From: Ignavibacteriales bacterium
GTDB taxonomy: Bacteria > Bacteroidota > Ignavibacteria > UBA10030 > UBA8401
Direction of reading: 5' to 3'
DNA length: 64,000 nucleotides
Assembly: GCA_026390635.1 (NCBI GenBank)
Contig: JAPLFO010000148.1
Span: 60,080-124,079, forward strand
Positions 1 to 64,000 of the stretch are shown one piece after another. Below the pieces are notes generated by a model. That model saw only the letters and a program-made list of their open reading frames with translations. It made no database searches and was not told where the DNA came from. The stretch's first letter is position 1. Each line of letters begins with the position of its first letter. Both the position numbers and the translations under genes were made by a program.

Positions 1-270
1 GGTATTATTTCCGCGGTGGATGTTGTCTATCGCACGCGCATCGATCGGGACCGTCTCGCGAAGAAAGATGTCGACCTTGGTATCTACAATATCAACGCCG
101 CCGTTCTTCAGAAAATGAAATCCAACGCTATCATCATGCACCCGCTGCCACGGTCCGTAGAAATTGACCCGGTCGTGGATACTGATCCGCGTGCCGTCTA
201 TTTCCGCCAGGCCCGCAACGGCCTTTTCGTCCGAATGGCTCTTCTGACAATCCTTTTTGATCAGGAATAA
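1..270 (+). CDS. pyrB: Aspartate/ornithine carbamoyltransferase family protein, C-terminal fragment (gene begins upstream of the window)
   Basis: Translation ends ...IIMHPLPRSVEIDPVVDTDPRAVYFRQARNGLFVRMALLTILFDQE. The HPLP motif and the AxYFxQAxNGxFxRxALL tail match the C-terminus of the ATCase catalytic chain (E. coli PyrB ...[23 protein letters not shown]). The frame is open to position 1. Confidence 0.55.
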   Translation, partial: GIISAVDVVYRTRIDRDRLAKKDVDLGIYNINAAVLQKMKSNAIIMHPLPRSVEIDPVVDTDPRAVYFRQARNGLFVRMALLTILFDQE

Positions 271-565
271 GACCATGGCCCTCCTCGCCTATTTCTTGAA
301 TATGACCTGACGTCCCCGCATTTGTCGGGGTTGTCGGCATTCCAACATATTCAACCACCTATTTGCCCGTGACAGCGAAAGATGGGCACCGTCTCAGAGG
401 TCGGCGAACAATGGCGTTCAATCAAATGATGTCGGAGAAGTGCTCGGATGCATATGGATGGCGCGCAGCGCTCTTCCTGAGCTCCGAGCCCGTCCTCTCT
501 CCGCTCCGATCAATGGAAACGGTTCTCCTTCACGTGCCACTGGTTCACCACGAGAGGAATCGCGA

Positions 566-1762
566 ATGAAAACGCAAGAGTACATTGCGCTGGAAGAACA
601 ATATGGTGCACACAATTATCATCCGCTCGATGTCGTCATTCATACCGCACAGGGAGTGTGGGTTACCGACGTCGATGGGAAAAAATATCTCGACTGTCTC
701 GCAGCATATTCGGCAGTCAACCAGGGACATTGTCATCCCGCCATCCGAAAGGCTTTATTGGAACAGGCCGACAGGGTGACGCTGACCAGCCGCGCGTTCC
801 GCAACGACCAGCTCCCGCTGTTTTATAAAATGCTTCACGATCTCACCGGATATGATATTTCCCTTCCGATGAATACCGGTGCCGAAGCAGTGGAGACTGC
901 CGTTAAAGCAGCGCGTAAATGGGGTTACACGGTGAAAGGTATTCCGGATGGCAAGGCGGAAATCATCTGTGCCGCCGACAACTTCCACGGACGCACGACC
1001 ACCGTCATCAGCTTTTCCACCGAACCGCAATATAAGAACGGTTTCGGTCCCTTCACTCCCGGCTTTCCCATTGTTCCGTATGGCGATATAGCAGCGCTCA
1101 AGGCGGCGATAACCGCGAATACAGCGGCATTCCTCGTCGAACCGATTCAGGGCGAAGCGGGAATCATTGTTCCGCCGGAAGGCTATTTGAAAGAAGCGGC
1201 CCGGCTGTGCAAAGAGAACAATGTGCTGCTCATCTGCGATGAAATTCAGTCGGGGCTCGGCCGCAGCGGAAAGATGTTTGCATTTGAATACGAAGGCATC
1301 CGCCCGGATGCAGTCATCATCGGCAAAGCACTGAGCGGCGGATTTTATCCTGTCTCTGCAGTACTCTCATCCAAGGAAGTTCTCGGTGTGTTCAAACCCG
1401 GCGATCACGGCTCGACGTTCGGCGGCAATCCGCTGGCGGCAGCCGTTGCCTGCGCGGCTCTCAAGGTGTTGGTGGATGAAAAACTGATTGAGCGTTCCTT
1501 TGAACTCGGTGCCTATTTCACCGAAAAGCTCCGGACGATCAAGAGCCCGCATGTCAAGCAAGTGCGCGGCCGTGGACTGTGGATCGGATTTGTGCTGGAT
1601 ACGAAAGCGCGTCCGTATTGTGAACGTCTGATGGACGAAGGTATTCTGTGCAAAGAAACGCATGACTGCGTCATTCGCTTTGCACCGCCGCTGACCATCA
1701 CCAAAGAAGAGATCGACTGGGCATTTGAACGCATTGACAAAGTTGTTCGTTCTATGGATTAG
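566..1762 (+). CDS. rocD: Ornithine--oxo-acid aminotransferase (class III PLP aminotransferase)
   Basis: [25 protein letters not shown]...[11 protein letters not shown] closely matches the OAT signature (human [17 protein letters not shown]...[13 protein letters not shown]). The start was moved to the ATG at 566, which sits behind a gagaggaa SD; the ORF-track start at 440 is upstream read-through. Confidence 0.85.
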
Positions 1763-1765
1763 CGT

Positions 1766-1857
1766 CACAGAGAGCCCTAAAGGAAAATTGAGAGCACAGA
1801 GTATCACCAAAACAATCTCTGCTTAAAATGAAAAAGATTCTCTGTGTTCTCTGTGGC
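1766..1857. repeat. Cluster of CACAGAG heptamers (two direct, two inverted copies) in the rocD / COG2403-GTPase intergenic region
   Basis: cacagagagccc (1766), gagagcacagag (1791-1802), ctctgtgttctctgtgg (1841-1857). The same heptamer cluster recurs at 27045-27080 and 46703-46742. Confidence 0.5.
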
Positions 1858-1910
1858 AAATATTTTACGTCTTGACACAAACACAATTTATCGAAATCGA
1901 GGAGACCGTT

Positions 1911-3242
1911 ATGGCTACGAATAAACCAATCAACACCATCATCGTCGGCGCGGCAGGAAGAGATTTTCATAATTTCAACATGGTGTATCGCGATAATCCT
2001 CTTTTCAACGTTGTCGCATTCACCGCAGCACAGATTCCCAATATTGCCGGCCGGAAATATCCTGCGGCACTTGCCGGCAAATTGTACCCGAAGGGAATTC
2101 CCATCCACGAAGAAAAAGACCTGGAAGAACTGATTGCCGAATACGCTGTCGCTGAAGTAGTATTCTCCTACAGCGATGTCACCTACCGGCATGTGATGAG
2201 CCTCGGTTCGCGTGTGACGGCCGCGGGTGCTCATTTCAAGATGCTGAGCGCCCGCAGTACAATGATCAAGAGCAAAAAGCCGATTATTTCCATTTGCGCA
2301 GTTCGTACCGGCAGCGGCAAGAGCCAGACGGGACGCAAAGTTGCCAAGATTCTGCACGAACTCGGTTACAAAGTGGCTGCCGTACGTCATCCGATGCCGT
2401 ATGGCGATCTGGAAAAGCAAAAAGTGCAGCGCTTTGGATCTGTAGCGGATCTCGCAAAACACAAATGCACCATTGAAGAAATGGAAGAGTACGAACCGCA
2501 TATCGAGAGCGGCACAATTATTTATTCGGGCGTTGACTATGCCGCAATCCTGGAACAGGCGGAAAAAGAAGCCGATATTATCATTTGGGACGGCGGCAAC
2601 AACGACATGCCGTTCTACGCTCCGGACCTCCACATCGTCGTCGCCGATCCGCTACGGGCCGGCAATGAACTCAACTACTATCCCAGCGAAGCAAATCTCC
2701 GCATGGCAGACGTGGTGGTGATTAACAAAATCGATTCCGCGATACCGGAAAATGTGACGAAATTGCGCGAAAACATCCGCTCCGTCAACAAACACGCACG
2801 CATCGTTGATGCCGCGTCCCCGCTGGCCGTAGAGAACAGCGAGCGCATTGCCGGAAAGCGTGTGCTTGTCATTGAAGATGGACCGACGCTGACGCACGGC
2901 GAAATGAAATTCGGAGCCGGCACTGTGGCTGCGCTGAAATTCGGAGCTGCGGAGCTCATAGATCCGCGTCCGTATGCGACCGGAGAGATCAAGAAGACGT
3001 TCGAAACCTATCCCGGCATCGGCGTTCTGCTGCCGGCCATGGGATACAGCGACAAGCAGATCAAAGATCTGGAATCGACCATCAACAAAGTTCCGTGTGA
3101 CGCCGTCATCATCGGCACACCGATCGATCTGAACAGAATCGTCAAGATCAAAAAGCCCACGTTCCGTGTGACGTATGAACTGCAGGAAATCGGAGAACCG
3201 GGACTTGAGACGATCCTGAAAGGCTTCCTGAAGAATCGGTAA
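1911..3242 (+). CDS. Predicted P-loop NTPase of the COG2403 / cyclic 2,3-diphosphoglycerate-synthetase-like family
   Basis: 444-aa product MATNKPINTIIVGAAGRDFHNFN... with a nucleotide-binding loop ICAVRTGSGKSQTGRK. The gaggag SD lies 8 nt before the ATG at 1911. The family name comes from memory and is uncertain. Confidence 0.45.
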   Translation: MATNKPINTIIVGAAGRDFHNFNMVYRDNPLFNVVAFTAAQIPNIAGRKYPAALAGKLYPKGIPIHEEKDLEELIAEYAVAEVVFSYSDVTYRHVMSLGSRVTAAGAHFKMLSARSTMIKSKKPIISICAVRTGSGKSQTGRKVAKILHELGYKVAAVRHPMPYGDLEKQKVQRFGSVADLAKHKCTIEEMEEYEPHIESGTIIYSGVDYAAILEQAEKEADIIIWDGGNNDMPFYAPDLHIVVADPLRAGNELNYYPSEANLRMADVVVINKIDSAIPENVTKLRENIRSVNKHARIVDAASPLAVENSERIAGKRVLVIEDGPTLTHGEMKFGAGTVAALKFGAAELIDPRPYATGEIKKTFETYPGIGVLLPAMGYSDKQIKDLESTINKVPCDAVIIGTPIDLNRIVKIKKPTFRVTYELQEIGEPGLETILKGFLKNR

Positions 3243-3262
3243 GCAGGAGAAGCAGTATCAAC

Positions 3263-3296
3263 AAAAAAGCACGGCCGTTGGCGACCGTGCTTTTTT
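3263..3296. terminator. Bidirectional rho-independent terminator between the convergent COG2403 gene and the RND pump
   Basis: aaaaaagcacggccgttggcgaccgtgctttttt: an 8/9-bp stem flanked by an A6 run and a T6 run. Confidence 0.6.
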
Positions 3297-3377
3297 ACTT
3301 CCCCGCATGAGTTCGGATTCCCGCTGAGCAATTACGCAATGTCAATTATTTGACAGGGCAATTGCTGCAATTGCATG

Positions 3378-6300
3378 CTACGCGTGGAGCGGGCCTTTTT
3401 TCTCTTCCGGTGTCTCGTCGACAGCGCGCTTTTTGTCTTTTGAAAAGAATGTGTACATCGCCGGAATAACGAAAAGCGTCAGCACCAGAGAAAAAAACAG
3501 TCCACCGATAACGACTATACCCATAGAGACGCGGCTCTTCGCACTGCCGCCGAGTGCCAGCGCTATCGGCAAAGCACCCAGCATCGTGGCCAGACTTGTC
3601 ATCAGAATAGGACGGAAACGGGCGGCCGCAGCAATGTTTGCCGCTTCGAAAAGCTTCACTCCTTTGTCTTTTTGCTGATTGGCAAATTCAACAATCAGGA
3701 TTCCATTTTTCGTGACCAGTCCGATCAACATGATGATTCCGATTTCGCTGAAGATATTGAGGGTCTTGCCAAACAGCCAGAGAGACAACAACGCACCGGC
3801 AAGGGCAAGCGGCACGGTCAACATGATTGTGAATGGATCAACAAAACTCTCGAACTGTGCCGCAAGAACGAGATAGATCAGCACAAGGGCAAGAACGAAT
3901 GCGAAGAGAATATTCGATGAACTTTCTGCATAGTCTCTCGATGGCCCGCTCAAGGCACTCGTAAAAGATTCATCAAGCACTCTTTTTGCAATGCGATCCA
4001 TTTCGGCGATCCCGTCGCCGATTGTCTTCCCCTGTGCAAGTCCGGCGGAAACAGTCGCTGATTTGAAACGATTGAAGTGGTACAGCTGAGGCGGAGCGCT
4101 TTGCTCAGTGAGTTTCACCAGATTATCAAGCTGTATCAGCTTCCCCGCGGTATTGCGGACATAGAGCGAGGTAAGGTCGAGGGGCTCGTCCCTGTCATCG
4201 CGGTTGACCTGTCCGATCACTTGGTACTGAAATCCGTTCATCTCGAAATAGGAAAAACGCTGTCCGCTGAAAGCAAGCTGCAGCGTTTGCGCAATATCAA
4301 TCACGGAGACGCCAAGACTCCGGGCACGATCCCGATCGATCGAAATATCGATTTGTGGCTTATTGAATTTCAAATTGACATCCGAACCTTGAAACATGGG
4401 GCTCTTGTTCACCTCGTCCATGAAATTTGGCAGCGAAGCCCTGATCTTTTCAAAATCCTGATTCTGCACAACATATTGCACGGGGAATCCAACGCGTGAG
4501 CCGCCTCCCCCGGCCGAAATAGTCTGCTCCTGGAAAACAAAGACGCGTGCTTCGGTCATGCGCCGCGTTTTCGCTGTGAGGTAGTCCGCCACCTCCTGCT
4601 GGCTGCGTTTCCTCTCTGTCGGATCGGTCAGCATAAGGCGAACAGATCCCATATTGTTGCCGCCGCCGCCACCAAACCCGGGAGCCGTGACGCTCAAGCA
4701 AATTCGCTTTTCCGGTATTGAATCAACGATTAATGTCGTGAGCTTGTCCATGAATGCATCGGTATAATCAAACGATGCACCTTCCGGCGCCGTCACTGAC
4801 ACACGCAGGTAACTCCGGTCGTCAAGAGGAGCCAATTCCGACTGCAGCGTCGTTCCGATCAACGCGATCATGGCGAGAGACCCTGCGATAATCGCCGCTG
4901 CAATCCAACGGTGCTTCATGAAACGGGCCAAGAGACGCTCATAGACAAGATTCATTTTTTGGAAAAACGGTTCGGTCACCTCATAAAACCTGCTGTGGGC
5001 ATGCCGCTTGCGGATCATACGCGCATTCAGCATCGGCGTCAACGAAAGGGAAACGAATGCTGAAATGAGAACCGCTCCGGCGATAATGATTCCGAACTCC
5101 CTGAACAGCCGCCCGACAAAACCCTCAAGGAAGATAATCGGCAGGAATACAGCTGCAAGTGTGATGGATGTGGAGATGACTGCAAAGAAGATCTCTTTTG
5201 AACCTGCGAAGGCAGCTTCCATTGGAGAAAGTCCCTCTTCCACTTTCTTGAAAATATTTTCCGTTACAACGATGCCGTCATCCACCACAAGCCCGGTTGC
5301 GAGCACAATTGCCAGCAACGTCAACACATTGATGGAGAATCCCATCACGTACATGATGAAGAACGCTCCGACAAGCGAGACGGGTATATCGATTAGCGGT
5401 CGGAATGCGATAATCCAGTCGCGAAAGAAGAGGTAAATAATCAGGACGACAAGCAGAACCGCAATGAGAATAGTCTCCTGCACCTCTTTGACTGATTGCT
5501 TAATGAACCGCGTGTTGTCAATTGCGACATCGAGGCGCAGATCTGAGGGAAGATCTTTCTTGATTTGCTCGAGACGCAGGTAAAATGCGTCGGCAATTTC
5601 CACGTAATTGCTTCCCGGCTGTGGAACGATTCCCACCGCGACCATCGGCGTGCCAGATTGCTTGAGGATCGTCTCTTCATTTTCCGGGCCGAGATTCGCA
5701 TAGCCGACATCAGAAAACCGCACAAGCGTTGTGCCGTCGTTCTTGAGAACCAGATTGTTGAATTCTTCGACCGTCTTCATCCGTCCTTTTGTGTTTACGA
5801 TGAGCTCGGTCTGGCTTCCGCTGATCTTTCCGGACGGGAGCTCGATATTCTCCCGATTCAATGCATTTTTCACATCGAGCGGGGTCAATCCGTACGCAGC
5901 GAGTTTTGGGGGATCCAACCAGAGACGCATGGAATATCGCTTCTGGCCCATGATGTATGTTGAACTGACTCCCGGAATAGTCTGGAGGTTCTGGGCGATG
6001 ACATTCTCTGCAAAGTCGCTTAATTCTAGCTGATTGCGCGTGGCACTTTCAAGGGTGAGTGAAATTATAGCATCGGAATTCGCATCACTTTTTGTGACAA
6101 CCGGCGGTGCGTCGATATCCTGCGGAAGAGACCGCGCGGCGCCAGACACCTTATCGCGAACATCGTTGGCTGCTGCTTCCAGATTCGCATCGAGATTGAA
6201 TTCGACCGTAATGTTGCTGGTGCCCTGGCTGCTGCTGGAAGAAATATTCCGCACGCCGGCAATGCCGTTGATTGCTTTTTCGAGAGGCTCGGTGATTTGT

Positions 6301-6482
6301 GATTCAATGACTTCCGCATTTGCACCGACATAGCTCGTGCGGACGGAAATGATCGGGGGATCGATCGCAGGATATTCACGGACACCAAGAAACTTCAAAC
6401 TGATGGCACCAAACAACACGATGCCGAGTGACATGACGATCGCGAGAACAGGGCGGCGTATGCTGACTGATGCTAAGCTCAT
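3378..6482 (-). CDS. Efflux RND transporter permease subunit (HAE1/AcrB-like)
   Basis: 1034 aa. The N-terminus MSLASVSIRRPVLAIVMSLGIVLFGAISLKFLGVREYP is typical of AcrB. Length, the 12-TM arrangement and two large periplasmic loops agree. Confidence 0.9.
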   Translation of the reverse strand: MSLASVSIRRPVLAIVMSLGIVLFGAISLKFLGVREYPAIDPPIISVRTSYVGANAEVIESQITEPLEKAINGIAGVRNISSSSSQGTSNITVEFNLDANLEAAANDVRDKVSGAARSLPQDIDAPPVVTKSDANSDAIISLTLESATRNQLELSDFAENVIAQNLQTIPGVSSTYIMGQKRYSMRLWLDPPKLAAYGLTPLDVKNALNRENIELPSGKISGSQTELIVNTKGRMKTVEEFNNLVLKNDGTTLVRFSDVGYANLGPENEETILKQSGTPMVAVGIVPQPGSNYVEIADAFYLRLEQIKKDLPSDLRLDVAIDNTRFIKQSVKEVQETILIAVLLVVLIIYLFFRDWIIAFRPLIDIPVSLVGAFFIMYVMGFSINVLTLLAIVLATGLVVDDGIVVTENIFKKVEEGLSPMEAAFAGSKEIFFAVISTSITLAAVFLPIIFLEGFVGRLFREFGIIIAGAVLISAFVSLSLTPMLNARMIRKRHAHSRFYEVTEPFFQKMNLVYERLLARFMKHRWIAAAIIAGSLAMIALIGTTLQSELAPLDDRSYLRVSVTAPEGASFDYTDAFMDKLTTLIVDSIPEKRICLSVTAPGFGGGGGNNMGSVRLMLTDPTERKRSQQEVADYLTAKTRRMTEARVFVFQEQTISAGGGGSRVGFPVQYVVQNQDFEKIRASLPNFMDEVNKSPMFQGSDVNLKFNKPQIDISIDRDRARSLGVSVIDIAQTLQLAFSGQRFSYFEMNGFQYQVIGQVNRDDRDEPLDLTSLYVRNTAGKLIQLDNLVKLTEQSAPPQLYHFNRFKSATVSAGLAQGKTIGDGIAEMDRIAKRVLDESFTSALSGPSRDYAESSSNILFAFVLALVLIYLVLAAQFESFVDPFTIMLTVPLALAGALLSLWLFGKTLNIFSEIGIIMLIGLVTKNGILIVEFANQQKDKGVKLFEAANIAAAARFRPILMTSLATMLGALPIALALGGSAKSRVSMGIVVIGGLFFSLVLTLFVIPAMYTFFSKDKKRAVDETPEEKKGPLHA

Positions 6483-6525
6483 TCTAAAGATTTTCCATAG
6501 TGTGCGGTGATGGCAGACACAAGAA

Positions 6526-7566
6526 CTATTTCACAGAGACAGAAACCGGCATTCCCGAACGCAGCTGCATCAATCCTGTCGTGATAACGGTATCTCCGAG
6601 TGAAAGTCCGCTGATGATTTGCACGGCCGACGGCATCCGGATGCCGGTCTTTACCGGTACTGACGCGGCAACTCCATTCTTCCTTACGAGTACCGTCTGA
6701 CCTTTCAATACCGGAATGATCGCCTGCGTGGGAATCATGATAGCATCAGATATTTCCTTAAGGCGAAGATCAATTTGAACATACGCTCCAGGAAAGACTC
6801 TCCCGGAACGATTGTCGCACACCGCCCTCAACTGCACCGTTCGTGTCGCTGCGTCTATCTTTGGCTCTATGGCGTAGAGTGTACCGGTGAATTTCAGGTT
6901 CGCCTCCTCAATGGTGAACTCCACTATGTCGCCGGTCTTCACAGCGCCGGCATATTTTTCCGGTATGGCAAAATCGACTTTCACGGGATTAATTTTTTGG
7001 ATTGATGCGATGCGTGTTGTCTGGGTAACGTATCCGCCTTCGCTGACATATCGCAAACCGATAATGCCGTCGAACGGCGCACGGATCTCTGTCTTCCGGA
7101 TGGAAGCAATGAGATTTTCTCTGTCTGCCTTGAGCGTGTTTACTTGATTAAGGGCAATATCATATTGTTCTTTGCTTGTTAAATTCTTTTCAAACAATTG
7201 CTTCTGCCGCTTTTCCTGCTCAACTGCAAGTTGAAGCTGAAGATCGTTTTTTTTCGATTGGGCCTGAAGGTCATCGGCGTTTATACGAACCAGCAATTGG
7301 TTCTTCGCAACAGGGCCGCCCTCCTTGAAAGCGATCGTCTCAATCCGCCCGTTTGCTTCGGCGACGAGATCAACGGATTCCGACGCCAGCACCGTGCCTG
7401 ATGAACGAACAGAATTTTCAAGCCGCTGCGGCCGGACGACTATGCCGCTCACGCTCATCCTTTGTGATTGAGAGGAAGATCGTGTCGATGCAGTATTGTT
7501 TTTTTCACCGCAGGAAGAGAAGGTGATTGGCGCAAGAAGAAGGAGGCAGAACAGAAGACTTTTCAT
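6526..7566 (-). CDS. Efflux RND transporter periplasmic adaptor subunit (membrane fusion protein) with a lipoprotein signal
   Basis: MKSLLFCLLLLAPITFSSC lipobox, coiled-coil and lipoyl/beta-barrel features. It lies immediately upstream of the RND permease on the same strand. Confidence 0.85.
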   Translation of the reverse strand: MKSLLFCLLLLAPITFSSCGEKNNTASTRSSSQSQRMSVSGIVVRPQRLENSVRSSGTVLASESVDLVAEANGRIETIAFKEGGPVAKNQLLVRINADDLQAQSKKNDLQLQLAVEQEKRQKQLFEKNLTSKEQYDIALNQVNTLKADRENLIASIRKTEIRAPFDGIIGLRYVSEGGYVTQTTRIASIQKINPVKVDFAIPEKYAGAVKTGDIVEFTIEEANLKFTGTLYAIEPKIDAATRTVQLRAVCDNRSGRVFPGAYVQIDLRLKEISDAIMIPTQAIIPVLKGQTVLVRKNGVAASVPVKTGIRMPSAVQIISGLSLGDTVITTGLMQLRSGMPVSVSVK

Positions 7567-7822
7567 ACAATCCCTAATCTATCATATGGCGATACATAAG
7601 ACGGTCACAAGAATAAAGTGTAAAATAGCGCATAAAAAGATTCTTTCCAAATCATTAAGAGTTTAATTGAAAGCCATCTATGCCTCTCCGTTCAATCTCT
7701 CTGTGAGGCTTCAGAAAAGCAGCAGCGATGACCCCGCTTCCGTCCTTATGTTGAAGTTGGTTGATGGGCTACATCCTCCACGGTCACCGAGCGAAGCCGA
7801 GATGACCGTCGAGGAGCGTTTT

Positions 7823-10507
7823 CTATCTCAGCAGCAGCATCTTCTTCATGAGAGAAGAGCCGTTCCATTCGAGCTTCGCCACGTAGATCCCGCTGGCAAA
7901 GCGCGACGCATCGAACGTCACATGATAAAATTCTCCGGCAGTTGCCGGACCGTCGAACAGCGTCGCCACTTTCTGGCCAAGCATATTGTAAACGACGACT
8001 GTTGCGCGAGTGTTTTCCGAGAGAACAAATTCCAGCGCAGTGGCGGGATTAAAGGGATTTGGATAATTTTGCGCAAGCATTGCGATCGATGGCATGACCG
8101 CCCTCTGCGAAACCACTCCCACCTGAATTTCGGGGAAATACGCTCGACGGACCAGCGTTGTATCCACAATAAACGGATTGGGCTTGCCGCTTTCATACTT
8201 CGCAATCAGAAACGTACGCGCATGTTCGAGCGAATCCACCGGATCCAGATAGTGCCAGCGGTAGATGGTGCTCAATTGGTTTCTGAAGAAGACTGGATCG
8301 GCAGCATCTGCTTGGCTCTTATACATCGTGTAGAAATAGCAGAGCGCGCGAGCGATGTTTCCTTTGTGATCGGCGCGGGGCTCAAAGATAACGCCGGACT
8401 TGACTTTGCTGTATTCTTCGATCAGCAGCGTAGGTTTGAATTGAGTTTTTGTTGTCAACCGGTACCAGTAGCTCACTTCATTGTCAGGAATATCGCCATA
8501 GGGATAGTTGCCGCGGTCACTGTTCACACCGATTTGCGTCGGGAAGAGATGATGCATATCGCTTTGCGCCTGACCACTGGCCCCCTTGGATTGCGGAAAT
8601 GTATGCTCCACGTTCAAACCGCTTCCGCCCGCTCCTTCATAACCGGTATACACGCAGCGCACATTGCTGTTGGGAAGTCTGTACACTTCGGCGAAGAGCG
8701 CCGGCGGCGGATATCCCTGCGTGGTGGAAGGTTTGTACGACGTGACAATGTTCGCCAGTAGTGTTGTTCCGCTCTGCCCTGCGAAGAGCACCTGCTGCGG
8801 CACCTGATACGCTGTCGCAGTAGTAAATACCGCGGTTGGGGAGTATTCGCTTGATCCCGCCGAGTTTGCCGCGCGGACATGCCAGTAATATTTTGTCTGC
8901 ATCTGTAACGGTGCAAGAACCATGCTGTTGCCGGTAATAGTAGAATCGTCCAGTACGGTCAATACAAAGTCTGATTGTAGCGATACTTGCACACGATACG
9001 ACGCCGCTCCCTGTACCGCAGACCAGTTTAGACGCGGAGTGACAGGTATGGAGGCCGATCCGTCCGCCGGAGAAATTGTTTGCGGCACTTCGGGAATGAT
9101 CGGCCCGTCCGACGGAATCGCCGTCGCGATCGGACTTCTCCAGAGCGCGGACCAGGACGAGCCGTTCCGCACGAAAACGCGAAATGCATACGAAGCAGCA
9201 TTCGTCAACCCCATAACCGTTACCGTGTCAGCGGTTCCCTTGTAGACAACATAGGTACCTGCACCAACCGACGTTCCCTGTCCAAAGAACGCGTTCGCTG
9301 TATAGGATGATCCGTTGCCGCTTGGAATTGCGCTGACATCTTTTCCTGATGCACCAACGATGACAACTTCATCCCAAAAGACCCCCTGCGGTCCCGCATA
9401 GTTCTGCCATTGTAGTTTGACGTGTCGGTTTCCAGTCAGCGTTACCAGATGTGCGACCCCATGCACTTCCGCAGTATCCATAATCACAGGTGTACCGGCA
9501 GAAAAACCTGTGTCTTTGTATGCGAACGATTTGAAATAATATTTCTTGTGTTCCAGCAAGCCGGTCACCGTCACGGCATTGTCGGTGCCGTTATAGACAA
9601 GCTTTGAAGCACCAAAAGCTGCTGCTTTCGGATAATCTGACGATGCTCCGAGTAATGTGTGCCCGGGCACCGTTGGTACAAAATCTACCGGCAGATCTTC
9701 GCGCACAAATACCAAGACCGAATCGTCTCCATAGGCAGGAGCCTCCCAGCCGATATTCATCGCGCTCTCGCTGACGTAATTGACGGAGAACAATCTCGGG
9801 TTCGGGACAAAAATGCCGTTTCCCGCCGACACGACGGAAATGTCGTCAAAACCGACGCTCGCGCTGGTTCCGGATTCCACTCCGCGCCAGACGGCCCAGC
9901 GCAGCTGCACGACCGGCTGGTTTCCTGCATCCGGCGGAAGAATCAGATCCGTGAAGACATCTTTCGCTCCCTGAAGGCGGTCGCTGTTCCCGTGGAAATA
10001 CAAAGATGCCGGAACCGTGGCCCAGACGCCGGTTGTGCCGACACGATACTGAAGGACTACACCGACCGATCGGGTAATATCAGAAATCGCAGTAATCGAA
10101 TAGCCGACTTTGACATTGATGATATCCGTTGTATTGATGGCGAGCGCCAATTGATCGACGCCGTTCGTTGCGTTGCCGCTTGTTTGGATATAGACTTGAG
10201 CATTCCCATTCGCCACATATCCATATGCTCCGCCGGCCTGTTGGATTATTGCCGCCGCCGTTATCGTTGCATTCCCTGTCGGTGCACTTGTTTCGGCGAG
10301 CACCTGCGTATTCACCACAGTACCGCTAATGCCGTTCCAGATCACAAAACCCGGCGGCATCGAGGTGAATCCCGAAGTTCCAAAGTCCTGAGAAACCGGA
10401 AGAGTTTGCGGCGTTGGATTTGTCTGTCCAACAAGGATCGAAGTAGAGAGCATGGCAGCGACACTTGCTGCCACAAAACAACGGAGGACGCGAACTAGTG
10501 ATCTCAT
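7823..10507 (-). CDS. Secreted endonuclease I family nuclease with FN3-like domains and a C-terminal T9SS sorting domain
   Basis: The block VEHTFPQSKG...DMHHLFPTQIGVNSDRGNYPYG matches the endonuclease I (EndA/Vvn) catalytic motifs EHxxP / DLHHLxP / NSxRGN. An FN3-like block follows (PRLNWSAVQGAASYRVQVS...YYWHVRA). The C-terminus NYPNPFNPATALEF...VYNMLGQKV...GIYVAKL...KKMLLLR is a type A T9SS domain. The start is set at MRSLVRVL..., which reads as a signal peptide. Confidence 0.75.
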   Translation of the reverse strand: MRSLVRVLRCFVAASVAAMLSTSILVGQTNPTPQTLPVSQDFGTSGFTSMPPGFVIWNGISGTVVNTQVLAETSAPTGNATITAAAIIQQAGGAYGYVANGNAQVYIQTSGNATNGVDQLALAINTTDIINVKVGYSITAISDITRSVGVVLQYRVGTTGVWATVPASLYFHGNSDRLQGAKDVFTDLILPPDAGNQPVVQLRWAVWRGVESGTSASVGFDDISVVSAGNGIFVPNPRLFSVNYVSESAMNIGWEAPAYGDDSVLVFVREDLPVDFVPTVPGHTLLGASSDYPKAAAFGASKLVYNGTDNAVTVTGLLEHKKYYFKSFAYKDTGFSAGTPVIMDTAEVHGVAHLVTLTGNRHVKLQWQNYAGPQGVFWDEVVIVGASGKDVSAIPSGNGSSYTANAFFGQGTSVGAGTYVVYKGTADTVTVMGLTNAASYAFRVFVRNGSSWSALWRSPIATAIPSDGPIIPEVPQTISPADGSASIPVTPRLNWSAVQGAASYRVQVSLQSDFVLTVLDDSTITGNSMVLAPLQMQTKYYWHVRAANSAGSSEYSPTAVFTTATAYQVPQQVLFAGQSGTTLLANIVTSYKPSTTQGYPPPALFAEVYRLPNSNVRCVYTGYEGAGGSGLNVEHTFPQSKGASGQAQSDMHHLFPTQIGVNSDRGNYPYGDIPDNEVSYWYRLTTKTQFKPTLLIEEYSKVKSGVIFEPRADHKGNIARALCYFYTMYKSQADAADPVFFRNQLSTIYRWHYLDPVDSLEHARTFLIAKYESGKPNPFIVDTTLVRRAYFPEIQVGVVSQRAVMPSIAMLAQNYPNPFNPATALEFVLSENTRATVVVYNMLGQKVATLFDGPATAGEFYHVTFDASRFASGIYVAKLEWNGSSLMKKMLLLR

Positions 10508-10728
10508 GAAGCAAAACTCCAAATTTGAATAGAGACGTTGAGTTAAATGTACTACCCAATTCCCTTCTTTCATAAACAAATCTTGGCAAAATTACGCTCC
10601 GCGGTAGAGAAACTGGACCACCTGCCCTTTCAGCAATTATGTTTTCCTGATGTTTTCGCAACTTACCGGGCTAAATCGGCGTAGTACAAAGGATTTCACG
10701 TACACTCACAATCAACAGCGCCGATTCC

Positions 10729-11826
10729 ATGACGACACAAAAAAAGATTACAATTTCTGCAGCCGGCGTCGTTATCGCCGGTATTGCTGCATTTCTCATT
10801 TTCGGAAACAGTAAATCATCGGGCAATAGCGAACTCCCCAGAGTGAAAGTGACCAAAGGAACCATTGTCGACAAAGCGCTGGCCGTGGGAACTATCGAGC
10901 CGGAAAATGAGATCTCCATCAAATCGAAAGTCTCGGGCGTGGTCAGCAAGATTTTTACCGACGTCGGCGTGTATGTGAAAATGGGGCAACCGCTTCTTGA
11001 AGTGCGGCCGGATCCGACACCGCTGGAACTGGCGGATGCAAAACGCCAGGTGCAGCTGAGTCAGGTGGATCTGGACAACCTGAAAAAGGAGCAGGTGCGC
11101 TCGCAAAGTCTCTTTAAGAACAAAATGATTTCAAACAAGGAGTATGAAGATTTTCAAAAACGGTTTGAAGAATCAAAACTCCGCGTGATGATCGCGACGG
11201 AAAAGCTTGCATTGATGGAGAGTGGAAAAGTGAAAATCGGAGAAACCGAAATTGAGTCCATCGTCAAAGCACCGATTTCCGGATTTGTCTTGAACCGAAC
11301 CGTCGAAGTCGGCGATCCGGTGACACCGCTGACCTCGTATCAGGAAGGGACCGTGCTGATGAAGATGGCCAATATGGAACGGCTCATCTTCAAGGGAACA
11401 GTGGACGAAATCGACGTCGGGAAGCTGAAAGAAGGAATGGCTGTTGAAATCAAAGTCGGCGCCCTGCCTGGCGATACGGTACGAGGAGTCCTTCGAAAAA
11501 TCTGGCTCAAGGCCGAGAAGAAAGACAATGCGGCGGTCTTCCCGATTGAAATACTGATACCGAGTTCCAGCAACAGAGTTCTCCGTGCCGGCTATTCCGC
11601 AAATGCCAACATCATTATTCAGAAGAAAAACAGCGTGCTCATCATCCCGGAACGCGTTATCACATTCAGCAACGATTCCGCATTTGTCAGCGTGGCTCTT
11701 GGCGCGAAGAAGGAAGAGAGACGCTGCATTAGAACCGGCCTCAGTGACGCCAGCAATATCGAGGTGACATCGGGTTTGAAAGAAGGAGACGATGTAGTAG
11801 AAAAACCGGTCAAGAAAATCGATTGA
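10729..11826 (+). CDS. HlyD/MacA-type periplasmic adaptor subunit
   Basis: N-terminal TM anchor, coiled-coil and beta-barrel regions. It immediately precedes two FtsX-type permease genes. Confidence 0.8.
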   Translation: MTTQKKITISAAGVVIAGIAAFLIFGNSKSSGNSELPRVKVTKGTIVDKALAVGTIEPENEISIKSKVSGVVSKIFTDVGVYVKMGQPLLEVRPDPTPLELADAKRQVQLSQVDLDNLKKEQVRSQSLFKNKMISNKEYEDFQKRFEESKLRVMIATEKLALMESGKVKIGETEIESIVKAPISGFVLNRTVEVGDPVTPLTSYQEGTVLMKMANMERLIFKGTVDEIDVGKLKEGMAVEIKVGALPGDTVRGVLRKIWLKAEKKDNAAVFPIEILIPSSSNRVLRAGYSANANIIIQKKNSVLIIPERVITFSNDSAFVSVALGAKKEERRCIRTGLSDASNIEVTSGLKEGDDVVEKPVKKID

Positions 11827-11848
11827 TCATCGGCACCACGAGAGCAGA

Positions 11849-13078
11849 ATGGAAACAGGGACAATTATTTCGGAATTCATGATTGATCTGCGGGCACAGA
11901 AGCTTCGGGCATTTCTGACAATGTTCGGCATCATCTGGGGCACGGTTGCGATCGTCGTGCTCGTGGCGTTCGGGATGGGTTTCAAGAAGCAGACTGCTGC
12001 CAACATGCACGGAATCGGTGAAGGCATTGCGATTATGTTTCCCGGAAAGACTACAACACCGTGGGCGGGATACGGAATCGGCCGACAGATGTTCCTTGTC
12101 GAAGAGGATACGAAGTTAATCGCGGCGCGCGTGCCGAATATTTCGGCAATCAGCCCGGAGTATTCCACCCGCAGCGTTGCACGCGTGGGCGAGAACGTCA
12201 TGAATCCGCTTGTTTCCGGAGTCAACATTGTGTACGGCGACATGCGAAATATTATTCCGGATGCCGGAGGCCGTTTCTTTGATTCCTACGATCTGCGCGA
12301 ACGCCGGAGAGTTGCGGTGATCGGCAACAAAGTAAAGGAACTTCTTTTCGGTGAACAGTCCGCCATCGGTAAGACGGTGCTCGTCGGGCCTACCCCCTTC
12401 ACAGTAATCGGCGTGATGCAGAAGAAGACACAGCCTTCCTCCTATAACAGCCGCGACCAGGACAGAATCTTCATTCCCCTGACGACATTTGCTTCCGTGT
12501 ACGGCTCGTATCGATTGAACAACATCATCTATCAGATCTCGGATCCACGGGTGGGCGAAGAGACCGAACGGCAGGTGCGGGAGGTCCTCAGCAAGCGGTA
12601 CAAATTCGATCCGAAGGACGAGGATGCCGTGTGGATCTGGGACACAACGGAATTTGACCGGCTTTCCTTCTATATGTTTCTCGGAATCAATATCTTTCTC
12701 GGTTTGATCGGAAGCTTCACATTGGGAGTAGCAGGGCTTGGCGTTGCCAATATTATGTTTATCGTTGTCCAGGAACGCATCAAAGAAATCGGCATCAAGC
12801 GTGCTGTCGGCGCGACCAAGTCCAACATCCTTCTACAGTTTTTCTCGGAGACGTTTTTCATCGTATTCTCTGGCTCGATTCTGGGATTCCTCATATCGTA
12901 CGGTATCATCGCCGTTTTAGGAATGCTTCCGATAACTGAATACGTCGGCACACCGGAAATGTCTCTGGAGGTTGTTGCCATCACGGTGTGCGTTCTTATT
13001 ACCGTGGGACTTCTTGCCGGGCTGATGCCGGCACGCCGCGCAGCAAATCTGGACGTTGTCGAATGTCTCCGGATGTGA
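11849..13078 (+). CDS. ABC transporter permease, MacB/FtsX family (no ATPase domain)
   Basis: 409 aa: one N-terminal TM, a large periplasmic domain, then three C-terminal TMs (FtsX fold), beginning ...LRAFLTMFGIIWGTVAIVVLVAFG. Confidence 0.8.
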   Translation: METGTIISEFMIDLRAQKLRAFLTMFGIIWGTVAIVVLVAFGMGFKKQTAANMHGIGEGIAIMFPGKTTTPWAGYGIGRQMFLVEEDTKLIAARVPNISAISPEYSTRSVARVGENVMNPLVSGVNIVYGDMRNIIPDAGGRFFDSYDLRERRRVAVIGNKVKELLFGEQSAIGKTVLVGPTPFTVIGVMQKKTQPSSYNSRDQDRIFIPLTTFASVYGSYRLNNIIYQISDPRVGEETERQVREVLSKRYKFDPKDEDAVWIWDTTEFDRLSFYMFLGINIFLGLIGSFTLGVAGLGVANIMFIVVQERIKEIGIKRAVGATKSNILLQFFSETFFIVFSGSILGFLISYGIIAVLGMLPITEYVGTPEMSLEVVAITVCVLITVGLLAGLMPARRAANLDVVECLRM

Positions 13079-13152
13079 GTGACAGCTCAGCGGGTGGACT
13101 TCTTATTGATTGAATAGTTGCAGCCACGTAATAACAAAGCCTTTGGTCTTCC

Positions 13153-14394
13153 ATGCTTCTCGAGCTCTTTAGAGATTTTTTCCACGACATGCGCGCTCAT
13201 CGGACGCGGGCGGCACTCACGCTCATCGCCATCACGTGGGGAACCATTGCCGTGGTTCTCCTTCTCTCCTTCGGCCAGGGCCTGGGAAACCAGATGATGA
13301 AGGGAATGATGAATGCCGGAAACCGCATCATCGTCGTCTATGGCGGAGAAACCGGGATCGTCTATCAAGGCATGCCAAAGGGAAGAAGAATCCGATTTGT
13401 TGAGGATGATGCCACCCTGATCCGGGAGTCTGTTCCGGGGATAGGGCTGATTTCTCCCCAATACCGGACTAATGTGACTCTGACGTATGGAAAATTTTCA
13501 ACAACAGCCGAGTGCGAAGGCGTCAATCCGGATTTTGAAGATATGCGGCGGATGTTCCCCATGGCTGGCGGACGTTTTTTAGATGCGATCGATATTGTCG
13601 AACAGCGGCGAGTACTTGTTCTTGGATCAAGTATCGCAAAAGACATATTCAAGGATGAGAATCCGATCGGAAAGATTCTGCTCGCGGATGGAGTTCCGTA
13701 TACGATGGTCGGTGTTATCCAGAAAAAGATTCAGACGGCGATGAACAACGGCCCCGACACGCGCCGGGCTATTATTCCTTATTCCACGTTCCGCACATCG
13801 TATGGAAACAAATACGTCAATTCGATTGCCATCCAGCCGTCCGATCCGCAGCGACAAGAACGTATCAAAACCTCCATCTATGAAGTACTGGGAAGAAAAT
13901 ATCATTTTGACCCGGCTGACGAACGCGCAGTGCAATTCTGGGATTTCATCGAGGCCGAAAAGATCAGTACCAAAATCAGCACCGGAGTGACAATCTTTCT
14001 TTTCTTTATTGGATTCCTCACGCTTTTGATCGCCGGTGTCGGAGTCGCAAACGTCATGTACGTGGTAGTGAAGGAGCGAACGAAAGAAATCGGGATTAAG
14101 ATGGCTATCGGGGCGCGCCGCAGTTACATTCTGGCGCAATTTGTCTTCGAGTCGCTTCTTCTTGCTCTCTCGGGCGGTGGTATTGGGATTCTCTTTTCGT
14201 ACGGCGTTATTTCGGTTTTCCGGATGATCCCGGCGGAAGAGGGGGCAATGCAGTTTGTCGGCCATCCGGTCTTTTCTATCCCCCTGGTCCTTCTCACGGT
14301 CGGAATATTGACTGTCATTGGATTTGTGGCAGGCGTTTTTCCCGCATACAAAGCCGCAAAGATGGATCCCGTGGAATCCCTGCGGTACGAATGA
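13153..14394 (+). CDS. ABC transporter permease, MacB/FtsX family (second paralog)
   Basis: 413 aa with the same architecture (...TRAALTLIAITWGTIAVVLLLSFG), in tandem with the preceding permease. Confidence 0.8.
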   Translation: MLLELFRDFFHDMRAHRTRAALTLIAITWGTIAVVLLLSFGQGLGNQMMKGMMNAGNRIIVVYGGETGIVYQGMPKGRRIRFVEDDATLIRESVPGIGLISPQYRTNVTLTYGKFSTTAECEGVNPDFEDMRRMFPMAGGRFLDAIDIVEQRRVLVLGSSIAKDIFKDENPIGKILLADGVPYTMVGVIQKKIQTAMNNGPDTRRAIIPYSTFRTSYGNKYVNSIAIQPSDPQRQERIKTSIYEVLGRKYHFDPADERAVQFWDFIEAEKISTKISTGVTIFLFFIGFLTLLIAGVGVANVMYVVVKERTKEIGIKMAIGARRSYILAQFVFESLLLALSGGGIGILFSYGVISVFRMIPAEEGAMQFVGHPVFSIPLVLLTVGILTVIGFVAGVFPAYKAAKMDPVESLRYE

Positions 14395-14502
14395 TTGCAG
14401 TTGCTTGACAGCCCGCACCTGCTTATTTTTAATTGTTCCTCGCCTCCACTGGAGAGGCCGCGCATGGTGTGAGTTGTCGATTTTCCATCAGAGAAAATAG
14501 CA

Positions 14503-15363
14503 ATGAAAAAGAGAAACGCATTCGCAGTCATTCTCGCAACGGCGGTCGGTGTCGGATCTCTCGCATATCTCTTCTTGTGGGGAACGCTCTTCCCCTATTC
14601 GCCGGTCGTTCTTGGCTTTGCCAGACACGAGCTTTCTTATGTCGTCATCTATGTTCAAGACGGAGCCGGTTACAGCGACTTCACCCGAATCGACACACTC
14701 GTTCCGGTAGTTGAAGAATTTCACGATCTCCGATTTTTGAAAAAACCGGACCTTTTTATTTTCCGGGATAGCAGCAATTATCTTCAACGCTCACCCTCCA
14801 ATGCGAGAATCTGCGCATTTTACAATGGCGCCATTGTGATTTCTCCATGGCTTGTACAGGAAGACCGGGATGGTGTTCTTTCGTTGAGTGTCTATGTACA
14901 GCACGAATTGTCACACTCGCTCTTGTTCCAGCATATGGGATTCTACCGGGCATACCGTTCACCGCAATGGCTGATCGAAGGTATTGCGGTCTTCAGTACA
15001 AACCAGATGGGCACTTCATTTTATCCCGGAAGGGAAGAGACGTACGCTCTCCTTCGCCAGGGAAATTACATGCCTCCCCAATATTTCAAAACATCAAAAG
15101 AAGATGATGTCACCCTCAATGTTCGCTACCGATTAGCCTTCATGTATTCTGAATTTGCGTGTATCGTCGACTATCTGGTAGCCGTTGGGGGAAGAAACAA
15201 ATTTCTCGCATATATGAAAAGCCTGCTGCACAACTCAAACCATGATGCGGTGTTCAAAGATGTGTATGGAATCGACTTTGATCAGAGTCTGTCGAATTTC
15301 AGAGAACACGTGAAGATACAGGATACGACACAAGTGGTTCGACCGCCGGCATCAGAAAGATAA
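14503..15363 (+). CDS. Hypothetical membrane-anchored protein with an HExxH motif (possible zinc metallopeptidase)
   Basis: N-terminal TM/signal MKKRNAFAVILATAVGVGSLAYLFLWG; VQHELSHSL contains HELSH. I recognise no family. Confidence 0.45.
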   Translation: MKKRNAFAVILATAVGVGSLAYLFLWGTLFPYSPVVLGFARHELSYVVIYVQDGAGYSDFTRIDTLVPVVEEFHDLRFLKKPDLFIFRDSSNYLQRSPSNARICAFYNGAIVISPWLVQEDRDGVLSLSVYVQHELSHSLLFQHMGFYRAYRSPQWLIEGIAVFSTNQMGTSFYPGREETYALLRQGNYMPPQYFKTSKEDDVTLNVRYRLAFMYSEFACIVDYLVAVGGRNKFLAYMKSLLHNSNHDAVFKDVYGIDFDQSLSNFREHVKIQDTTQVVRPPASER

Positions 15364-15436
15364 TAAGGGACTGGATCTGCCGCGGATCCCGAGCAGAGAC
15401 GACTCGATCAACAAGAATGGAACTGTGCACAGAATA

Positions 15437-16702
15437 TTATTTTGCCACCAGCATTTTGCGTGCAGCCGAAAAAGATCCTGCAGTAAGCCGATAGAAATAG
15501 ACACCGCTTCGTAAGGTGCTCGCGTTGAATCGCTCTTCGTAATGTCCCGAAGCCCTCTTCCTGTCCACGAGCACCGCAACCTGACGACCAAGGCAATCAT
15601 ACACATGAAGCGACACATGTGTCGTTGTCGGTATGTCGAATGCAATCGTCGTTGAAGGATTGAAAGGATTCGGGTAGCACTGGTGCAATTCATATTCTGA
15701 GACGGTCACATTCCTCTTTTGTGTGATGGAAGTAGGCTGGCCGGCATATTTCAGAACATAACCGTCCGCCGCAGCAACCCATCCATAGTGGACACCGTTC
15801 ACCAGAACAAAACTCAGATGCCACAAACCTCTGGCAGCCTGCCGGTATTGCTCGATCCATGTCGCTCCCGCATCAGTGCTTCTATACACGGCTGAATCTC
15901 CTGTCGCCCAGCAATCACCGTTTTCGACGCCACAGACATTAAAGGTGCCGCTCATGAGTCTATTGTTCCAGGTCCATTGTGTTCCACCGTCGGATGTGCG
16001 ATAGAATCCGCTTGAAAACGCAACAACTCCTCGTAACGAATCAATGAACCAAATGCCATAACTGTCATCAAATGGGGCAGCTTTTGCAGTCCACGTCGTA
16101 CCTCGATCTGTTGACTGATAAACCCGGTGCCCGCCGCATCCGATAGTTCCAAACCATACAAATCTGCCATGGGCAACCGCTATTGAATTAATATGCCCTA
16201 CTTCACACTTGGGCATCTTAGGCGCCCCCTGAAGGAGGTTCCAGGTTAATCCGCCGTCGCTTGTCCGGATTATATGCCAGACTGAATCCAGCGGGTCGCC
16301 GACAGCAATGCCGTTGAGACGGTCGAACATCCTTATGCCATCGATAAACGTGCTGTCAGTGTACACGATCGTCCATGACCGGCCTTGGTCGGAGGAACGA
16401 TGGATAAACCTCATTTTGTTCTTTTCCGACGCTGCCAAAACTACGCCGTCAGTAGTCACTTCTATTGTCGGAAATGATCCGGAGATGCTTTTGTACCAGG
16501 ATGAGCCGCCATCGGATGTATTGAAAACGCCCGCGTTGCCGCATACCCAGGCAATAAGCGGGCTCACCGTCTTGACGGACCACGTGTATTGATTTTCTCC
16601 GATGTATTGTCTGTTCCAAACAGTGGACTGCGAGAGAAGTGTGTGGACCCCGGGCGCAGCAATGAAGAGAAAAAATGCAATCATTCTTCTGGGAGAGGAC
16701 AT
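15437..16702 (-). CDS. BNR/Asp-box repeat beta-propeller protein with a C-terminal T9SS sorting domain
   Basis: Six SxDxGxTW-type repeats (TSDGGSSWY, SSDQGRSWT, TSDGGLTWN, STDRGTTWT, TSDGGTQWT, STDAGATWI). The C-terminus CYPNPFNPSTTIAFDIP...VYDCLGRQV...GVYFYRLTAG...KMLVAK is a T9SS domain. Confidence 0.7.
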   Translation of the reverse strand: MSSPRRMIAFFLFIAAPGVHTLLSQSTVWNRQYIGENQYTWSVKTVSPLIAWVCGNAGVFNTSDGGSSWYKSISGSFPTIEVTTDGVVLAASEKNKMRFIHRSSDQGRSWTIVYTDSTFIDGIRMFDRLNGIAVGDPLDSVWHIIRTSDGGLTWNLLQGAPKMPKCEVGHINSIAVAHGRFVWFGTIGCGGHRVYQSTDRGTTWTAKAAPFDDSYGIWFIDSLRGVVAFSSGFYRTSDGGTQWTWNNRLMSGTFNVCGVENGDCWATGDSAVYRSTDAGATWIEQYRQAARGLWHLSFVLVNGVHYGWVAAADGYVLKYAGQPTSITQKRNVTVSEYELHQCYPNPFNPSTTIAFDIPTTTHVSLHVYDCLGRQVAVLVDRKRASGHYEERFNASTLRSGVYFYRLTAGSFSAARKMLVAK

Positions 16703-16823
16703 GGCCTTATCCTTTCTTTCTACGGTCTTGAGAGAAACAAGAGCCGACTTTGTGTTTTCATTTATTGCTTCAGATGGAGCTTCTTCTTCTTTTCCACATG
16801 CCGGGCAATAAAGAAGTTCTTGC

Positions 16824-19115
16824 CTATTTCACAACAAGCATTTTCTTCGCTGCTGAATACGCTCCGGCAGTCATACGGTAGAAATAGACGCCGCTTCCCA
16901 AGCGTCCGGCATCGAATCGTTCTTCATAATGTCCCGGAGACTTTTTTCCATCTGCAACGGTTGCAACGTGCCTGCCAAGACAATCATAGACGACAAGAGA
17001 AACATACGCTACTGTTGGAACGTCGTAAGTAATTGTCGTTGCCGGATTAAAGGGATTGGGATAGTTCTGATTCAGGCGAAACTCTTCTGGATAGCCGGGT
17101 GATGACACTCTCACTGCGGTAAATGCTGCAATTGCATTTTGCATGACGCTCCCAGCATCATAGATGTGCGCATAGTTCGGATCCTTGTCTGGTGACGCGT
17201 ATGTCACGTTCGACGTATCGCTTCTGAAATTGCAGGAAAGATAGTCAAACGCGAGAAATATCGTATGCCAGGAATTGTCCGGAGCGTCTTTGCGAACACC
17301 CACTGTGCGCGTGCCGTCTGTGAAAAGTATTTTTGCGTCAGCCGTGGGCTTCAATTCATCCATCCAGTTCAATGCCGGAGGAATTTCATAATTGGGATGG
17401 TACCAGAACGACCCTCCATTTTTGTTTGCATATTGCCGAATGAAACCAAATAACTGGTCCGTCGAATCCTGCGGGGTGATCTTCCACGGCCACGTTACGT
17501 TGATACCCGTGAAGGCATAGTCTTGCGGTCCAATTAATTGTAGTCCGAAATATTTATTATGCGGATCATCGGCTCCAAAACCCTCGCCGTAGCCGCCAAT
17601 GAATCCGTGATCCTGGTCGGCGAGAAGATAGGTTTTTTGTCTCTGGGCAGTCCCGGACGAAAGCCATGCTGCGGCCTTTCCGGTCAGGTCTGCATATCCG
17701 CCGTCCCCTGTCGCTTCAAACACGATATCATAATTGTTGAGAAGATCGGAAACTTCCGCCGCTCCTTCTTTTTTTACGTCCCAAACGTCATAATATTGTT
17801 TCGCATCGATGCCGGCTCTTTTCATATACTTGGCGGCCAGAGAACTGACGGATGCGCCCGTCGGAAGAGAGCGACCGTTCCACAGACAAAGATACTTCGA
17901 ACCCGGCCGGAATATTTGATAGGAATACGTCGGAGCCGTTTGTGTGAGATTATGCATATCGGTCGCTACAACGAAATAGTATACCGTATCACCCGGATTT
18001 GCTGCCGGCAATGTGCCGGCATAGTTCGGCGGTGTCCCCGACATTGCAGACTTGACATACGCGCCGCCATTTATCTTTGCATACAGCTCAACAGATTTGA
18101 GCCCGCCGGGACCATCTGATCGGATAGTCGCGGTGACTGTCCGCGGCGACGTCTTCAATGTCGTTGAGAGCCGCTGCAGCGAAATCTTTGGAGGCGGCGT
18201 CTCCCAGTATTCAACGATAGCGTACCACTTCCATTCATGGGCGCGGATTTGCCAGCCGTAGTTGCTGGTTGGCGTTCCTTCATAGAATTTGATGGAATGG
18301 TACGGATAGCCGAGCGAGGAAAACGCAGCAAGTGTCAATGGTGTGTCGAGGGGAGCGGCCGGGCTGCTTGAGACTTCCGACATATTTTGTACTGTAAATC
18401 CAAATGGAATTTGTTTTCGGAAAGGCATCGAATCGGGAACAGCTTTGTGCCATTGCCCTGCAACAAGATCGACATCAATCCCGTGGTTGCCGGAAATCAG
18501 GAATTCTTTTCCCAGAGGATCGAATGTCACTTCTGAAGCGGCCTTCCCTTTTACAAATGCCGTGTCGGTTGCTTCGTCCCAAAATGGAGTCTTGAGGCCG
18601 TCACCGTCGGTCGAGCATTTGTAGAAGCCCATGTTGCCGTTCGTATCTGTCCCGGAAGTTGAAAACGCCGTTGCGGGAAGGGAGACAATGCGCGGGTCCA
18701 TGTTCCATGCCCGAACCCGCGCGCGATGATTCAGTCCGACCGTATAGCCGGCCGCCGTTTGAAACCAGATCTCCCGCACAATGCCATCAGATTCGGGCAG
18801 ATACCACTGCAGCGCGACATCCTTGTGCGTGAATGAGAATGCCGTATTTGTGGCCGCACCCGATTTATCATACACGAAGAGAGTATCAATTGGCCAGGAA
18901 TGCGGTGACAGATTGAAGAGCCCGCTTTCCCGCCCGATGATCACATCGGCCGGTGATTCCATCCCACGGAGAGGAAAGACTTCCTGATTGCCGTGCGAAT
19001 CAATGCGCACAACGGAGCGACCGGAATTCTGCGCTAGCGCAAAAGATGCCAACGACAGGAAAAAGACACATGCCGCAGTCATAATGGAATGTTTTGATCG
19101 AAAGATCGGTTTCAT
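16824..19115 (-). CDS. Large secreted protein of unknown function with a C-terminal T9SS sorting domain
   Basis: The C-terminus NYPNPFNPATTITYDVP...VYDCLGRHV...GVYFYRMTAG...KMLVVK is near-identical in type to the neighbouring T9SS domains. The start is trimmed to MKPIFRSKHSIMTAACVFFLSLASFALA, a signal peptide whose ATG is at 19115. Confidence 0.6.
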   Translation of the reverse strand: MKPIFRSKHSIMTAACVFFLSLASFALAQNSGRSVVRIDSHGNQEVFPLRGMESPADVIIGRESGLFNLSPHSWPIDTLFVYDKSGAATNTAFSFTHKDVALQWYLPESDGIVREIWFQTAAGYTVGLNHRARVRAWNMDPRIVSLPATAFSTSGTDTNGNMGFYKCSTDGDGLKTPFWDEATDTAFVKGKAASEVTFDPLGKEFLISGNHGIDVDLVAGQWHKAVPDSMPFRKQIPFGFTVQNMSEVSSSPAAPLDTPLTLAAFSSLGYPYHSIKFYEGTPTSNYGWQIRAHEWKWYAIVEYWETPPPKISLQRLSTTLKTSPRTVTATIRSDGPGGLKSVELYAKINGGAYVKSAMSGTPPNYAGTLPAANPGDTVYYFVVATDMHNLTQTAPTYSYQIFRPGSKYLCLWNGRSLPTGASVSSLAAKYMKRAGIDAKQYYDVWDVKKEGAAEVSDLLNNYDIVFEATGDGGYADLTGKAAAWLSSGTAQRQKTYLLADQDHGFIGGYGEGFGADDPHNKYFGLQLIGPQDYAFTGINVTWPWKITPQDSTDQLFGFIRQYANKNGGSFWYHPNYEIPPALNWMDELKPTADAKILFTDGTRTVGVRKDAPDNSWHTIFLAFDYLSCNFRSDTSNVTYASPDKDPNYAHIYDAGSVMQNAIAAFTAVRVSSPGYPEEFRLNQNYPNPFNPATTITYDVPTVAYVSLVVYDCLGRHVATVADGKKSPGHYEERFDAGRLGSGVYFYRMTAGAYSAAKKMLVVK

Positions 19116-19350
19116 CGTACACATTGTACTCATCGTTGAGACCAGACAGACATTTCCGGGTATTGCCCGGCTGGAAGCGGCAGTCGGGTCAGCCCTGTGC
19201 CGTCCTTCCAATGCATATGACTACGGTAGCGTATTCATTGGTAAGAATCAACCGGTAACTGCTGTCAATCACAAAAGGGAGAGGTGACGACACCTCGGCC
19301 GACATGGCGAGCAACGCCGAGCCACGCTCGGTGACCGTCGAGCAAATACA

Positions 19351-20064
19351 TCACTTCTCCAATTGCGCCAATCCTGCAGACGCCACGTAGACATGTGCCG
19401 CTCCGGCTTGTTTGAGGACGGCCGCGGCTTCCTGCAACGTGGAACCGGTGGTGATGATATCATCTACCAGCAGGAATGTGCGGTCTCGAATTGCAGACGC
19501 ATCCCCCGATATCGTAAACGCTGCTTCAATATTATGTTTTCGCTGATCTGCCGTCAGATGTGTTTGCGTCACGGTGTTCTTCACTCTTCGGAGAAGAGAT
19601 GGCATGATCGCGGTGTGGAGCAATTCGTGAATCCCGCGACATATATGTTCACTTTGATTATAGCCCCGTTCGCGCAGCCGCACAGTGTGCAGGGGCACGG
19701 GAACGATTCCATCAATAGTGAGATCATGCGGAAGAACAGCAGCGAGCCTTCGTCCGAATTCCACACCGCACCAGGTAACACCTTCGTATTTAAGCGCATG
19801 GGCAAGCTTCTGAAAAACACCGCCGTGCTCAAAATAGCAGTAGGACCAGAAGCCGTCAATGGCGCCGCCAAGGGCAAAGCGCCCGGAGAGTATTTTGTGC
19901 GTATCATCATTTTCAGAAACGAGGGAAAGCGAACCCCAGCAGAGAGGACAAACGCGCACCTCACCGTCGCGGAGACGCTCATTGCAGGAAAAACAAAGAG
20001 GCGGAAATAGAAAATCCCGCAGCGGCTGCAGCCGCCGCCCCACCCAGGAAACGACATCCCCCAT
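19351..20064 (-). CDS. comFC: ComF family protein (ComFC-type phosphoribosyltransferase with an N-terminal zinc ribbon)
   Basis: LCFSCNERL...CPLCWGSL is the double CxxC; the PRTase motif is FLLVDDIITTGSTLQEAAAVL. The start is set at MGDVV so that it overlaps the stop of the upstream ATPase by 3 nt. Confidence 0.7.
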   Translation of the reverse strand: MGDVVSWVGRRLQPLRDFLFPPLCFSCNERLRDGEVRVCPLCWGSLSLVSENDDTHKILSGRFALGGAIDGFWSYCYFEHGGVFQKLAHALKYEGVTWCGVEFGRRLAAVLPHDLTIDGIVPVPLHTVRLRERGYNQSEHICRGIHELLHTAIMPSLLRRVKNTVTQTHLTADQRKHNIEAAFTISGDASAIRDRTFLLVDDIITTGSTLQEAAAVLKQAGAAHVYVASAGLAQLEK

Positions 20065-20065
20065 A

Positions 20066-21757
20066 TCACCCCAAGACGCGGAAGTATTCCTCAACAGAAA
20101 TGATGCCGCTGACGAGTTTTTTCGCGGCATCGAAACGAATCGATTCGAATCCTTTGGAGCGCGCAACTTCCTTCAATTTCATCAGAGACGCCTGCTGGAA
20201 AATCAAATCGCGCATTTCATCGTCGACGATCAGGACCTCATGCAGCGCTGTACGTCCCAGATAGCCGTCGCCGCCGCACTTGGTACATCCTTTGCCGCGA
20301 TACAGAATCATAGAACCGACAAGTTGTTCCAATCCCGCCGTTGCCAGAATTCGATGGGATGGCGTGTATTCTTCTTTGCAGTAGCGGCACACTTTGCGTG
20401 CGAGTTGCTGATAGACGATGCCGCTCAATGTCGGTGCCAGCCAGCCAGGCGAAATTCCCAGGCTTGTCAATCGGGGAATAGACGACAGCGCATCGCTCGA
20501 GAGCATCGTGCTAATGACCAGATTGCCGGTCAATGCCGCCTCGGCAGCAGCGACACCGGTTTCCGCATCGCGTATTTCGCCGAGCATAATAACATCCGGA
20601 TTTTGCCGCATAATGGCGCGAATTGCGTTGGCAAAATCGAGTTTCGAATCCACGTCCACCTGTACCTGACCGGCAAATTCGAGCCGGTATTCCACCGGAT
20701 TTTCCACGGTCATCACAACTTTTTGTGATGCGCGGAGTTCGTTGATGCCGGCATAGAGGGTGGATGTTTTCCCGCTGCCGGAGGGTCCCGCGACGAGCAA
20801 CAATCCGCGCGGCCGACGGAGAAGGTACTGCACCTTCGACAGATTTTCCGCCGATAGTCCAAGATCGTGAATGTTCAACAGGCGCGAGCTTTTGTTCAGA
20901 ATTCTGATCGCAGCACGCTCACCGTCGAGCGTCGGCACCAGGCTGACCCGAAAATCAAATGTGCGTTTCGCAAACGTTGCAGAGAATCGACCATCCTGCG
21001 GTTTCTTCTTTTCAAATGAATTGATACCCGCGCGCGCCTTGATGATGTTCAGCAGATTCTCATACAATTCTTTCGGCAACGCCACCAGATGCTCGATGAC
21101 ACCGTCGTTGTTCAGGCGCACACGCAGCGAGACGTCGGTGGGTTCGATGTGAATATCCGTCGCGTTGTTCTTGATACCGCGCAGCAGGATTTCTTCAAAA
21201 AGCGCTTCTGCACCGGGAACCTTGCCTGCCCGCTGCAGTTCCGCAAAACGACCCGGTCCCGCTTTCTGACTATCGAGCGCTTCGAAATTGATTTTCGACG
21301 GAAGAAGCTTAATCTCGTCGAAACCGGACGGCTCGCTGTGGGCGATCGAATTATAGGCGGACAATGTGATCGCGACCGGCACAATGAACATTTTCACGTC
21401 CTGACGCAACATGTCAACGAGTTGCTTTGCGGGCGGATTGATGAAGCCGACCGTGAGTTCGACGCCCGAGGAAAGGATCGGAACGATCCGGTATTTCTGC
21501 AGCACAACATCCGGAAACAGCTTCGGCGGGGCCGTGATAAGTTCCGGGGACAGCACTACAAACGGAATTTGAAATTCGCGGGAGAGAACGTCGGCAACGA
21601 CGTCGTCGCTGACGTCCAGCTGTTCGACCAGGATTTCGGCTGCGCCCTCCGTCTGCGATTCTTTCAGCAGCCGGTTGAACTTTTCGTAGCGCACTTTGTC
21701 CAGGTATCCCTGGGTCAGGAGCGCTTTGCCGAGCCGTATGTCTTCTTCCTGCAGCAT
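20066..21757 (-). CDS. GspE/PilB-family secretion ATPase, paralog 1 (T2SSE_N domain, AAA+ core, tetracysteine)
   Basis: 563 aa. Walker A VAGPSGSGKTSTLYA; C-terminal CRYCKEEY...CTKCGGDGYLGR zinc motif; N-terminal GSPII_E_N-like domain. Confidence 0.85.
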   Translation of the reverse strand: MLQEEDIRLGKALLTQGYLDKVRYEKFNRLLKESQTEGAAEILVEQLDVSDDVVADVLSREFQIPFVVLSPELITAPPKLFPDVVLQKYRIVPILSSGVELTVGFINPPAKQLVDMLRQDVKMFIVPVAITLSAYNSIAHSEPSGFDEIKLLPSKINFEALDSQKAGPGRFAELQRAGKVPGAEALFEEILLRGIKNNATDIHIEPTDVSLRVRLNNDGVIEHLVALPKELYENLLNIIKARAGINSFEKKKPQDGRFSATFAKRTFDFRVSLVPTLDGERAAIRILNKSSRLLNIHDLGLSAENLSKVQYLLRRPRGLLLVAGPSGSGKTSTLYAGINELRASQKVVMTVENPVEYRLEFAGQVQVDVDSKLDFANAIRAIMRQNPDVIMLGEIRDAETGVAAAEAALTGNLVISTMLSSDALSSIPRLTSLGISPGWLAPTLSGIVYQQLARKVCRYCKEEYTPSHRILATAGLEQLVGSMILYRGKGCTKCGGDGYLGRTALHEVLIVDDEMRDLIFQQASLMKLKEVARSKGFESIRFDAAKKLVSGIISVEEYFRVLG

Positions 21758-21802
21758 AGTTTCGTTCTGTGATTGATCCGGACTGCGTTCGTTCGCCGGG
21801 AG

Positions 21803-22120
21803 CTATTGAAACAACTTGTCAACATCCAATTGCGAAATACTCACCCGCTTGCTTGCTTTAATCGTGTGGTGCTGCAGATCCAGAAGCTGCAGCAACTCCT
21901 GTTCAGAAAAGTGTGCGGCGCTTTCGACAAACTCCTCCACAGGACGGCGCTTCACCAGGGAACCGATACGCAGCAACGACTGTCCGCAACCGCCGCAATA
22001 CATGTCTGTTGTCGCGTTGATAAACGTACACGAATGCCTCACCGCGTGCAGTTTCGTGCTGCACGATGTGCATACCATCTCGCTTCGCCCATTATCCCTT
22101 TTGCAGTGGTGACAAATCAT
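21803..22120 (-). CDS. Small double-zinc-ribbon protein (105 aa), paralog 1
   Basis: MICHHCKRD...CTSC...CGGCGQ gives four CxxC pairs, with a helical C-terminal tail ...SISQLDVDKLFQ. The start overlaps the stop of the receiver gene (ATGA). The order is conserved with the paralog at 24255-24572. Confidence 0.55.
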   Translation of the reverse strand: MICHHCKRDNGRSEMVCTSCSTKLHAVRHSCTFINATTDMYCGGCGQSLLRIGSLVKRRPVEEFVESAAHFSEQELLQLLDLQHHTIKASKRVSISQLDVDKLFQ

Positions 22121-22512
22121 ACCTTATTCTCTTGAAGGTCGAGCACGCGGCGAACCACTTCCATCAATTTTTGTGACGAATACGGTTTGATCAGATAGTA
22201 ACTGGCACCGCGCAATTTTGCCTCCTGCACAACTTCCGGCGTCGAAATCGCCGAAATCATGATGACTTTTGCCGCCGGATCAAAGCTCCGGATCTGGGCC
22301 AGCACTTCCATACCGGGGAGTTTCGGGAGCATATTGTCCAGAAAAACCACCGTCGGCCTATGCTCTTTGAACATTGCCACGCCGGCTTCTCCGTCGGTGG
22401 CCTGTTGTACTCTGGTCACTCCCTCTTTTTTTAGGAGCATTGACAGCAATGCCCGGACGTGCTCGGAATCGTCAACAATCAGGGCGGAAATTTTTTCGCA
22501 GTTTGGCAGCAT
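22117..22512 (-). CDS. Single-domain response regulator (CheY-like receiver), paralog 1
   Basis: ALIVDDSEHVR...VFLDNMLPKLPGMEV...KVIMISA... The start is set at MLPNCEK (ATG 22512) because a strong gaggagagagg SD precedes it; the ORF-track start at 22539 has no SD. Confidence 0.75.
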   Translation of the reverse strand: MLPNCEKISALIVDDSEHVRALLSMLLKKEGVTRVQQATDGEAGVAMFKEHRPTVVFLDNMLPKLPGMEVLAQIRSFDPAAKVIMISAISTPEVVQEAKLRGASYYLIKPYSSQKLMEVVRRVLDLQENKV

Positions 22513-22549
22513 ACCTCTCTCCTCAAACGTCAATTTCATTCGTACGAGA

Positions 22550-24253
22550 CTATATTCCCGTGCGTGTCACGCGCTGTACTTCTTCCAGTGTTGTCAATCC
22601 GGCCAACACTTTTTTCAGGCCATCGAAGCGCAGGTCGCGGAATCCGTCCTTCTCCGCCTGTTGCAGAATCTTAATCGTCGTGGCATTCTGATAGATAAGG
22701 TCCTGAATCGCTTCGTTGACACTCAGCACTTCATGAATAGCGATTCTCCCCTTGAATCCGCGGAAGCCGCATTTAGTACAGCCGACACCCCGGAAGAAAG
22801 TCACACGTTTATGAAGGCCGATGAGTCCGTTCACATACAACATTTCTTCATTGGGCTCATATTCTTCCTTGCACTCGTCGCAAATACGACGCACAAGACG
22901 CTGACCGACGGCTCCGATCAGCCCTGGAGCGAGCCAATACGGCGGAATGCCCATGTTGATTAGTCTGGGAATGGCGCCCACCGCATCGTTGGTGTGCAGT
23001 GTGCTCAAAACGAGATGCCCCGTCAGAGCCGCTTCCGTTGCGATGGTGCCGGTTTCGCCGTCGCGAATCTCGCCGACCAGTATGATGTTCGGATCCTGCC
23101 GGAGGATGGCACGCAGCGCGCTTGCGAACGTGAGATCCTTCTCCGGATCGACCTGTACCTGGTTGACCGTATCCACCTGATACTCAACCGGATTTTCAAT
23201 CGTCACAATATTCCGTTCGACTGATTTTACTCTATTGAGCGCTGCGTAGAGTGTTGTGCTCTTGCCGCTTCCGGTCGGCCCGGTTACAACCAGCAAGCCG
23301 TTTGGCTGTTTCAAAAGATGCAGGAGTACGGCAAGATTTTGTGACGAGAATCCCATCTCTTCCAGCTTCACTGCTATCGAGCTCTTGCTGAGAATACGGA
23401 GTACCGTTTTTTCGCCGTTGACCGTCGGAATCACACTGACACGCATATCGAACGAACGCGTCTCGTATGTCAGCGTGATGCGCCCATCCTGCGGCTTCCT
23501 TTTTTCGAACATATCCATCGACGCTTTGGTCTTGATGACCGCGATCATTCCTTCCCCGAATTTCTTCGGGAAAGAGGCAATGCGCTGCAGCACGCCGTCC
23601 GTACGGAAGCGCAGCTTCACTTCGTGTTCGAATTGCTCCAGATGGATATCGCTCGCGCCGCACTTGACTGCGCGCAAGAATATCTCGTCCACCAAGCGAA
23701 CCAACGGCGGAAATTGTCCGAACTCCTCCATTCGTGCAAGTTCCACTTCTCCGGTCTTGATAACGTCGAATTTTTCCAGATCGATCGTACTGGCAATTCT
23801 TTGGATATCATCGAAACCGCCGCGCTGGATCGAAAGCGTTTCCTGAAAATCGGTGAGTGTCGAGACGACCGGTACAATCCGCGCCTTCGTCATCTTGGTC
23901 AGCTCTTCGATCATCGTCCGGTATGGCGGATCGACAATCGCCACCGTCAGTTCGTTGCCAAGGAGAAACATGGGGATGACACGGTGCTGTTTCAGAAACG
24001 CATCGGAGATAATTTCTTTCGGCGCGGAGGCAGTTTCCGAATAGAGCCGCATGAAGGGAAGATTGAATGCATCGCTGAACGCATCGGCAAGGTCAAATTC
24101 GGAGAAGAATTTGAAATCCACCAAGGCTTGTGCGAACCCGTTCGCCATGCCGTGATTGTTGACCAAGTCCTCAAATTGCCGCCATTGCGCATCGGTCAGC
24201 AGTTTTTGGGCAATGCAATATTCCCGGAAGTGAAGATCTTCTTTGGAAAACAT
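22550..24253 (-). CDS. GspE/PilB-family secretion ATPase, paralog 2
   Basis: 567 aa. Walker A VTGPTGSGKSTTLYAALN; C-terminal CDECKEEY...CTKCGFRGFKGR; N-terminal T2SSE_N-like domain. Confidence 0.85.
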   Translation of the reverse strand: MFSKEDLHFREYCIAQKLLTDAQWRQFEDLVNNHGMANGFAQALVDFKFFSEFDLADAFSDAFNLPFMRLYSETASAPKEIISDAFLKQHRVIPMFLLGNELTVAIVDPPYRTMIEELTKMTKARIVPVVSTLTDFQETLSIQRGGFDDIQRIASTIDLEKFDVIKTGEVELARMEEFGQFPPLVRLVDEIFLRAVKCGASDIHLEQFEHEVKLRFRTDGVLQRIASFPKKFGEGMIAVIKTKASMDMFEKRKPQDGRITLTYETRSFDMRVSVIPTVNGEKTVLRILSKSSIAVKLEEMGFSSQNLAVLLHLLKQPNGLLVVTGPTGSGKSTTLYAALNRVKSVERNIVTIENPVEYQVDTVNQVQVDPEKDLTFASALRAILRQDPNIILVGEIRDGETGTIATEAALTGHLVLSTLHTNDAVGAIPRLINMGIPPYWLAPGLIGAVGQRLVRRICDECKEEYEPNEEMLYVNGLIGLHKRVTFFRGVGCTKCGFRGFKGRIAIHEVLSVNEAIQDLIYQNATTIKILQQAEKDGFRDLRFDGLKKVLAGLTTLEEVQRVTRTGI

Positions 24254-24254
24254 A

Positions 24255-24572
24255 TCAACCGAATAGTTCGTCGATAGAGATCTGTGACAGATTCTTGACT
24301 TTCTTTCGTGATGTAAGACGCAGGCGTTCTTCCATCAGCTCACTCAGAATCGCTTCACTAAACTGGGTGATGTGCAGAATACGCATCTGCTCCCCACGGG
24401 CGATGATGGCAGACAACCCCGTGGGAATCGGCGTGCCGCATTTTCCGCAATAGCGATAGTGGAGCGGATTGCCGTGTTGACACACCGTACAACGCCATCC
24501 GAGTTCCGATTCACATTCCACACATCGGAATGGCGGATCAATATAAGTGTGATTGCATTGTTGGCAGGTCAT
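24255..24572 (-). CDS. Small double-zinc-ribbon protein (105 aa), paralog 2
   Basis: MTCQQCNH...CVECE...CTVCQ...CGKCG gives four CxxC pairs, with a C-terminal tail ...LSQISIDELFG. Same length and position as the 21803-22120 gene. Confidence 0.55.
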   Translation of the reverse strand: MTCQQCNHTYIDPPFRCVECESELGWRCTVCQHGNPLHYRYCGKCGTPIPTGLSAIIARGEQMRILHITQFSEAILSELMEERLRLTSRKKVKNLSQISIDELFG

Positions 24573-24574
24573 TG

Positions 24575-24934
24575 TCAGATCAGTTCATAACGATGAAGAA
24601 TTTCGCGGATCTTTTCGGCGACATAGGGTTTGAGAATATATGCGTTAGCTCCCGCAGCTTTCGCCTCAGCCACCTGATCCGAAGCGGAAATCGAGGTTAC
24701 CATCACCAAAATTGTTTTCATATCACTTTTGCGGATTTCCCGAACAGCTTCCACACCGCTCATTTTCGGCATAATATAGTCGAGAAAGACTATATCAGGA
24801 TGAAACGTTTTGAATTTTTCCACCCCGGATTCGCCATCGTCGGCCAGTTCCACCGTCATTTCCATCCGGCGTAACATTGCAGACAGAACCGAACGATTAT
24901 AAGGGGAATCATCTATTACCAGGGCTTTTTTCAA
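24575..24934 (-). CDS. Single-domain response regulator (CheY-like receiver), paralog 2
   Basis: MKKALVIDDSPYNRSVL...IVFLDYIMPKMSGVE...LVMVTS...; first gene of the operon. Confidence 0.8.
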   Translation of the reverse strand: MKKALVIDDSPYNRSVLSAMLRRMEMTVELADDGESGVEKFKTFHPDIVFLDYIMPKMSGVEAVREIRKSDMKTILVMVTSISASDQVAEAKAAGANAYILKPYVAEKIREILHRYELI

Positions 24935-25010
24935 TTTGACATCGCAATTGTTGTTATTCTTCGCCGTAGTATACTCAGAATATTCTTTGAAATCAATAAA
25001 AGCGGAACAT

Positions 25011-27017
25011 TCAGCGCTCGGTCAGGCGCTTGATCTCGTCGCGAAGTTGCGCAGCACGTTCAAATTCAAGATCTTTGGAGGCTTTTAGCATTTCGGACTT
25101 AAGTTCTTCAAGGAGATCAGCCTTCTGCTCTGCGGTCAGATACCGGGTGATTGAATCCGCAAGCGCAGGAAGCTGTTCCCGCTCTTTCCGCGCATCCCGC
25201 GACGATTTCACGTCGGCAACCGCGGTCGAGGCCATCACTTCTTCATACGATTTATAGATGGTTTTGGGAGTTATATTATGCTCTCTATTATAAGCAATCT
25301 GCTTCTCGCGCCGTCGGGCCGTCTCCTCCATCATCCGGCGCATCGAATCCGTGACCTTATCCGCATACATGATGACCGTGCCATTGACGTTGCGCGCAGT
25401 GCGTCCCGCCGTTTGAATCAGCGACCGCTCCGATCTCAGAAATCCCTCCTTGTCTGCATCCAGAATCGCGACCAGAGACACTTCGGGAAGGTCGAGCCCC
25501 TCACGGAGCAGATTGACGCCGATTAAGACATCACAATGACCGAGACGCAGTTCACGGAGGATTTCGACCCGCTCCAGTGCATCAATGTCTGAGTGTATGT
25601 AGCGCACGTTGATGTTGATATCCAGCAGGTAGTTGGTCAGATCTTCGGCCATTCGCTTGGTCAATGTTGTCACCAGTGTCCGTTCCTTCAATGCGGTGCA
25701 TTTCCGGATTTCGGCAATGAGATCGTCGATTTGGTTTTTCACCGGACGCACTATGACCTGTGGATCGACGAGTCCCGTCGGACGAATGACCTGTTCGACA
25801 AAAATGCCCTTGCACTTTTCCAGTTCATATGACCCCGGCGTCGCGCTGACAAAAATAACCTGCGGTACCATCGACTCCCATTCGTCAAAACGAAGTGGCC
25901 TGTTGTCCAGCGCTGACGGAAGGCGAAATCCAAAATTGACGAGGTTCTCCTTCCGCGAGCGGTCACCAAAATACATGCCGCCGATCTGCGGAACGGTGAC
26001 GTGCGATTCGTCGATAACGAGAAGAAAATCCTTGGGGAAATAGTCGAAGAGACATGACGGACGCGATCCGGGCGGACGGCCCGCGAGATGACGCGAATAG
26101 TTTTCGATGCCGTTGCAGTATCCGACTTCGCGCAGCATTTCAATGTCGAAACGTGTCCGCTGTTCCAGGCGCTGCGCTTCGACCAGCTTATCAAGATGAC
26201 GGAGTTCGCGGAGCCGATCCTTCATCTCCGCTTCGATAGAGATAATTCCCCGCTCGACCGACTGCTTCGTCGTGACAAATTGTTTCGCTGGATAGATCAC
26301 ATCGTAATCAACTTCTGCAATGATACTGCCATCCATTCGATTGATGGATGAGATACGTTCAATTTCATCGCCGAAAAATTCGATGCGCACCGCCTGATCC
26401 ATCTCGTACGCCGGAATCACTTCCACGACATCGCCGCGAACGCGGAATGTTCCGCGCGTGAATTCATAATCATTCCGTGTATAGAGGATATCCAGCAATC
26501 GTTTCAGCAGTTTGTTGCGCTCGATGTGGTCGCCTTTCTTAACGACGACCATCTGTTGAATCCAGTCGTCCGGCGCGCCGATACCGTAGATACTGCTGAC
26601 AGAAGCGATGACGATGACGTTTCTCTCTCCACTCAACAGCGCGCTCGTCGCCCGCAGCCGCAGGCGATCGATCTCATCATTCACCGACGAGTCTTTTTGG
26701 ATGTACGTGTCGGTGGAGGGAACATATGCTTCCGGCTGGTAGTAATCGTAATAGCTTATGAAGAACTCAACATGGTCCTTCGGGAAGAATCCTTTGAATT
26801 CAGCATAGAGTTGTGCCGCAAGCGTTTTGTTATGCGACATGATCAACACCGGCCGGTCGAATTGCGCGATGACGTTCGACACTGTGAACGTCTTGCCGCT
26901 CCCCGTCACACCCAGCAGCGTCTGAAATCTATCCCCACGCAGTACGCCTTCGGTCAATTGCTTGATGGCTTCGGGCTGATCGCCTTGAGGAGTATAGTCG
27001 GATGAGAGAGTATACAT
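25011..27017 (-). CDS. uvrB: Excinuclease ABC subunit B
   Basis: 668 aa: ...LLGVTGSGKTFTVSNVIAQ...YDYYQPEAY..., helicase motifs and a C-terminal UvrB/UvrC interaction helix. Confidence 0.9.
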   Translation of the reverse strand: MYTLSSDYTPQGDQPEAIKQLTEGVLRGDRFQTLLGVTGSGKTFTVSNVIAQFDRPVLIMSHNKTLAAQLYAEFKGFFPKDHVEFFISYYDYYQPEAYVPSTDTYIQKDSSVNDEIDRLRLRATSALLSGERNVIVIASVSSIYGIGAPDDWIQQMVVVKKGDHIERNKLLKRLLDILYTRNDYEFTRGTFRVRGDVVEVIPAYEMDQAVRIEFFGDEIERISSINRMDGSIIAEVDYDVIYPAKQFVTTKQSVERGIISIEAEMKDRLRELRHLDKLVEAQRLEQRTRFDIEMLREVGYCNGIENYSRHLAGRPPGSRPSCLFDYFPKDFLLVIDESHVTVPQIGGMYFGDRSRKENLVNFGFRLPSALDNRPLRFDEWESMVPQVIFVSATPGSYELEKCKGIFVEQVIRPTGLVDPQVIVRPVKNQIDDLIAEIRKCTALKERTLVTTLTKRMAEDLTNYLLDININVRYIHSDIDALERVEILRELRLGHCDVLIGVNLLREGLDLPEVSLVAILDADKEGFLRSERSLIQTAGRTARNVNGTVIMYADKVTDSMRRMMEETARRREKQIAYNREHNITPKTIYKSYEEVMASTAVADVKSSRDARKEREQLPALADSITRYLTAEQKADLLEELKSEMLKASKDLEFERAAQLRDEIKRLTER

Positions 27018-27129
27018 TTAATGATTCTTATTAGAAAGATAATCCACAGAGGACACAGAGCAAAAGATGAGAACACAGAGAATGTTTCTCTCGTTCCCAA
27101 GCTCCGCTTGGGAACGATGCCGTACATAA

Positions 27130-27609
27130 CTATTTCCAGAATCCCTCATGAACTTTGAACGCTTCATCCTCGATCATCGGACCGATTATTTGAATGCCGC
27201 CGGCAGACAAAATCGTCTGTCCGGGCGGCAGCTTCTTATCGGCCGCATTGTCTGTTCGCGCATATAGACTTGCAGCGCTCAAGGCAAAGACGACGCGCCC
27301 GATCTTGCTCCAGTAAATTGCACCACAGCACATCGGGCACGGTTCCGTGCTCGTGTACAGGGTGCACCGGGCAAGCTGTTCCTCGCTGAACTTTTGAGAT
27401 GCCAGACGAACAAGATTGGTTTCCGCATGTCCGGTGCAATCTTTCGCTGTGATGACATTGTTCTCAGCTTCGAGCAGACACTGGTCGTTTTCATCAACCA
27501 GAATCGCTCCAAATGGATGATTGCCGTGTTCCCGCGCGCGCCGGGCAATTCCGATGGCGATGCGAAGGTGGAGCAAATTATGTGCGTTCAATTCTGTCAT
27601 CATAATCAC
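27130..27609 (-). CDS. Nucleoside/tRNA adenosine deaminase family protein (CDA-fold zinc deaminase)
   Basis: HAETNLV...TEPCPMCCGAIYWS: the H(A/C)E and PCxxC zinc ligands. Confidence 0.7.
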   Translation of the reverse strand: MIMMTELNAHNLLHLRIAIGIARRAREHGNHPFGAILVDENDQCLLEAENNVITAKDCTGHAETNLVRLASQKFSEEQLARCTLYTSTEPCPMCCGAIYWSKIGRVVFALSAASLYARTDNAADKKLPPGQTILSAGGIQIIGPMIEDEAFKVHEGFWK

Positions 27610-27713
27610 TCTTCATACGTTCCAACAGAGCTTGGGAACGAGATCGCAAAGCATCCACGAGGCACGGTCATGAGACCGTGCCCACCGTTCGCCGTGGCAG
27701 ATCTTTTCATTCT

Positions 27714-29066
27714 TTACTTTGCCGTGCTCGCATGGGCGTTTGACCCACCTTCGCTCCGCCGCAGCATGAACGCAAAGAACAGCGCAAAAAGACCCAGGCT
27801 CGAAAAGATCCACATGCCGAGCGTGTAGCCTCCCGGATTGACAGCGCTGGCCCCGGAGTAATCGTTCGCCCAACCGATAAGGAGATTAAATCCAAAGAGG
27901 CCGACGTTTTGTATCATTGTCATCAATCCGTAGGCCGTTCCAAGTTTTGCCGATGGAACAACCAGGGACACCATCGGCCACATGACCGCCGGAATGAGCG
28001 AAAAGGCAATTCCCATCATGGACATCGGAACGATCAGCGAGTATGGAATGACCGCCTTGTCGATCCCAAAAAACGCGGATTCAACTCCGATACCGCCCTG
28101 CAATCCGATCATCGCGGCGAGATCGATATGATACGCCATGATGAGATAGACCGGAACAATCAGCAAAGCGCCGACCATCATCAGTTGGGAACGCTTTCCA
28201 ATCTTGTCCGCCAGCAAGCCGAAGAGCGGAGTAAAGACCATCGCCGCCAGAGTCAGCATGCTGGAGAGATTTCCACCGACTTCGCGCGTTGTTTGGTGTG
28301 CTTCCTGAAAAAATTTTATTGCAAAAGTTTGGAACGGGAACATCGCAGAGTAGAACGTCACACAGAGAGCCGTAATGAACCAAAACGACGTATTGAATTT
28401 CAGAATCTCGCTCCATTCAATCTTGTCCTGCGAACCCTCCTCGGCCATCGCATATTTGCTCGAGGCAGCAGCATCAACGATGTAATAGACAATGATGCAG
28501 ACCACGGCAAAGACACCGGCCGCCACGGTCACCCAGAGCGGCGACTGCCAGTACTCATAGAGTTTTTTTCCCCATGTCGGCGAATTCAGGGCGAGGAATG
28601 ATCCGAGCCTTGCCACCGTCAGGTTCAGGCCGAAGGCAAAGGAGAGTTTATTTCCCTTAAACCAGCGGGCGATAATGGTAGTAATCGCGACGATCATCGA
28701 TTCGGCACCCAATCCAAAGATCAGCCGCCCTGCCGCCATCAGAACGAGTTGTCCCTGCAGCGCGGTGACAAGGGCACCAAGCATAATAAGCACGGTGAAG
28801 ATGAAAACGGACCTCCGCGTGCCGATCTTGTCGATAATGATGCCGCCGACCAGCACCATCAGGATATTCGGAAAACTATAGATGGCATTCAATAGTCCGA
28901 TATTGGAATCGGAAAAGTGGAGCTGCGCCTTCAACAGATCCGCCAGCGGGCTGATGCTGTCGTAAATATAATAATTGCCGAACATTGCAAAGCTGATCAG
29001 AACGAGAACAACCCAACGGAATACAGCGGGGGGCGCGGGTCGTGTTTCTGTGGTTCTGTGTTCCAT
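27714..29066 (-). CDS. MFS transporter
   Basis: 450 aa, 12 predicted TMs, MFS-type loop motifs. Confidence 0.75.
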   Translation of the reverse strand: MEHRTTETRPAPPAVFRWVVLVLISFAMFGNYYIYDSISPLADLLKAQLHFSDSNIGLLNAIYSFPNILMVLVGGIIIDKIGTRRSVFIFTVLIMLGALVTALQGQLVLMAAGRLIFGLGAESMIVAITTIIARWFKGNKLSFAFGLNLTVARLGSFLALNSPTWGKKLYEYWQSPLWVTVAAGVFAVVCIIVYYIVDAAASSKYAMAEEGSQDKIEWSEILKFNTSFWFITALCVTFYSAMFPFQTFAIKFFQEAHQTTREVGGNLSSMLTLAAMVFTPLFGLLADKIGKRSQLMMVGALLIVPVYLIMAYHIDLAAMIGLQGGIGVESAFFGIDKAVIPYSLIVPMSMMGIAFSLIPAVMWPMVSLVVPSAKLGTAYGLMTMIQNVGLFGFNLLIGWANDYSGASAVNPGGYTLGMWIFSSLGLFALFFAFMLRRSEGGSNAHASTAK

Positions 29067-29078
29067 GAATACTCCCGA

Positions 29079-30527
29079 TTACTGTTCTTTGAAATTCCAT
29101 TCTTTCATTTTTTTCAATCGATCATCCAGCTTGAATTTCTTCATCAACTCGGCGGTCTCTTTTGCATTCCGGCGATGGGAGTCAATAGAACGATCGTTTG
29201 CCAACTCGCCAACCAGAACACCGACAATCGCTGCAGCGTCGGAAAGATAGCGTTTGCTCACTTTGTCGAAGGTGTCACCCATTTCGTGATAGTACTTCCC
29301 CATATCGTCGTCAAGGTGCGCTTGCATGGACATGGTCGGAATACCGCGCAGCATAAACTCCTGATGATCGCTGCTGAGTCCGGGTTGATTCACCACCCCA
29401 TCTTTCAGATCGAAGCCGCTGAGTTGTGTCGCAATGCCTTTGAGGAACGGAATGAATTCGTCAAAACCCATGGCATTAAAACCGGTCGGGGTACCTGTCA
29501 TATCCATGTTAATCATGGCGAGAATGTCGTCTTTGTCGTGCGCGACGACATAGTCTTTCGATCCCCACAAACCCAGCTCTTCACCATTGAACCAAACAAG
29601 TTCAATGGTATAGTAGTTCTTTGGTGCATGGCTTTTGAGAAGACGAACCAAATCAAAAAGAATCGCGCTGCCGATCCCGTTATCAATGGCGCCTTGTCCC
29701 ATATCCCAGGAATCAAAATGTGCTCCCACGACAATCTTTCTTTTTGATACTCCCGGAAACGTTGCAACAATATTTGCGGTGGAAAGTACGGCACAGCGGG
29801 ATTCGGTCTTCATTGTGACACGAACTTCTTGTGCGTCCTTCAACAGACGCTCCATCCATTTTCCTTCTTCAAACGTGATGCTGTAGGCTGGGAGGAGAGA
29901 CGGTTTCCCTTCAAAATTGCTGACTCCTTCCAGCGTCATTGTTCCATTTCTGTCATTGATGAACAGAATGCCTTTGGCTCCGTGGCGGGCGGCAATCTCG
30001 ATGCATTCCAGCCGGAGAAGAGGCGATTTTTCCGGGGGACGTTGTTGCGTCACCAAGACAATTTTTCCCGCGACATCAATGGACGCGTAGGATTCATCAA
30101 ATCCAAACTCCGCAAAGACAACAGGAGCTTCGAACGTTTCATGATGATCCACATACGCAAGCTCGATCGAGCGGAGTTGGCGCCGGATTGGCACCGTCAT
30201 GCTCACTTCCTGTGCTCCACGAATCCAACCTGGTGCGGTGAAGGGTTCTTTCCGGGCTTCGACTCCGAGAGATTTGAGTTCCTCTACAAGAATCGACATT
30301 CCTTTTTCGTTCGATGGCGATCCCATTACACGGCCGCCGGCCTCGTCGCAGATCTGCTGGAGCAGAGCATACGAGCGATTGTCTGTGTAGGCGGATCCAA
30401 TCATTTCATTCCAACGCGATTTGTCTCCGCCGACGGCATACATTGCCGGCAGTAAAGATAAAAAGAGAGCGACAATGGTTGTTTTTCGAGTGTGCATTTT
30501 CAATCCATTCATTCGGATAAAGGACAT
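29079..30527 (-). CDS. Secreted M28 family peptidase with a PA domain
   Basis: Signal peptide; the zinc-aminopeptidase segment ...GAHFDSWDMGQGAIDNGIGSAILFDLVRLL... (M28); and a PA-domain-like insert. Confidence 0.7.
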   Translation of the reverse strand: MSFIRMNGLKMHTRKTTIVALFLSLLPAMYAVGGDKSRWNEMIGSAYTDNRSYALLQQICDEAGGRVMGSPSNEKGMSILVEELKSLGVEARKEPFTAPGWIRGAQEVSMTVPIRRQLRSIELAYVDHHETFEAPVVFAEFGFDESYASIDVAGKIVLVTQQRPPEKSPLLRLECIEIAARHGAKGILFINDRNGTMTLEGVSNFEGKPSLLPAYSITFEEGKWMERLLKDAQEVRVTMKTESRCAVLSTANIVATFPGVSKRKIVVGAHFDSWDMGQGAIDNGIGSAILFDLVRLLKSHAPKNYYTIELVWFNGEELGLWGSKDYVVAHDKDDILAMINMDMTGTPTGFNAMGFDEFIPFLKGIATQLSGFDLKDGVVNQPGLSSDHQEFMLRGIPTMSMQAHLDDDMGKYYHEMGDTFDKVSKRYLSDAAAIVGVLVGELANDRSIDSHRRNAKETAELMKKFKLDDRLKKMKEWNFKEQ

Positions 30528-30754
30528 CAGCTCACCTCCCTATTCATAGAGGGGGAGTGTAGTTACTCAGCATGTCAAGCAGGGGATGCAGTTTTTTACG
30601 CTGAGTAATTACGATGTATTTTAATAAGATACAATTTTAACTGTAGTGGATGCAAGGTATATATGGTGAAAATGCTGGAAATTCAGGCCATGATGAATTT
30701 CCGGTCACCGAGCGTCCATCCTTCGTCCCCAAGGGATCCCTAGTAACTCTCATT

Positions 30755-31516
30755 ATGCGCCGCACTTTTTTTTCACGCACTATTTTGCTACCTTTTTTAT
30801 TACCTATGGCAACGCACACAGCATCAAGAGCTCACGCCATCACACTGGCGCCTCCGCTTGAAGAACTTGGACTCTCGCGCGATACCATCTCACATGGACT
30901 GGGATATGGATCCACGCCTCCCCCGCCGGACGTCCTCGCTGAATTGGACGACATCCTTTCGGCATTGCCGGAACGATGCGAAGTTCGCTGCGGATATCGC
31001 ATTATCTCGGCGGAGGAGTTGTCTGTTTTTCCGGATCGTATTCACTGTGGTGCCACTGAGTTTCTCACCGGCCCCATTATCGCCAAGCGGGTGCGACAGG
31101 CGGAAACACTCGCCGTCTATGCGACCACAGCGGGTACGCCGCTGGATGTATGGTCGCATGAATTATTTCAGTCCGGCAACCACCTCAAAGGATATCTTGT
31201 CGATTCTACCGGATCGGAAATTGCGGAACTGACGGCGGACTGGCTGGAGAAGCGGCTGGCCGCCGATGTTGCTGTAAGGGATTGGAGAATCTCCAATCGC
31301 TATAGTCCGGGATACTGCGATTGGAATGTGAGTGAACAGCATAAGTTATTCAGCCTCTTGCCGGATAATTTCTGCGGCATCACTCTGACAGCGAGCGCAT
31401 TGATGCTCCCGAAAAAATCCACCAGCGGCATCATCGGATTGGGTAGAAAGGTGAAGCGGGAAGAATATCAATGCTCAATTTGCGATATGAAGGATTGTTT
31501 TCGGCGGAAAGAATGA
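30755..31516 (+). CDS. Standalone vitamin-B12-dependent methionine synthase activation-domain (Met_synt_B12) protein
   Basis: RYSPGYCDWNVSEQHKLFSLLPDNFCGITLTASALMLPKKSTSGIIGL matches the AdoMet-binding core of the MetH reactivation domain (GYpacPDhxeKxxLFxLLxxxxIGIxLTESxAMxPxASVSG). The start is uncertain: candidate ATGs at 30650, 30755 and 30806, none with a clear SD. Confidence 0.55.
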   Translation: MRRTFFSRTILLPFLLPMATHTASRAHAITLAPPLEELGLSRDTISHGLGYGSTPPPPDVLAELDDILSALPERCEVRCGYRIISAEELSVFPDRIHCGATEFLTGPIIAKRVRQAETLAVYATTAGTPLDVWSHELFQSGNHLKGYLVDSTGSEIAELTADWLEKRLAADVAVRDWRISNRYSPGYCDWNVSEQHKLFSLLPDNFCGITLTASALMLPKKSTSGIIGLGRKVKREEYQCSICDMKDCFRRKE

Positions 31517-31519
31517 AAT

Positions 31520-31683
31520 GAGACTTCTGAAAAACTCCTGGATGCCGGTCATTCTGAGCGCTTCGGCTCCGCTCAGCACAAGCTCCGCGAAGAATCCATT
31601 AGTTGTTTTCAGATCACAATGATGGATTCTTCGTCGCTGCGCGACTCAGAATGACAATCCGCGATGGTTTTTCAGACGTCTCG
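31520..31683 (+). repeat. MITE-like palindromic element, family A, copy 1 (about 165 bp, 17-bp terminal inverted repeats CGAGACKTCTGAAAAAC)
   Basis: About 98% identical to the reverse complement of 41424-41588. Internal hairpins include ctgagcgcttcggctccgctcag. It starts 3 nt after the stop codon of the preceding gene. Confidence 0.8.
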
Positions 31684-31832
31684 AAATGTGTTTGCCACAG
31701 AGGGCACAAGACAGAATGCAGCATTGACTATTTTCGTTTCTTTCGTCTCAAGAGTTTTATCGCACAGAATCAGAAAGAACCACGTTATACCGCTGGCGCC
31801 GGCAGACATCAACAACACTTAAGGAGCGTGGT

Positions 31833-33059
31833 ATGAAGAAAGAAGTTATTGCCATTGGAATGGCAGTTGTTCTCTGCGTCTGGTCGGTCCAAGCACAGTC
31901 AGACCGGAAAGACAAAGCGATCTACGTCGAACCAAAGAACGAATTCTTTGATCAGATCAAGAAGGATGCCGATGCGTTCTCCAAAAAGGAAGACGTAAAA
32001 AAGAAAGAGCTGCGCATCGACCTTTCCGGTATCGACTATCCGAAAGCCCCAAAAGACTTCATACAGGTCTGGCACAATGCTCCGATATCACAGGGCAGCT
32101 CCGGCATGTGCTGGTGCTTCTCAGCAACATCCTATTTTGAATCGGAGATCTACCGCCAGACAAAACGAAAAATCAAACTCTCCGAACTCTACACGGTGTA
32201 TTGGGAATATGTCGAGAAGGCAAAACGCTACGTTCAGGAGCGCGGGAATTCGGAATTCGGAGAAGGATCAGAATCCAACGCAGTACCGCGGATTTGGAAG
32301 CAGTACGGCATCGTACCGGCCGAAGCGTACACCGGCATGATTCCCGGACAAAAAGTCTATTACCACGACAAAATGTTCGAAGAACTCCGTTCCTATCTTG
32401 TTTCCGTAAAGAGCTCCAACGCGTGGGATGAACACGTCGTCGTTTCCACCGTGAAGTCGATTCTGGATCATTATCTCGGTGCGCCCCCTGCGACCATCAC
32501 CGTCAACGGCGTATCGACGACTCCGCAGGAGTACTTGAAAAACGTCGTACACTTGAATCTGGATGAGTATGTCGAAATCATGTCGACGATGAGTAGGCCC
32601 TGGTACACAAGAGCCGAATACGAAGTTCCCGACAACTGGTGGCATAATAAAGACTACTGCAACGTTCCCCTGTCAGATTTCATTTCAATCATCAAGAAAG
32701 CCATTCGTGCGGGACACACCATTTGTATCGGCGGCGATACGTCGGAGCCGGGCATGGATGGACATGCCGGTATCGCTATCGTGCCGACATTCGATATTCC
32801 TACATCGGCAATTGATGACAATGCCCGCGAGTTCAGATTCAACAATCGCACGTCGGGCGACGATCACGGCATTCATCTGGTCGGCTACCAGGAAAAAGGC
32901 GGCAAGGATTGGTACCTCATCAAGGATTCCGGGAGCGGGGCGCGCAACAACGATCATCCGGGCTACTATTTCTACAGCGAAGATTATGTGAAGCTGAAAA
33001 TGCTCGGATTCACAGTTCATCGTTCACTTATAGAAGATCTGCTGAAAAAATTTGAGTGA
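31833..33059 (+). CDS. Secreted C1 (papain) family peptidase, aminopeptidase C/bleomycin-hydrolase-like
   Basis: Signal peptide MKKEVIAIGMAVVLCVWSVQA; catalytic Cys motif QGSSGMCWCFS. Confidence 0.7.
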   Translation: MKKEVIAIGMAVVLCVWSVQAQSDRKDKAIYVEPKNEFFDQIKKDADAFSKKEDVKKKELRIDLSGIDYPKAPKDFIQVWHNAPISQGSSGMCWCFSATSYFESEIYRQTKRKIKLSELYTVYWEYVEKAKRYVQERGNSEFGEGSESNAVPRIWKQYGIVPAEAYTGMIPGQKVYYHDKMFEELRSYLVSVKSSNAWDEHVVVSTVKSILDHYLGAPPATITVNGVSTTPQEYLKNVVHLNLDEYVEIMSTMSRPWYTRAEYEVPDNWWHNKDYCNVPLSDFISIIKKAIRAGHTICIGGDTSEPGMDGHAGIAIVPTFDIPTSAIDDNAREFRFNNRTSGDDHGIHLVGYQEKGGKDWYLIKDSGSGARNNDHPGYYFYSEDYVKLKMLGFTVHRSLIEDLLKKFE

Positions 33060-33060
33060 G

Positions 33061-33087
33061 TCCCGGCTGAAAGAAGCCGGGTTTTCC
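33061..33087 (+). terminator. Rho-independent terminator downstream of the C1 peptidase gene
   Basis: gtcccggctgaaagaagccgggtttt: a 6-7-bp GC stem plus a T-run, 2 nt after the stop codon. Confidence 0.65.
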
Positions 33088-33196
33088 AGCGGCAGATCGA
33101 GCGAAGCCGGGGTATCCAAAACGCGAGACATTCGGCGCCCTGGGGAGACTTCGCTCGGGAGCCGGTTGTTGAGAAATCAAGCGAATTGACACACTA

Positions 33197-33874
33197 TTGA
33201 ACATGCACAGGACCTATAAACATCTTGATACAATCACAGGCCTTTTTGTCGCGGTGCTGCTGATCTCCAATGTTGCATCGTCAAAAATAGTACAATTGTC
33301 TCTTTTCACTTTTGACGGAGGAACAATTCTCTTTCCCCTCAGCTACATATTCGGCGACGTGCTTACCGAGGTCTATGGCTATCGGCGGTCCCGGAAGGTA
33401 ATCTGGATCGGATTCGGAAGCGCCCTCCTCATGTCGATCATCTTTATGGTTGTCGGCGCAATGCCTCCTGCCCAAGGATGGATCAACCAGGACGCTTATG
33501 ACAAAATCCTCGGGCTCACTCCACGCATTGTCGCGGCAAGCCTGATCGCTTTCTTTTCAGGGGAATTCTCCAATTCCTACACACTCGCGAAACTGAAAAT
33601 CTGGACAAAAGGGCGTCATCTGTGGATGCGAACTATCGGCTCCACAGTTGTCGGCGAGTTTGTCGATACAGCGCTCTTTGTCATGATCGCCTTCTGGGGC
33701 ATGCTTCCCACTGCGACCCTGACGGCCGTTATCATCTCCAACTATGTGTTCAAGACCGGAGTAGAGGCCATTCTGACACCTGTCACCTATCGCGTTGTCG
33801 CGTGGCTGAAGAAAGAGGAGGCGGAGGACTACTATGACCACGGGACCGACTTCAATCCCTTCTCCCGCTCCTGA
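33197..33874 (+). CDS. yhhQ: Queuosine precursor transporter (YhhQ/VUT family)
   Basis: GLFVAVLLISNVASSKI...LFPLSYIFGDVLTEVYGY is the YhhQ/DUF165 signature. Confidence 0.8.
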   Translation: MNMHRTYKHLDTITGLFVAVLLISNVASSKIVQLSLFTFDGGTILFPLSYIFGDVLTEVYGYRRSRKVIWIGFGSALLMSIIFMVVGAMPPAQGWINQDAYDKILGLTPRIVAASLIAFFSGEFSNSYTLAKLKIWTKGRHLWMRTIGSTVVGEFVDTALFVMIAFWGMLPTATLTAVIISNYVFKTGVEAILTPVTYRVVAWLKKEEAEDYYDHGTDFNPFSRS

Positions 33875-34054
33875 CACTAAACCGGCTTACAGTAAAAAAA
33901 GGCAAAATAGTCCTTTGCAATTTCCCGGAAAAATATTATTATCTCACAACTATTGAGAGCGCGACATTCCTGCAATACACTTTGCCGTCGCTCCGCCGCA
34001 ACAATCATTCATCCAGGGGCATCCCCTTGGGACTAAAGGAAACATAAGCAGGAA

Positions 34055-35497
34055 TTGGGAAAAGAGACTCCTCACCTGACACGCGTGCTGGGATTATTTG
34101 ATCTCAGCTTTTTCCTTATCGCTGCCCTCGTCAACCTGAACAGCGTCCCCGTCGTCGCCGCCGTTGGTTCCGGCGCAATTCTTTTCTGGATCATCGGATT
34201 TCTGTTTTTCTTCATCCCTCAGGGAATTGCCGTCCTGGAACTCTCGGCACGCTATCCACAGGAAGGCGGCATCTATAATTGGAACAAAACCGCCTTTGGA
34301 GATTTTCACGGTTTTGCCTCCGGATGGTGTTACTGGACGAACAATATTTTCTACATTCCGACACTCCTTTTCTATATCGTCGGATTCATGGCATTCATCG
34401 GCGGCGAGGCCACCGCCGAAGTCGGACGGAATCCGCTCCTGATGGGACTCATCTCGCTTGCATTGCTCTGGATCATTACCGGAGTGAATATTCTCGGCTT
34501 CGGTGTGGGAAAGTGGGTGCAGACCATCGGGGCCTTTGGAACGTTTCTGACAGCGTCACTGATCCTCTTTATCGGCGTCATCGCGCTGAGAACACATGGC
34601 GCTGCAAATGCAATTTCATTTTCAACAATGATGCCGGAGTGGAGCGATTGGCGGTCCATGTCGCTATTGAGCGTCGTCTGTTTGAATTTCGTCGGGCTTG
34701 AACTGGGATCGGTGATCGGTGACGAAATCAAAAATCCGCTGCGCAATATTCCACGGGCGGCAATCGCCGCAGGCATTGTCACCGTGGCGCTCTATGTGAT
34801 GTCGACCTTTGCGATCTTATCGACAATTCCGGCAAACGAAATCGGAGTCATCGACGGGATATTGCAGGGAGTGAAACGGGCGGCAGAAAGGGTCAACCTT
34901 CTCTGGCTCGTCGCGCCGATTGCAGTACTGATGAGTTTCAACGCCGCGGGCAATACATCGGCCTGGCTGGCGGGTTCCGCGCGTATTCCGTTTGTGATAG
35001 GGCTGGATCGGTTTCTTCCTTCTGCGCTGGGAAAGATTCATCCACGGTATCACACACCCTATGTGGCGCTCGTAGTGCAGGGAATCGCTTCGAGTTTCTT
35101 CATTGTCGTCAATGCGATTGGATCCACCGTTCACGATATGTATTTAATTCTTCTGCAGAGCACGATTATTCTGCAGTTGATTCCGTATCTTTACATGTTC
35201 GCGGCACTCATCCGTATCCGCTTTTACCCCGAACAGTTTCCATCGGGACCCGGCTACTTCCAAAAATCCTGGCTCTGCTATGCAACAGGCATTGTTGGAT
35301 TTCTCAGCACATTCGGCGGTGTGGTTTTCGCACTACTTCCCTCAAACGGGGTTGCAGACACGGTCAATTTCGAGATCAAACTCCTCGTCGGCATCGGCAG
35401 TTTTGTCATCCCCGCGCTCGTTTTGTACCGGTGGAATCACCGAAAACGCGGCGTCGAGGGGATACTCCCCCAAACAGCAGAAGCGGCGACAGATTGA
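34055..35497 (+). CDS. APC family amino acid permease
   Basis: 480 aa, 12 TMs, the motif FIPQGIAVLELSARYPQEGGIYNW. Confidence 0.8.
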   Translation: MGKETPHLTRVLGLFDLSFFLIAALVNLNSVPVVAAVGSGAILFWIIGFLFFFIPQGIAVLELSARYPQEGGIYNWNKTAFGDFHGFASGWCYWTNNIFYIPTLLFYIVGFMAFIGGEATAEVGRNPLLMGLISLALLWIITGVNILGFGVGKWVQTIGAFGTFLTASLILFIGVIALRTHGAANAISFSTMMPEWSDWRSMSLLSVVCLNFVGLELGSVIGDEIKNPLRNIPRAAIAAGIVTVALYVMSTFAILSTIPANEIGVIDGILQGVKRAAERVNLLWLVAPIAVLMSFNAAGNTSAWLAGSARIPFVIGLDRFLPSALGKIHPRYHTPYVALVVQGIASSFFIVVNAIGSTVHDMYLILLQSTIILQLIPYLYMFAALIRIRFYPEQFPSGPGYFQKSWLCYATGIVGFLSTFGGVVFALLPSNGVADTVNFEIKLLVGIGSFVIPALVLYRWNHRKRGVEGILPQTAEAATD

Positions 35498-35690
35498 CTT
35501 TCCCGCTGCTCCGCTTTATTCTCGGCCAGCAGTCCCTTCTTACCCAGACAATCTCTATATCGCATGACGCCACGGTTGGCGAGCAGAGCCGAGCCACGGA
35601 CGGCAAGGCGCGCCCGGCTAACCAATGAGAATGACCTTTGCCACAGGAGACAGAGGTCTGTTCTCTTTTTGCTCTCAGGGATGTTGCCTT

Positions 35691-36125
35691 CTACTTCACC
35701 GGTTGACCAACACTCATCGAAATCCCCTTCAACACCTGATTGCTCGCGGATGTATCCGCCCCCGCGATCCAGCAATCCCTGTCGTTGAATTGATGCTCAA
35801 CTTTGAATTCCACTTTTTTCTTGTCTGCTGTGAATTTTACAATGGCGCGGTCGCGATTGTTTTCCAACACTCTGCCGTTCTTGTCTTTTGAAAAAGACCA
35901 CGCCGTTCTCAAGTATCCTTCGTCCTTCAGCACCATCTCTATGTCGAAGCGCCGTGCGATGATATAGACGATCTTTTGCCATGCATCATCATAGCTCATG
36001 CCCGCGCGCAGGATGACTCCATCCCAGCGTGCATCTGCCAGGGCGGCGAATGTATCCGGTTTTCCGCTGCTGCATCCTATCAGTATCCAGGCACTAAAGC
36101 CGCAAAACAATAGCATTCTCTTCAT
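35691..36125 (-). CDS. Hypothetical lipoprotein
   Basis: MKRMLLFCGFSAWILIGCSS lipobox; no recognised domain. Confidence 0.5.
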   Translation of the reverse strand: MKRMLLFCGFSAWILIGCSSGKPDTFAALADARWDGVILRAGMSYDDAWQKIVYIIARRFDIEMVLKDEGYLRTAWSFSKDKNGRVLENNRDRAIVKFTADKKKVEFKVEHQFNDRDCWIAGADTSASNQVLKGISMSVGQPVK

Positions 36126-36214
36126 CGTTCGTCCTTTCGATAATGATTTCTTGCCGCAATCAATCCTTTGGGGTAGTTACGTATTCATCCTGCCGCCGAA
36201 GACCCTGCGTGGCT

Positions 36215-38119
36215 CTATTCCATACCACCTGAATATTCTTTCAACGAATGAAATGTGTAACCGCGCCGCTCAAGCTCCGTCATCAGCTCATCCAATCTAT
36301 TGTACAATTTGTCTATTCTGAGCGGATGGGTGCCGAAATGAATCAGGAGAAGAAAGCCGTTCAATCCATCTCCATGATTCTTTTCAAAGGCGAGTATGCG
36401 GCGATAGAGTGTGTCGCTGGAGAGATATCGGCTGCCCATATCGGGCGTGGTATAGTCGGCATTGGAATATGTGCCTCCGGTAAAATTCACAAGTGTGAGC
36501 CCAAGTTCTTCACACCAATCAACAACTTCCCTGTTGTACCATTCATACGGCGGAAGAAAGAACGGCGAGCTTTTCATTGTAACACCAAACGGCTTCATGG
36601 CTGCGTAGTTGTCTTTGAGATCCTGCACACACTCTTCCTTTGTGACAAGCAGCGAATCCCGTTTCGCCCAATCGGCATAGAGAAGATGTTTGTCTGAGTG
36701 GCCGCCGAGATAGTGTCCGTCCTTGTGCAATCGTTCGATGAGCCATCCAAATTTCCTCTGACGGTAGAAATCACCGGTAAAGAAAAAAGACCCTTGAACG
36801 CCGTGTTTTTTCAATGTCTTTAGGATGACATCACCGCCGTCGGCGAATTCATGTCCCGTAAAGACAAGATAGATGCGTTTTTGTGTCCTGTCCAGCCGAA
36901 CGATTCCGCCATCCTCCAACGTTGCAGTGGAGAGCTGCGGCTGATTACGGTGCTTTCCAAAGAAGAACGTCAGAGATCTCCACACGCGCTGCGACCAAGC
37001 CCGTTCATTGTGCTCTGCAGCGGGATAGAATTCACTCTGGAGATCGACGCCCGGCTGATATCCCTTCGACTCAAGTAGAGAGGTCATTTCTTCGAATCCC
37101 GGTTTCAGTTGTGCATCCAGGCCAACACCGCCGTCGTCGAGATAGACGCGCATTTTCTTTTTCGGTCCGGCATAGAGACGGATTTCCTTCAGGGTCTTAT
37201 TGCTGTCAATCAGGAATGCGCTCGAGAGACATCCGGCCATGGAAAATTTTTCCGGATGCCACCACGCAAAGAGGAACGAAATCAATCCGCCCATGGAAGA
37301 TCCCATAACCGCGGTATGATCTGCATCCGGCATCGTCCGGTAGGTACTGTCGATCATCGGTTTCAAACGCCGGATGACGAAATTAACGTACGCGTGTCCT
37401 TCTTTTGTATCGGAGTACTCGGGACGGCGGCGCGGCCCGTTGTTATAGATGCCGACAATGATCGGCTCGTCGATAGCGCCCGCTTTTATCAGGCTGTCTG
37501 CAATTTCATCAACGCGCCAATCGATTTGCGTGAAAGATGTTGCCGGATCAAAAATGTTCTGGCCGTCATGCATGTAGAGCACCGGATACCGCTTCTGCAA
37601 TTTCCTGCTGTATGACGGCGGCAGCCACACGATGACGTCGCGCGGGGCAGTCAGTCCTTCGCCTTCCATAGCACGATGGTAGCGCACCGTTCCTGTAATG
37701 CCTCCGGTGGAAAGAAGTGTTCCGTCCAACCATGAGATCGGACGCAAGGTCAAGCCCGTGTCGCCCAGAACATGGATTCCGGTATTGGGCGGAATCTGTC
37801 CCTTCTGATAAATTGCCTCTGTCTTCCAACTGCCCCGGGTGATTTTGAATTCCAGATCAAAGCCGGTGGGAACTGCGAATGTCAATGACCAGAGGGAATC
37901 GTTCACACGATTCATTGTTATGCAGCTTGCGTCCCACGATGCCAATGCGTCACAATTGCCGGCAATGGTGATGATGTCGTTTTTCTTCAACGGAGCTGGC
38001 GCTATGACCGAAATGGTAACGCGCGATGTTTGTGATCGGCCAGTGGAGAGAAACGCCGGCAATACGATTGCCAAAGCGACAAGGAAACGAGGAAATGGAA
38101 GTGTCATGGCGGTAATCAT
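36215..38119 (-). CDS. Secreted multidomain carbohydrate esterase: CBM20-like starch-binding module, then an esterase (putative-esterase/enterochelin-esterase-like alpha/beta hydrolase), then a polysaccharide deacetylase (CE4-like)
   Basis: Signal peptide. The CBM-like N-terminus reads ...ITIAGNCDALASWDAS...LWSLTFAVPTGFDLEFKI. The middle domain has YPVLYMHDGQNIF...GSSMGG. The C-terminus RIYLVFTGHEFADG... is NodB-like. Confidence 0.65.
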   Translation of the reverse strand: MITAMTLPFPRFLVALAIVLPAFLSTGRSQTSRVTISVIAPAPLKKNDIITIAGNCDALASWDASCITMNRVNDSLWSLTFAVPTGFDLEFKITRGSWKTEAIYQKGQIPPNTGIHVLGDTGLTLRPISWLDGTLLSTGGITGTVRYHRAMEGEGLTAPRDVIVWLPPSYSRKLQKRYPVLYMHDGQNIFDPATSFTQIDWRVDEIADSLIKAGAIDEPIIVGIYNNGPRRRPEYSDTKEGHAYVNFVIRRLKPMIDSTYRTMPDADHTAVMGSSMGGLISFLFAWWHPEKFSMAGCLSSAFLIDSNKTLKEIRLYAGPKKKMRVYLDDGGVGLDAQLKPGFEEMTSLLESKGYQPGVDLQSEFYPAAEHNERAWSQRVWRSLTFFFGKHRNQPQLSTATLEDGGIVRLDRTQKRIYLVFTGHEFADGGDVILKTLKKHGVQGSFFFTGDFYRQRKFGWLIERLHKDGHYLGGHSDKHLLYADWAKRDSLLVTKEECVQDLKDNYAAMKPFGVTMKSSPFFLPPYEWYNREVVDWCEELGLTLVNFTGGTYSNADYTTPDMGSRYLSSDTLYRRILAFEKNHGDGLNGFLLLIHFGTHPLRIDKLYNRLDELMTELERRGYTFHSLKEYSGGME

Positions 38120-38615
38120 TTCTCAGATGTCAGAAGACTGTTTTGCCGCAGTCCAGAAGATCTCGAATGATGCCGCGGGCATCATTCGGAAGGGCACAGT
38201 CCAAAGGATCTCGAAGGATATCGTAGACATCCTTCGGAAGAAAACGTTTCCTTCTAGTGAACGTCAAGTACTTCGGCTGCACTCAGTCGAAACCCGCCGA
38301 GGCTCATGAGACAAAGCAACACCACGCACGGTCATCCGGCTTTAGTTGGCGAGCGCAGTCGAACCACGCTCGATAACCATTTGCTTTTTCCACAGCGTTC
38401 TCTGTGGCCAGACTCCAGTAGCGACTGTGGTCAATATATCTTTCTTGCCCATGATTGTCAAAGATTCGTATATTTCCCCGTCACCCCTTGTGAATGGATT
38501 TCCAAAGGAACAGACGATCAACATGCTCACCGTGATCATCCCGGCGACGTTGGTTCCCCGCATGGTCACAGCATGAAAGTGAGACGTAACTCTTCTTGCG
38601 GAAACAAGGAAAATC

Positions 38616-39903
38616 ATGATGCGAAATGGACACATTCTTCTCCTCTATTTGTTTGTCGTCGCCAGCACTGCCTCATCTCAGGAAGTGCTCATTCCATTCG
38701 ACACGCTGAAGCGCATCGACCGAATTGACGAGGGGACTTTTTCGGCTTCCCGATTCGACATATGCATGTGAAGTCTGGTACCGTGCAAACGGCCAGATTT
38801 TGAAATCAAGAACGCTTTTGTCGGCGGCGGAAGCGCAGCGCTTTCAGCAGCGCGTGGCCGAATCGCTGCGCCGGCTCGCTCCGATGGCTGGAATCGATCA
38901 AAGCGGACGGCCAACATTTCTCGGTGGTGCTTACACGCTCTCCCTCGGCCTCTACGGCTGGGGAATTCCCTATCTGCTCGGAATGGAGGGCAGTGCCGCA
39001 ATTGGAACTTACCTTCTCATCAGTGCCGGCGGCATTTTGATCGCACATTCAGCAACGGAGAGAATGGAGATTTCCGAATCAACTGCCAATCTTTCTTTCT
39101 ATGGATCGATGATGGGACTCGCACATGGCGTCATGGTCGCCATCATTGTGGGGAACAATGAAAAGATGGGCAAGGGATATGTTTCCTCTGCGATGATTTT
39201 TTCCACTCTGGAAGGAATTCTTGGATATCAGACCGGTAAGAGACTCAAGCTCTCCGGGGGCGGTGTTGAAATGCTGGGCACAATGAGCGGCGCGGGCCTT
39301 TTGTACGGATATGGCATATCGTCGCTTATGGATCAGACCAGCGCCCGGTCCATCTCGACATCGATGCTCATTGGTTCCGTTGTCGGCACAGCTGCCGGCA
39401 TGTTGATGGTGAAGGATGACTCGTACACGAACGGAGATGTCGGCGTGTTCCGCGGAGCGGCTATGCTTGGTGCATATGTGCCCATTTCCATTCTCCTTGC
39501 GGCGCATGTAGACAATTCAAAGACCTTCGTCAGCACGGCGATGATTGGAGGTCTCATTGGCGGAACTATCGGCAACTATCTTGTGAAAGGAAAGGATTTC
39601 TCAACCGCTGAAGGGACCTACATTATGTTCGGAGCTTTCGGCGGCATGTTGATCGGAGGAGGAATTCCGTTCATCGCGGGAGCGAACGGTGAAGTGGCGG
39701 CCGTGTTTAGTGCGGTCGGTTCGCTTGTCGGCTTTGTGGCAATGTATCAACGGTATGCGCCGGAAGCGGGTCAGAGAGCAACAGGCAGTTCGTTGTCATT
39801 TCAGGTGCATCCGGAGGGACTGGCTGCCATGTCGATGAGGCCGACCCTCTCTCTTCAAAATCAATGGACGACGTCGATTGTGAGTTTATCGTACCGATTC
39901 TAA
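38616..39903 (+). CDS. Hypothetical glycine-zipper-rich secreted/membrane protein; the reading frame is interrupted by one extra T in a T5 run at about 38745
   Basis: Frame 3 from ATG 38616 encodes the signal peptide MMRNGHILLLYLFVVASTASSQEVLIPFDTLKRIDRIDEGTF and stops at 38768. The long ORF (frame 1, TTG at 38725) continues RLPDSTYACEVWYRANGQ... Deleting one T from ggggactttttcgg joins the two seamlessly. Confidence 0.45.
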
Positions 39904-39930
39904 TGTATCGCGTTTCGAGCGGACAGAGGG

Positions 39931-40078
39931 TGTGAAAACTCGCGACGAAGTCATCGCGAGGAGCGAAGCGACGTGGCGATCTTTTTTTTGAATAGAAGCC
40001 AGAGTGTGCCGTTGTACGGCATCCTCTGGACTTCGGCAGAAAACGCCTCGCAATGACTAACTCCATAGTTTTCACACA
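39931..40078. repeat. MITE-like palindromic element, family B, copy 1
   Basis: Terminal inverted repeats gtgtgaaaact...agttttcacacac. The internal core tgtgccgttgtacggcatcc..tggacttcg.ca.a.aacg.ctcgcaatgac, plus gtcatcgcgagg, is shared with 61319-61455. Confidence 0.7.
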
Positions 40079-40131
40079 CTCTGAAAGCTTGGGAACGAGA
40101 AAGAATCTGCATCATCTGCGCAATCTGCCAT

Positions 40132-41379
40132 CTACACCCACCCCCGCAACTTGCATGCTTCCGCAACGCGCGCAACACCAACCACCATTGCGGCCAGTCG
40201 CGGATGGACGCGTTTCTGAACCATCGCCTGCTGTACGGAGTGGTACGCCTTCGTCAGTTTCTGATCGAGACGTTTGTGCACCAGATCTTCGTCCCAGAAG
40301 TACGAGTAACTGTCCTGCACCATTTCAAAATACGACACCGTGACGCCTCCCGCGCTTGCAAGAATATCGGGGATGACGTGCACTCCTTTGCGGAAAAGGA
40401 TCAGATCAGCCTCGGGCGTCGTGGGGCCATTGGCGAGCTCACAGACGATTTTCGCCTTGATTTTCTCGGCATTCAACTCCGAAATCGCATTTTCAAGCGC
40501 CGCCGGGTATAACACGTCCACGTCGAGCTCCAGAATTTCTTCGTGCGAAATCTGCTGCGCGCCCGGAAAACTGCGCACCGTTCCGGTTGTCAGTTTGTGT
40601 GTCACGAGATCTTTCGGATTGAATCCGTCCGGATTGTAAATGGCACCGCGCGAATCGCTGACGGCCACCAGTTTTCCCCCACCGAGAATTTCTTCATGCA
40701 GCAGCGCGGCGCGCTGTCCGGCGTTGCCGAATCCCTGAATGGCATACCGCCCGTGCGGATTCACATCGAGAATCTTACACGCCTCGCGCACGGTCGTCAC
40801 ACCGCCGCGGGCGGTCGCATCGCGCCGTCCTTCCGTACCGCCGATCTGCAACGGCTTGTCCGTAAACACACCGGGTTGATGCCGATGGACGATGGTTTCA
40901 TATTCGTCCATCATCCATGCCATTGTCTGTGGATTGGTATAGACGTCCGGCGCAGGAATGTCTTTTTCCGGGCCGATGTATTCTGCTACGGCGCGGATGT
41001 AGGCACGCGAGAGATTTTCCAGCTCGCGTTCAGAAAGTTTTTTGGGATCGCAGACAACGCCCCCCTTGCCGCCGCCAAGAGGAAGATCCACCACCGCAGT
41101 CTTCCACGTCATCCAGCTCGCAAGAGCGCGGATGATGTCCACGGTCTCGTCCGGATGAAAGCGGATACCGCCTTTGGCCGGGCCGCGCGCGAAATTGTAC
41201 TGGATCCGGTAGGCGTGAAAAATCTTCACCGATCCGTCGTCCATTTTTACCGGAAGCGTGCAGGAAAATTCCCGCTGCGGATAGCTCAGTAACTCGACCG
41301 TTGCGCGATCAAGGTTCAGCAGCTTTGCCGCTTCCGCAACCTGCTTTTGAGCGACATGAAAAGAATTATACGATTCCAT
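40132..41379 (-). CDS. Glu/Leu/Phe/Val dehydrogenase family, 415-aa glutamate dehydrogenase type
   Basis: ...[43 protein letters not shown]...; the NAD(P)-binding GFGNAG motif. Confidence 0.85.
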
Positions 41380-41423
41380 AGTCTTTGCCTTTTTGATCGC
41401 TGATTACTCAGATTTATGGATTG

Positions 41424-41588
41424 AGACGTCTGAAAAACCATCGCGGATTGTCATTCTGAGTCGCGCAGCGACGGAGAATCCATCGTTGTGATCTGAAAAC
41501 AACAAATGGATTCTTCGCGGAGCTTGTGCTGAGCGGAGCCGAAGCGCTCAGAATGACCGGCATCCAGGAGTTTTTCAGAAGTCTCGGA
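41424..41588 (-). repeat. MITE-like palindromic element, family A, copy 2 (inverted relative to copy 1)
   Basis: Its reverse complement matches 31520-31683 with 3-4 mismatches over about 165 bp. Confidence 0.8.
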
Positions 41589-41687
41589 TTACACAGCGTA
41601 TTGGTATTTATGTCTTCATCTTCGTAATCTGCGATCCATTTATTTGGCTGCAGTGCTGTTCCATTAAGTTGAATTATGAATTCTCTG

Positions 41688-41783
41688 CCCGCTTCGCCGA
41701 GCTCAGCGAGGCGAGTGCTCTCTTCTTTTTCTCTGTGCGTCACCCCGAGCGAGTGAAGCGAGTCGAGGGGCTCTGTGGCATAT
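41688..41783 (-). repeat. Intergenic repeat, family C, copy 1 (about 95 bp)
   Basis: Its reverse complement is about 95% identical to 46596-46688 (gccacagagcccctcgactcgcttc.ctcg.tcggggtgacgcacagagaaa...agagagcactcgcctcgctgagctcggcgaagcgg). Confidence 0.75.
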
Positions 41784-41805
41784 CTCTTACTTTCCATTTT
41801 ACGAT

Positions 41806-42018
41806 TCACTTGTTTTCTTGCGGTGGTAGTTGGTCGTCATGCGTGGACCGTCCCGGCGTTTCATCGCGTACATCCAGAATGATACGGTACCAGCAGTTCT
41901 TGCACATCAGCGCTTTGTCGACACTCAGCAGCACCTGTTCCCAGCGGCTCAGCTTATGCCCGCAGTGCGGACATGCTTCGTGCGATTTCTGCTTGTGAGG
42001 GGATTCACCGTTGCTCAC
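41806..42018 (-). CDS. Small zinc-ribbon protein (70 aa), speculative
   Basis: CPHCGHKLSRWEQVLLSVDKALMCKNC gives CxxC...CxxC. It overlaps the 3' end of the disrupted PPDK_N gene by 14 nt. Length and overlap make it weak. Confidence 0.3.
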   Translation of the reverse strand: MSNGESPHKQKSHEACPHCGHKLSRWEQVLLSVDKALMCKNCWYRIILDVRDETPGRSTHDDQLPPQENK

Positions 42019-45003
42019 GGGGCACCTCCGGTTTTAAAATAATGCCTTTGTTCTGGTGACCATTGATTTTAATGGTTACGGGCGATGTGAATCGAAGGTG
42101 TTTTGTAAATTCTTTCTTCTCCAGTGGAGTCTGCTGGAGCAGCCAGTCCCAATCCACCGATCCTTGATGGCTGTGCGTGTTGACACTGAAATAGCCGATC
42201 ATGAACGACGTGATGTTTTGGAAAAAATGCGACCCCTGCGAGGGTGTCACAGACATTTCCTTGAACGCTGTCTCGACAATTGCCCGCGCTCCCGAAATCT
42301 GATCCCATGCGACAGGAATACCAAGCCAGGGGTCCAATGTCCCCCAGCGCCCGACACCGATGAGCAGGTAGGGACGACTCTCTGCGATCATCTGCGAATT
42401 GAACGATGCAACCTCTGCGGCGACATCCAGGCTGCGCGACCGGTCGAAGAGATGATAATCGACGAAAACGATATCATAAATATCCTGTACCACTCCATTG
42501 CCAAGCACCTGAGCGCTTTGGCACAAGAGCTTCTCCGGGTCGTACGTTTCGACATTGAGTTCTTCCAGTTCGCGGTTGATGACAAGCGGACGCATCTGCA
42601 GAAGCCCAAACTCTCTCGGCTTTCCCGGCGGCACGGTCATGTTCACTGCAAATTCGATTTCGACCGGCGTTCCCATGCCCCACGTTCCCATGTCCAGCAG
42701 CAGTTCCAGGATCTGCGGCAGCGGGTAGAAGTTGTAGGACTTCGCCACGCCGGAGAAATCGGGATAAAAATGGCGTCGTTTTCCGGATCGTACGTGGAGC
42801 CGACATAGCGGAGCGGGCCGTCCCGCTCGGCGACGTCCAGTCCGTGTTTCATGACGAGCAGATCGTGTGTCTCCGTTCCAAAATCCGAGCTCGCATCCAG
42901 CTGGAGCGCATAAAAATCACGCTGTGTATTGTTGAGCGTCTCTTCGACAGAATGAAATTGAATAACATCCGTCGGATAGCGTGGACAGAACCGGACTGTC
43001 GCACCCCCATCCACCACCATCTTTCCGAGTCCGAGCGCTGCGGAGACGACACCGTCCGACGATGTCTGCGGCGGAAGCGGGTAGAAGTTGTAGGACTTCG
43101 CCACGCCGGAGAAATCGGGATAAAAGCGCTGCTCGTGTTTGTTGCCTACCATCTTCTGAATAATCACCGCCATTTTTTCTTCTTCCAGACGGTAGGACGT
43201 CACCTTGATGTAGTCCTTCGCCGCCTGGTAGAACGTCGACGCATAGACGCGCTTGATGCTGTTGAGCAGATCGTTGAGCCGGACAAGCGGATTGGCATGA
43301 TTGTTTGGAAGCATATACGTTTCATAGACACCCGCGAACGGATGATATTGCGAATCCTCCAGCAGACTGGATGAACGAACGGCCAGCGGTGTGTGAATAA
43401 TATCCAGGAATGCGGCAAGTTCGCCGAGAATATCTTCGGGAAATTTCACCGCCTCCAAAAAGCGCTTCGTAATTTCCTTGTTGTCGCGGCAGTTGAGTGC
43501 AAAGTTGCGAAGATTATTGTCATCCACGAATTGATCGAACACGTCTGTTCCGATGACCACGGCCGGAGGCACAGAAATCTGCACATCATCGAAACGGTCG
43601 CGGACATTATAGTCGTTGATAAGCGTGCTGACAAATCCGAGGCCGCGCGCCTTACCGCCCAGCGACCCGCCGCCGATGCGCGCGAAGCTTGTCTCCGGAT
43701 CGAACGATTCCTTGGAGAAATCGGCGATAATCCCGCGTTGGCGTATATTGCGGTAGTTGTGGAGCGAATTCACCAGATCGTTCCGCAGCGCCTCGACGGA
43801 CGGATAGTCCTCCACCCGGCGCGGACGCAATTGATGGGCCAGCCAGAATTCCGTACGGGCTTTCAGCCAGTTCGAGAAGTGATTCCGTTTTGCGTGATAT
43901 TTGACGCTCTCTTCCGGCACGATCTTCAGCTGTTCTTCGAGGGTTCGCAGGTCGGTCGCCCGGCCGACTTCCATACCGTTGTCCGTACGGAAGACAAAAT
44001 CGCCGAAACTAAAATAATGGCCCATGAACTGGCGCAGTTCGTTCAGCAGCAGCGGGGAATCTTTCAGCACGAACGCTGCACCGGTATCGTGAGCGAGCTG
44101 TTCGTTCGACGCCATATTCGAGAGCAGAAGAATCGGTACATCGGGCTGATCCTCTTTGATGGCGCGAGCGAGCGCGATGCCGGCCTGCGGATCGGCCGTT
44201 CCCATCCGCGGAAAATCGATATCGGAAATAACACCGAGCATAAATTCGCTGTACTGTTCGTAGCACGACCATGCCTCTTCATACGTCGAAGTCAGCAGAA
44301 TCTTCGGCCGGGCGCGCATCCGCAGAAACTTGTGCGTCAGGTTGATGCCTTCGGAAATCAGCCGCTGCGACTGTTTGAGCATTTCGGTATAGATAATCGG
44401 AAGAATGGAGGAATAGTATTTGACGCTGTCCTCCACGACGATAACCGTCTGCACGCCGACCATACGGGCGTCGTGCTCTACGTTCATGCGATCTTCCAGA
44501 TATTTGATGATGGCAATGATGATGCGGAAATCGCCCTGCCAGACGAACACTTTGTCGAATACCGACGCGGTGTTGCTCACCAGCAGGTATTGCAACTCCC
44601 GATTGTCGTGGGCCAGCAGCACAACCGGAATATTGATGCCCGACTCTTTTACCATGCGCGCAAACGTCACGGCATGCATGTCGTCGATGTGCAGCGTCGT
44701 GATGATGAGATCAAAGCGCCGCTCTTCCTTGGCCAGAGCGATGGCTTCGTGTCCGCTGGACACGCGGGTGAGTTCTGGAGAATGGCTTAGATTGAATCCC
44801 TGATACTCATTCCGGATTAATTCATACAGTCGGCCGTCTTCTTCAAAGAGGTAGAGATCATACAGACTGGAAACAAGAAGCACATCGCGGATGCGCAATC
44901 GCATCAGGTTCTGAAATCCTTGGAACCGATTGCCGTATCCGTGCTCGACCAGAAGGGTATCGAGCGCATTGACAACGTCGTCATTTTTCTTGCGCATGGG
45001 CAT
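42005..45003 (-). pseudogene. Disrupted paralog of the REC-REC-PPDK_N (PEP-utilising ATP-grasp) protein: ORFs 42643-45003 and 42005-42748 together span the full-length homolog
   Basis: The 786-aa ORF aligns to residues about 1-760 of the intact 1004-aa paralog. It then leaves frame at a second copy of a 49-bp exact repeat (gcgggtagaagttgtaggacttcgccacgccggagaaatcgggataaaa; copy A 43078-43126, copy B 42722-42770). The 247-aa ORF resumes the homology (AKSYNFYPLPQILELLLDMGTWGMGTPVEIEF...) in another frame. About 20 aa are missing relative to the paralog. Confidence 0.6.
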
Positions 45004-45140
45004 AGTACAAAAGACCTGACAGGTGTTTATAGCAAGCGTCCGACACCTCCTTGATTCGCAATGGCTGCTGATGCTATCAATATTTCAAAATAGAAGCCAG
45101 CGTTCTACGGAAGAGATGTCGGACACTTTGCGACACGCTA

Positions 45141-46547
<1,407 letters not shown>

Positions 46548-46595
46548 TCAGAGCAAATCTGACCGCTCTGATTAAATCATGAAAGAAAGACTTTG

Positions 46596-46688
46596 CCACA
46601 GAGCCCCTCGACTCGCTTCGCTCGTTCGGGGTGACGCACAGAGAAAGAGAAGAGAGCACTCGCCTCGCTGAGCTCGGCGAAGCGGACG
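46596..46688 (+). repeat. Intergenic repeat, family C, copy 2
   Basis: See 41688-41783. CACAGAG/CTCTGTG heptamers follow immediately at 46703-46742. Confidence 0.75.
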
Positions 46689-46795
46689 GAGAATGCAGAT
46701 CAGCCTCTGTGTTCTCGTCTTTTGTCCTCTGTGTTCTCCGTGACTATCTTTTTATGCTAAGCAATTACAATGCTGCACACTATATATCACTCTGC

Positions 46796-49700
46796 TTATT
46801 GTGGCTTGAGAATGACGCCTTTGTTCTTATGCCCGTTGATTTTCGCCGTCAGGGGCCTATCAAACCGGAGATGGCGAGTATATTCCAGCTCCTCGACGGC
46901 CGGCTGCTCCTGCAGCCATTCCCAGTCGATGAAGCCGAGGTTCAAAAAAGAATTCACCGTAAAATAGCCGACGCGGAACGACGTGATATTCTGGAAGAAG
47001 TGCGATCCCTGCGACGGCGTCACATTGAAATCCTTGAATCCTGATTCCACAATCACGCTGGCGCCTGAAATCTGATCCCACGACACCGGGATACCGAGCC
47101 AATGATCGAGACTTCCCCACCGGCCGACACCGATCAGAATGTACGGACGCTTCTCCGTCAGCAGTTTTGCATTCATTGCACTGACCTCGAGCGCCACCTC
47201 TTTCGAACGCAGCCGCTCGAACTTCTGAATATCGACACATACAATGTCGTAGAGATCCTTGATGACCCCGTTCCCGAGCACCTGGTCGCTCTGGCAAATG
47301 CTGCTGCCTTTCGATGCCTCGTCCACATCGAGCTCTTCCAGTTCATGACTCAACACCAGAGGACGCATCTGCAGCATGGCAAATTCGTTCGGTTTCTCCG
47401 GTGGCATGCCCATCGATGCGGCGAATTCGATCTCCACCGGAGTGCCCATTCCCCACGTTCCCATATCCAGCATCATTTGCAGAATTTCCGGCAGAGGAAA
47501 AATCTTGTGTTTGAGAATCGGCGAAAACGTCACGACGCGTTTCCCGGCACGGGAGATGCCGTCGTACACCGAGTCGTTCTCCGCCGAGTACGTGGAACCA
47601 ACATAGTACAGTGTTTGATCCTCTTCCGCCTTGCTCAGATCGTACTTGCGTACAAATTTATCGGGCGTATGGTGCCCCTCCTTCAAGATGCCTTCTGAAA
47701 GATCCAACGCATAGAAATCCTGTTGTGCATTTTTGATCGTATCGTTCGTGGAGAAAAACTGCATCAGATGGCGGGGATACTTTGGACAGAATCTGACAGT
47801 ATTCCCTCCATCGACCACCGTTTTTCCCAATCCAAGAGCCACAAGTACAATACCATCCTCGGATGATTGCGGAGGAACCGGATAGAAGTTATAGGACTTT
47901 GCCACTCCGGCAAAATCGGGATAGAATCGTCCGTGATGCTCGGCTCCGACCATCCGCTGGATAATCACCGCCATTTTTTCTTCTTCCAGGCGGTACGCCG
48001 TGGCCTTCATGTAGTCTTTTGCAGCTTTGAGAAACGTCGAGGCATACACCAGTCGGACGCTTTCCAGGAGTTCCTGCAGGCGCACCGCATGATCCGGATT
48101 GTTGTTCGGGATCATGAAGGTTTCGTAAACACCCGCAAAGGGCTGGAATTGCGAATCCTCCAGCAGGCTGGACGACCGGACCGCCAGAGGTTCGTGAATG
48201 ATCGCCAGAAATTCCGACAAGCGGCTTTTTATTTCCGCCGGGAATCTGTCCGCTTCCAAAAAGCGTTTCCGGATTTCATCGTCGCCGGCGGTGCTCAGCG
48301 AAAGATTCTCCAGCCGGTTTTCTTCAATGAAGCGATCGAAGATGTCCGTCGCAATGACAACCGCGGACGGGACAGACACTTCCACATCCGGAAAGCGGTT
48401 ACGGACACTGTAGGTGTTGATCAGCGTATTGATGAAGCCAAGTCCGCGGGCTTTTCCGCCCAGCGATCCGCCGCCGATGCGTGCAAAGCTGTTGCGCGGA
48501 TCGAATGTTTCTTTTGAAAACTCGGTGATGGTTCCGCGCTGGCGCACTTCACGGTATTTCTGCAGGGACGTAATCAGCTCGTTGCGCAGATCGGCAGTCG
48601 ACGCAAAATCGGTCACCTTGTGCGGCCGCAAACGGTGGGCCAGCCAGAATTCCGTACGGGCTTTGAGCCAGTTTGAGAAATGATTTCTCTCCGCATGATA
48701 CACGATGGACTCATCCGGCACGCGGCGGAGTTGATCTTCCAGGGCACCGAGATTACTCGCGCGGCCGACTTCCTGGCCATCCGCTGTTCTGAATGTGAAA
48801 TCGCCGAAGCCGAAGTGGCTTTTCATGAACTCGCGCAACTCATGGAGCAGGCGCGGCGAACCTTTCTGCAGGAATGAAGCGCCTATCTCCTTCGCAACAC
48901 CGGCAAACTCGGCGTTGCTGGATTGCAGCAGGATGGGAATATCTTCATGCTGTTTTTTCACATTGCGCGCGAAGGTGATTCCCGCTTCCGGATCTTTCAC
49001 GCCGTTCCGCTTGAAATTGACGTCCGAAATAATCCCGAGAATAAATTCCTGATACTTCTCATAGTACGACCATGCTTCCTCGTACGTCGTGCAGAGTAGG
49101 ATTTTCGGACGGGCTTTCATCCGCAGCATCTTGTGCGTGATGTTGATACCTTCCTGAATCAGGCGCTGCGATTGATTGAGAATTTCAGTATAGATGAGGG
49201 GAAGATAGGAGGAATAGAACTTCACATCGTCTTCAACCAGGATGATCGACTGGACGCCGACGGTCATGGTATCGTTTTCGACGTTCAGCCGGTCTTCCAC
49301 GCATTTGATGATGCCGATCAGGAGGCGGAAGTCTCCCTGCCAGATAAAGATCCTGTCAAAAATGGTTGTGTCATAGTTCGTGACAATGTCTTTCCGCTCG
49401 CGGTTGTCGTATGCAAGCAGCACGATCGGAATCTGCAATCCCACCTGCCGCACCATCTGTGCGAACTTGATGACGTGCATATCTTCGATATGCAACGTGG
49501 TAATGATGAGATCAAAAGTATTCTCGACGGTGGCCAGCTCGATCGCTTCAGCGCCGCTGGTGGCATGGGTGATTTCCGGAGGGTGGCTCAGATTCAGCAC
49601 CTGCGATTCCTGGCGGATCAGTTCATAGAGCCGTCCGTCTTCCTCAAACAGGTAGTCGTCGTAGAGACTGGAGACAAGAAGCACGTCGCGGATTTTGTGC

Positions 49701-49810
49701 CGCATCAATTTCTGGAATGTCTTGATGCGGCTTCCGTAAAGGTCTTCTATCGTAAGATGATCTATTTTACTCATGATCGGCCGGACGATACCGTTCAGAC
49801 TGCTCGGCAA
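46796..49810 (-). CDS. Large protein with two N-terminal receiver-like (REC/pseudo-receiver) domains and a C-terminal PEP-utilising-enzyme nucleotide-binding ATP-grasp domain (PPDK_N)
   Basis: 1004 aa. N-terminus ...IRDVLLVSSLYDDYLFEEDG... and ...SIILVEDDVKFYSSYLPLIYTEI... (CheY-like folds). C-terminal half ...IGGGSLGGKARGLGF...AVRSSSLLEDSQFQPFAGVYETFMIPN...GTPVEIEFA...MLQMRPLV matches the pyruvate phosphate dikinase / PEP synthase PEP-pyruvate-binding domain. No phosphohistidine or PEP-utilizer C-domain is evident. Confidence 0.7.
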   Translation of the reverse strand: MPSSLNGIVRPIMSKIDHLTIEDLYGSRIKTFQKLMRHKIRDVLLVSSLYDDYLFEEDGRLYELIRQESQVLNLSHPPEITHATSGAEAIELATVENTFDLIITTLHIEDMHVIKFAQMVRQVGLQIPIVLLAYDNRERKDIVTNYDTTIFDRIFIWQGDFRLLIGIIKCVEDRLNVENDTMTVGVQSIILVEDDVKFYSSYLPLIYTEILNQSQRLIQEGINITHKMLRMKARPKILLCTTYEEAWSYYEKYQEFILGIISDVNFKRNGVKDPEAGITFARNVKKQHEDIPILLQSSNAEFAGVAKEIGASFLQKGSPRLLHELREFMKSHFGFGDFTFRTADGQEVGRASNLGALEDQLRRVPDESIVYHAERNHFSNWLKARTEFWLAHRLRPHKVTDFASTADLRNELITSLQKYREVRQRGTITEFSKETFDPRNSFARIGGGSLGGKARGLGFINTLINTYSVRNRFPDVEVSVPSAVVIATDIFDRFIEENRLENLSLSTAGDDEIRKRFLEADRFPAEIKSRLSEFLAIIHEPLAVRSSSLLEDSQFQPFAGVYETFMIPNNNPDHAVRLQELLESVRLVYASTFLKAAKDYMKATAYRLEEEKMAVIIQRMVGAEHHGRFYPDFAGVAKSYNFYPVPPQSSEDGIVLVALGLGKTVVDGGNTVRFCPKYPRHLMQFFSTNDTIKNAQQDFYALDLSEGILKEGHHTPDKFVRKYDLSKAEEDQTLYYVGSTYSAENDSVYDGISRAGKRVVTFSPILKHKIFPLPEILQMMLDMGTWGMGTPVEIEFAASMGMPPEKPNEFAMLQMRPLVLSHELEELDVDEASKGSSICQSDQVLGNGVIKDLYDIVCVDIQKFERLRSKEVALEVSAMNAKLLTEKRPYILIGVGRWGSLDHWLGIPVSWDQISGASVIVESGFKDFNVTPSQGSHFFQNITSFRVGYFTVNSFLNLGFIDWEWLQEQPAVEELEYTRHLRFDRPLTAKINGHKNKGVILKPQ

Positions 49811-49884
49811 TGCCGTCTGGAATCATAGAATGTGCGGGGATGAGTTATCCCGCTTGTCCCGCACATTCTATAACATTCCTTGCG

Positions 49885-51225
49885 CTACACCAACCCCTGA
49901 TCCATCATCGCATCTGCAACCTTCAGGAATCCGCCGATATTCGCACCGTTCACATAGTTGCCCGGAGTTCCGTACTTTTCCGCGTTTTCAAGACAGGTCT
50001 TATGAATATTTATCATGATCTGATGCAGCCGCTGATCGACTTCTTCTTTCGGCCAGGGAAGCCGCATGCTGTTCTGGCTCATTTCCAATCCGGAGGTGGC
50101 AACACCGCCGGCGTTCGATGCCTTTCCCGGCGAGTAGAGCACTCCGGCTTCATGGAGTACTTTCACGCCGGAAAGTGTCGTCGGCATGTTTGCGCCTTCA
50201 CACACACAGTAGCAGCCGTTTTTCAATAGTTCTTTCGCATCGCTATCGTCCAACTCATTCTGCGTCGCACACGGCAGCGCGACGTCCACTTTCACTCCCC
50301 ACGGTCGTTTGCCGGGATGGAACTCAACCTTGAAGTGATCTGCATAATCCTTCACGCTATCCCGTGCGCTGGCACGCATTTGCAGCATGTAGTCGATCTT
50401 TTCCCCTTTGATGCCTTCTTTGTCAAACACAAAACCGTCGGGACCTGACAGCGTCACCACTTTTGCACCGAGTTGTGTCGCCTTCTGCACGGCGCCCCAT
50501 GCAACATTGCCGAATCCGGATACGGCAACAGCCTTGTCGTCGAACGTTTGGCCGCGGGTCTTCAACATCTCCTGTGCAAAATAGACGACACCGAATCCTG
50601 TCGCTTCCGGACGAATCAGCGAGCCGCCCCAATTCAATCCTTTTCCGGTGAGGACGCCGGAGAACTCTTTGGTCAATCGCTTATATTGTCCAAACAGATA
50701 ACCGATTTCGCGGCCGCCGACCCCGATGTCGCCGGCGGGGACGTCGATGTCGGGTCCGACATGACGGTACAATTCCGTCATAAAGCTCTGGCAGAACCGC
50801 ATTACTTCATGATCGCTCTTTCCTTTGGGATCGAAATCGGAGCCGCCCTTACCGCCGCCCATCGGCAGCGACGTGAGGCTGTTTTTAAAGACTTGTTCGA
50901 ACGCAAGAAATTTTAGTATACCCAGCGTGACTGAAGGATGGAAGCGAAGTCCGCCCTTGTACGGTCCGATGGCACTGTTCATTTGAATACGGAAGCCGCG
51001 ATTGATCTGGAACTCTCCCTGATCATCCATCCACGGTACACGAAACATGATGACGCGTTCCGGCTCGACCATGCGTTCGAGTATTTTTGCCGAGCGATAT
51101 TCAGGATGGCGTGCAATTACCAATTCCAGGGATCCGACAACCTCTTCGACTGCTTGATGAAATTCGGGTTCGTTTGAATTTTTTGCTTTGACTTGTGCTA
51201 CTACATTTTGAATATATTCAGACAT
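49885..51225 (-). CDS. gdhA: NADP-specific glutamate dehydrogenase (GdhA type), second copy
   Basis: 446 aa, about 70% identical to the 45141-46502 product, with the same GGGKGG and nucleotide-binding motifs. Confidence 0.9.
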   Translation of the reverse strand: MSEYIQNVVAQVKAKNSNEPEFHQAVEEVVGSLELVIARHPEYRSAKILERMVEPERVIMFRVPWMDDQGEFQINRGFRIQMNSAIGPYKGGLRFHPSVTLGILKFLAFEQVFKNSLTSLPMGGGKGGSDFDPKGKSDHEVMRFCQSFMTELYRHVGPDIDVPAGDIGVGGREIGYLFGQYKRLTKEFSGVLTGKGLNWGGSLIRPEATGFGVVYFAQEMLKTRGQTFDDKAVAVSGFGNVAWGAVQKATQLGAKVVTLSGPDGFVFDKEGIKGEKIDYMLQMRASARDSVKDYADHFKVEFHPGKRPWGVKVDVALPCATQNELDDSDAKELLKNGCYCVCEGANMPTTLSGVKVLHEAGVLYSPGKASNAGGVATSGLEMSQNSMRLPWPKEEVDQRLHQIMINIHKTCLENAEKYGTPGNYVNGANIGGFLKVADAMMDQGLV

Positions 51226-51640
51226 AACAACCTCACCATAAACTACACTTTGTGATTTAGTGTGATAATATAGAACGTTTTTACTGCCGATGCAACTTCA
51301 GCTATTTTCCCGATATTGCGCATTTTTAGCCACAAGGTTGACTTTCCCTTACTGTTTGTAGAATTCGGAGTGCCCCACCTTTGGAAATCGAAAGATTTCT
51401 GCGACTTTCTAATTAGAATTTACGGCATATTATTTGCTTCAAACTAGTGGGGTCAACAATAGAATCGAGGGTAGTGGTATGATGTGGTTGGCAGGCTTTG
51501 CAGTGTATGCGTGTGTGGTATTTCTCTTCCTCCGGTTTTTCCGATTTGTTTCGCAGGTGGATGAGGATGTTGAACGGATGCGGGAAAGTACTTTGCAGTA
51601 AAAACGCCGGAAATGCCATATTGGTGATGTTGGCGCAGTT

Positions 51641-52978
51641 TTATTCCTGAGCCCACCCGGAGGTGGTATTTCCTATTTCGCCCTTTTCTTCCGTTTCGAA
51701 CGAGATCAGGACTTTGTCCACTCGATGGCCGTCCATGTCCACGACCTCGTAGCGCCTCCCGTCGAGAACAAAATGGTCTGCGACCGTCGGTATCCGCCCG
51801 AGGTACATGATCACAAACCCGCCTACAGTCTGATAGTGGCCTTCCGCATCCCCCGGAAGATCCCCAATTTCGAACAACTCTTTGAATTCCTGGATGGGCA
51901 TCATGCCGCTGATGAGCCATGTGCCGTCCTCCCGCTGAATGGATTTTGGGTCGTGCTCTTCGTCCACCGATGGAAGCTCGCCGATGATTGCCTCCAGAAT
52001 ATTCGTCAGCGTCACCAGCCCTTGAATGCTGCCGTATTCATCAACCACCATTGCAACATGAGGATGCGTTTTTCTGAACAGATCCAGCAGTTTCATCGCC
52101 GGCGTGTTTTCAGGAACGAACAGCGGTGGATGGAGGATGTTCTTCAGATCGATAATCTGATGCCTGAGTGAGAGGCTGAGAAGCTCTTTTGCCTGCACAA
52201 CACCAAGCACATTTTCGAGCGTTCCCTGGCAGACCGGAAAACTGGAATAGCCGCTGTCGCCCACTTTCTCCTGAATCGTTTCTAGAGAATCCGCAACATC
52301 GAACCAGATGAGTTTCACACGCGGTGTCATGACAGAAGAGACGTTCAGATCTCCAAGACGAAATACACCCTCCACAATTTCCTGTTCTGATTTTTCAAAC
52401 ACACCCGCCTGTGTTCCCTGATCGATCATAACACGGATCTCTTCTTCCGTTACCGGAGATTCCTCTGTCTTCCGTATGCGCAGAATCTTCAGGACGGTAT
52501 TTGTCGAAAGACTCAGAAAGCGCACGACCGGCCTGGCCACGCGGGAAATCGTCAGCAGCATTGGCGCCAACGCGACGGCGTATCGTTCCGGGTTCGTCAA
52601 TGCAATGCGCTTCGGTCCGAGTTCACCGATGATGAGTGTCAAATACGAGATGCCGACGACAACGGCGCCGTTTGCCAGCACGACCGCATACGATGAAAAT
52701 ACCGGCACCCTGGACAGCACAACGCTCAACCGTTCAGCAAATGTCGCGCCGCCGAACACGCCGGCAAGAATACCGACGGACGTCATGCCGATCTGCACCG
52801 TGGACAGAAACGCGGACGGGTCTTTGAGAAGTTCGAGGGCGACTGCCGCTTTGCGGTTCCCTTCGTCCGCCCACTGCTGCAGACGGGCTTTGCGGGACGC
52901 AATGATGGAGATCTCTGCAAGAGCAAAAAAGCCGCTCGCACAGAAGAGGATGAACATCAAAATAATTTCGAGGATCAT
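51641..52978 (-). CDS. Hemolysin-family / CNNM-type transporter (DUF21, CBS pair, CorC_HlyC)
   Basis: N-terminal 4-TM DUF21, then tandem CBS domains, then the C-terminal transporter-associated domain. Confidence 0.8.
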   Translation of the reverse strand: MILEIILMFILFCASGFFALAEISIIASRKARLQQWADEGNRKAAVALELLKDPSAFLSTVQIGMTSVGILAGVFGGATFAERLSVVLSRVPVFSSYAVVLANGAVVVGISYLTLIIGELGPKRIALTNPERYAVALAPMLLTISRVARPVVRFLSLSTNTVLKILRIRKTEESPVTEEEIRVMIDQGTQAGVFEKSEQEIVEGVFRLGDLNVSSVMTPRVKLIWFDVADSLETIQEKVGDSGYSSFPVCQGTLENVLGVVQAKELLSLSLRHQIIDLKNILHPPLFVPENTPAMKLLDLFRKTHPHVAMVVDEYGSIQGLVTLTNILEAIIGELPSVDEEHDPKSIQREDGTWLISGMMPIQEFKELFEIGDLPGDAEGHYQTVGGFVIMYLGRIPTVADHFVLDGRRYEVVDMDGHRVDKVLISFETEEKGEIGNTTSGWAQE

Positions 52979-52997
52979 GGTAGTCCGCCCGACAGCG

Positions 52998-54323
52998 TTA
53001 CCGCAGATAATACTTTAACGGATTCGGCGTCAGTGAGCATTCTTCCGCAATCCGCATACTTTCGATGAGTCGTTCATCGCGCAGCCGGTAGAGACGGGGC
53101 ACAACCTTGTCCCGCAGATCGGTAGGAGTTATCGGATTGATGTAGATGCTGGTTCCGCCTTCGAATCCGGCCGGCACATTGATGCGCCATTTGAGGAGAA
53201 CGTGCCACGGCATTTTATACACTGCATCGATGGGCGTATAGTACCATTCTTCATTACAGGAAATCTGACTCCCCATGGCCGCATGGCATGCCTGCACCAT
53301 GTTGCTCATGCCGCGCAATTCTTCTTCCGGGTGTTCGTGCGGACGTGCCGAATATGATTTTGAATAGATCTCGATTGTCGGATACCGGTGGCCGATACCG
53401 ACAACGGCAATTGCGTGCTCGTTCTCCGCAAAAACGAGATTGTATTGTCCCGCGAAATTTGCCCCCAGTTCATTGAAGATGTTCGGATCGTTGCGCACCA
53501 TCGACACCTGGCTTTGCAGTGTCGCACCCCATTCATCCAGTCCGACCAACTGTTTGTGCAAGTGGTCAAAGGAGGCGCCGGCCGGCTTCAGCCAGTTCTG
53601 GAAAATGCTGACATACCGGATGTACCTATTGTGTTTCAGCATATCGCGCATGGCATCGATCGTGAACTTGAAATATTGATAGTGCTCTTCCGGCGTCAGC
53701 GTACCGGACGACGCGAGATCGACGTCATACCGTGCGTCGGGCGTGTAGTGGCGACGGCTGATGATAAGTTCATGGCAGCCGCCGAACAACGCATCCACCA
53801 TCTTGAGCTTGTCGAACTCGGATTTCCGGCGGATTTCCTGGTCTGTCTTTCCGGAGCGCTTCAGTTTGAAGTGAATGACGTCGTTGATATGTTCCGCACC
53901 GACGGGATTTGCAACAAAGGCATCCCGCCATGCGATCAGATCCTTGGAAAGCGCGTAGTTGTAGTTCTTCTTCCAGTAATCGGTCGTGACGATTTCAAAC
54001 AGATTGGCGACCCGGCGAAACTCCGCCGGCCTGGAACCGCAGAGATCGGGTGTCAGGCGCTCTGTGCAGACATACTGACCGTCGCGTAATTCCAGACGCG
54101 ACTTCTCGGGGGAAATCTCTTTGTACCGGCTCTCACAGAAGCTGCAGTAGTTTTCCGGAGAGAGGCGCTCGATCTGCTGAGCCGTCTCCGGCACATCGTT
54201 CGTGATCGGTTTGTTGCTCCTGCCGGGAACCGCCCACACTTCCGTGCCGGTGAACGGATTGATCTGCTTGACCGTCCCGTCCGGCATGATATTGTAGTAG
54301 TAATTATAATTGGTAGCGTTCAT
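52998..54323 (-). CDS. GalT-like HIT-superfamily nucleotidyltransferase (galactose-1-phosphate uridylyltransferase-like, DUF4921/DUF4931-type)
   Basis: FDHLHKQLVG carries the HxHxQ GalT-branch active-site motif, and ENYCSFCESR carries a CxxC zinc site. The start is set at MNATNYNYYY (ATG 54323), overlapping the phosphoglucomutase stop as ATGA. Confidence 0.55.
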   Translation of the reverse strand: MNATNYNYYYNIMPDGTVKQINPFTGTEVWAVPGRSNKPITNDVPETAQQIERLSPENYCSFCESRYKEISPEKSRLELRDGQYVCTERLTPDLCGSRPAEFRRVANLFEIVTTDYWKKNYNYALSKDLIAWRDAFVANPVGAEHINDVIHFKLKRSGKTDQEIRRKSEFDKLKMVDALFGGCHELIISRRHYTPDARYDVDLASSGTLTPEEHYQYFKFTIDAMRDMLKHNRYIRYVSIFQNWLKPAGASFDHLHKQLVGLDEWGATLQSQVSMVRNDPNIFNELGANFAGQYNLVFAENEHAIAVVGIGHRYPTIEIYSKSYSARPHEHPEEELRGMSNMVQACHAAMGSQISCNEEWYYTPIDAVYKMPWHVLLKWRINVPAGFEGGTSIYINPITPTDLRDKVVPRLYRLRDERLIESMRIAEECSLTPNPLKYYLR

Positions 54324-55726
54324 GCGTGTTTCATTGCCGCCGCGAGAAGAGCATCGACTTTTTCTTTGGTTGGGGCCTCGGCATAAAACCGGATGAGCGG
54401 TTCCGTCCCCGACGCACGCACAAGGATCCACCCTCCGTCCACAAATATTTTGAAGCCGTCAGTGGTGTCGATGGTGTTGATTGTGAACGGTCCCACTTTC
54501 TTCGGCTTCTTTGAATAAAATCCGACAATCTTTTTCTTTTCCGCCTCGGTGACGTGTGCATCAATACGCCCGAAATGGAACTCGCCGTACTCGTCAAACA
54601 ATTCCTGCACCAATTCGCTGAGCTTTTTTCGCCGCACGGCCATGATTTCAGCCAACAGAAAGCCGACATAGATCCCGTCGCGTTCCGGCAGATGTCCCAT
54701 CACACCCAGTCCGCCGCTCTCCTCGCCGGCGATAATAATCTTGCGCTCGGTCATCAGACGACAGAGATGCTTAAATCCCACCGCCGTTTCATGCATCGGA
54801 ATGCCATATCGCTGGCACATCTTCGGAATAATCTGACAGACGGAAAGAGACTTCGCGACTTCGCCCTTGAAGTGTTTCCGCTCGACCAGGTATTTCAGGA
54901 GGATGGCGAAGATCTTGTGTGAATCGACAAAATTTCCTTTTTCGTCGACCGCGCCGATGCGATCCGCGTCGCCGTCTGTGGCAATGCCGATATCGTAGTG
55001 TCCGTCGCGCACTTCCATGCTCAGTTCTTCGAGATTCTGAGCCAGCGGTTCCGGATGGCCGCCGAGAAACGAAGGATTATACGAGTTGCGGATCGTGCCG
55101 ATTTTCGGAAGCAGCAGCTCCGGAACACCCTGCCCCGCGCCAAACATCGCATCGTACATGACCTTGATGCCGACGGCTCTGATTAGATCGAACTCGATCT
55201 TTGTCTTGATGTCTTCGACGTAAATCTTTGTAAGATCAACAAACTCAATCATCTTTTTCTTCTGCAGATCCTCGAACGATTTCACTTTCAACGGAAGCTC
55301 TTTTGCCTTCAGAATCGGCGCAAGCATTCTTTCCATCGCCGCTACCATTTCCGGATGGGCCGGACCTCCGAAATCGCCTTTCAGCTTGAAGCCGTTGTAT
55401 TTTGCAGGATTGTGACTCGCGGTGATCACCACGCCGCCTGCCGCTTTCATCTTCACGATCGCAAGCGACACCATCGGTGTTGAAGAAATTTTGTCCGCCA
55501 GCTTCACTTTCACGCCGGCGCTGGCAATTACCTGCGCAGTCGTGTGGGCAAACTCCATCGATAAGAATCGCGAATCGTAGCCGATCACAAGACCGTTCTT
55601 AATCTTCTTGTGTTTTTTGAAGTACTGCGCAGTGGCCAGTGCCACTTTTTGTACGTTGGCGAACGTAAAATCATCGGCGATTATTCCGCGCCAGCCGTCC
55701 GTGCCGAATTTTATCGATGGTGCCAT
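54320..55726 (-). CDS. Phosphoglucomutase/phosphomannomutase (alpha-D-phosphohexomutase family)
   Basis: GGVVITASHNPAKYNGFK is the catalytic phosphoserine loop; four-domain architecture. The start is set at MAPSIKFGTDGWRG (ATG 55726). Confidence 0.85.
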   Translation of the reverse strand: MAPSIKFGTDGWRGIIADDFTFANVQKVALATAQYFKKHKKIKNGLVIGYDSRFLSMEFAHTTAQVIASAGVKVKLADKISSTPMVSLAIVKMKAAGGVVITASHNPAKYNGFKLKGDFGGPAHPEMVAAMERMLAPILKAKELPLKVKSFEDLQKKKMIEFVDLTKIYVEDIKTKIEFDLIRAVGIKVMYDAMFGAGQGVPELLLPKIGTIRNSYNPSFLGGHPEPLAQNLEELSMEVRDGHYDIGIATDGDADRIGAVDEKGNFVDSHKIFAILLKYLVERKHFKGEVAKSLSVCQIIPKMCQRYGIPMHETAVGFKHLCRLMTERKIIIAGEESGGLGVMGHLPERDGIYVGFLLAEIMAVRRKKLSELVQELFDEYGEFHFGRIDAHVTEAEKKKIVGFYSKKPKKVGPFTINTIDTTDGFKIFVDGGWILVRASGTEPLIRFYAEAPTKEKVDALLAAAMKHA

Positions 55727-55835
55727 GGGTACTCCGGAAAATTTATTATTGAACAGTTCTGCTTCTTTATCGAAATGAATTCCAACCGCGTCATGTTTCT
55801 TCCTGGAAACAGAAGCGCCGCCGCGACAGCAACAT

Positions 55836-57167
<1,332 letters not shown>

Positions 57168-57229
57168 TTATCATACAGCGGATGTTCATAATTGCTGTGA
57201 AATTACGTCATAATTTGCCTGAAATGCAA

Positions 57230-57475
57230 TGCACCAAAACAGTGAAATATGCCCACTATGGGGAGAAAACACAAAAAATCCCCTTACGGTGGGCTGGAGC
57301 CAAATCTGCAGCGCGACTCTGTGGAGTCGCGACCAAGGATCTGACGGATCGAGACCACAGTCTCGAGCTACAGTACCGTCATTGGACATACCGGGAGATT
57401 TGTTCGGAAATCCGAAACGCGCTTCACTCGAAATGGGCAGATCTGGTTCCCTTGCCACTCAGTGGTTTTTTCTTT
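57230..57475 (+). ncRNA. Candidate structured leader or small RNA upstream of the tocopherol-cyclase-like gene, ending in a weak intrinsic terminator
   Basis: Several perfect local hairpins: gcgactctgtggagtcgc, cgagaccacagtctcg, cggaaatccg. It ends with gccactcagtggtttttt, a 5-6-bp stem plus T6, at 57452-57471. It matches no RNA family I know. Confidence 0.25.
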
Positions 57476-57504
57476 ACTCTATAACTTCACCAACCTCACG
57501 GACT

Positions 57505-58503
57505 ATGTCCTACTATAGAAACCTCTTCCATCCCGAACACTATCACGGTGCATCAAAAAAACCACCGTTCTTCGAAGGCTGGTACTTCAAAATAGTCGAT
57601 GCCGCCGGCAGACAGAAATTTGCAGTGATCCCCGGCATTTTTCTCCATGACAACCATGGCGATCGTCACTCGTTTATCCAGATTCTCAACGGCGTGACCG
57701 GGAAGTCGACGTATCACCAATTTCCGTTTGAGAGTTTCTCCTATGATTCCGGCTGTTTCGAGATTCGCATCGGCACGAATCGCTTCACACGCACATCGAT
57801 CTCGCTCGGTATCGACGGCAACCAACAGTCAATGAAAGGCACTCTGGAATTCGCCGGCATCAAGCCATGGCCGATCACATTGAGGTCCCCTGGCGTCATG
57901 GGGTGGTATGCATGGATTCCGGTGATGGAATGCAATCACGGTGTGCTCAGTATGGATCATGAGATATCCGGTACGCTTTGCATCGATGACACTGCGATTG
58001 ATTTCACTGGGGGACGGGGTTACATCGAAAAAGACTGGGGAAAATCTTTTCCCCTTGCACACATCTGGATGCAGACGAATCATTTTGGTACACCGGGGAC
58101 GAGTCTTTCAGCTTCGGTTGCGATTATTCCGTGGACCGGCTATTCTTTTCCTGGTTTCATCGTTGGCTTCCTTCACCAGGGAACACTTCACCGCTTTGCG
58201 ACCTACACCGGCACCAAGATAACTTCTCTGGACGTCACCGACACCGATATCTACTGGAGCATGGAATCAAAAAAAGAACGGCTCACTATTCACGCGGCGA
58301 GAACGAACGGCGGACTTCTCCATGCACCGACGACGGCAGAAATGTCGCAGCGGTTGATGGAGTCTCTCACGTCCTCCGTCGATGCAACATTGACCGATCG
58401 CGATGGGCAGTCACTCTTCTCCGGCCGAGGAATGCATGCCGGCCTTGAGGTGGGCGGCAATGTTGACAATCTCATTTCGCTGTGGAAGAGTTCAAAGAGA
58501 TGA
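57505..58503 (+). CDS. Tocopherol-cyclase-like protein
   Basis: MSYYRNLFHPEHYHGASKKPPFFEGWYFKIVDAAG... resembles the VTE1/SXD1 N-terminus HSGYHFDG..RKFFEGWYF. The start is set at ATG 57505; the ORF-track start at 57229 runs through the leader. Confidence 0.45.
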   Translation: MSYYRNLFHPEHYHGASKKPPFFEGWYFKIVDAAGRQKFAVIPGIFLHDNHGDRHSFIQILNGVTGKSTYHQFPFESFSYDSGCFEIRIGTNRFTRTSISLGIDGNQQSMKGTLEFAGIKPWPITLRSPGVMGWYAWIPVMECNHGVLSMDHEISGTLCIDDTAIDFTGGRGYIEKDWGKSFPLAHIWMQTNHFGTPGTSLSASVAIIPWTGYSFPGFIVGFLHQGTLHRFATYTGTKITSLDVTDTDIYWSMESKKERLTIHAARTNGGLLHAPTTAEMSQRLMESLTSSVDATLTDRDGQSLFSGRGMHAGLEVGGNVDNLISLWKSSKR

Positions 58504-58574
58504 AGTTGAGGAATGCTGCACTGATCAATTCGATGGAGAATTACACGAAAAGCATGAGCCGCTGAATTGCGAGG

Positions 58575-59429
58575 TTACTCTTCTCCGTATGCTTTCACGT
58601 TGTATCTAATGTCCTTCAGCGTGAACCGCCCGTACGTAAAATCACCTTCCGGATAGTTCCAGATCGTTTCTCCGTATGTCGGAATTCTTCTTCCGTCGAT
58701 TTCCTTATAGTCCCGGAGCGGTGTCGACCATCGTGCTTTTCTCAGAGACCCGTCATCCTGCAATGCGGATCTGTCTTCTGACACAAAATTGACAAGTTCT
58801 CCCTTGGTGTTGAAATAGAGTATTGCCGACACGTTGTACGGACCATTTTCCATGCTCACCTGGACAGAAAGAGAATCGATCTCTTTCCAGGAAAGTCGTT
58901 TGTCAATGAGATTTCCAGGAACAAACAGGCACATATCATTTAGTAAGGTAACGGTCTCGGCTGTCGTCAGATCTTTTCCTGCAATATCAACAGCATTGAA
59001 GAGTGATGCAATCCTAACCACGAATGTCGCTTTCTGATCAGCGTAGATATGCAATACCCGAAATGGAACCAGAAACTTGCTTGCTTTCATGAAGAAAAGA
59101 CGGGCAGGACTGCCACAAAAATTGTACTGCTCGGATTGTGCCTCCAGCGGAGCCGCGCCCGGCCGCTGTATCATTTGGGCATCAAACACTACGCGCACAT
59201 TCTGCGGTTTGCTTTTTCCAACTGCACCGGCATAGACAAGGTATTTTTGCACCGGAGCGGGCAGGTGCACTATGTCAGATTCAGTAAGAATCTCTTCGGG
59301 TGCCGGCGGCTGTTTGGCAAATTCTTTCTTCACTTTGGATATGTATTCGCTCTGAACGGAACCACACCCAGAAAATGCTGCAAGAGATGCAACGGCGATA
59401 CCGGTTGCAACAAGAATGAGCCTATCCAT
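58575..59429 (-). CDS. Hypothetical lipoprotein
   Basis: MDRLILVATGIAVASLAAFSGC lipobox (start 59429); no recognised domain. Confidence 0.5.
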   Translation of the reverse strand: MDRLILVATGIAVASLAAFSGCGSVQSEYISKVKKEFAKQPPAPEEILTESDIVHLPAPVQKYLVYAGAVGKSKPQNVRVVFDAQMIQRPGAAPLEAQSEQYNFCGSPARLFFMKASKFLVPFRVLHIYADQKATFVVRIASLFNAVDIAGKDLTTAETVTLLNDMCLFVPGNLIDKRLSWKEIDSLSVQVSMENGPYNVSAILYFNTKGELVNFVSEDRSALQDDGSLRKARWSTPLRDYKEIDGRRIPTYGETIWNYPEGDFTYGRFTLKDIRYNVKAYGEE

Positions 59430-60315
59430 TGTATTTATCCTTTTGCACAAGGCGATTTTCTTCATAATGTCGTACGACGTAGACAAATCCAACAAAGACG
59501 ATTAGTGCAAGCATGAGAAACACGATCATATCCCGCATCAAGAACGTCGGATCATTCTTCAGGAGCATCACAAGTCCCATTGCATTGACCGCAACGATCA
59601 TCGTGAGAAAGAAACCATAGAACATGAATTGAATCGGATACGTGGTATTTGGCCTTGTCCAGAGTAGATAGACACTGATGAAACCCAACGGAATTGAAAA
59701 TCCCAGATCAAAAATTCGTACCAACCAAAAGGCAGCCGGTGCAAGATCATACGCACGCGCAGTACCGGTTGACATTACTTCTTGAATTTCCTGGATCCAC
59801 ATGGAGGCAAATATCAGAAGAAAGAATGAAAACAGAAAAGAGTATAGAACAAGTCCCTTCCTCTTGAAATTGCTCTGTACGTTTTTGGGAAATATTGAAA
59901 GCGAATACAGCAGCAACACAAGAGAAGAAATCAGTATGAAAAGAAAGTGGTAAGTATACAATTCGCTATTGCCGGTGTATTTCGACGCGCTCCATTCCCA
60001 ACCAATTGTGTAGCTCAAAACATAGTAGATTAAATACAGAGGCGTCATAATGAGAAGGTAGCGAGATATTTGTTTTTTGAAGAATAGTCCAACGCCGCCA
60101 ATAATCAGCATGGGACTCAAGAGGAATATGTTGACGATGTCCTGTCCGATCAGCTGATTGTTGATGATCTCTGCTGTTTTATATCGTATGTGATGATGGA
60201 ACAGCGGACCTTCGATCGCCAGGTAGATCAGCGTGATGCCGGTCGTGATTGCGAGCAGCGACGCAATGATCCTTTCAAATGTGTTTCCGAACGTGCTATC
60301 ACGATTAGTATGCAT
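59422..60315 (-). CDS. Hypothetical polytopic membrane protein
   Basis: 297 aa with about 8 hydrophobic segments. Its stop region overlaps the start of the downstream lipoprotein gene by 8 nt, so the two are probably co-transcribed. Confidence 0.5.
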   Translation of the reverse strand: MHTNRDSTFGNTFERIIASLLAITTGITLIYLAIEGPLFHHHIRYKTAEIINNQLIGQDIVNIFLLSPMLIIGGVGLFFKKQISRYLLIMTPLYLIYYVLSYTIGWEWSASKYTGNSELYTYHFLFILISSLVLLLYSLSIFPKNVQSNFKRKGLVLYSFLFSFFLLIFASMWIQEIQEVMSTGTARAYDLAPAAFWLVRIFDLGFSIPLGFISVYLLWTRPNTTYPIQFMFYGFFLTMIVAVNAMGLVMLLKNDPTFLMRDMIVFLMLALIVFVGFVYVVRHYEENRLVQKDKYNG

Positions 60316-60404
60316 TGGGTTTCCTTCGCCAGCAAAGAAGAAGCAATTCTCCGGTCATAGCGGCGCGCCCAAGGGGACAGAGTGAGTGAAGACTCTTCCG
60401 AATC

Positions 60405-60474
60405 GTCATCCCAGCGAAAGCTGGGATCCAGTGCCGATTCCGAAGAAATGGATCCCGGCTTTCGCCGGGATGAC
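60405..60474. repeat. 70-bp palindromic element built from two near-complementary hairpins
   Basis: gtcatcccagcgaaagctgggatcc ... ggatcccggctttcgccgggatgac. Each arm is itself a hairpin. The arms differ by compensatory changes (cccagc/gctggg versus cccggc/gccggg). The antisense translation IPAFAGMT is the known mark of such repeat families. Confidence 0.65.
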
Positions 60475-60554
60475 CACCGTGATGACTTTCACACATTCTG
60501 GAAGCTTGGGAGCGTTATCTACACCGACTTGATGCATTCGTTTGTATGTCGCGG

Positions 60555-60980
60555 CTATTCTGTGAATTCAATGACATCGGCACGGACCATGACCTTGGGC
60601 CGTGTGTAGACGAACAGGTTTAAGACGTCGGAATCATAGCGCACATTGGTGAGCGCCAGTTTTCTTCCTTCCACTGCGCCGTGGGCTGCTTCAAAATTTT
60701 TCCAGAGATTGTCCAGCGCTTCTTTATACAGCATCCCCGTTCCTTCGATGCGGACAAGTGCAAAGGTTTGTGTCACCATTCCCATCGACATCGATGCACC
60801 GAATAAATATCCCACCTCTGCTTCGCCGGACACACCCCGCGCAACGATCTTGAAATTACTCTTTTGCAACTGCACGTCCGTGATATTTCCCGCTGTAAAC
60901 ATGCCGCCGGTGGAACATCCGGAAGCGGTGAGCAAAAGTGCAAAAGCCGCACAGACGACAACTGCTTTGTTTGTTTTCAT
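60555..60980 (-). CDS. Hypothetical lipoprotein
   Basis: MKTNKAVVVCAAFALLLTASGCS lipobox; 141 aa. Confidence 0.5.
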   Translation of the reverse strand: MKTNKAVVVCAAFALLLTASGCSTGGMFTAGNITDVQLQKSNFKIVARGVSGEAEVGYLFGASMSMGMVTQTFALVRIEGTGMLYKEALDNLWKNFEAAHGAVEGRKLALTNVRYDSDVLNLFVYTRPKVMVRADVIEFTE

Positions 60981-61318
60981 GACGTGATTCTCCTTTGGGT
61001 TAGTGCTGCGTTGGTTTATTGTGAATTGTATCTGCTAGAACTTCCATCTCACAAAGAGAAGAGGAGCGCGGAATTCATTCCACATGTCGAATCCACGGTA
61101 CTATTTCTTCTTCTGCGAGGCCTAAAAGGAATTATAACCAGGCCACAATTGATATTCAAGATGAAAATTGTTCCACATGTACCGCTTGTATCCGAAAAAG
61201 AGTGTCCACGCATGAAGAAGGTGGGCAATGTCTCTTTCTGGTCCATATCCATTTTGGGTTGTCAATTTATACGTATCTTTTCCGAATTAGTGACTAGAAG
61301 TCATCTCAAAAATAGACG

Positions 61319-61455
61319 GTCATTGCGAGGGAGCCCCGCCATAGGCGGGGTAAACTCCGCGACGAAGCAATCTTGTCCCCAAAAGCAGGAAAGAAGGATT
61401 GTGCCGTTGTACGGCATCCATTGGACTTCGCCAAAGAACGGCTCGCAATGACGCT
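61319..61455. repeat. MITE-like palindromic element, family B, copy 2
   Basis: Terminal inverted repeats gtcattgcgagg...gctcgcaatgac. The core tgtgccgttgtacggcatccattggacttcgccaaagaacgg is shared with 39931-40078. Confidence 0.7.
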
Positions 61456-61583
61456 TGCCCAGGATTTTTGAGATGGCTTCCAGTCACTTCGTCTCTCCGC
61501 TTCATATTCACAGAAACATTCCAATCCATCCCTGAGCAAAAAACCGTATATTGTGAAAATTGAAATTTTCAAAGGAGCTTTCT

Positions 61584-62606
61584 ATGTCTACCAGAGCAGT
61601 CCTTATTACCGGCGCCAACGGCGAAATCGGCCATGGCCTGGTATCCCGCCTGACAGAAAAACATCCCGACATCCACATCGTCGCGATTGATGTCCATCCC
61701 TTGAGCAAAGCGCTTCAGGACCAATGTCATGAAGTTATTGTCGGCGATGTGCTGGATTCGACAATGATCGACCGGCTTGCTGCGTTTTACGATTTCAGTT
61801 CGATCTATCATCTTGCGGCCATTCTCTCCACGAAAGCAGAGCGCGAACCGGTACTTGGTCACCGTGTGAATGTTGACGGAACGCTCGGCCTGCTGGAGCT
61901 TGCCGCTCGTCAGGCCCGCGCCACCGGCGAGAATGTGAAATTTCTTTTTCCCAGTTCGATCGCGGCCTATGGATTGCCGGACGTTGCGACAAAAATGCGC
62001 GCGGGCAAAGTGAAGGAAAACGAATGGCTCGATGCGCGCACCATGTACGGCATCAATAAGAAATATTGTGAAGATCTGGGTCGCTATTACAATTGGTACT
62101 ATCGCCAAATCGACCCACAGCCGACAGCGGCCCATGTCGATTTTCGCGCGATTCGTTTTCCCGGACTGATCAGCGCCATTACCATGCCCACCGGCGGCAC
62201 GAGCGACTATGGTCCTGAGATGATGCACAACGCCGCCGCGGGAAAACCGTACGATTGCTTTGTTCCGGAATCAGCAACACTCCCCTTCATGACGATGCCG
62301 GATGCGATCAACGCACTGCTGCAGCTTGAAGAAACACCCGCCAAAAATCTGACGCAAGTGGTCTACAATATCGGTGCGTTCAGTGTTTCTGCCAGGGATT
62401 TTTATGATGTCATCAAAGAGGCTTTTCCCGAAGCCGTCGTCAATTTTAAACCGGACGTGCTGCGGCAGAAGATTGTCGACAGCTGGCCGGCCAATGTGGA
62501 CGACTCGTGGGCGCGCAAGGAATGGGGCTGGCAGCCGGAATATGATTTTGTGCGGGCGTTTAGGGAGTATCTGATTCCGGCGGTGAAGGAGCGATATCGT
62601 ACGTAG
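61584..62606 (+). CDS. NAD-dependent epimerase/dehydratase family protein (L-threonine 3-dehydrogenase-like extended SDR)
   Basis: AVLITGANGEIGHGLV is the Rossmann GxxGxxG; YxxxK is present. The start is set at ATG 61584, 7 nt after an aaaggag SD. Confidence 0.7.
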   Translation: MSTRAVLITGANGEIGHGLVSRLTEKHPDIHIVAIDVHPLSKALQDQCHEVIVGDVLDSTMIDRLAAFYDFSSIYHLAAILSTKAEREPVLGHRVNVDGTLGLLELAARQARATGENVKFLFPSSIAAYGLPDVATKMRAGKVKENEWLDARTMYGINKKYCEDLGRYYNWYYRQIDPQPTAAHVDFRAIRFPGLISAITMPTGGTSDYGPEMMHNAAAGKPYDCFVPESATLPFMTMPDAINALLQLEETPAKNLTQVVYNIGAFSVSARDFYDVIKEAFPEAVVNFKPDVLRQKIVDSWPANVDDSWARKEWGWQPEYDFVRAFREYLIPAVKERYRT

Positions 62607-62818
62607 GAACGAACATCGTTCGCCGCAACAAAAGAAGCCGGAGAGATATGTCGTTCTCCGGTTTTTCTTTTTTCCAGCGCGGCCATTCAGACGCGGAGAA
62701 GAAAGTTCGCTCCAAAGGAGAGCCATATTCACTCCTGTTACCAGCGTTTCGGCTTTGCCGCCTTTTCGGTATCTTACAGTGGCTGCAAAAGTCAGACTTA
62801 GTTGATTTCCATCACAGC

Positions 62819-64000
62819 ATGACTTCTCCTATGCGCTCTTTTCTTATTCTCGCTGGATTTGTGTTCACGGTGACAACGTCTGCCGCCGCAAAACCGCCGG
62901 ACATTCTTGAATCCCTCGGCATCACCGTTTCCGATTCCACGAGACAGTTTTGTTTTACCAATAAACAGGCGGGGACATACTATGGTGAAGTGAATGCCCG
63001 CATCACCGGAGGATGGCATGGGTGGTTCGTCAATGCTCAAAAGATCCTTCACGATTATGATGCGGGGTGGAACCGCCGCCACGCAACGACGACCGTCTAT
63101 CCGCATCAAATTGTCCGGCAGTATTATGACGGAGATCTTGAGACGTTCACAATGCTCGACAGTCTCGACGCACTCGTTGTCGACCTGACACCGGCACGTG
63201 ATGCGAACATCGTTTTCACGCTTCAGCCGACACAGGATTTCACACTGCCGTCTGTCACGACCAGTACAGCACTCTTCGTCGGACGGCAGAAGACCGCCGC
63301 CACCGCAGCAACACCGGCCTGGCTGGGATGTGCCGCCGAATCATCGATCGTACGGAATGGAGCACTTGTCATCCGGGGGCGTCGCGGACACACTTCCAGA
63401 ATTGTCATTGCAGCAGGTCAATCGACCGTCGAGACGCAACATCTCATCGACATCGTGCTCGCCTCTGGAGATGCATTGATAGCGTCGAGAGCGGCCCGCA
63501 TGGAAAGGCTTCTTGCCGCATCCTCGTTGAAGATCAGCAATCCGGATGTGAACAAGGCCGTTCAATGGGCAAAGCTTTCTCTCGATGCACTGATCATGAA
63601 CCAAACTGTCGATGGTGTTCGGACGAAGGGAATTTTCGCAGGACTTCCCTGGTTCAACAACTACTGGGGACGCGATTCCTTTATTTCGCTGCCGGGAGCG
63701 ACGTACATTCTCGGCAATTTTGATGATGCAAGAAAGATTCTTCTCTCCTATGCGCAATTCCAGGATACCATTCCGTCCAGCACGACCTATGGACGTATTC
63801 CCAATCTGGCAACCCCGACGTCTGTCTCCTACAATACTGCCGATGGTACGCCACGATTTGTTATGGCACTGCACGAGTATGTACGGTATTCGGGAGATAC
63901 CACCCTTCTGAGCGCGCTGTATCCCGTCGTAAAGCGATCGATCGAAGGAACGCTCCGGTACCATACCGACGCTCTGCGGTTTCTGACACACGGAGATGCC
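62819..64000 (+). CDS. Secreted glycogen-debranching-enzyme-like (amylo-alpha-1,6-glucosidase / GDE_C family) protein; 3' end lies beyond the window
   Basis: The ORF track does not list it. ATG 62819 is followed by an uninterrupted frame to position 64000. Signal peptide MTSPMRSFLILAGFVFTVTTSAAA. GLPWFNNYWGRDSFISLPG is the GDE_C signature. Confidence 0.6.
   Translation, partial: MTSPMRSFLILAGFVFTVTTSAAAKPPDILESLGITVSDSTRQFCFTNKQAGTYYGEVNARITGGWHGWFVNAQKILHDYDAGWNRRHATTTVYPHQIVRQYYDGDLETFTMLDSLDALVVDLTPARDANIVFTLQPTQDFTLPSVTTSTALFVGRQKTAATAATPAWLGCAAESSIVRNGALVIRGRRGHTSRIVIAAGQSTVETQHLIDIVLASGDALIASRAARMERLLAASSLKISNPDVNKAVQWAKLSLDALIMNQTVDGVRTKGIFAGLPWFNNYWGRDSFISLPGATYILGNFDDARKILLSYAQFQDTIPSSTTYGRIPNLATPTSVSYNTADGTPRFVMALHEYVRYSGDTTLLSALYPVVKRSIEGTLRYHTDALRFLTHGDA

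Follow-up and report, generated by a model that had tools for sequence, protein, structure and literature searches.

RecA-independent slipped-strand mispairing between short direct repeats yields either a simple deletion or a tandem duplication, with ends set by the repeats. Template switching of the FoSTeS and MMBIR kind, reportedly set out in the papers of Lee 2007 and Hastings 2009, leaves a more complex footprint, in which a nearby identical tract is inserted while sequence is lost at the site. In these events, as in short-range template switches, microhomology of 2-6 nt is seen at both joins and the donor lies within a few hundred bases; short-range switches are further associated with sequence that can form secondary structure where the strand left its template. 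The classical prokaryotic case is Ripley's quasi-palindrome model, in which copying of an inverted template yields a perfect inverted repeat (PMC7954356). MMEJ with templated insertions, which requires a double-strand break, has been reviewed (PMC12426944), and a bacterial group II intron-like RT has been described in MMEJ (bioRxiv 10.1101/2022.03.14.484287). Ectopic gene conversion between paralogs, in turn, copies a tract non-reciprocally to another place. Here, we compare these mutation types with a split gene in an uncultivated member of the Ignavibacteria.

The window, a 64,000-nt stretch of an Ignavibacteriales metagenome-assembled genome (MAG; GCA_026390635.1), carries two receiver/PPDK_N paralogs, the intact paralog A and the split paralog B, interleaved with three glutamate dehydrogenase (GDH) genes (Table 1). 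This GDH / PPDK_N / GDH / PPDK_N / GDH five-gene array is widespread in Ignavibacteria MAGs: of 80 loci, 60 have a GDH gene directly upstream of a PPDK_N gene and 45 contain two PPDK_N copies. The closest species-representative genomes, all Ignavibacteria/Bacteroidota MAGs, reach 77-78% identity at best, and an Rfam search of the whole window returned no match. Within paralog B, we found an exact direct repeat of 50 nt at 42720-42769 and 43076-43125, which lengthens to 55 nt if one mismatch is allowed. The original prediction had reported a 49-mer occurring twice, at 42722-42770 and 43078-43126; the exact repeat stood, while both positions proved one base too high (the two matches in the window fall at 42721-42769 and 43077-43125) and the full extent is one nucleotide greater. 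Two matches to this 49-mer were obtained in 0 of 100 dinucleotide-preserving shuffles, and the repeat is real, beyond a chance match. In a self-comparison, it was the only long exact repeat within the coding sequence of this part of the window; the few other repeats detected are all either intergenic or conserved stretches between paralogs.

Table 1. Features of the split receiver/PPDK_N gene, its neighbors and its junctions (window coordinates)
Feature	Coordinates	Strand	Remarks
Paralog B, receiver/PPDK_N	42005-45003	minus	Split into two ORFs
N-terminal ORF of B, 786 aa	42643..45003	minus	NCBI MCX6137958.1, named 'histidine kinase'
C-terminal ORF of B, 247 aa	42005..42748	minus	NCBI MCX6137957.1, 'hypothetical protein' NTV54_10730
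Paralog A, intact, 1004 aa	46796..49810	minus	Receiver domains and PPDK_N ATP-grasp
GDH	45141..46502	minus	Directly upstream of B
GDH	49885-51225	minus	
GDH	40132-41379	minus	
70-aa CxxC...CxxC ORF	41806..42018	minus	Overlaps stop of B by 14 nt
Donor copy of repeat	43076..43125	minus	In frame in paralog B; encodes FYPDFSGVAKSYNFYPL
Second, derived copy of repeat	42720..42769	minus	Missing from intact allele
Unambiguously inserted 42 nt	42726..42767	minus	TTATCCCGATTTC...CTTCTA; replaces 67 ancestral nt
Downstream join	42720..42725	minus	6-nt microhomology CCCGCT, common to donor and recipient
Upstream join and frameshift site	42766..42770	minus	T5 run (A5 on plus strand)
Ancestral junction			GAC GCC ATT TAT GAA GGT ... 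AGA ATA TTC CCG CTG CCG CAG
Window junction			GAC GCC ATT T + TTATCCCGATTTC...CTTCTA + CCCGCTGCCGCAG
Donor sequence			CAG CGC TTT TAT CCC GAT ... TTC TAC CCG CTT CCG CCG CAG
Two novel junction sequences of window allele			GACGCCATTTTTATCCCG and TTCTACCCGCTGCCGCAGATC
Marker sequences of the two junctions			GACGCCATTTTTATCCCGATTTC and CTTCTACCCGCTGCCGCAGATCC

The two copies differ in their relation to the reading frame. The motif encoded by the donor copy is a strand-loop motif of the ATP-grasp (PPDK_N) domain. The closest solved structures, the ATP-grasp domains of Listeria PDB 5HV1 and 5FBS (deposited as 'phosphoenolpyruvate synthase' and, we assume, rifampin phosphotransferase), give a weak match (E ~1e-4) that ends at this motif. 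The second copy shares the frame of the downstream part of paralog B but not that of the upstream part, and it reads FIPISPAWRS... in the 786-aa ORF and (FYPDFSG)VAKSYNFYP in the frame of the 247-aa ORF. Residues 1-745 of the former are native, and its last 41 codons (42646-42768) are an out-of-frame read-through to a stop; the native frame of the latter extends upstream as far as 42769. The view that the repeat splits the second PPDK_N paralog was confirmed, as these two ORFs stand where the intact allele encodes 1007 aa.

That intact allele came from sequencing runs other than the source of the window, through the ortholog comparison that had been proposed for reconstructing the ancestral junction. 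Use of the frame-corrected B protein as a homolog query retrieved only intact ~1000-aa proteins. The 90% cluster of the best match included a protein (P0124) with 97.8% identity to frame-corrected B, encoded on a 4143-nt contig (hereafter L004) from the Logan assembly of SRR25046533. L004 aligns to window positions 45814-41697 with three SNPs outside the junction. An exact look-up with the small ORF (70 aa) overlapping the stop of B then returned seven contigs, of which six were examined, one per run (SRR25046533, ERR15302170, ERR15302175, ERR15302191, ERR15302197, and ERR15302198; short-read Logan contigs of 2.5-4.2 kb). All six carry an identical ancestral junction, a single copy of the 50-mer, and the canonical ...ENDAIYEGLSRQGARVVSFAPVLRNRIFPLPQILELL... 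segment, and they differ from the window by 1-3 SNPs with zero indels outside the junction. Their gene product is 1007 aa in length, or a partial 723 or 820 aa that still spans the junction site. The canonical segment is also present in paralog A and in orthologs at 90% and 72-78% amino acid identity. Because near-identical contigs from other runs hold the intact 1007-aa gene, the window allele is best read as derived and the gene as broken.

No assembly other than the source MAG (MCX6137957/8, on a contig of 223,256 bp) was found to carry the derived allele, and neither novel junction was observed independently a second time. A DNA pattern with the gap N{42,67}, which fits either allele, gave 0 matches in genome_contigs and 0 in metagenome_contigs, and the gene-position index, which does not extend to the source MAG, held no exact match to the 786-aa ORF, GDH2, or the 247-aa ORF. 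Among the six contigs, none was shorter than 2 kb and began in the repeat, as would be expected from a k=31 assembly of the derived allele.

Comparison of the two alleles resolved the event to the base. Sixty-seven ancestral nucleotides (L004 3048-3114) were exchanged for 42 (window 42726-42767), a net change of -25 nt that shifts the frame; the loss of about 20 codons given in the original prediction holds as a loss and takes this exact form. The replaced 67 nt show no resemblance to the 42-nt donor tract. The second copy is identical at 50 of 50 nt to 43076-43125, which lies in the same orientation 356 nt upstream. At the downstream join, a microhomology first seen in the protein (YPLP / FPLP) is borne out in the DNA by the shared CCCGCT, beyond which one mismatch is followed by four matching bases. 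The mismatch corresponds to window position 43075, which is T in the window and L004 and G in the ERR contigs and an 80%-identical ortholog (L001); on this ancestral G haplotype, the downstream microhomology would reach 11 nt. At the upstream join, the recipient reads ATTTAT, the donor CTTTTAT, and the product ATTTTTAT. Pairing here used at most 2-3 T and was 2 nt out of register with the common TTTAT, which is why the product is out of frame. The frameshift, previously placed after the second copy, lies instead at the upstream (5') edge of that copy, within the T5 run. The best local microhomology at this join, TTTAT, would give an in-frame product, and a template-switch model has to allow for pairing that was misaligned by 2 nt in the T-run.

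The identity of the donor bears directly on homologous gene conversion, by which paralog A or another paralogous copy would have overwritten part of B. Two paralogs of ~62% amino acid identity, 4.8 kb apart in direct orientation, would offer a setting for such an exchange, but the inserted tract matches the upstream motif of B itself at 100% identity and the copy in paralog A at only 82%. The insertion also occupies a non-homologous position, where the 67 replaced nucleotides are dissimilar to the tract, and conversion would not alter the length by -25 nt. Homologous gene conversion is refuted on the donor identities and the unrelated tracts. Two further candidates were rejected. A diversity-generating retroelement is at odds with copies that are 100% identical (no adenine-specific mismatches) and with the absence of the second copy from near-identical genomes, and slippage would yield a simple deletion or a tandem duplication.

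We favor, with a probability of roughly 80%, a very recent, lineage-private, microhomology-mediated complex indel, that is, a real mutation that made B a pseudogene. As the route, we propose a double template switch, as in FoSTeS/MMBIR or short-range template switching. The nascent strand would have left its template at the ATTT run, in the loop of the region's only 9-bp hairpin, and re-primed on the upstream TTTTAT site via 2-3 nt of T-run homology. After some 45-50 nt had been copied from the upstream site, the strand would have returned to the original site through the CCCGCT microhomology.

The hairpin in question is a perfect 9-bp inverted repeat of the intact allele (AAACGACGC / GCGTCGTTT, L004 3034-3042 / 3075-3083) with a predicted free energy of -9.1 kcal/mol (DNA parameters). 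The upstream breakpoint (3047/3048) is situated in the hairpin loop, 5 nt from its start, and the 3' arm of the hairpin falls within the deleted tract. It is the sole perfect hairpin of at least 9 bp (loop up to 60 nt) in the 4143 nt of L004 and covers 1.2% of positions, an association that was noticed post hoc. A hairpin at the breakpoint is suggestive and fits stalling-induced template switching, as discussed in PMC7954356.

Set against the described mutation types, the locus shows a tract identical to nearby sequence, an ancestral allele in which different sequence occupies the site, and short microhomologies flanking the tract on both sides. With short-range template switching and FoSTeS/MMBIR it shares the nearby donor, the insertion coupled to loss, and the extent of microhomology, and with short-range switching also the structure-forming sequence at the point of departure; the likeness is one of footprint. 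The quasi-palindrome model differs in the orientation of the copy, which is direct here and would call for one jump backward followed by one forward, using either the same template strand or the sister strand. Slipped-strand mispairing is likewise microhomology dependent, replication associated, and confined to one gene, but here a non-adjacent 42-nt tract replaces 67 unrelated nucleotides. MMEJ with templated insertions resembles the event in its filler DNA from a nearby site, flanking microhomology, and accompanying deletion, and break repair of the MMEJ type with templated filler would produce a footprint indistinguishable from that of the replicative model. Ectopic gene conversion has the non-reciprocal copying of a tract in common with this locus, from which it differs in that the tracts here are non-homologous, the donor is not a paralog, and the length is altered.

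The segment removed in the event is conserved. The lost residues, (Y)EGLSRQGARVVSFAPVLRNRIF, are the counterpart of YDGISRAGKRVVTFSPILKHKIF in paralog A and make up a conserved beta-hairpin and a short helix, immediately ahead of the Mg-site strand PVEIEFA. Six residues of this segment (G751, R754, G756, R758, F762, and L766 in paralog A numbering) are invariant across 42 aligned homologs. The spacing from GSTY to DMG.WGMG is 44 aa in 89/89 full-length homologs with both anchors and 36 aa in frame-corrected B, and the donor motif occurred twice in 0 of 125 full-length homologs. An AlphaFold model of paralog A (mean pLDDT 72.5) places strands at 747-750 and 757-760 and a short helix at 763-767, with pLDDT values of 73-80, ahead of a helix at 773-788 and the PVEIEFA strand. 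The Pfam PPDK_N match ends at profile position 216/328 in B versus 317/328 in A. With the frame shifted by the net change of -25 nt, B is on this evidence a predicted pseudogene, reduced to a truncated product of 786 aa and an orphan ORF of 247 aa.

Two further readings concern the reading frame. In the first, a real event is combined with a wrong count of the T-run: a run of three or six T would be in frame, and a run of five is out of frame. A true T6 or T3 would leave an in-frame variant of 999 or 998 aa, respectively, in which an 18-residue duplicated motif replaces 26 native residues. The addition of one T does restore a continuous 999-aa frame, and an in-register crossover at TTTAT would give T3. 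However, no homopolymer or other indel difference was found against 5.5 kb of independent contigs, and an in-frame product would still be without the six invariant residues and have the 44-aa spacing broken, and would very probably be inactive. We give this reading little credence. In the second, the split is functional, as a programmed -1 frameshift at A_TTT_TTA or as a deliberate two-subunit arrangement. A -1 shift within the T-run does reach the downstream frame, yet the T5 run was created by mutation, as the intact allele in near-identical DNA shows, and the zero frame is without a canonical X_XXY_YYZ heptamer. All 125 of the 125 full-length homologs are single polypeptides, and the conserved segment is missing in any frame; a functional split is scarcely conceivable.

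Selection and age are consistent with recent loss of a working gene. Relative to the 80%-identical ortholog L001, the dN/dS of B is 0.023 in the N-terminal part and 0.036 in the C-terminal part, values that point to strong purifying selection and to a constrained, functional gene until the event. Relative to L004, B differs by two synonymous changes and a single E/K substitution, at which the window has the ancestral E; this places that change in the other lineage. Since these are the only differences, the event appears very recent, with no decay accumulated afterward. Because the gene pair is conserved across Ignavibacteria, loss of one copy is probably mildly deleterious, which makes a low-frequency variant or an artifact somewhat likelier than a fixed change.

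An artifactual origin of the derived allele has to be weighed as well. Chimeric molecules from amplification or library preparation, or local reassembly or polishing, may have introduced it into the consensus of the MAG. In favor of this origin, only one assembly has the allele, the intact form is seen in all six other runs with nearly identical DNA, the affected gene is otherwise conserved under strong purifying selection, and in-vitro template switching likewise uses microhomology. An artifact would, however, need two novel junctions 42-50 nt apart, and a single PCR or MDA jump would run on into the donor's downstream sequence (TCCGCCGCAG...) rather than return to the recipient. Only 2-6 nt of sequence are common to the joins and the donor context, and a de Bruijn or overlap step could produce these joins only from reads that contain them. 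The remaining contig is indel-free against independent assemblies (5.5 kb of contigs compared), and the window is without N. No other split gene was found among the genes examined, and those checked cover their Pfam profiles fully. We consider an artifact unlikely and infer that the allele would exist in cells rather than only in the sequencing library. A graph misassembly (de Bruijn misjoin) appears very unlikely because the donor and recipient sites of the intact allele share at most 6 nt (11 on the G haplotype). The original prediction had left a choice between a pseudogene made by illegitimate recombination or gene conversion and a local misassembly; the broken, derived gene and its microhomology-mediated (illegitimate) origin are upheld, whereas homologous conversion falls away, given unrelated tracts and a donor within B itself.

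The type of mutation is already known and ordinary, and the locus reveals no new mechanism or system. What it offers is a microhomology-mediated templated indel, cleanly resolved to the base in an environmental bacterium, together with a candidate triggering hairpin. Tentatively, the window and the public contigs may form a natural before-and-after pair, less than 0.1% diverged, of a double template switch, hairpin-associated and in direct orientation, that would have taken place in an uncultivated wild population of Ignavibacteria. The analysis also illustrates that the original reads are not always needed to resolve a suspect junction, as an exact look-up of a small neighboring ORF recovered the intact allele from unrelated runs. 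For annotation, MCX6137958.1 and MCX6137957.1 are halves of one broken gene and should carry a pseudogene flag. Should the broken allele prove to be frequent in its sample, loss of one of the two deeply conserved, GDH-linked receiver/PPDK_N paralogs would be tolerated or even favored in that habitat.

Public annotation carries paralog B, the broken receiver/PPDK_N gene, as a "histidine kinase" (42643-45003) and a "hypothetical protein" (42005-42748), without a pseudogene flag. The former name looks like a misnomer because Pfam places only receiver and PPDK_N domains on the two halves, plus DUF5752 below threshold. At the polymorphic site beside the donor copy of the 50-nt repeat, the base is T in the window and in run SRR25046533; it is G in the five contigs from the ERR153021xx runs, and also in the 80% orthologue. 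The G form would lengthen the microhomology at the downstream join from 6 nt to 11 nt.

The small ORF at the end of paralog B has a zinc-ribbon-like motif and no match in Pfam. The same sequence is present in seven public contigs, and at the orthologue locus L001 a similar ORF of 71 aa overlaps the stop of a 90% orthologue of paralog B. After paralog A, the intact gene, no counterpart was noticed.

Features of the array and its surroundings (window positions)
Feature	Position	Strand	Description
Five-gene array	40132-51225	minus	GDH / receiver-PPDK_N / GDH / receiver-PPDK_N / GDH
Exact ~29-nt stretch	45892-45920 and 50615-50643		In two GDH genes
T/G polymorphism	43075		Synonymous; immediately after donor copy
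163-nt intergenic element	41423-41585 and 31520-31682		Two copies, inverted orientation, 98% identity
Second intergenic repeat, ~104-118 nt	41677-41794 and 46581-46697		91-94% identity
56-nt direct repeat	61397-61452 and 40002-40057		87.5% identity
70-aa ORF	41806-42018	minus	CPHC...CKNC; overlaps paralog B stop codon by 14 nt

Judged by its sequence, with terminal inverted repeats GAGACGTCTGAAAAAC ... GTTTTTCAGAAGTCTC enclosing the palindromes GTCATTCTGAG and CTCAGAATGAC, the 163-nt element looks like a MITE; neither copy has a match in Rfam. The second intergenic repeat, with oppositely oriented copies just 3' of each PPDK_N paralog, is where public k=31 contigs end, and those reaching furthest upstream stop near the first copy of the exact GDH stretch (at 45909 in L085, one of these public contigs). 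Outside that stretch, the two glutamate dehydrogenase (GDH) genes that contain it (45141-46502 and 49885-51225) are ~72% identical. One copy of the 56-nt repeat lies just downstream of GDH1.

The five-gene array is kept across many Ignavibacteria MAGs. Among the 80 loci compared (L005-L084), 60 have a PPDK_N gene with GDH directly upstream and 45 have at least two PPDK_N copies. Taken together, this conservation and adjacency suggest that glutamate dehydrogenase is functionally linked with uncharacterised ATP-grasp "response regulator" (PPDK_N) proteins.
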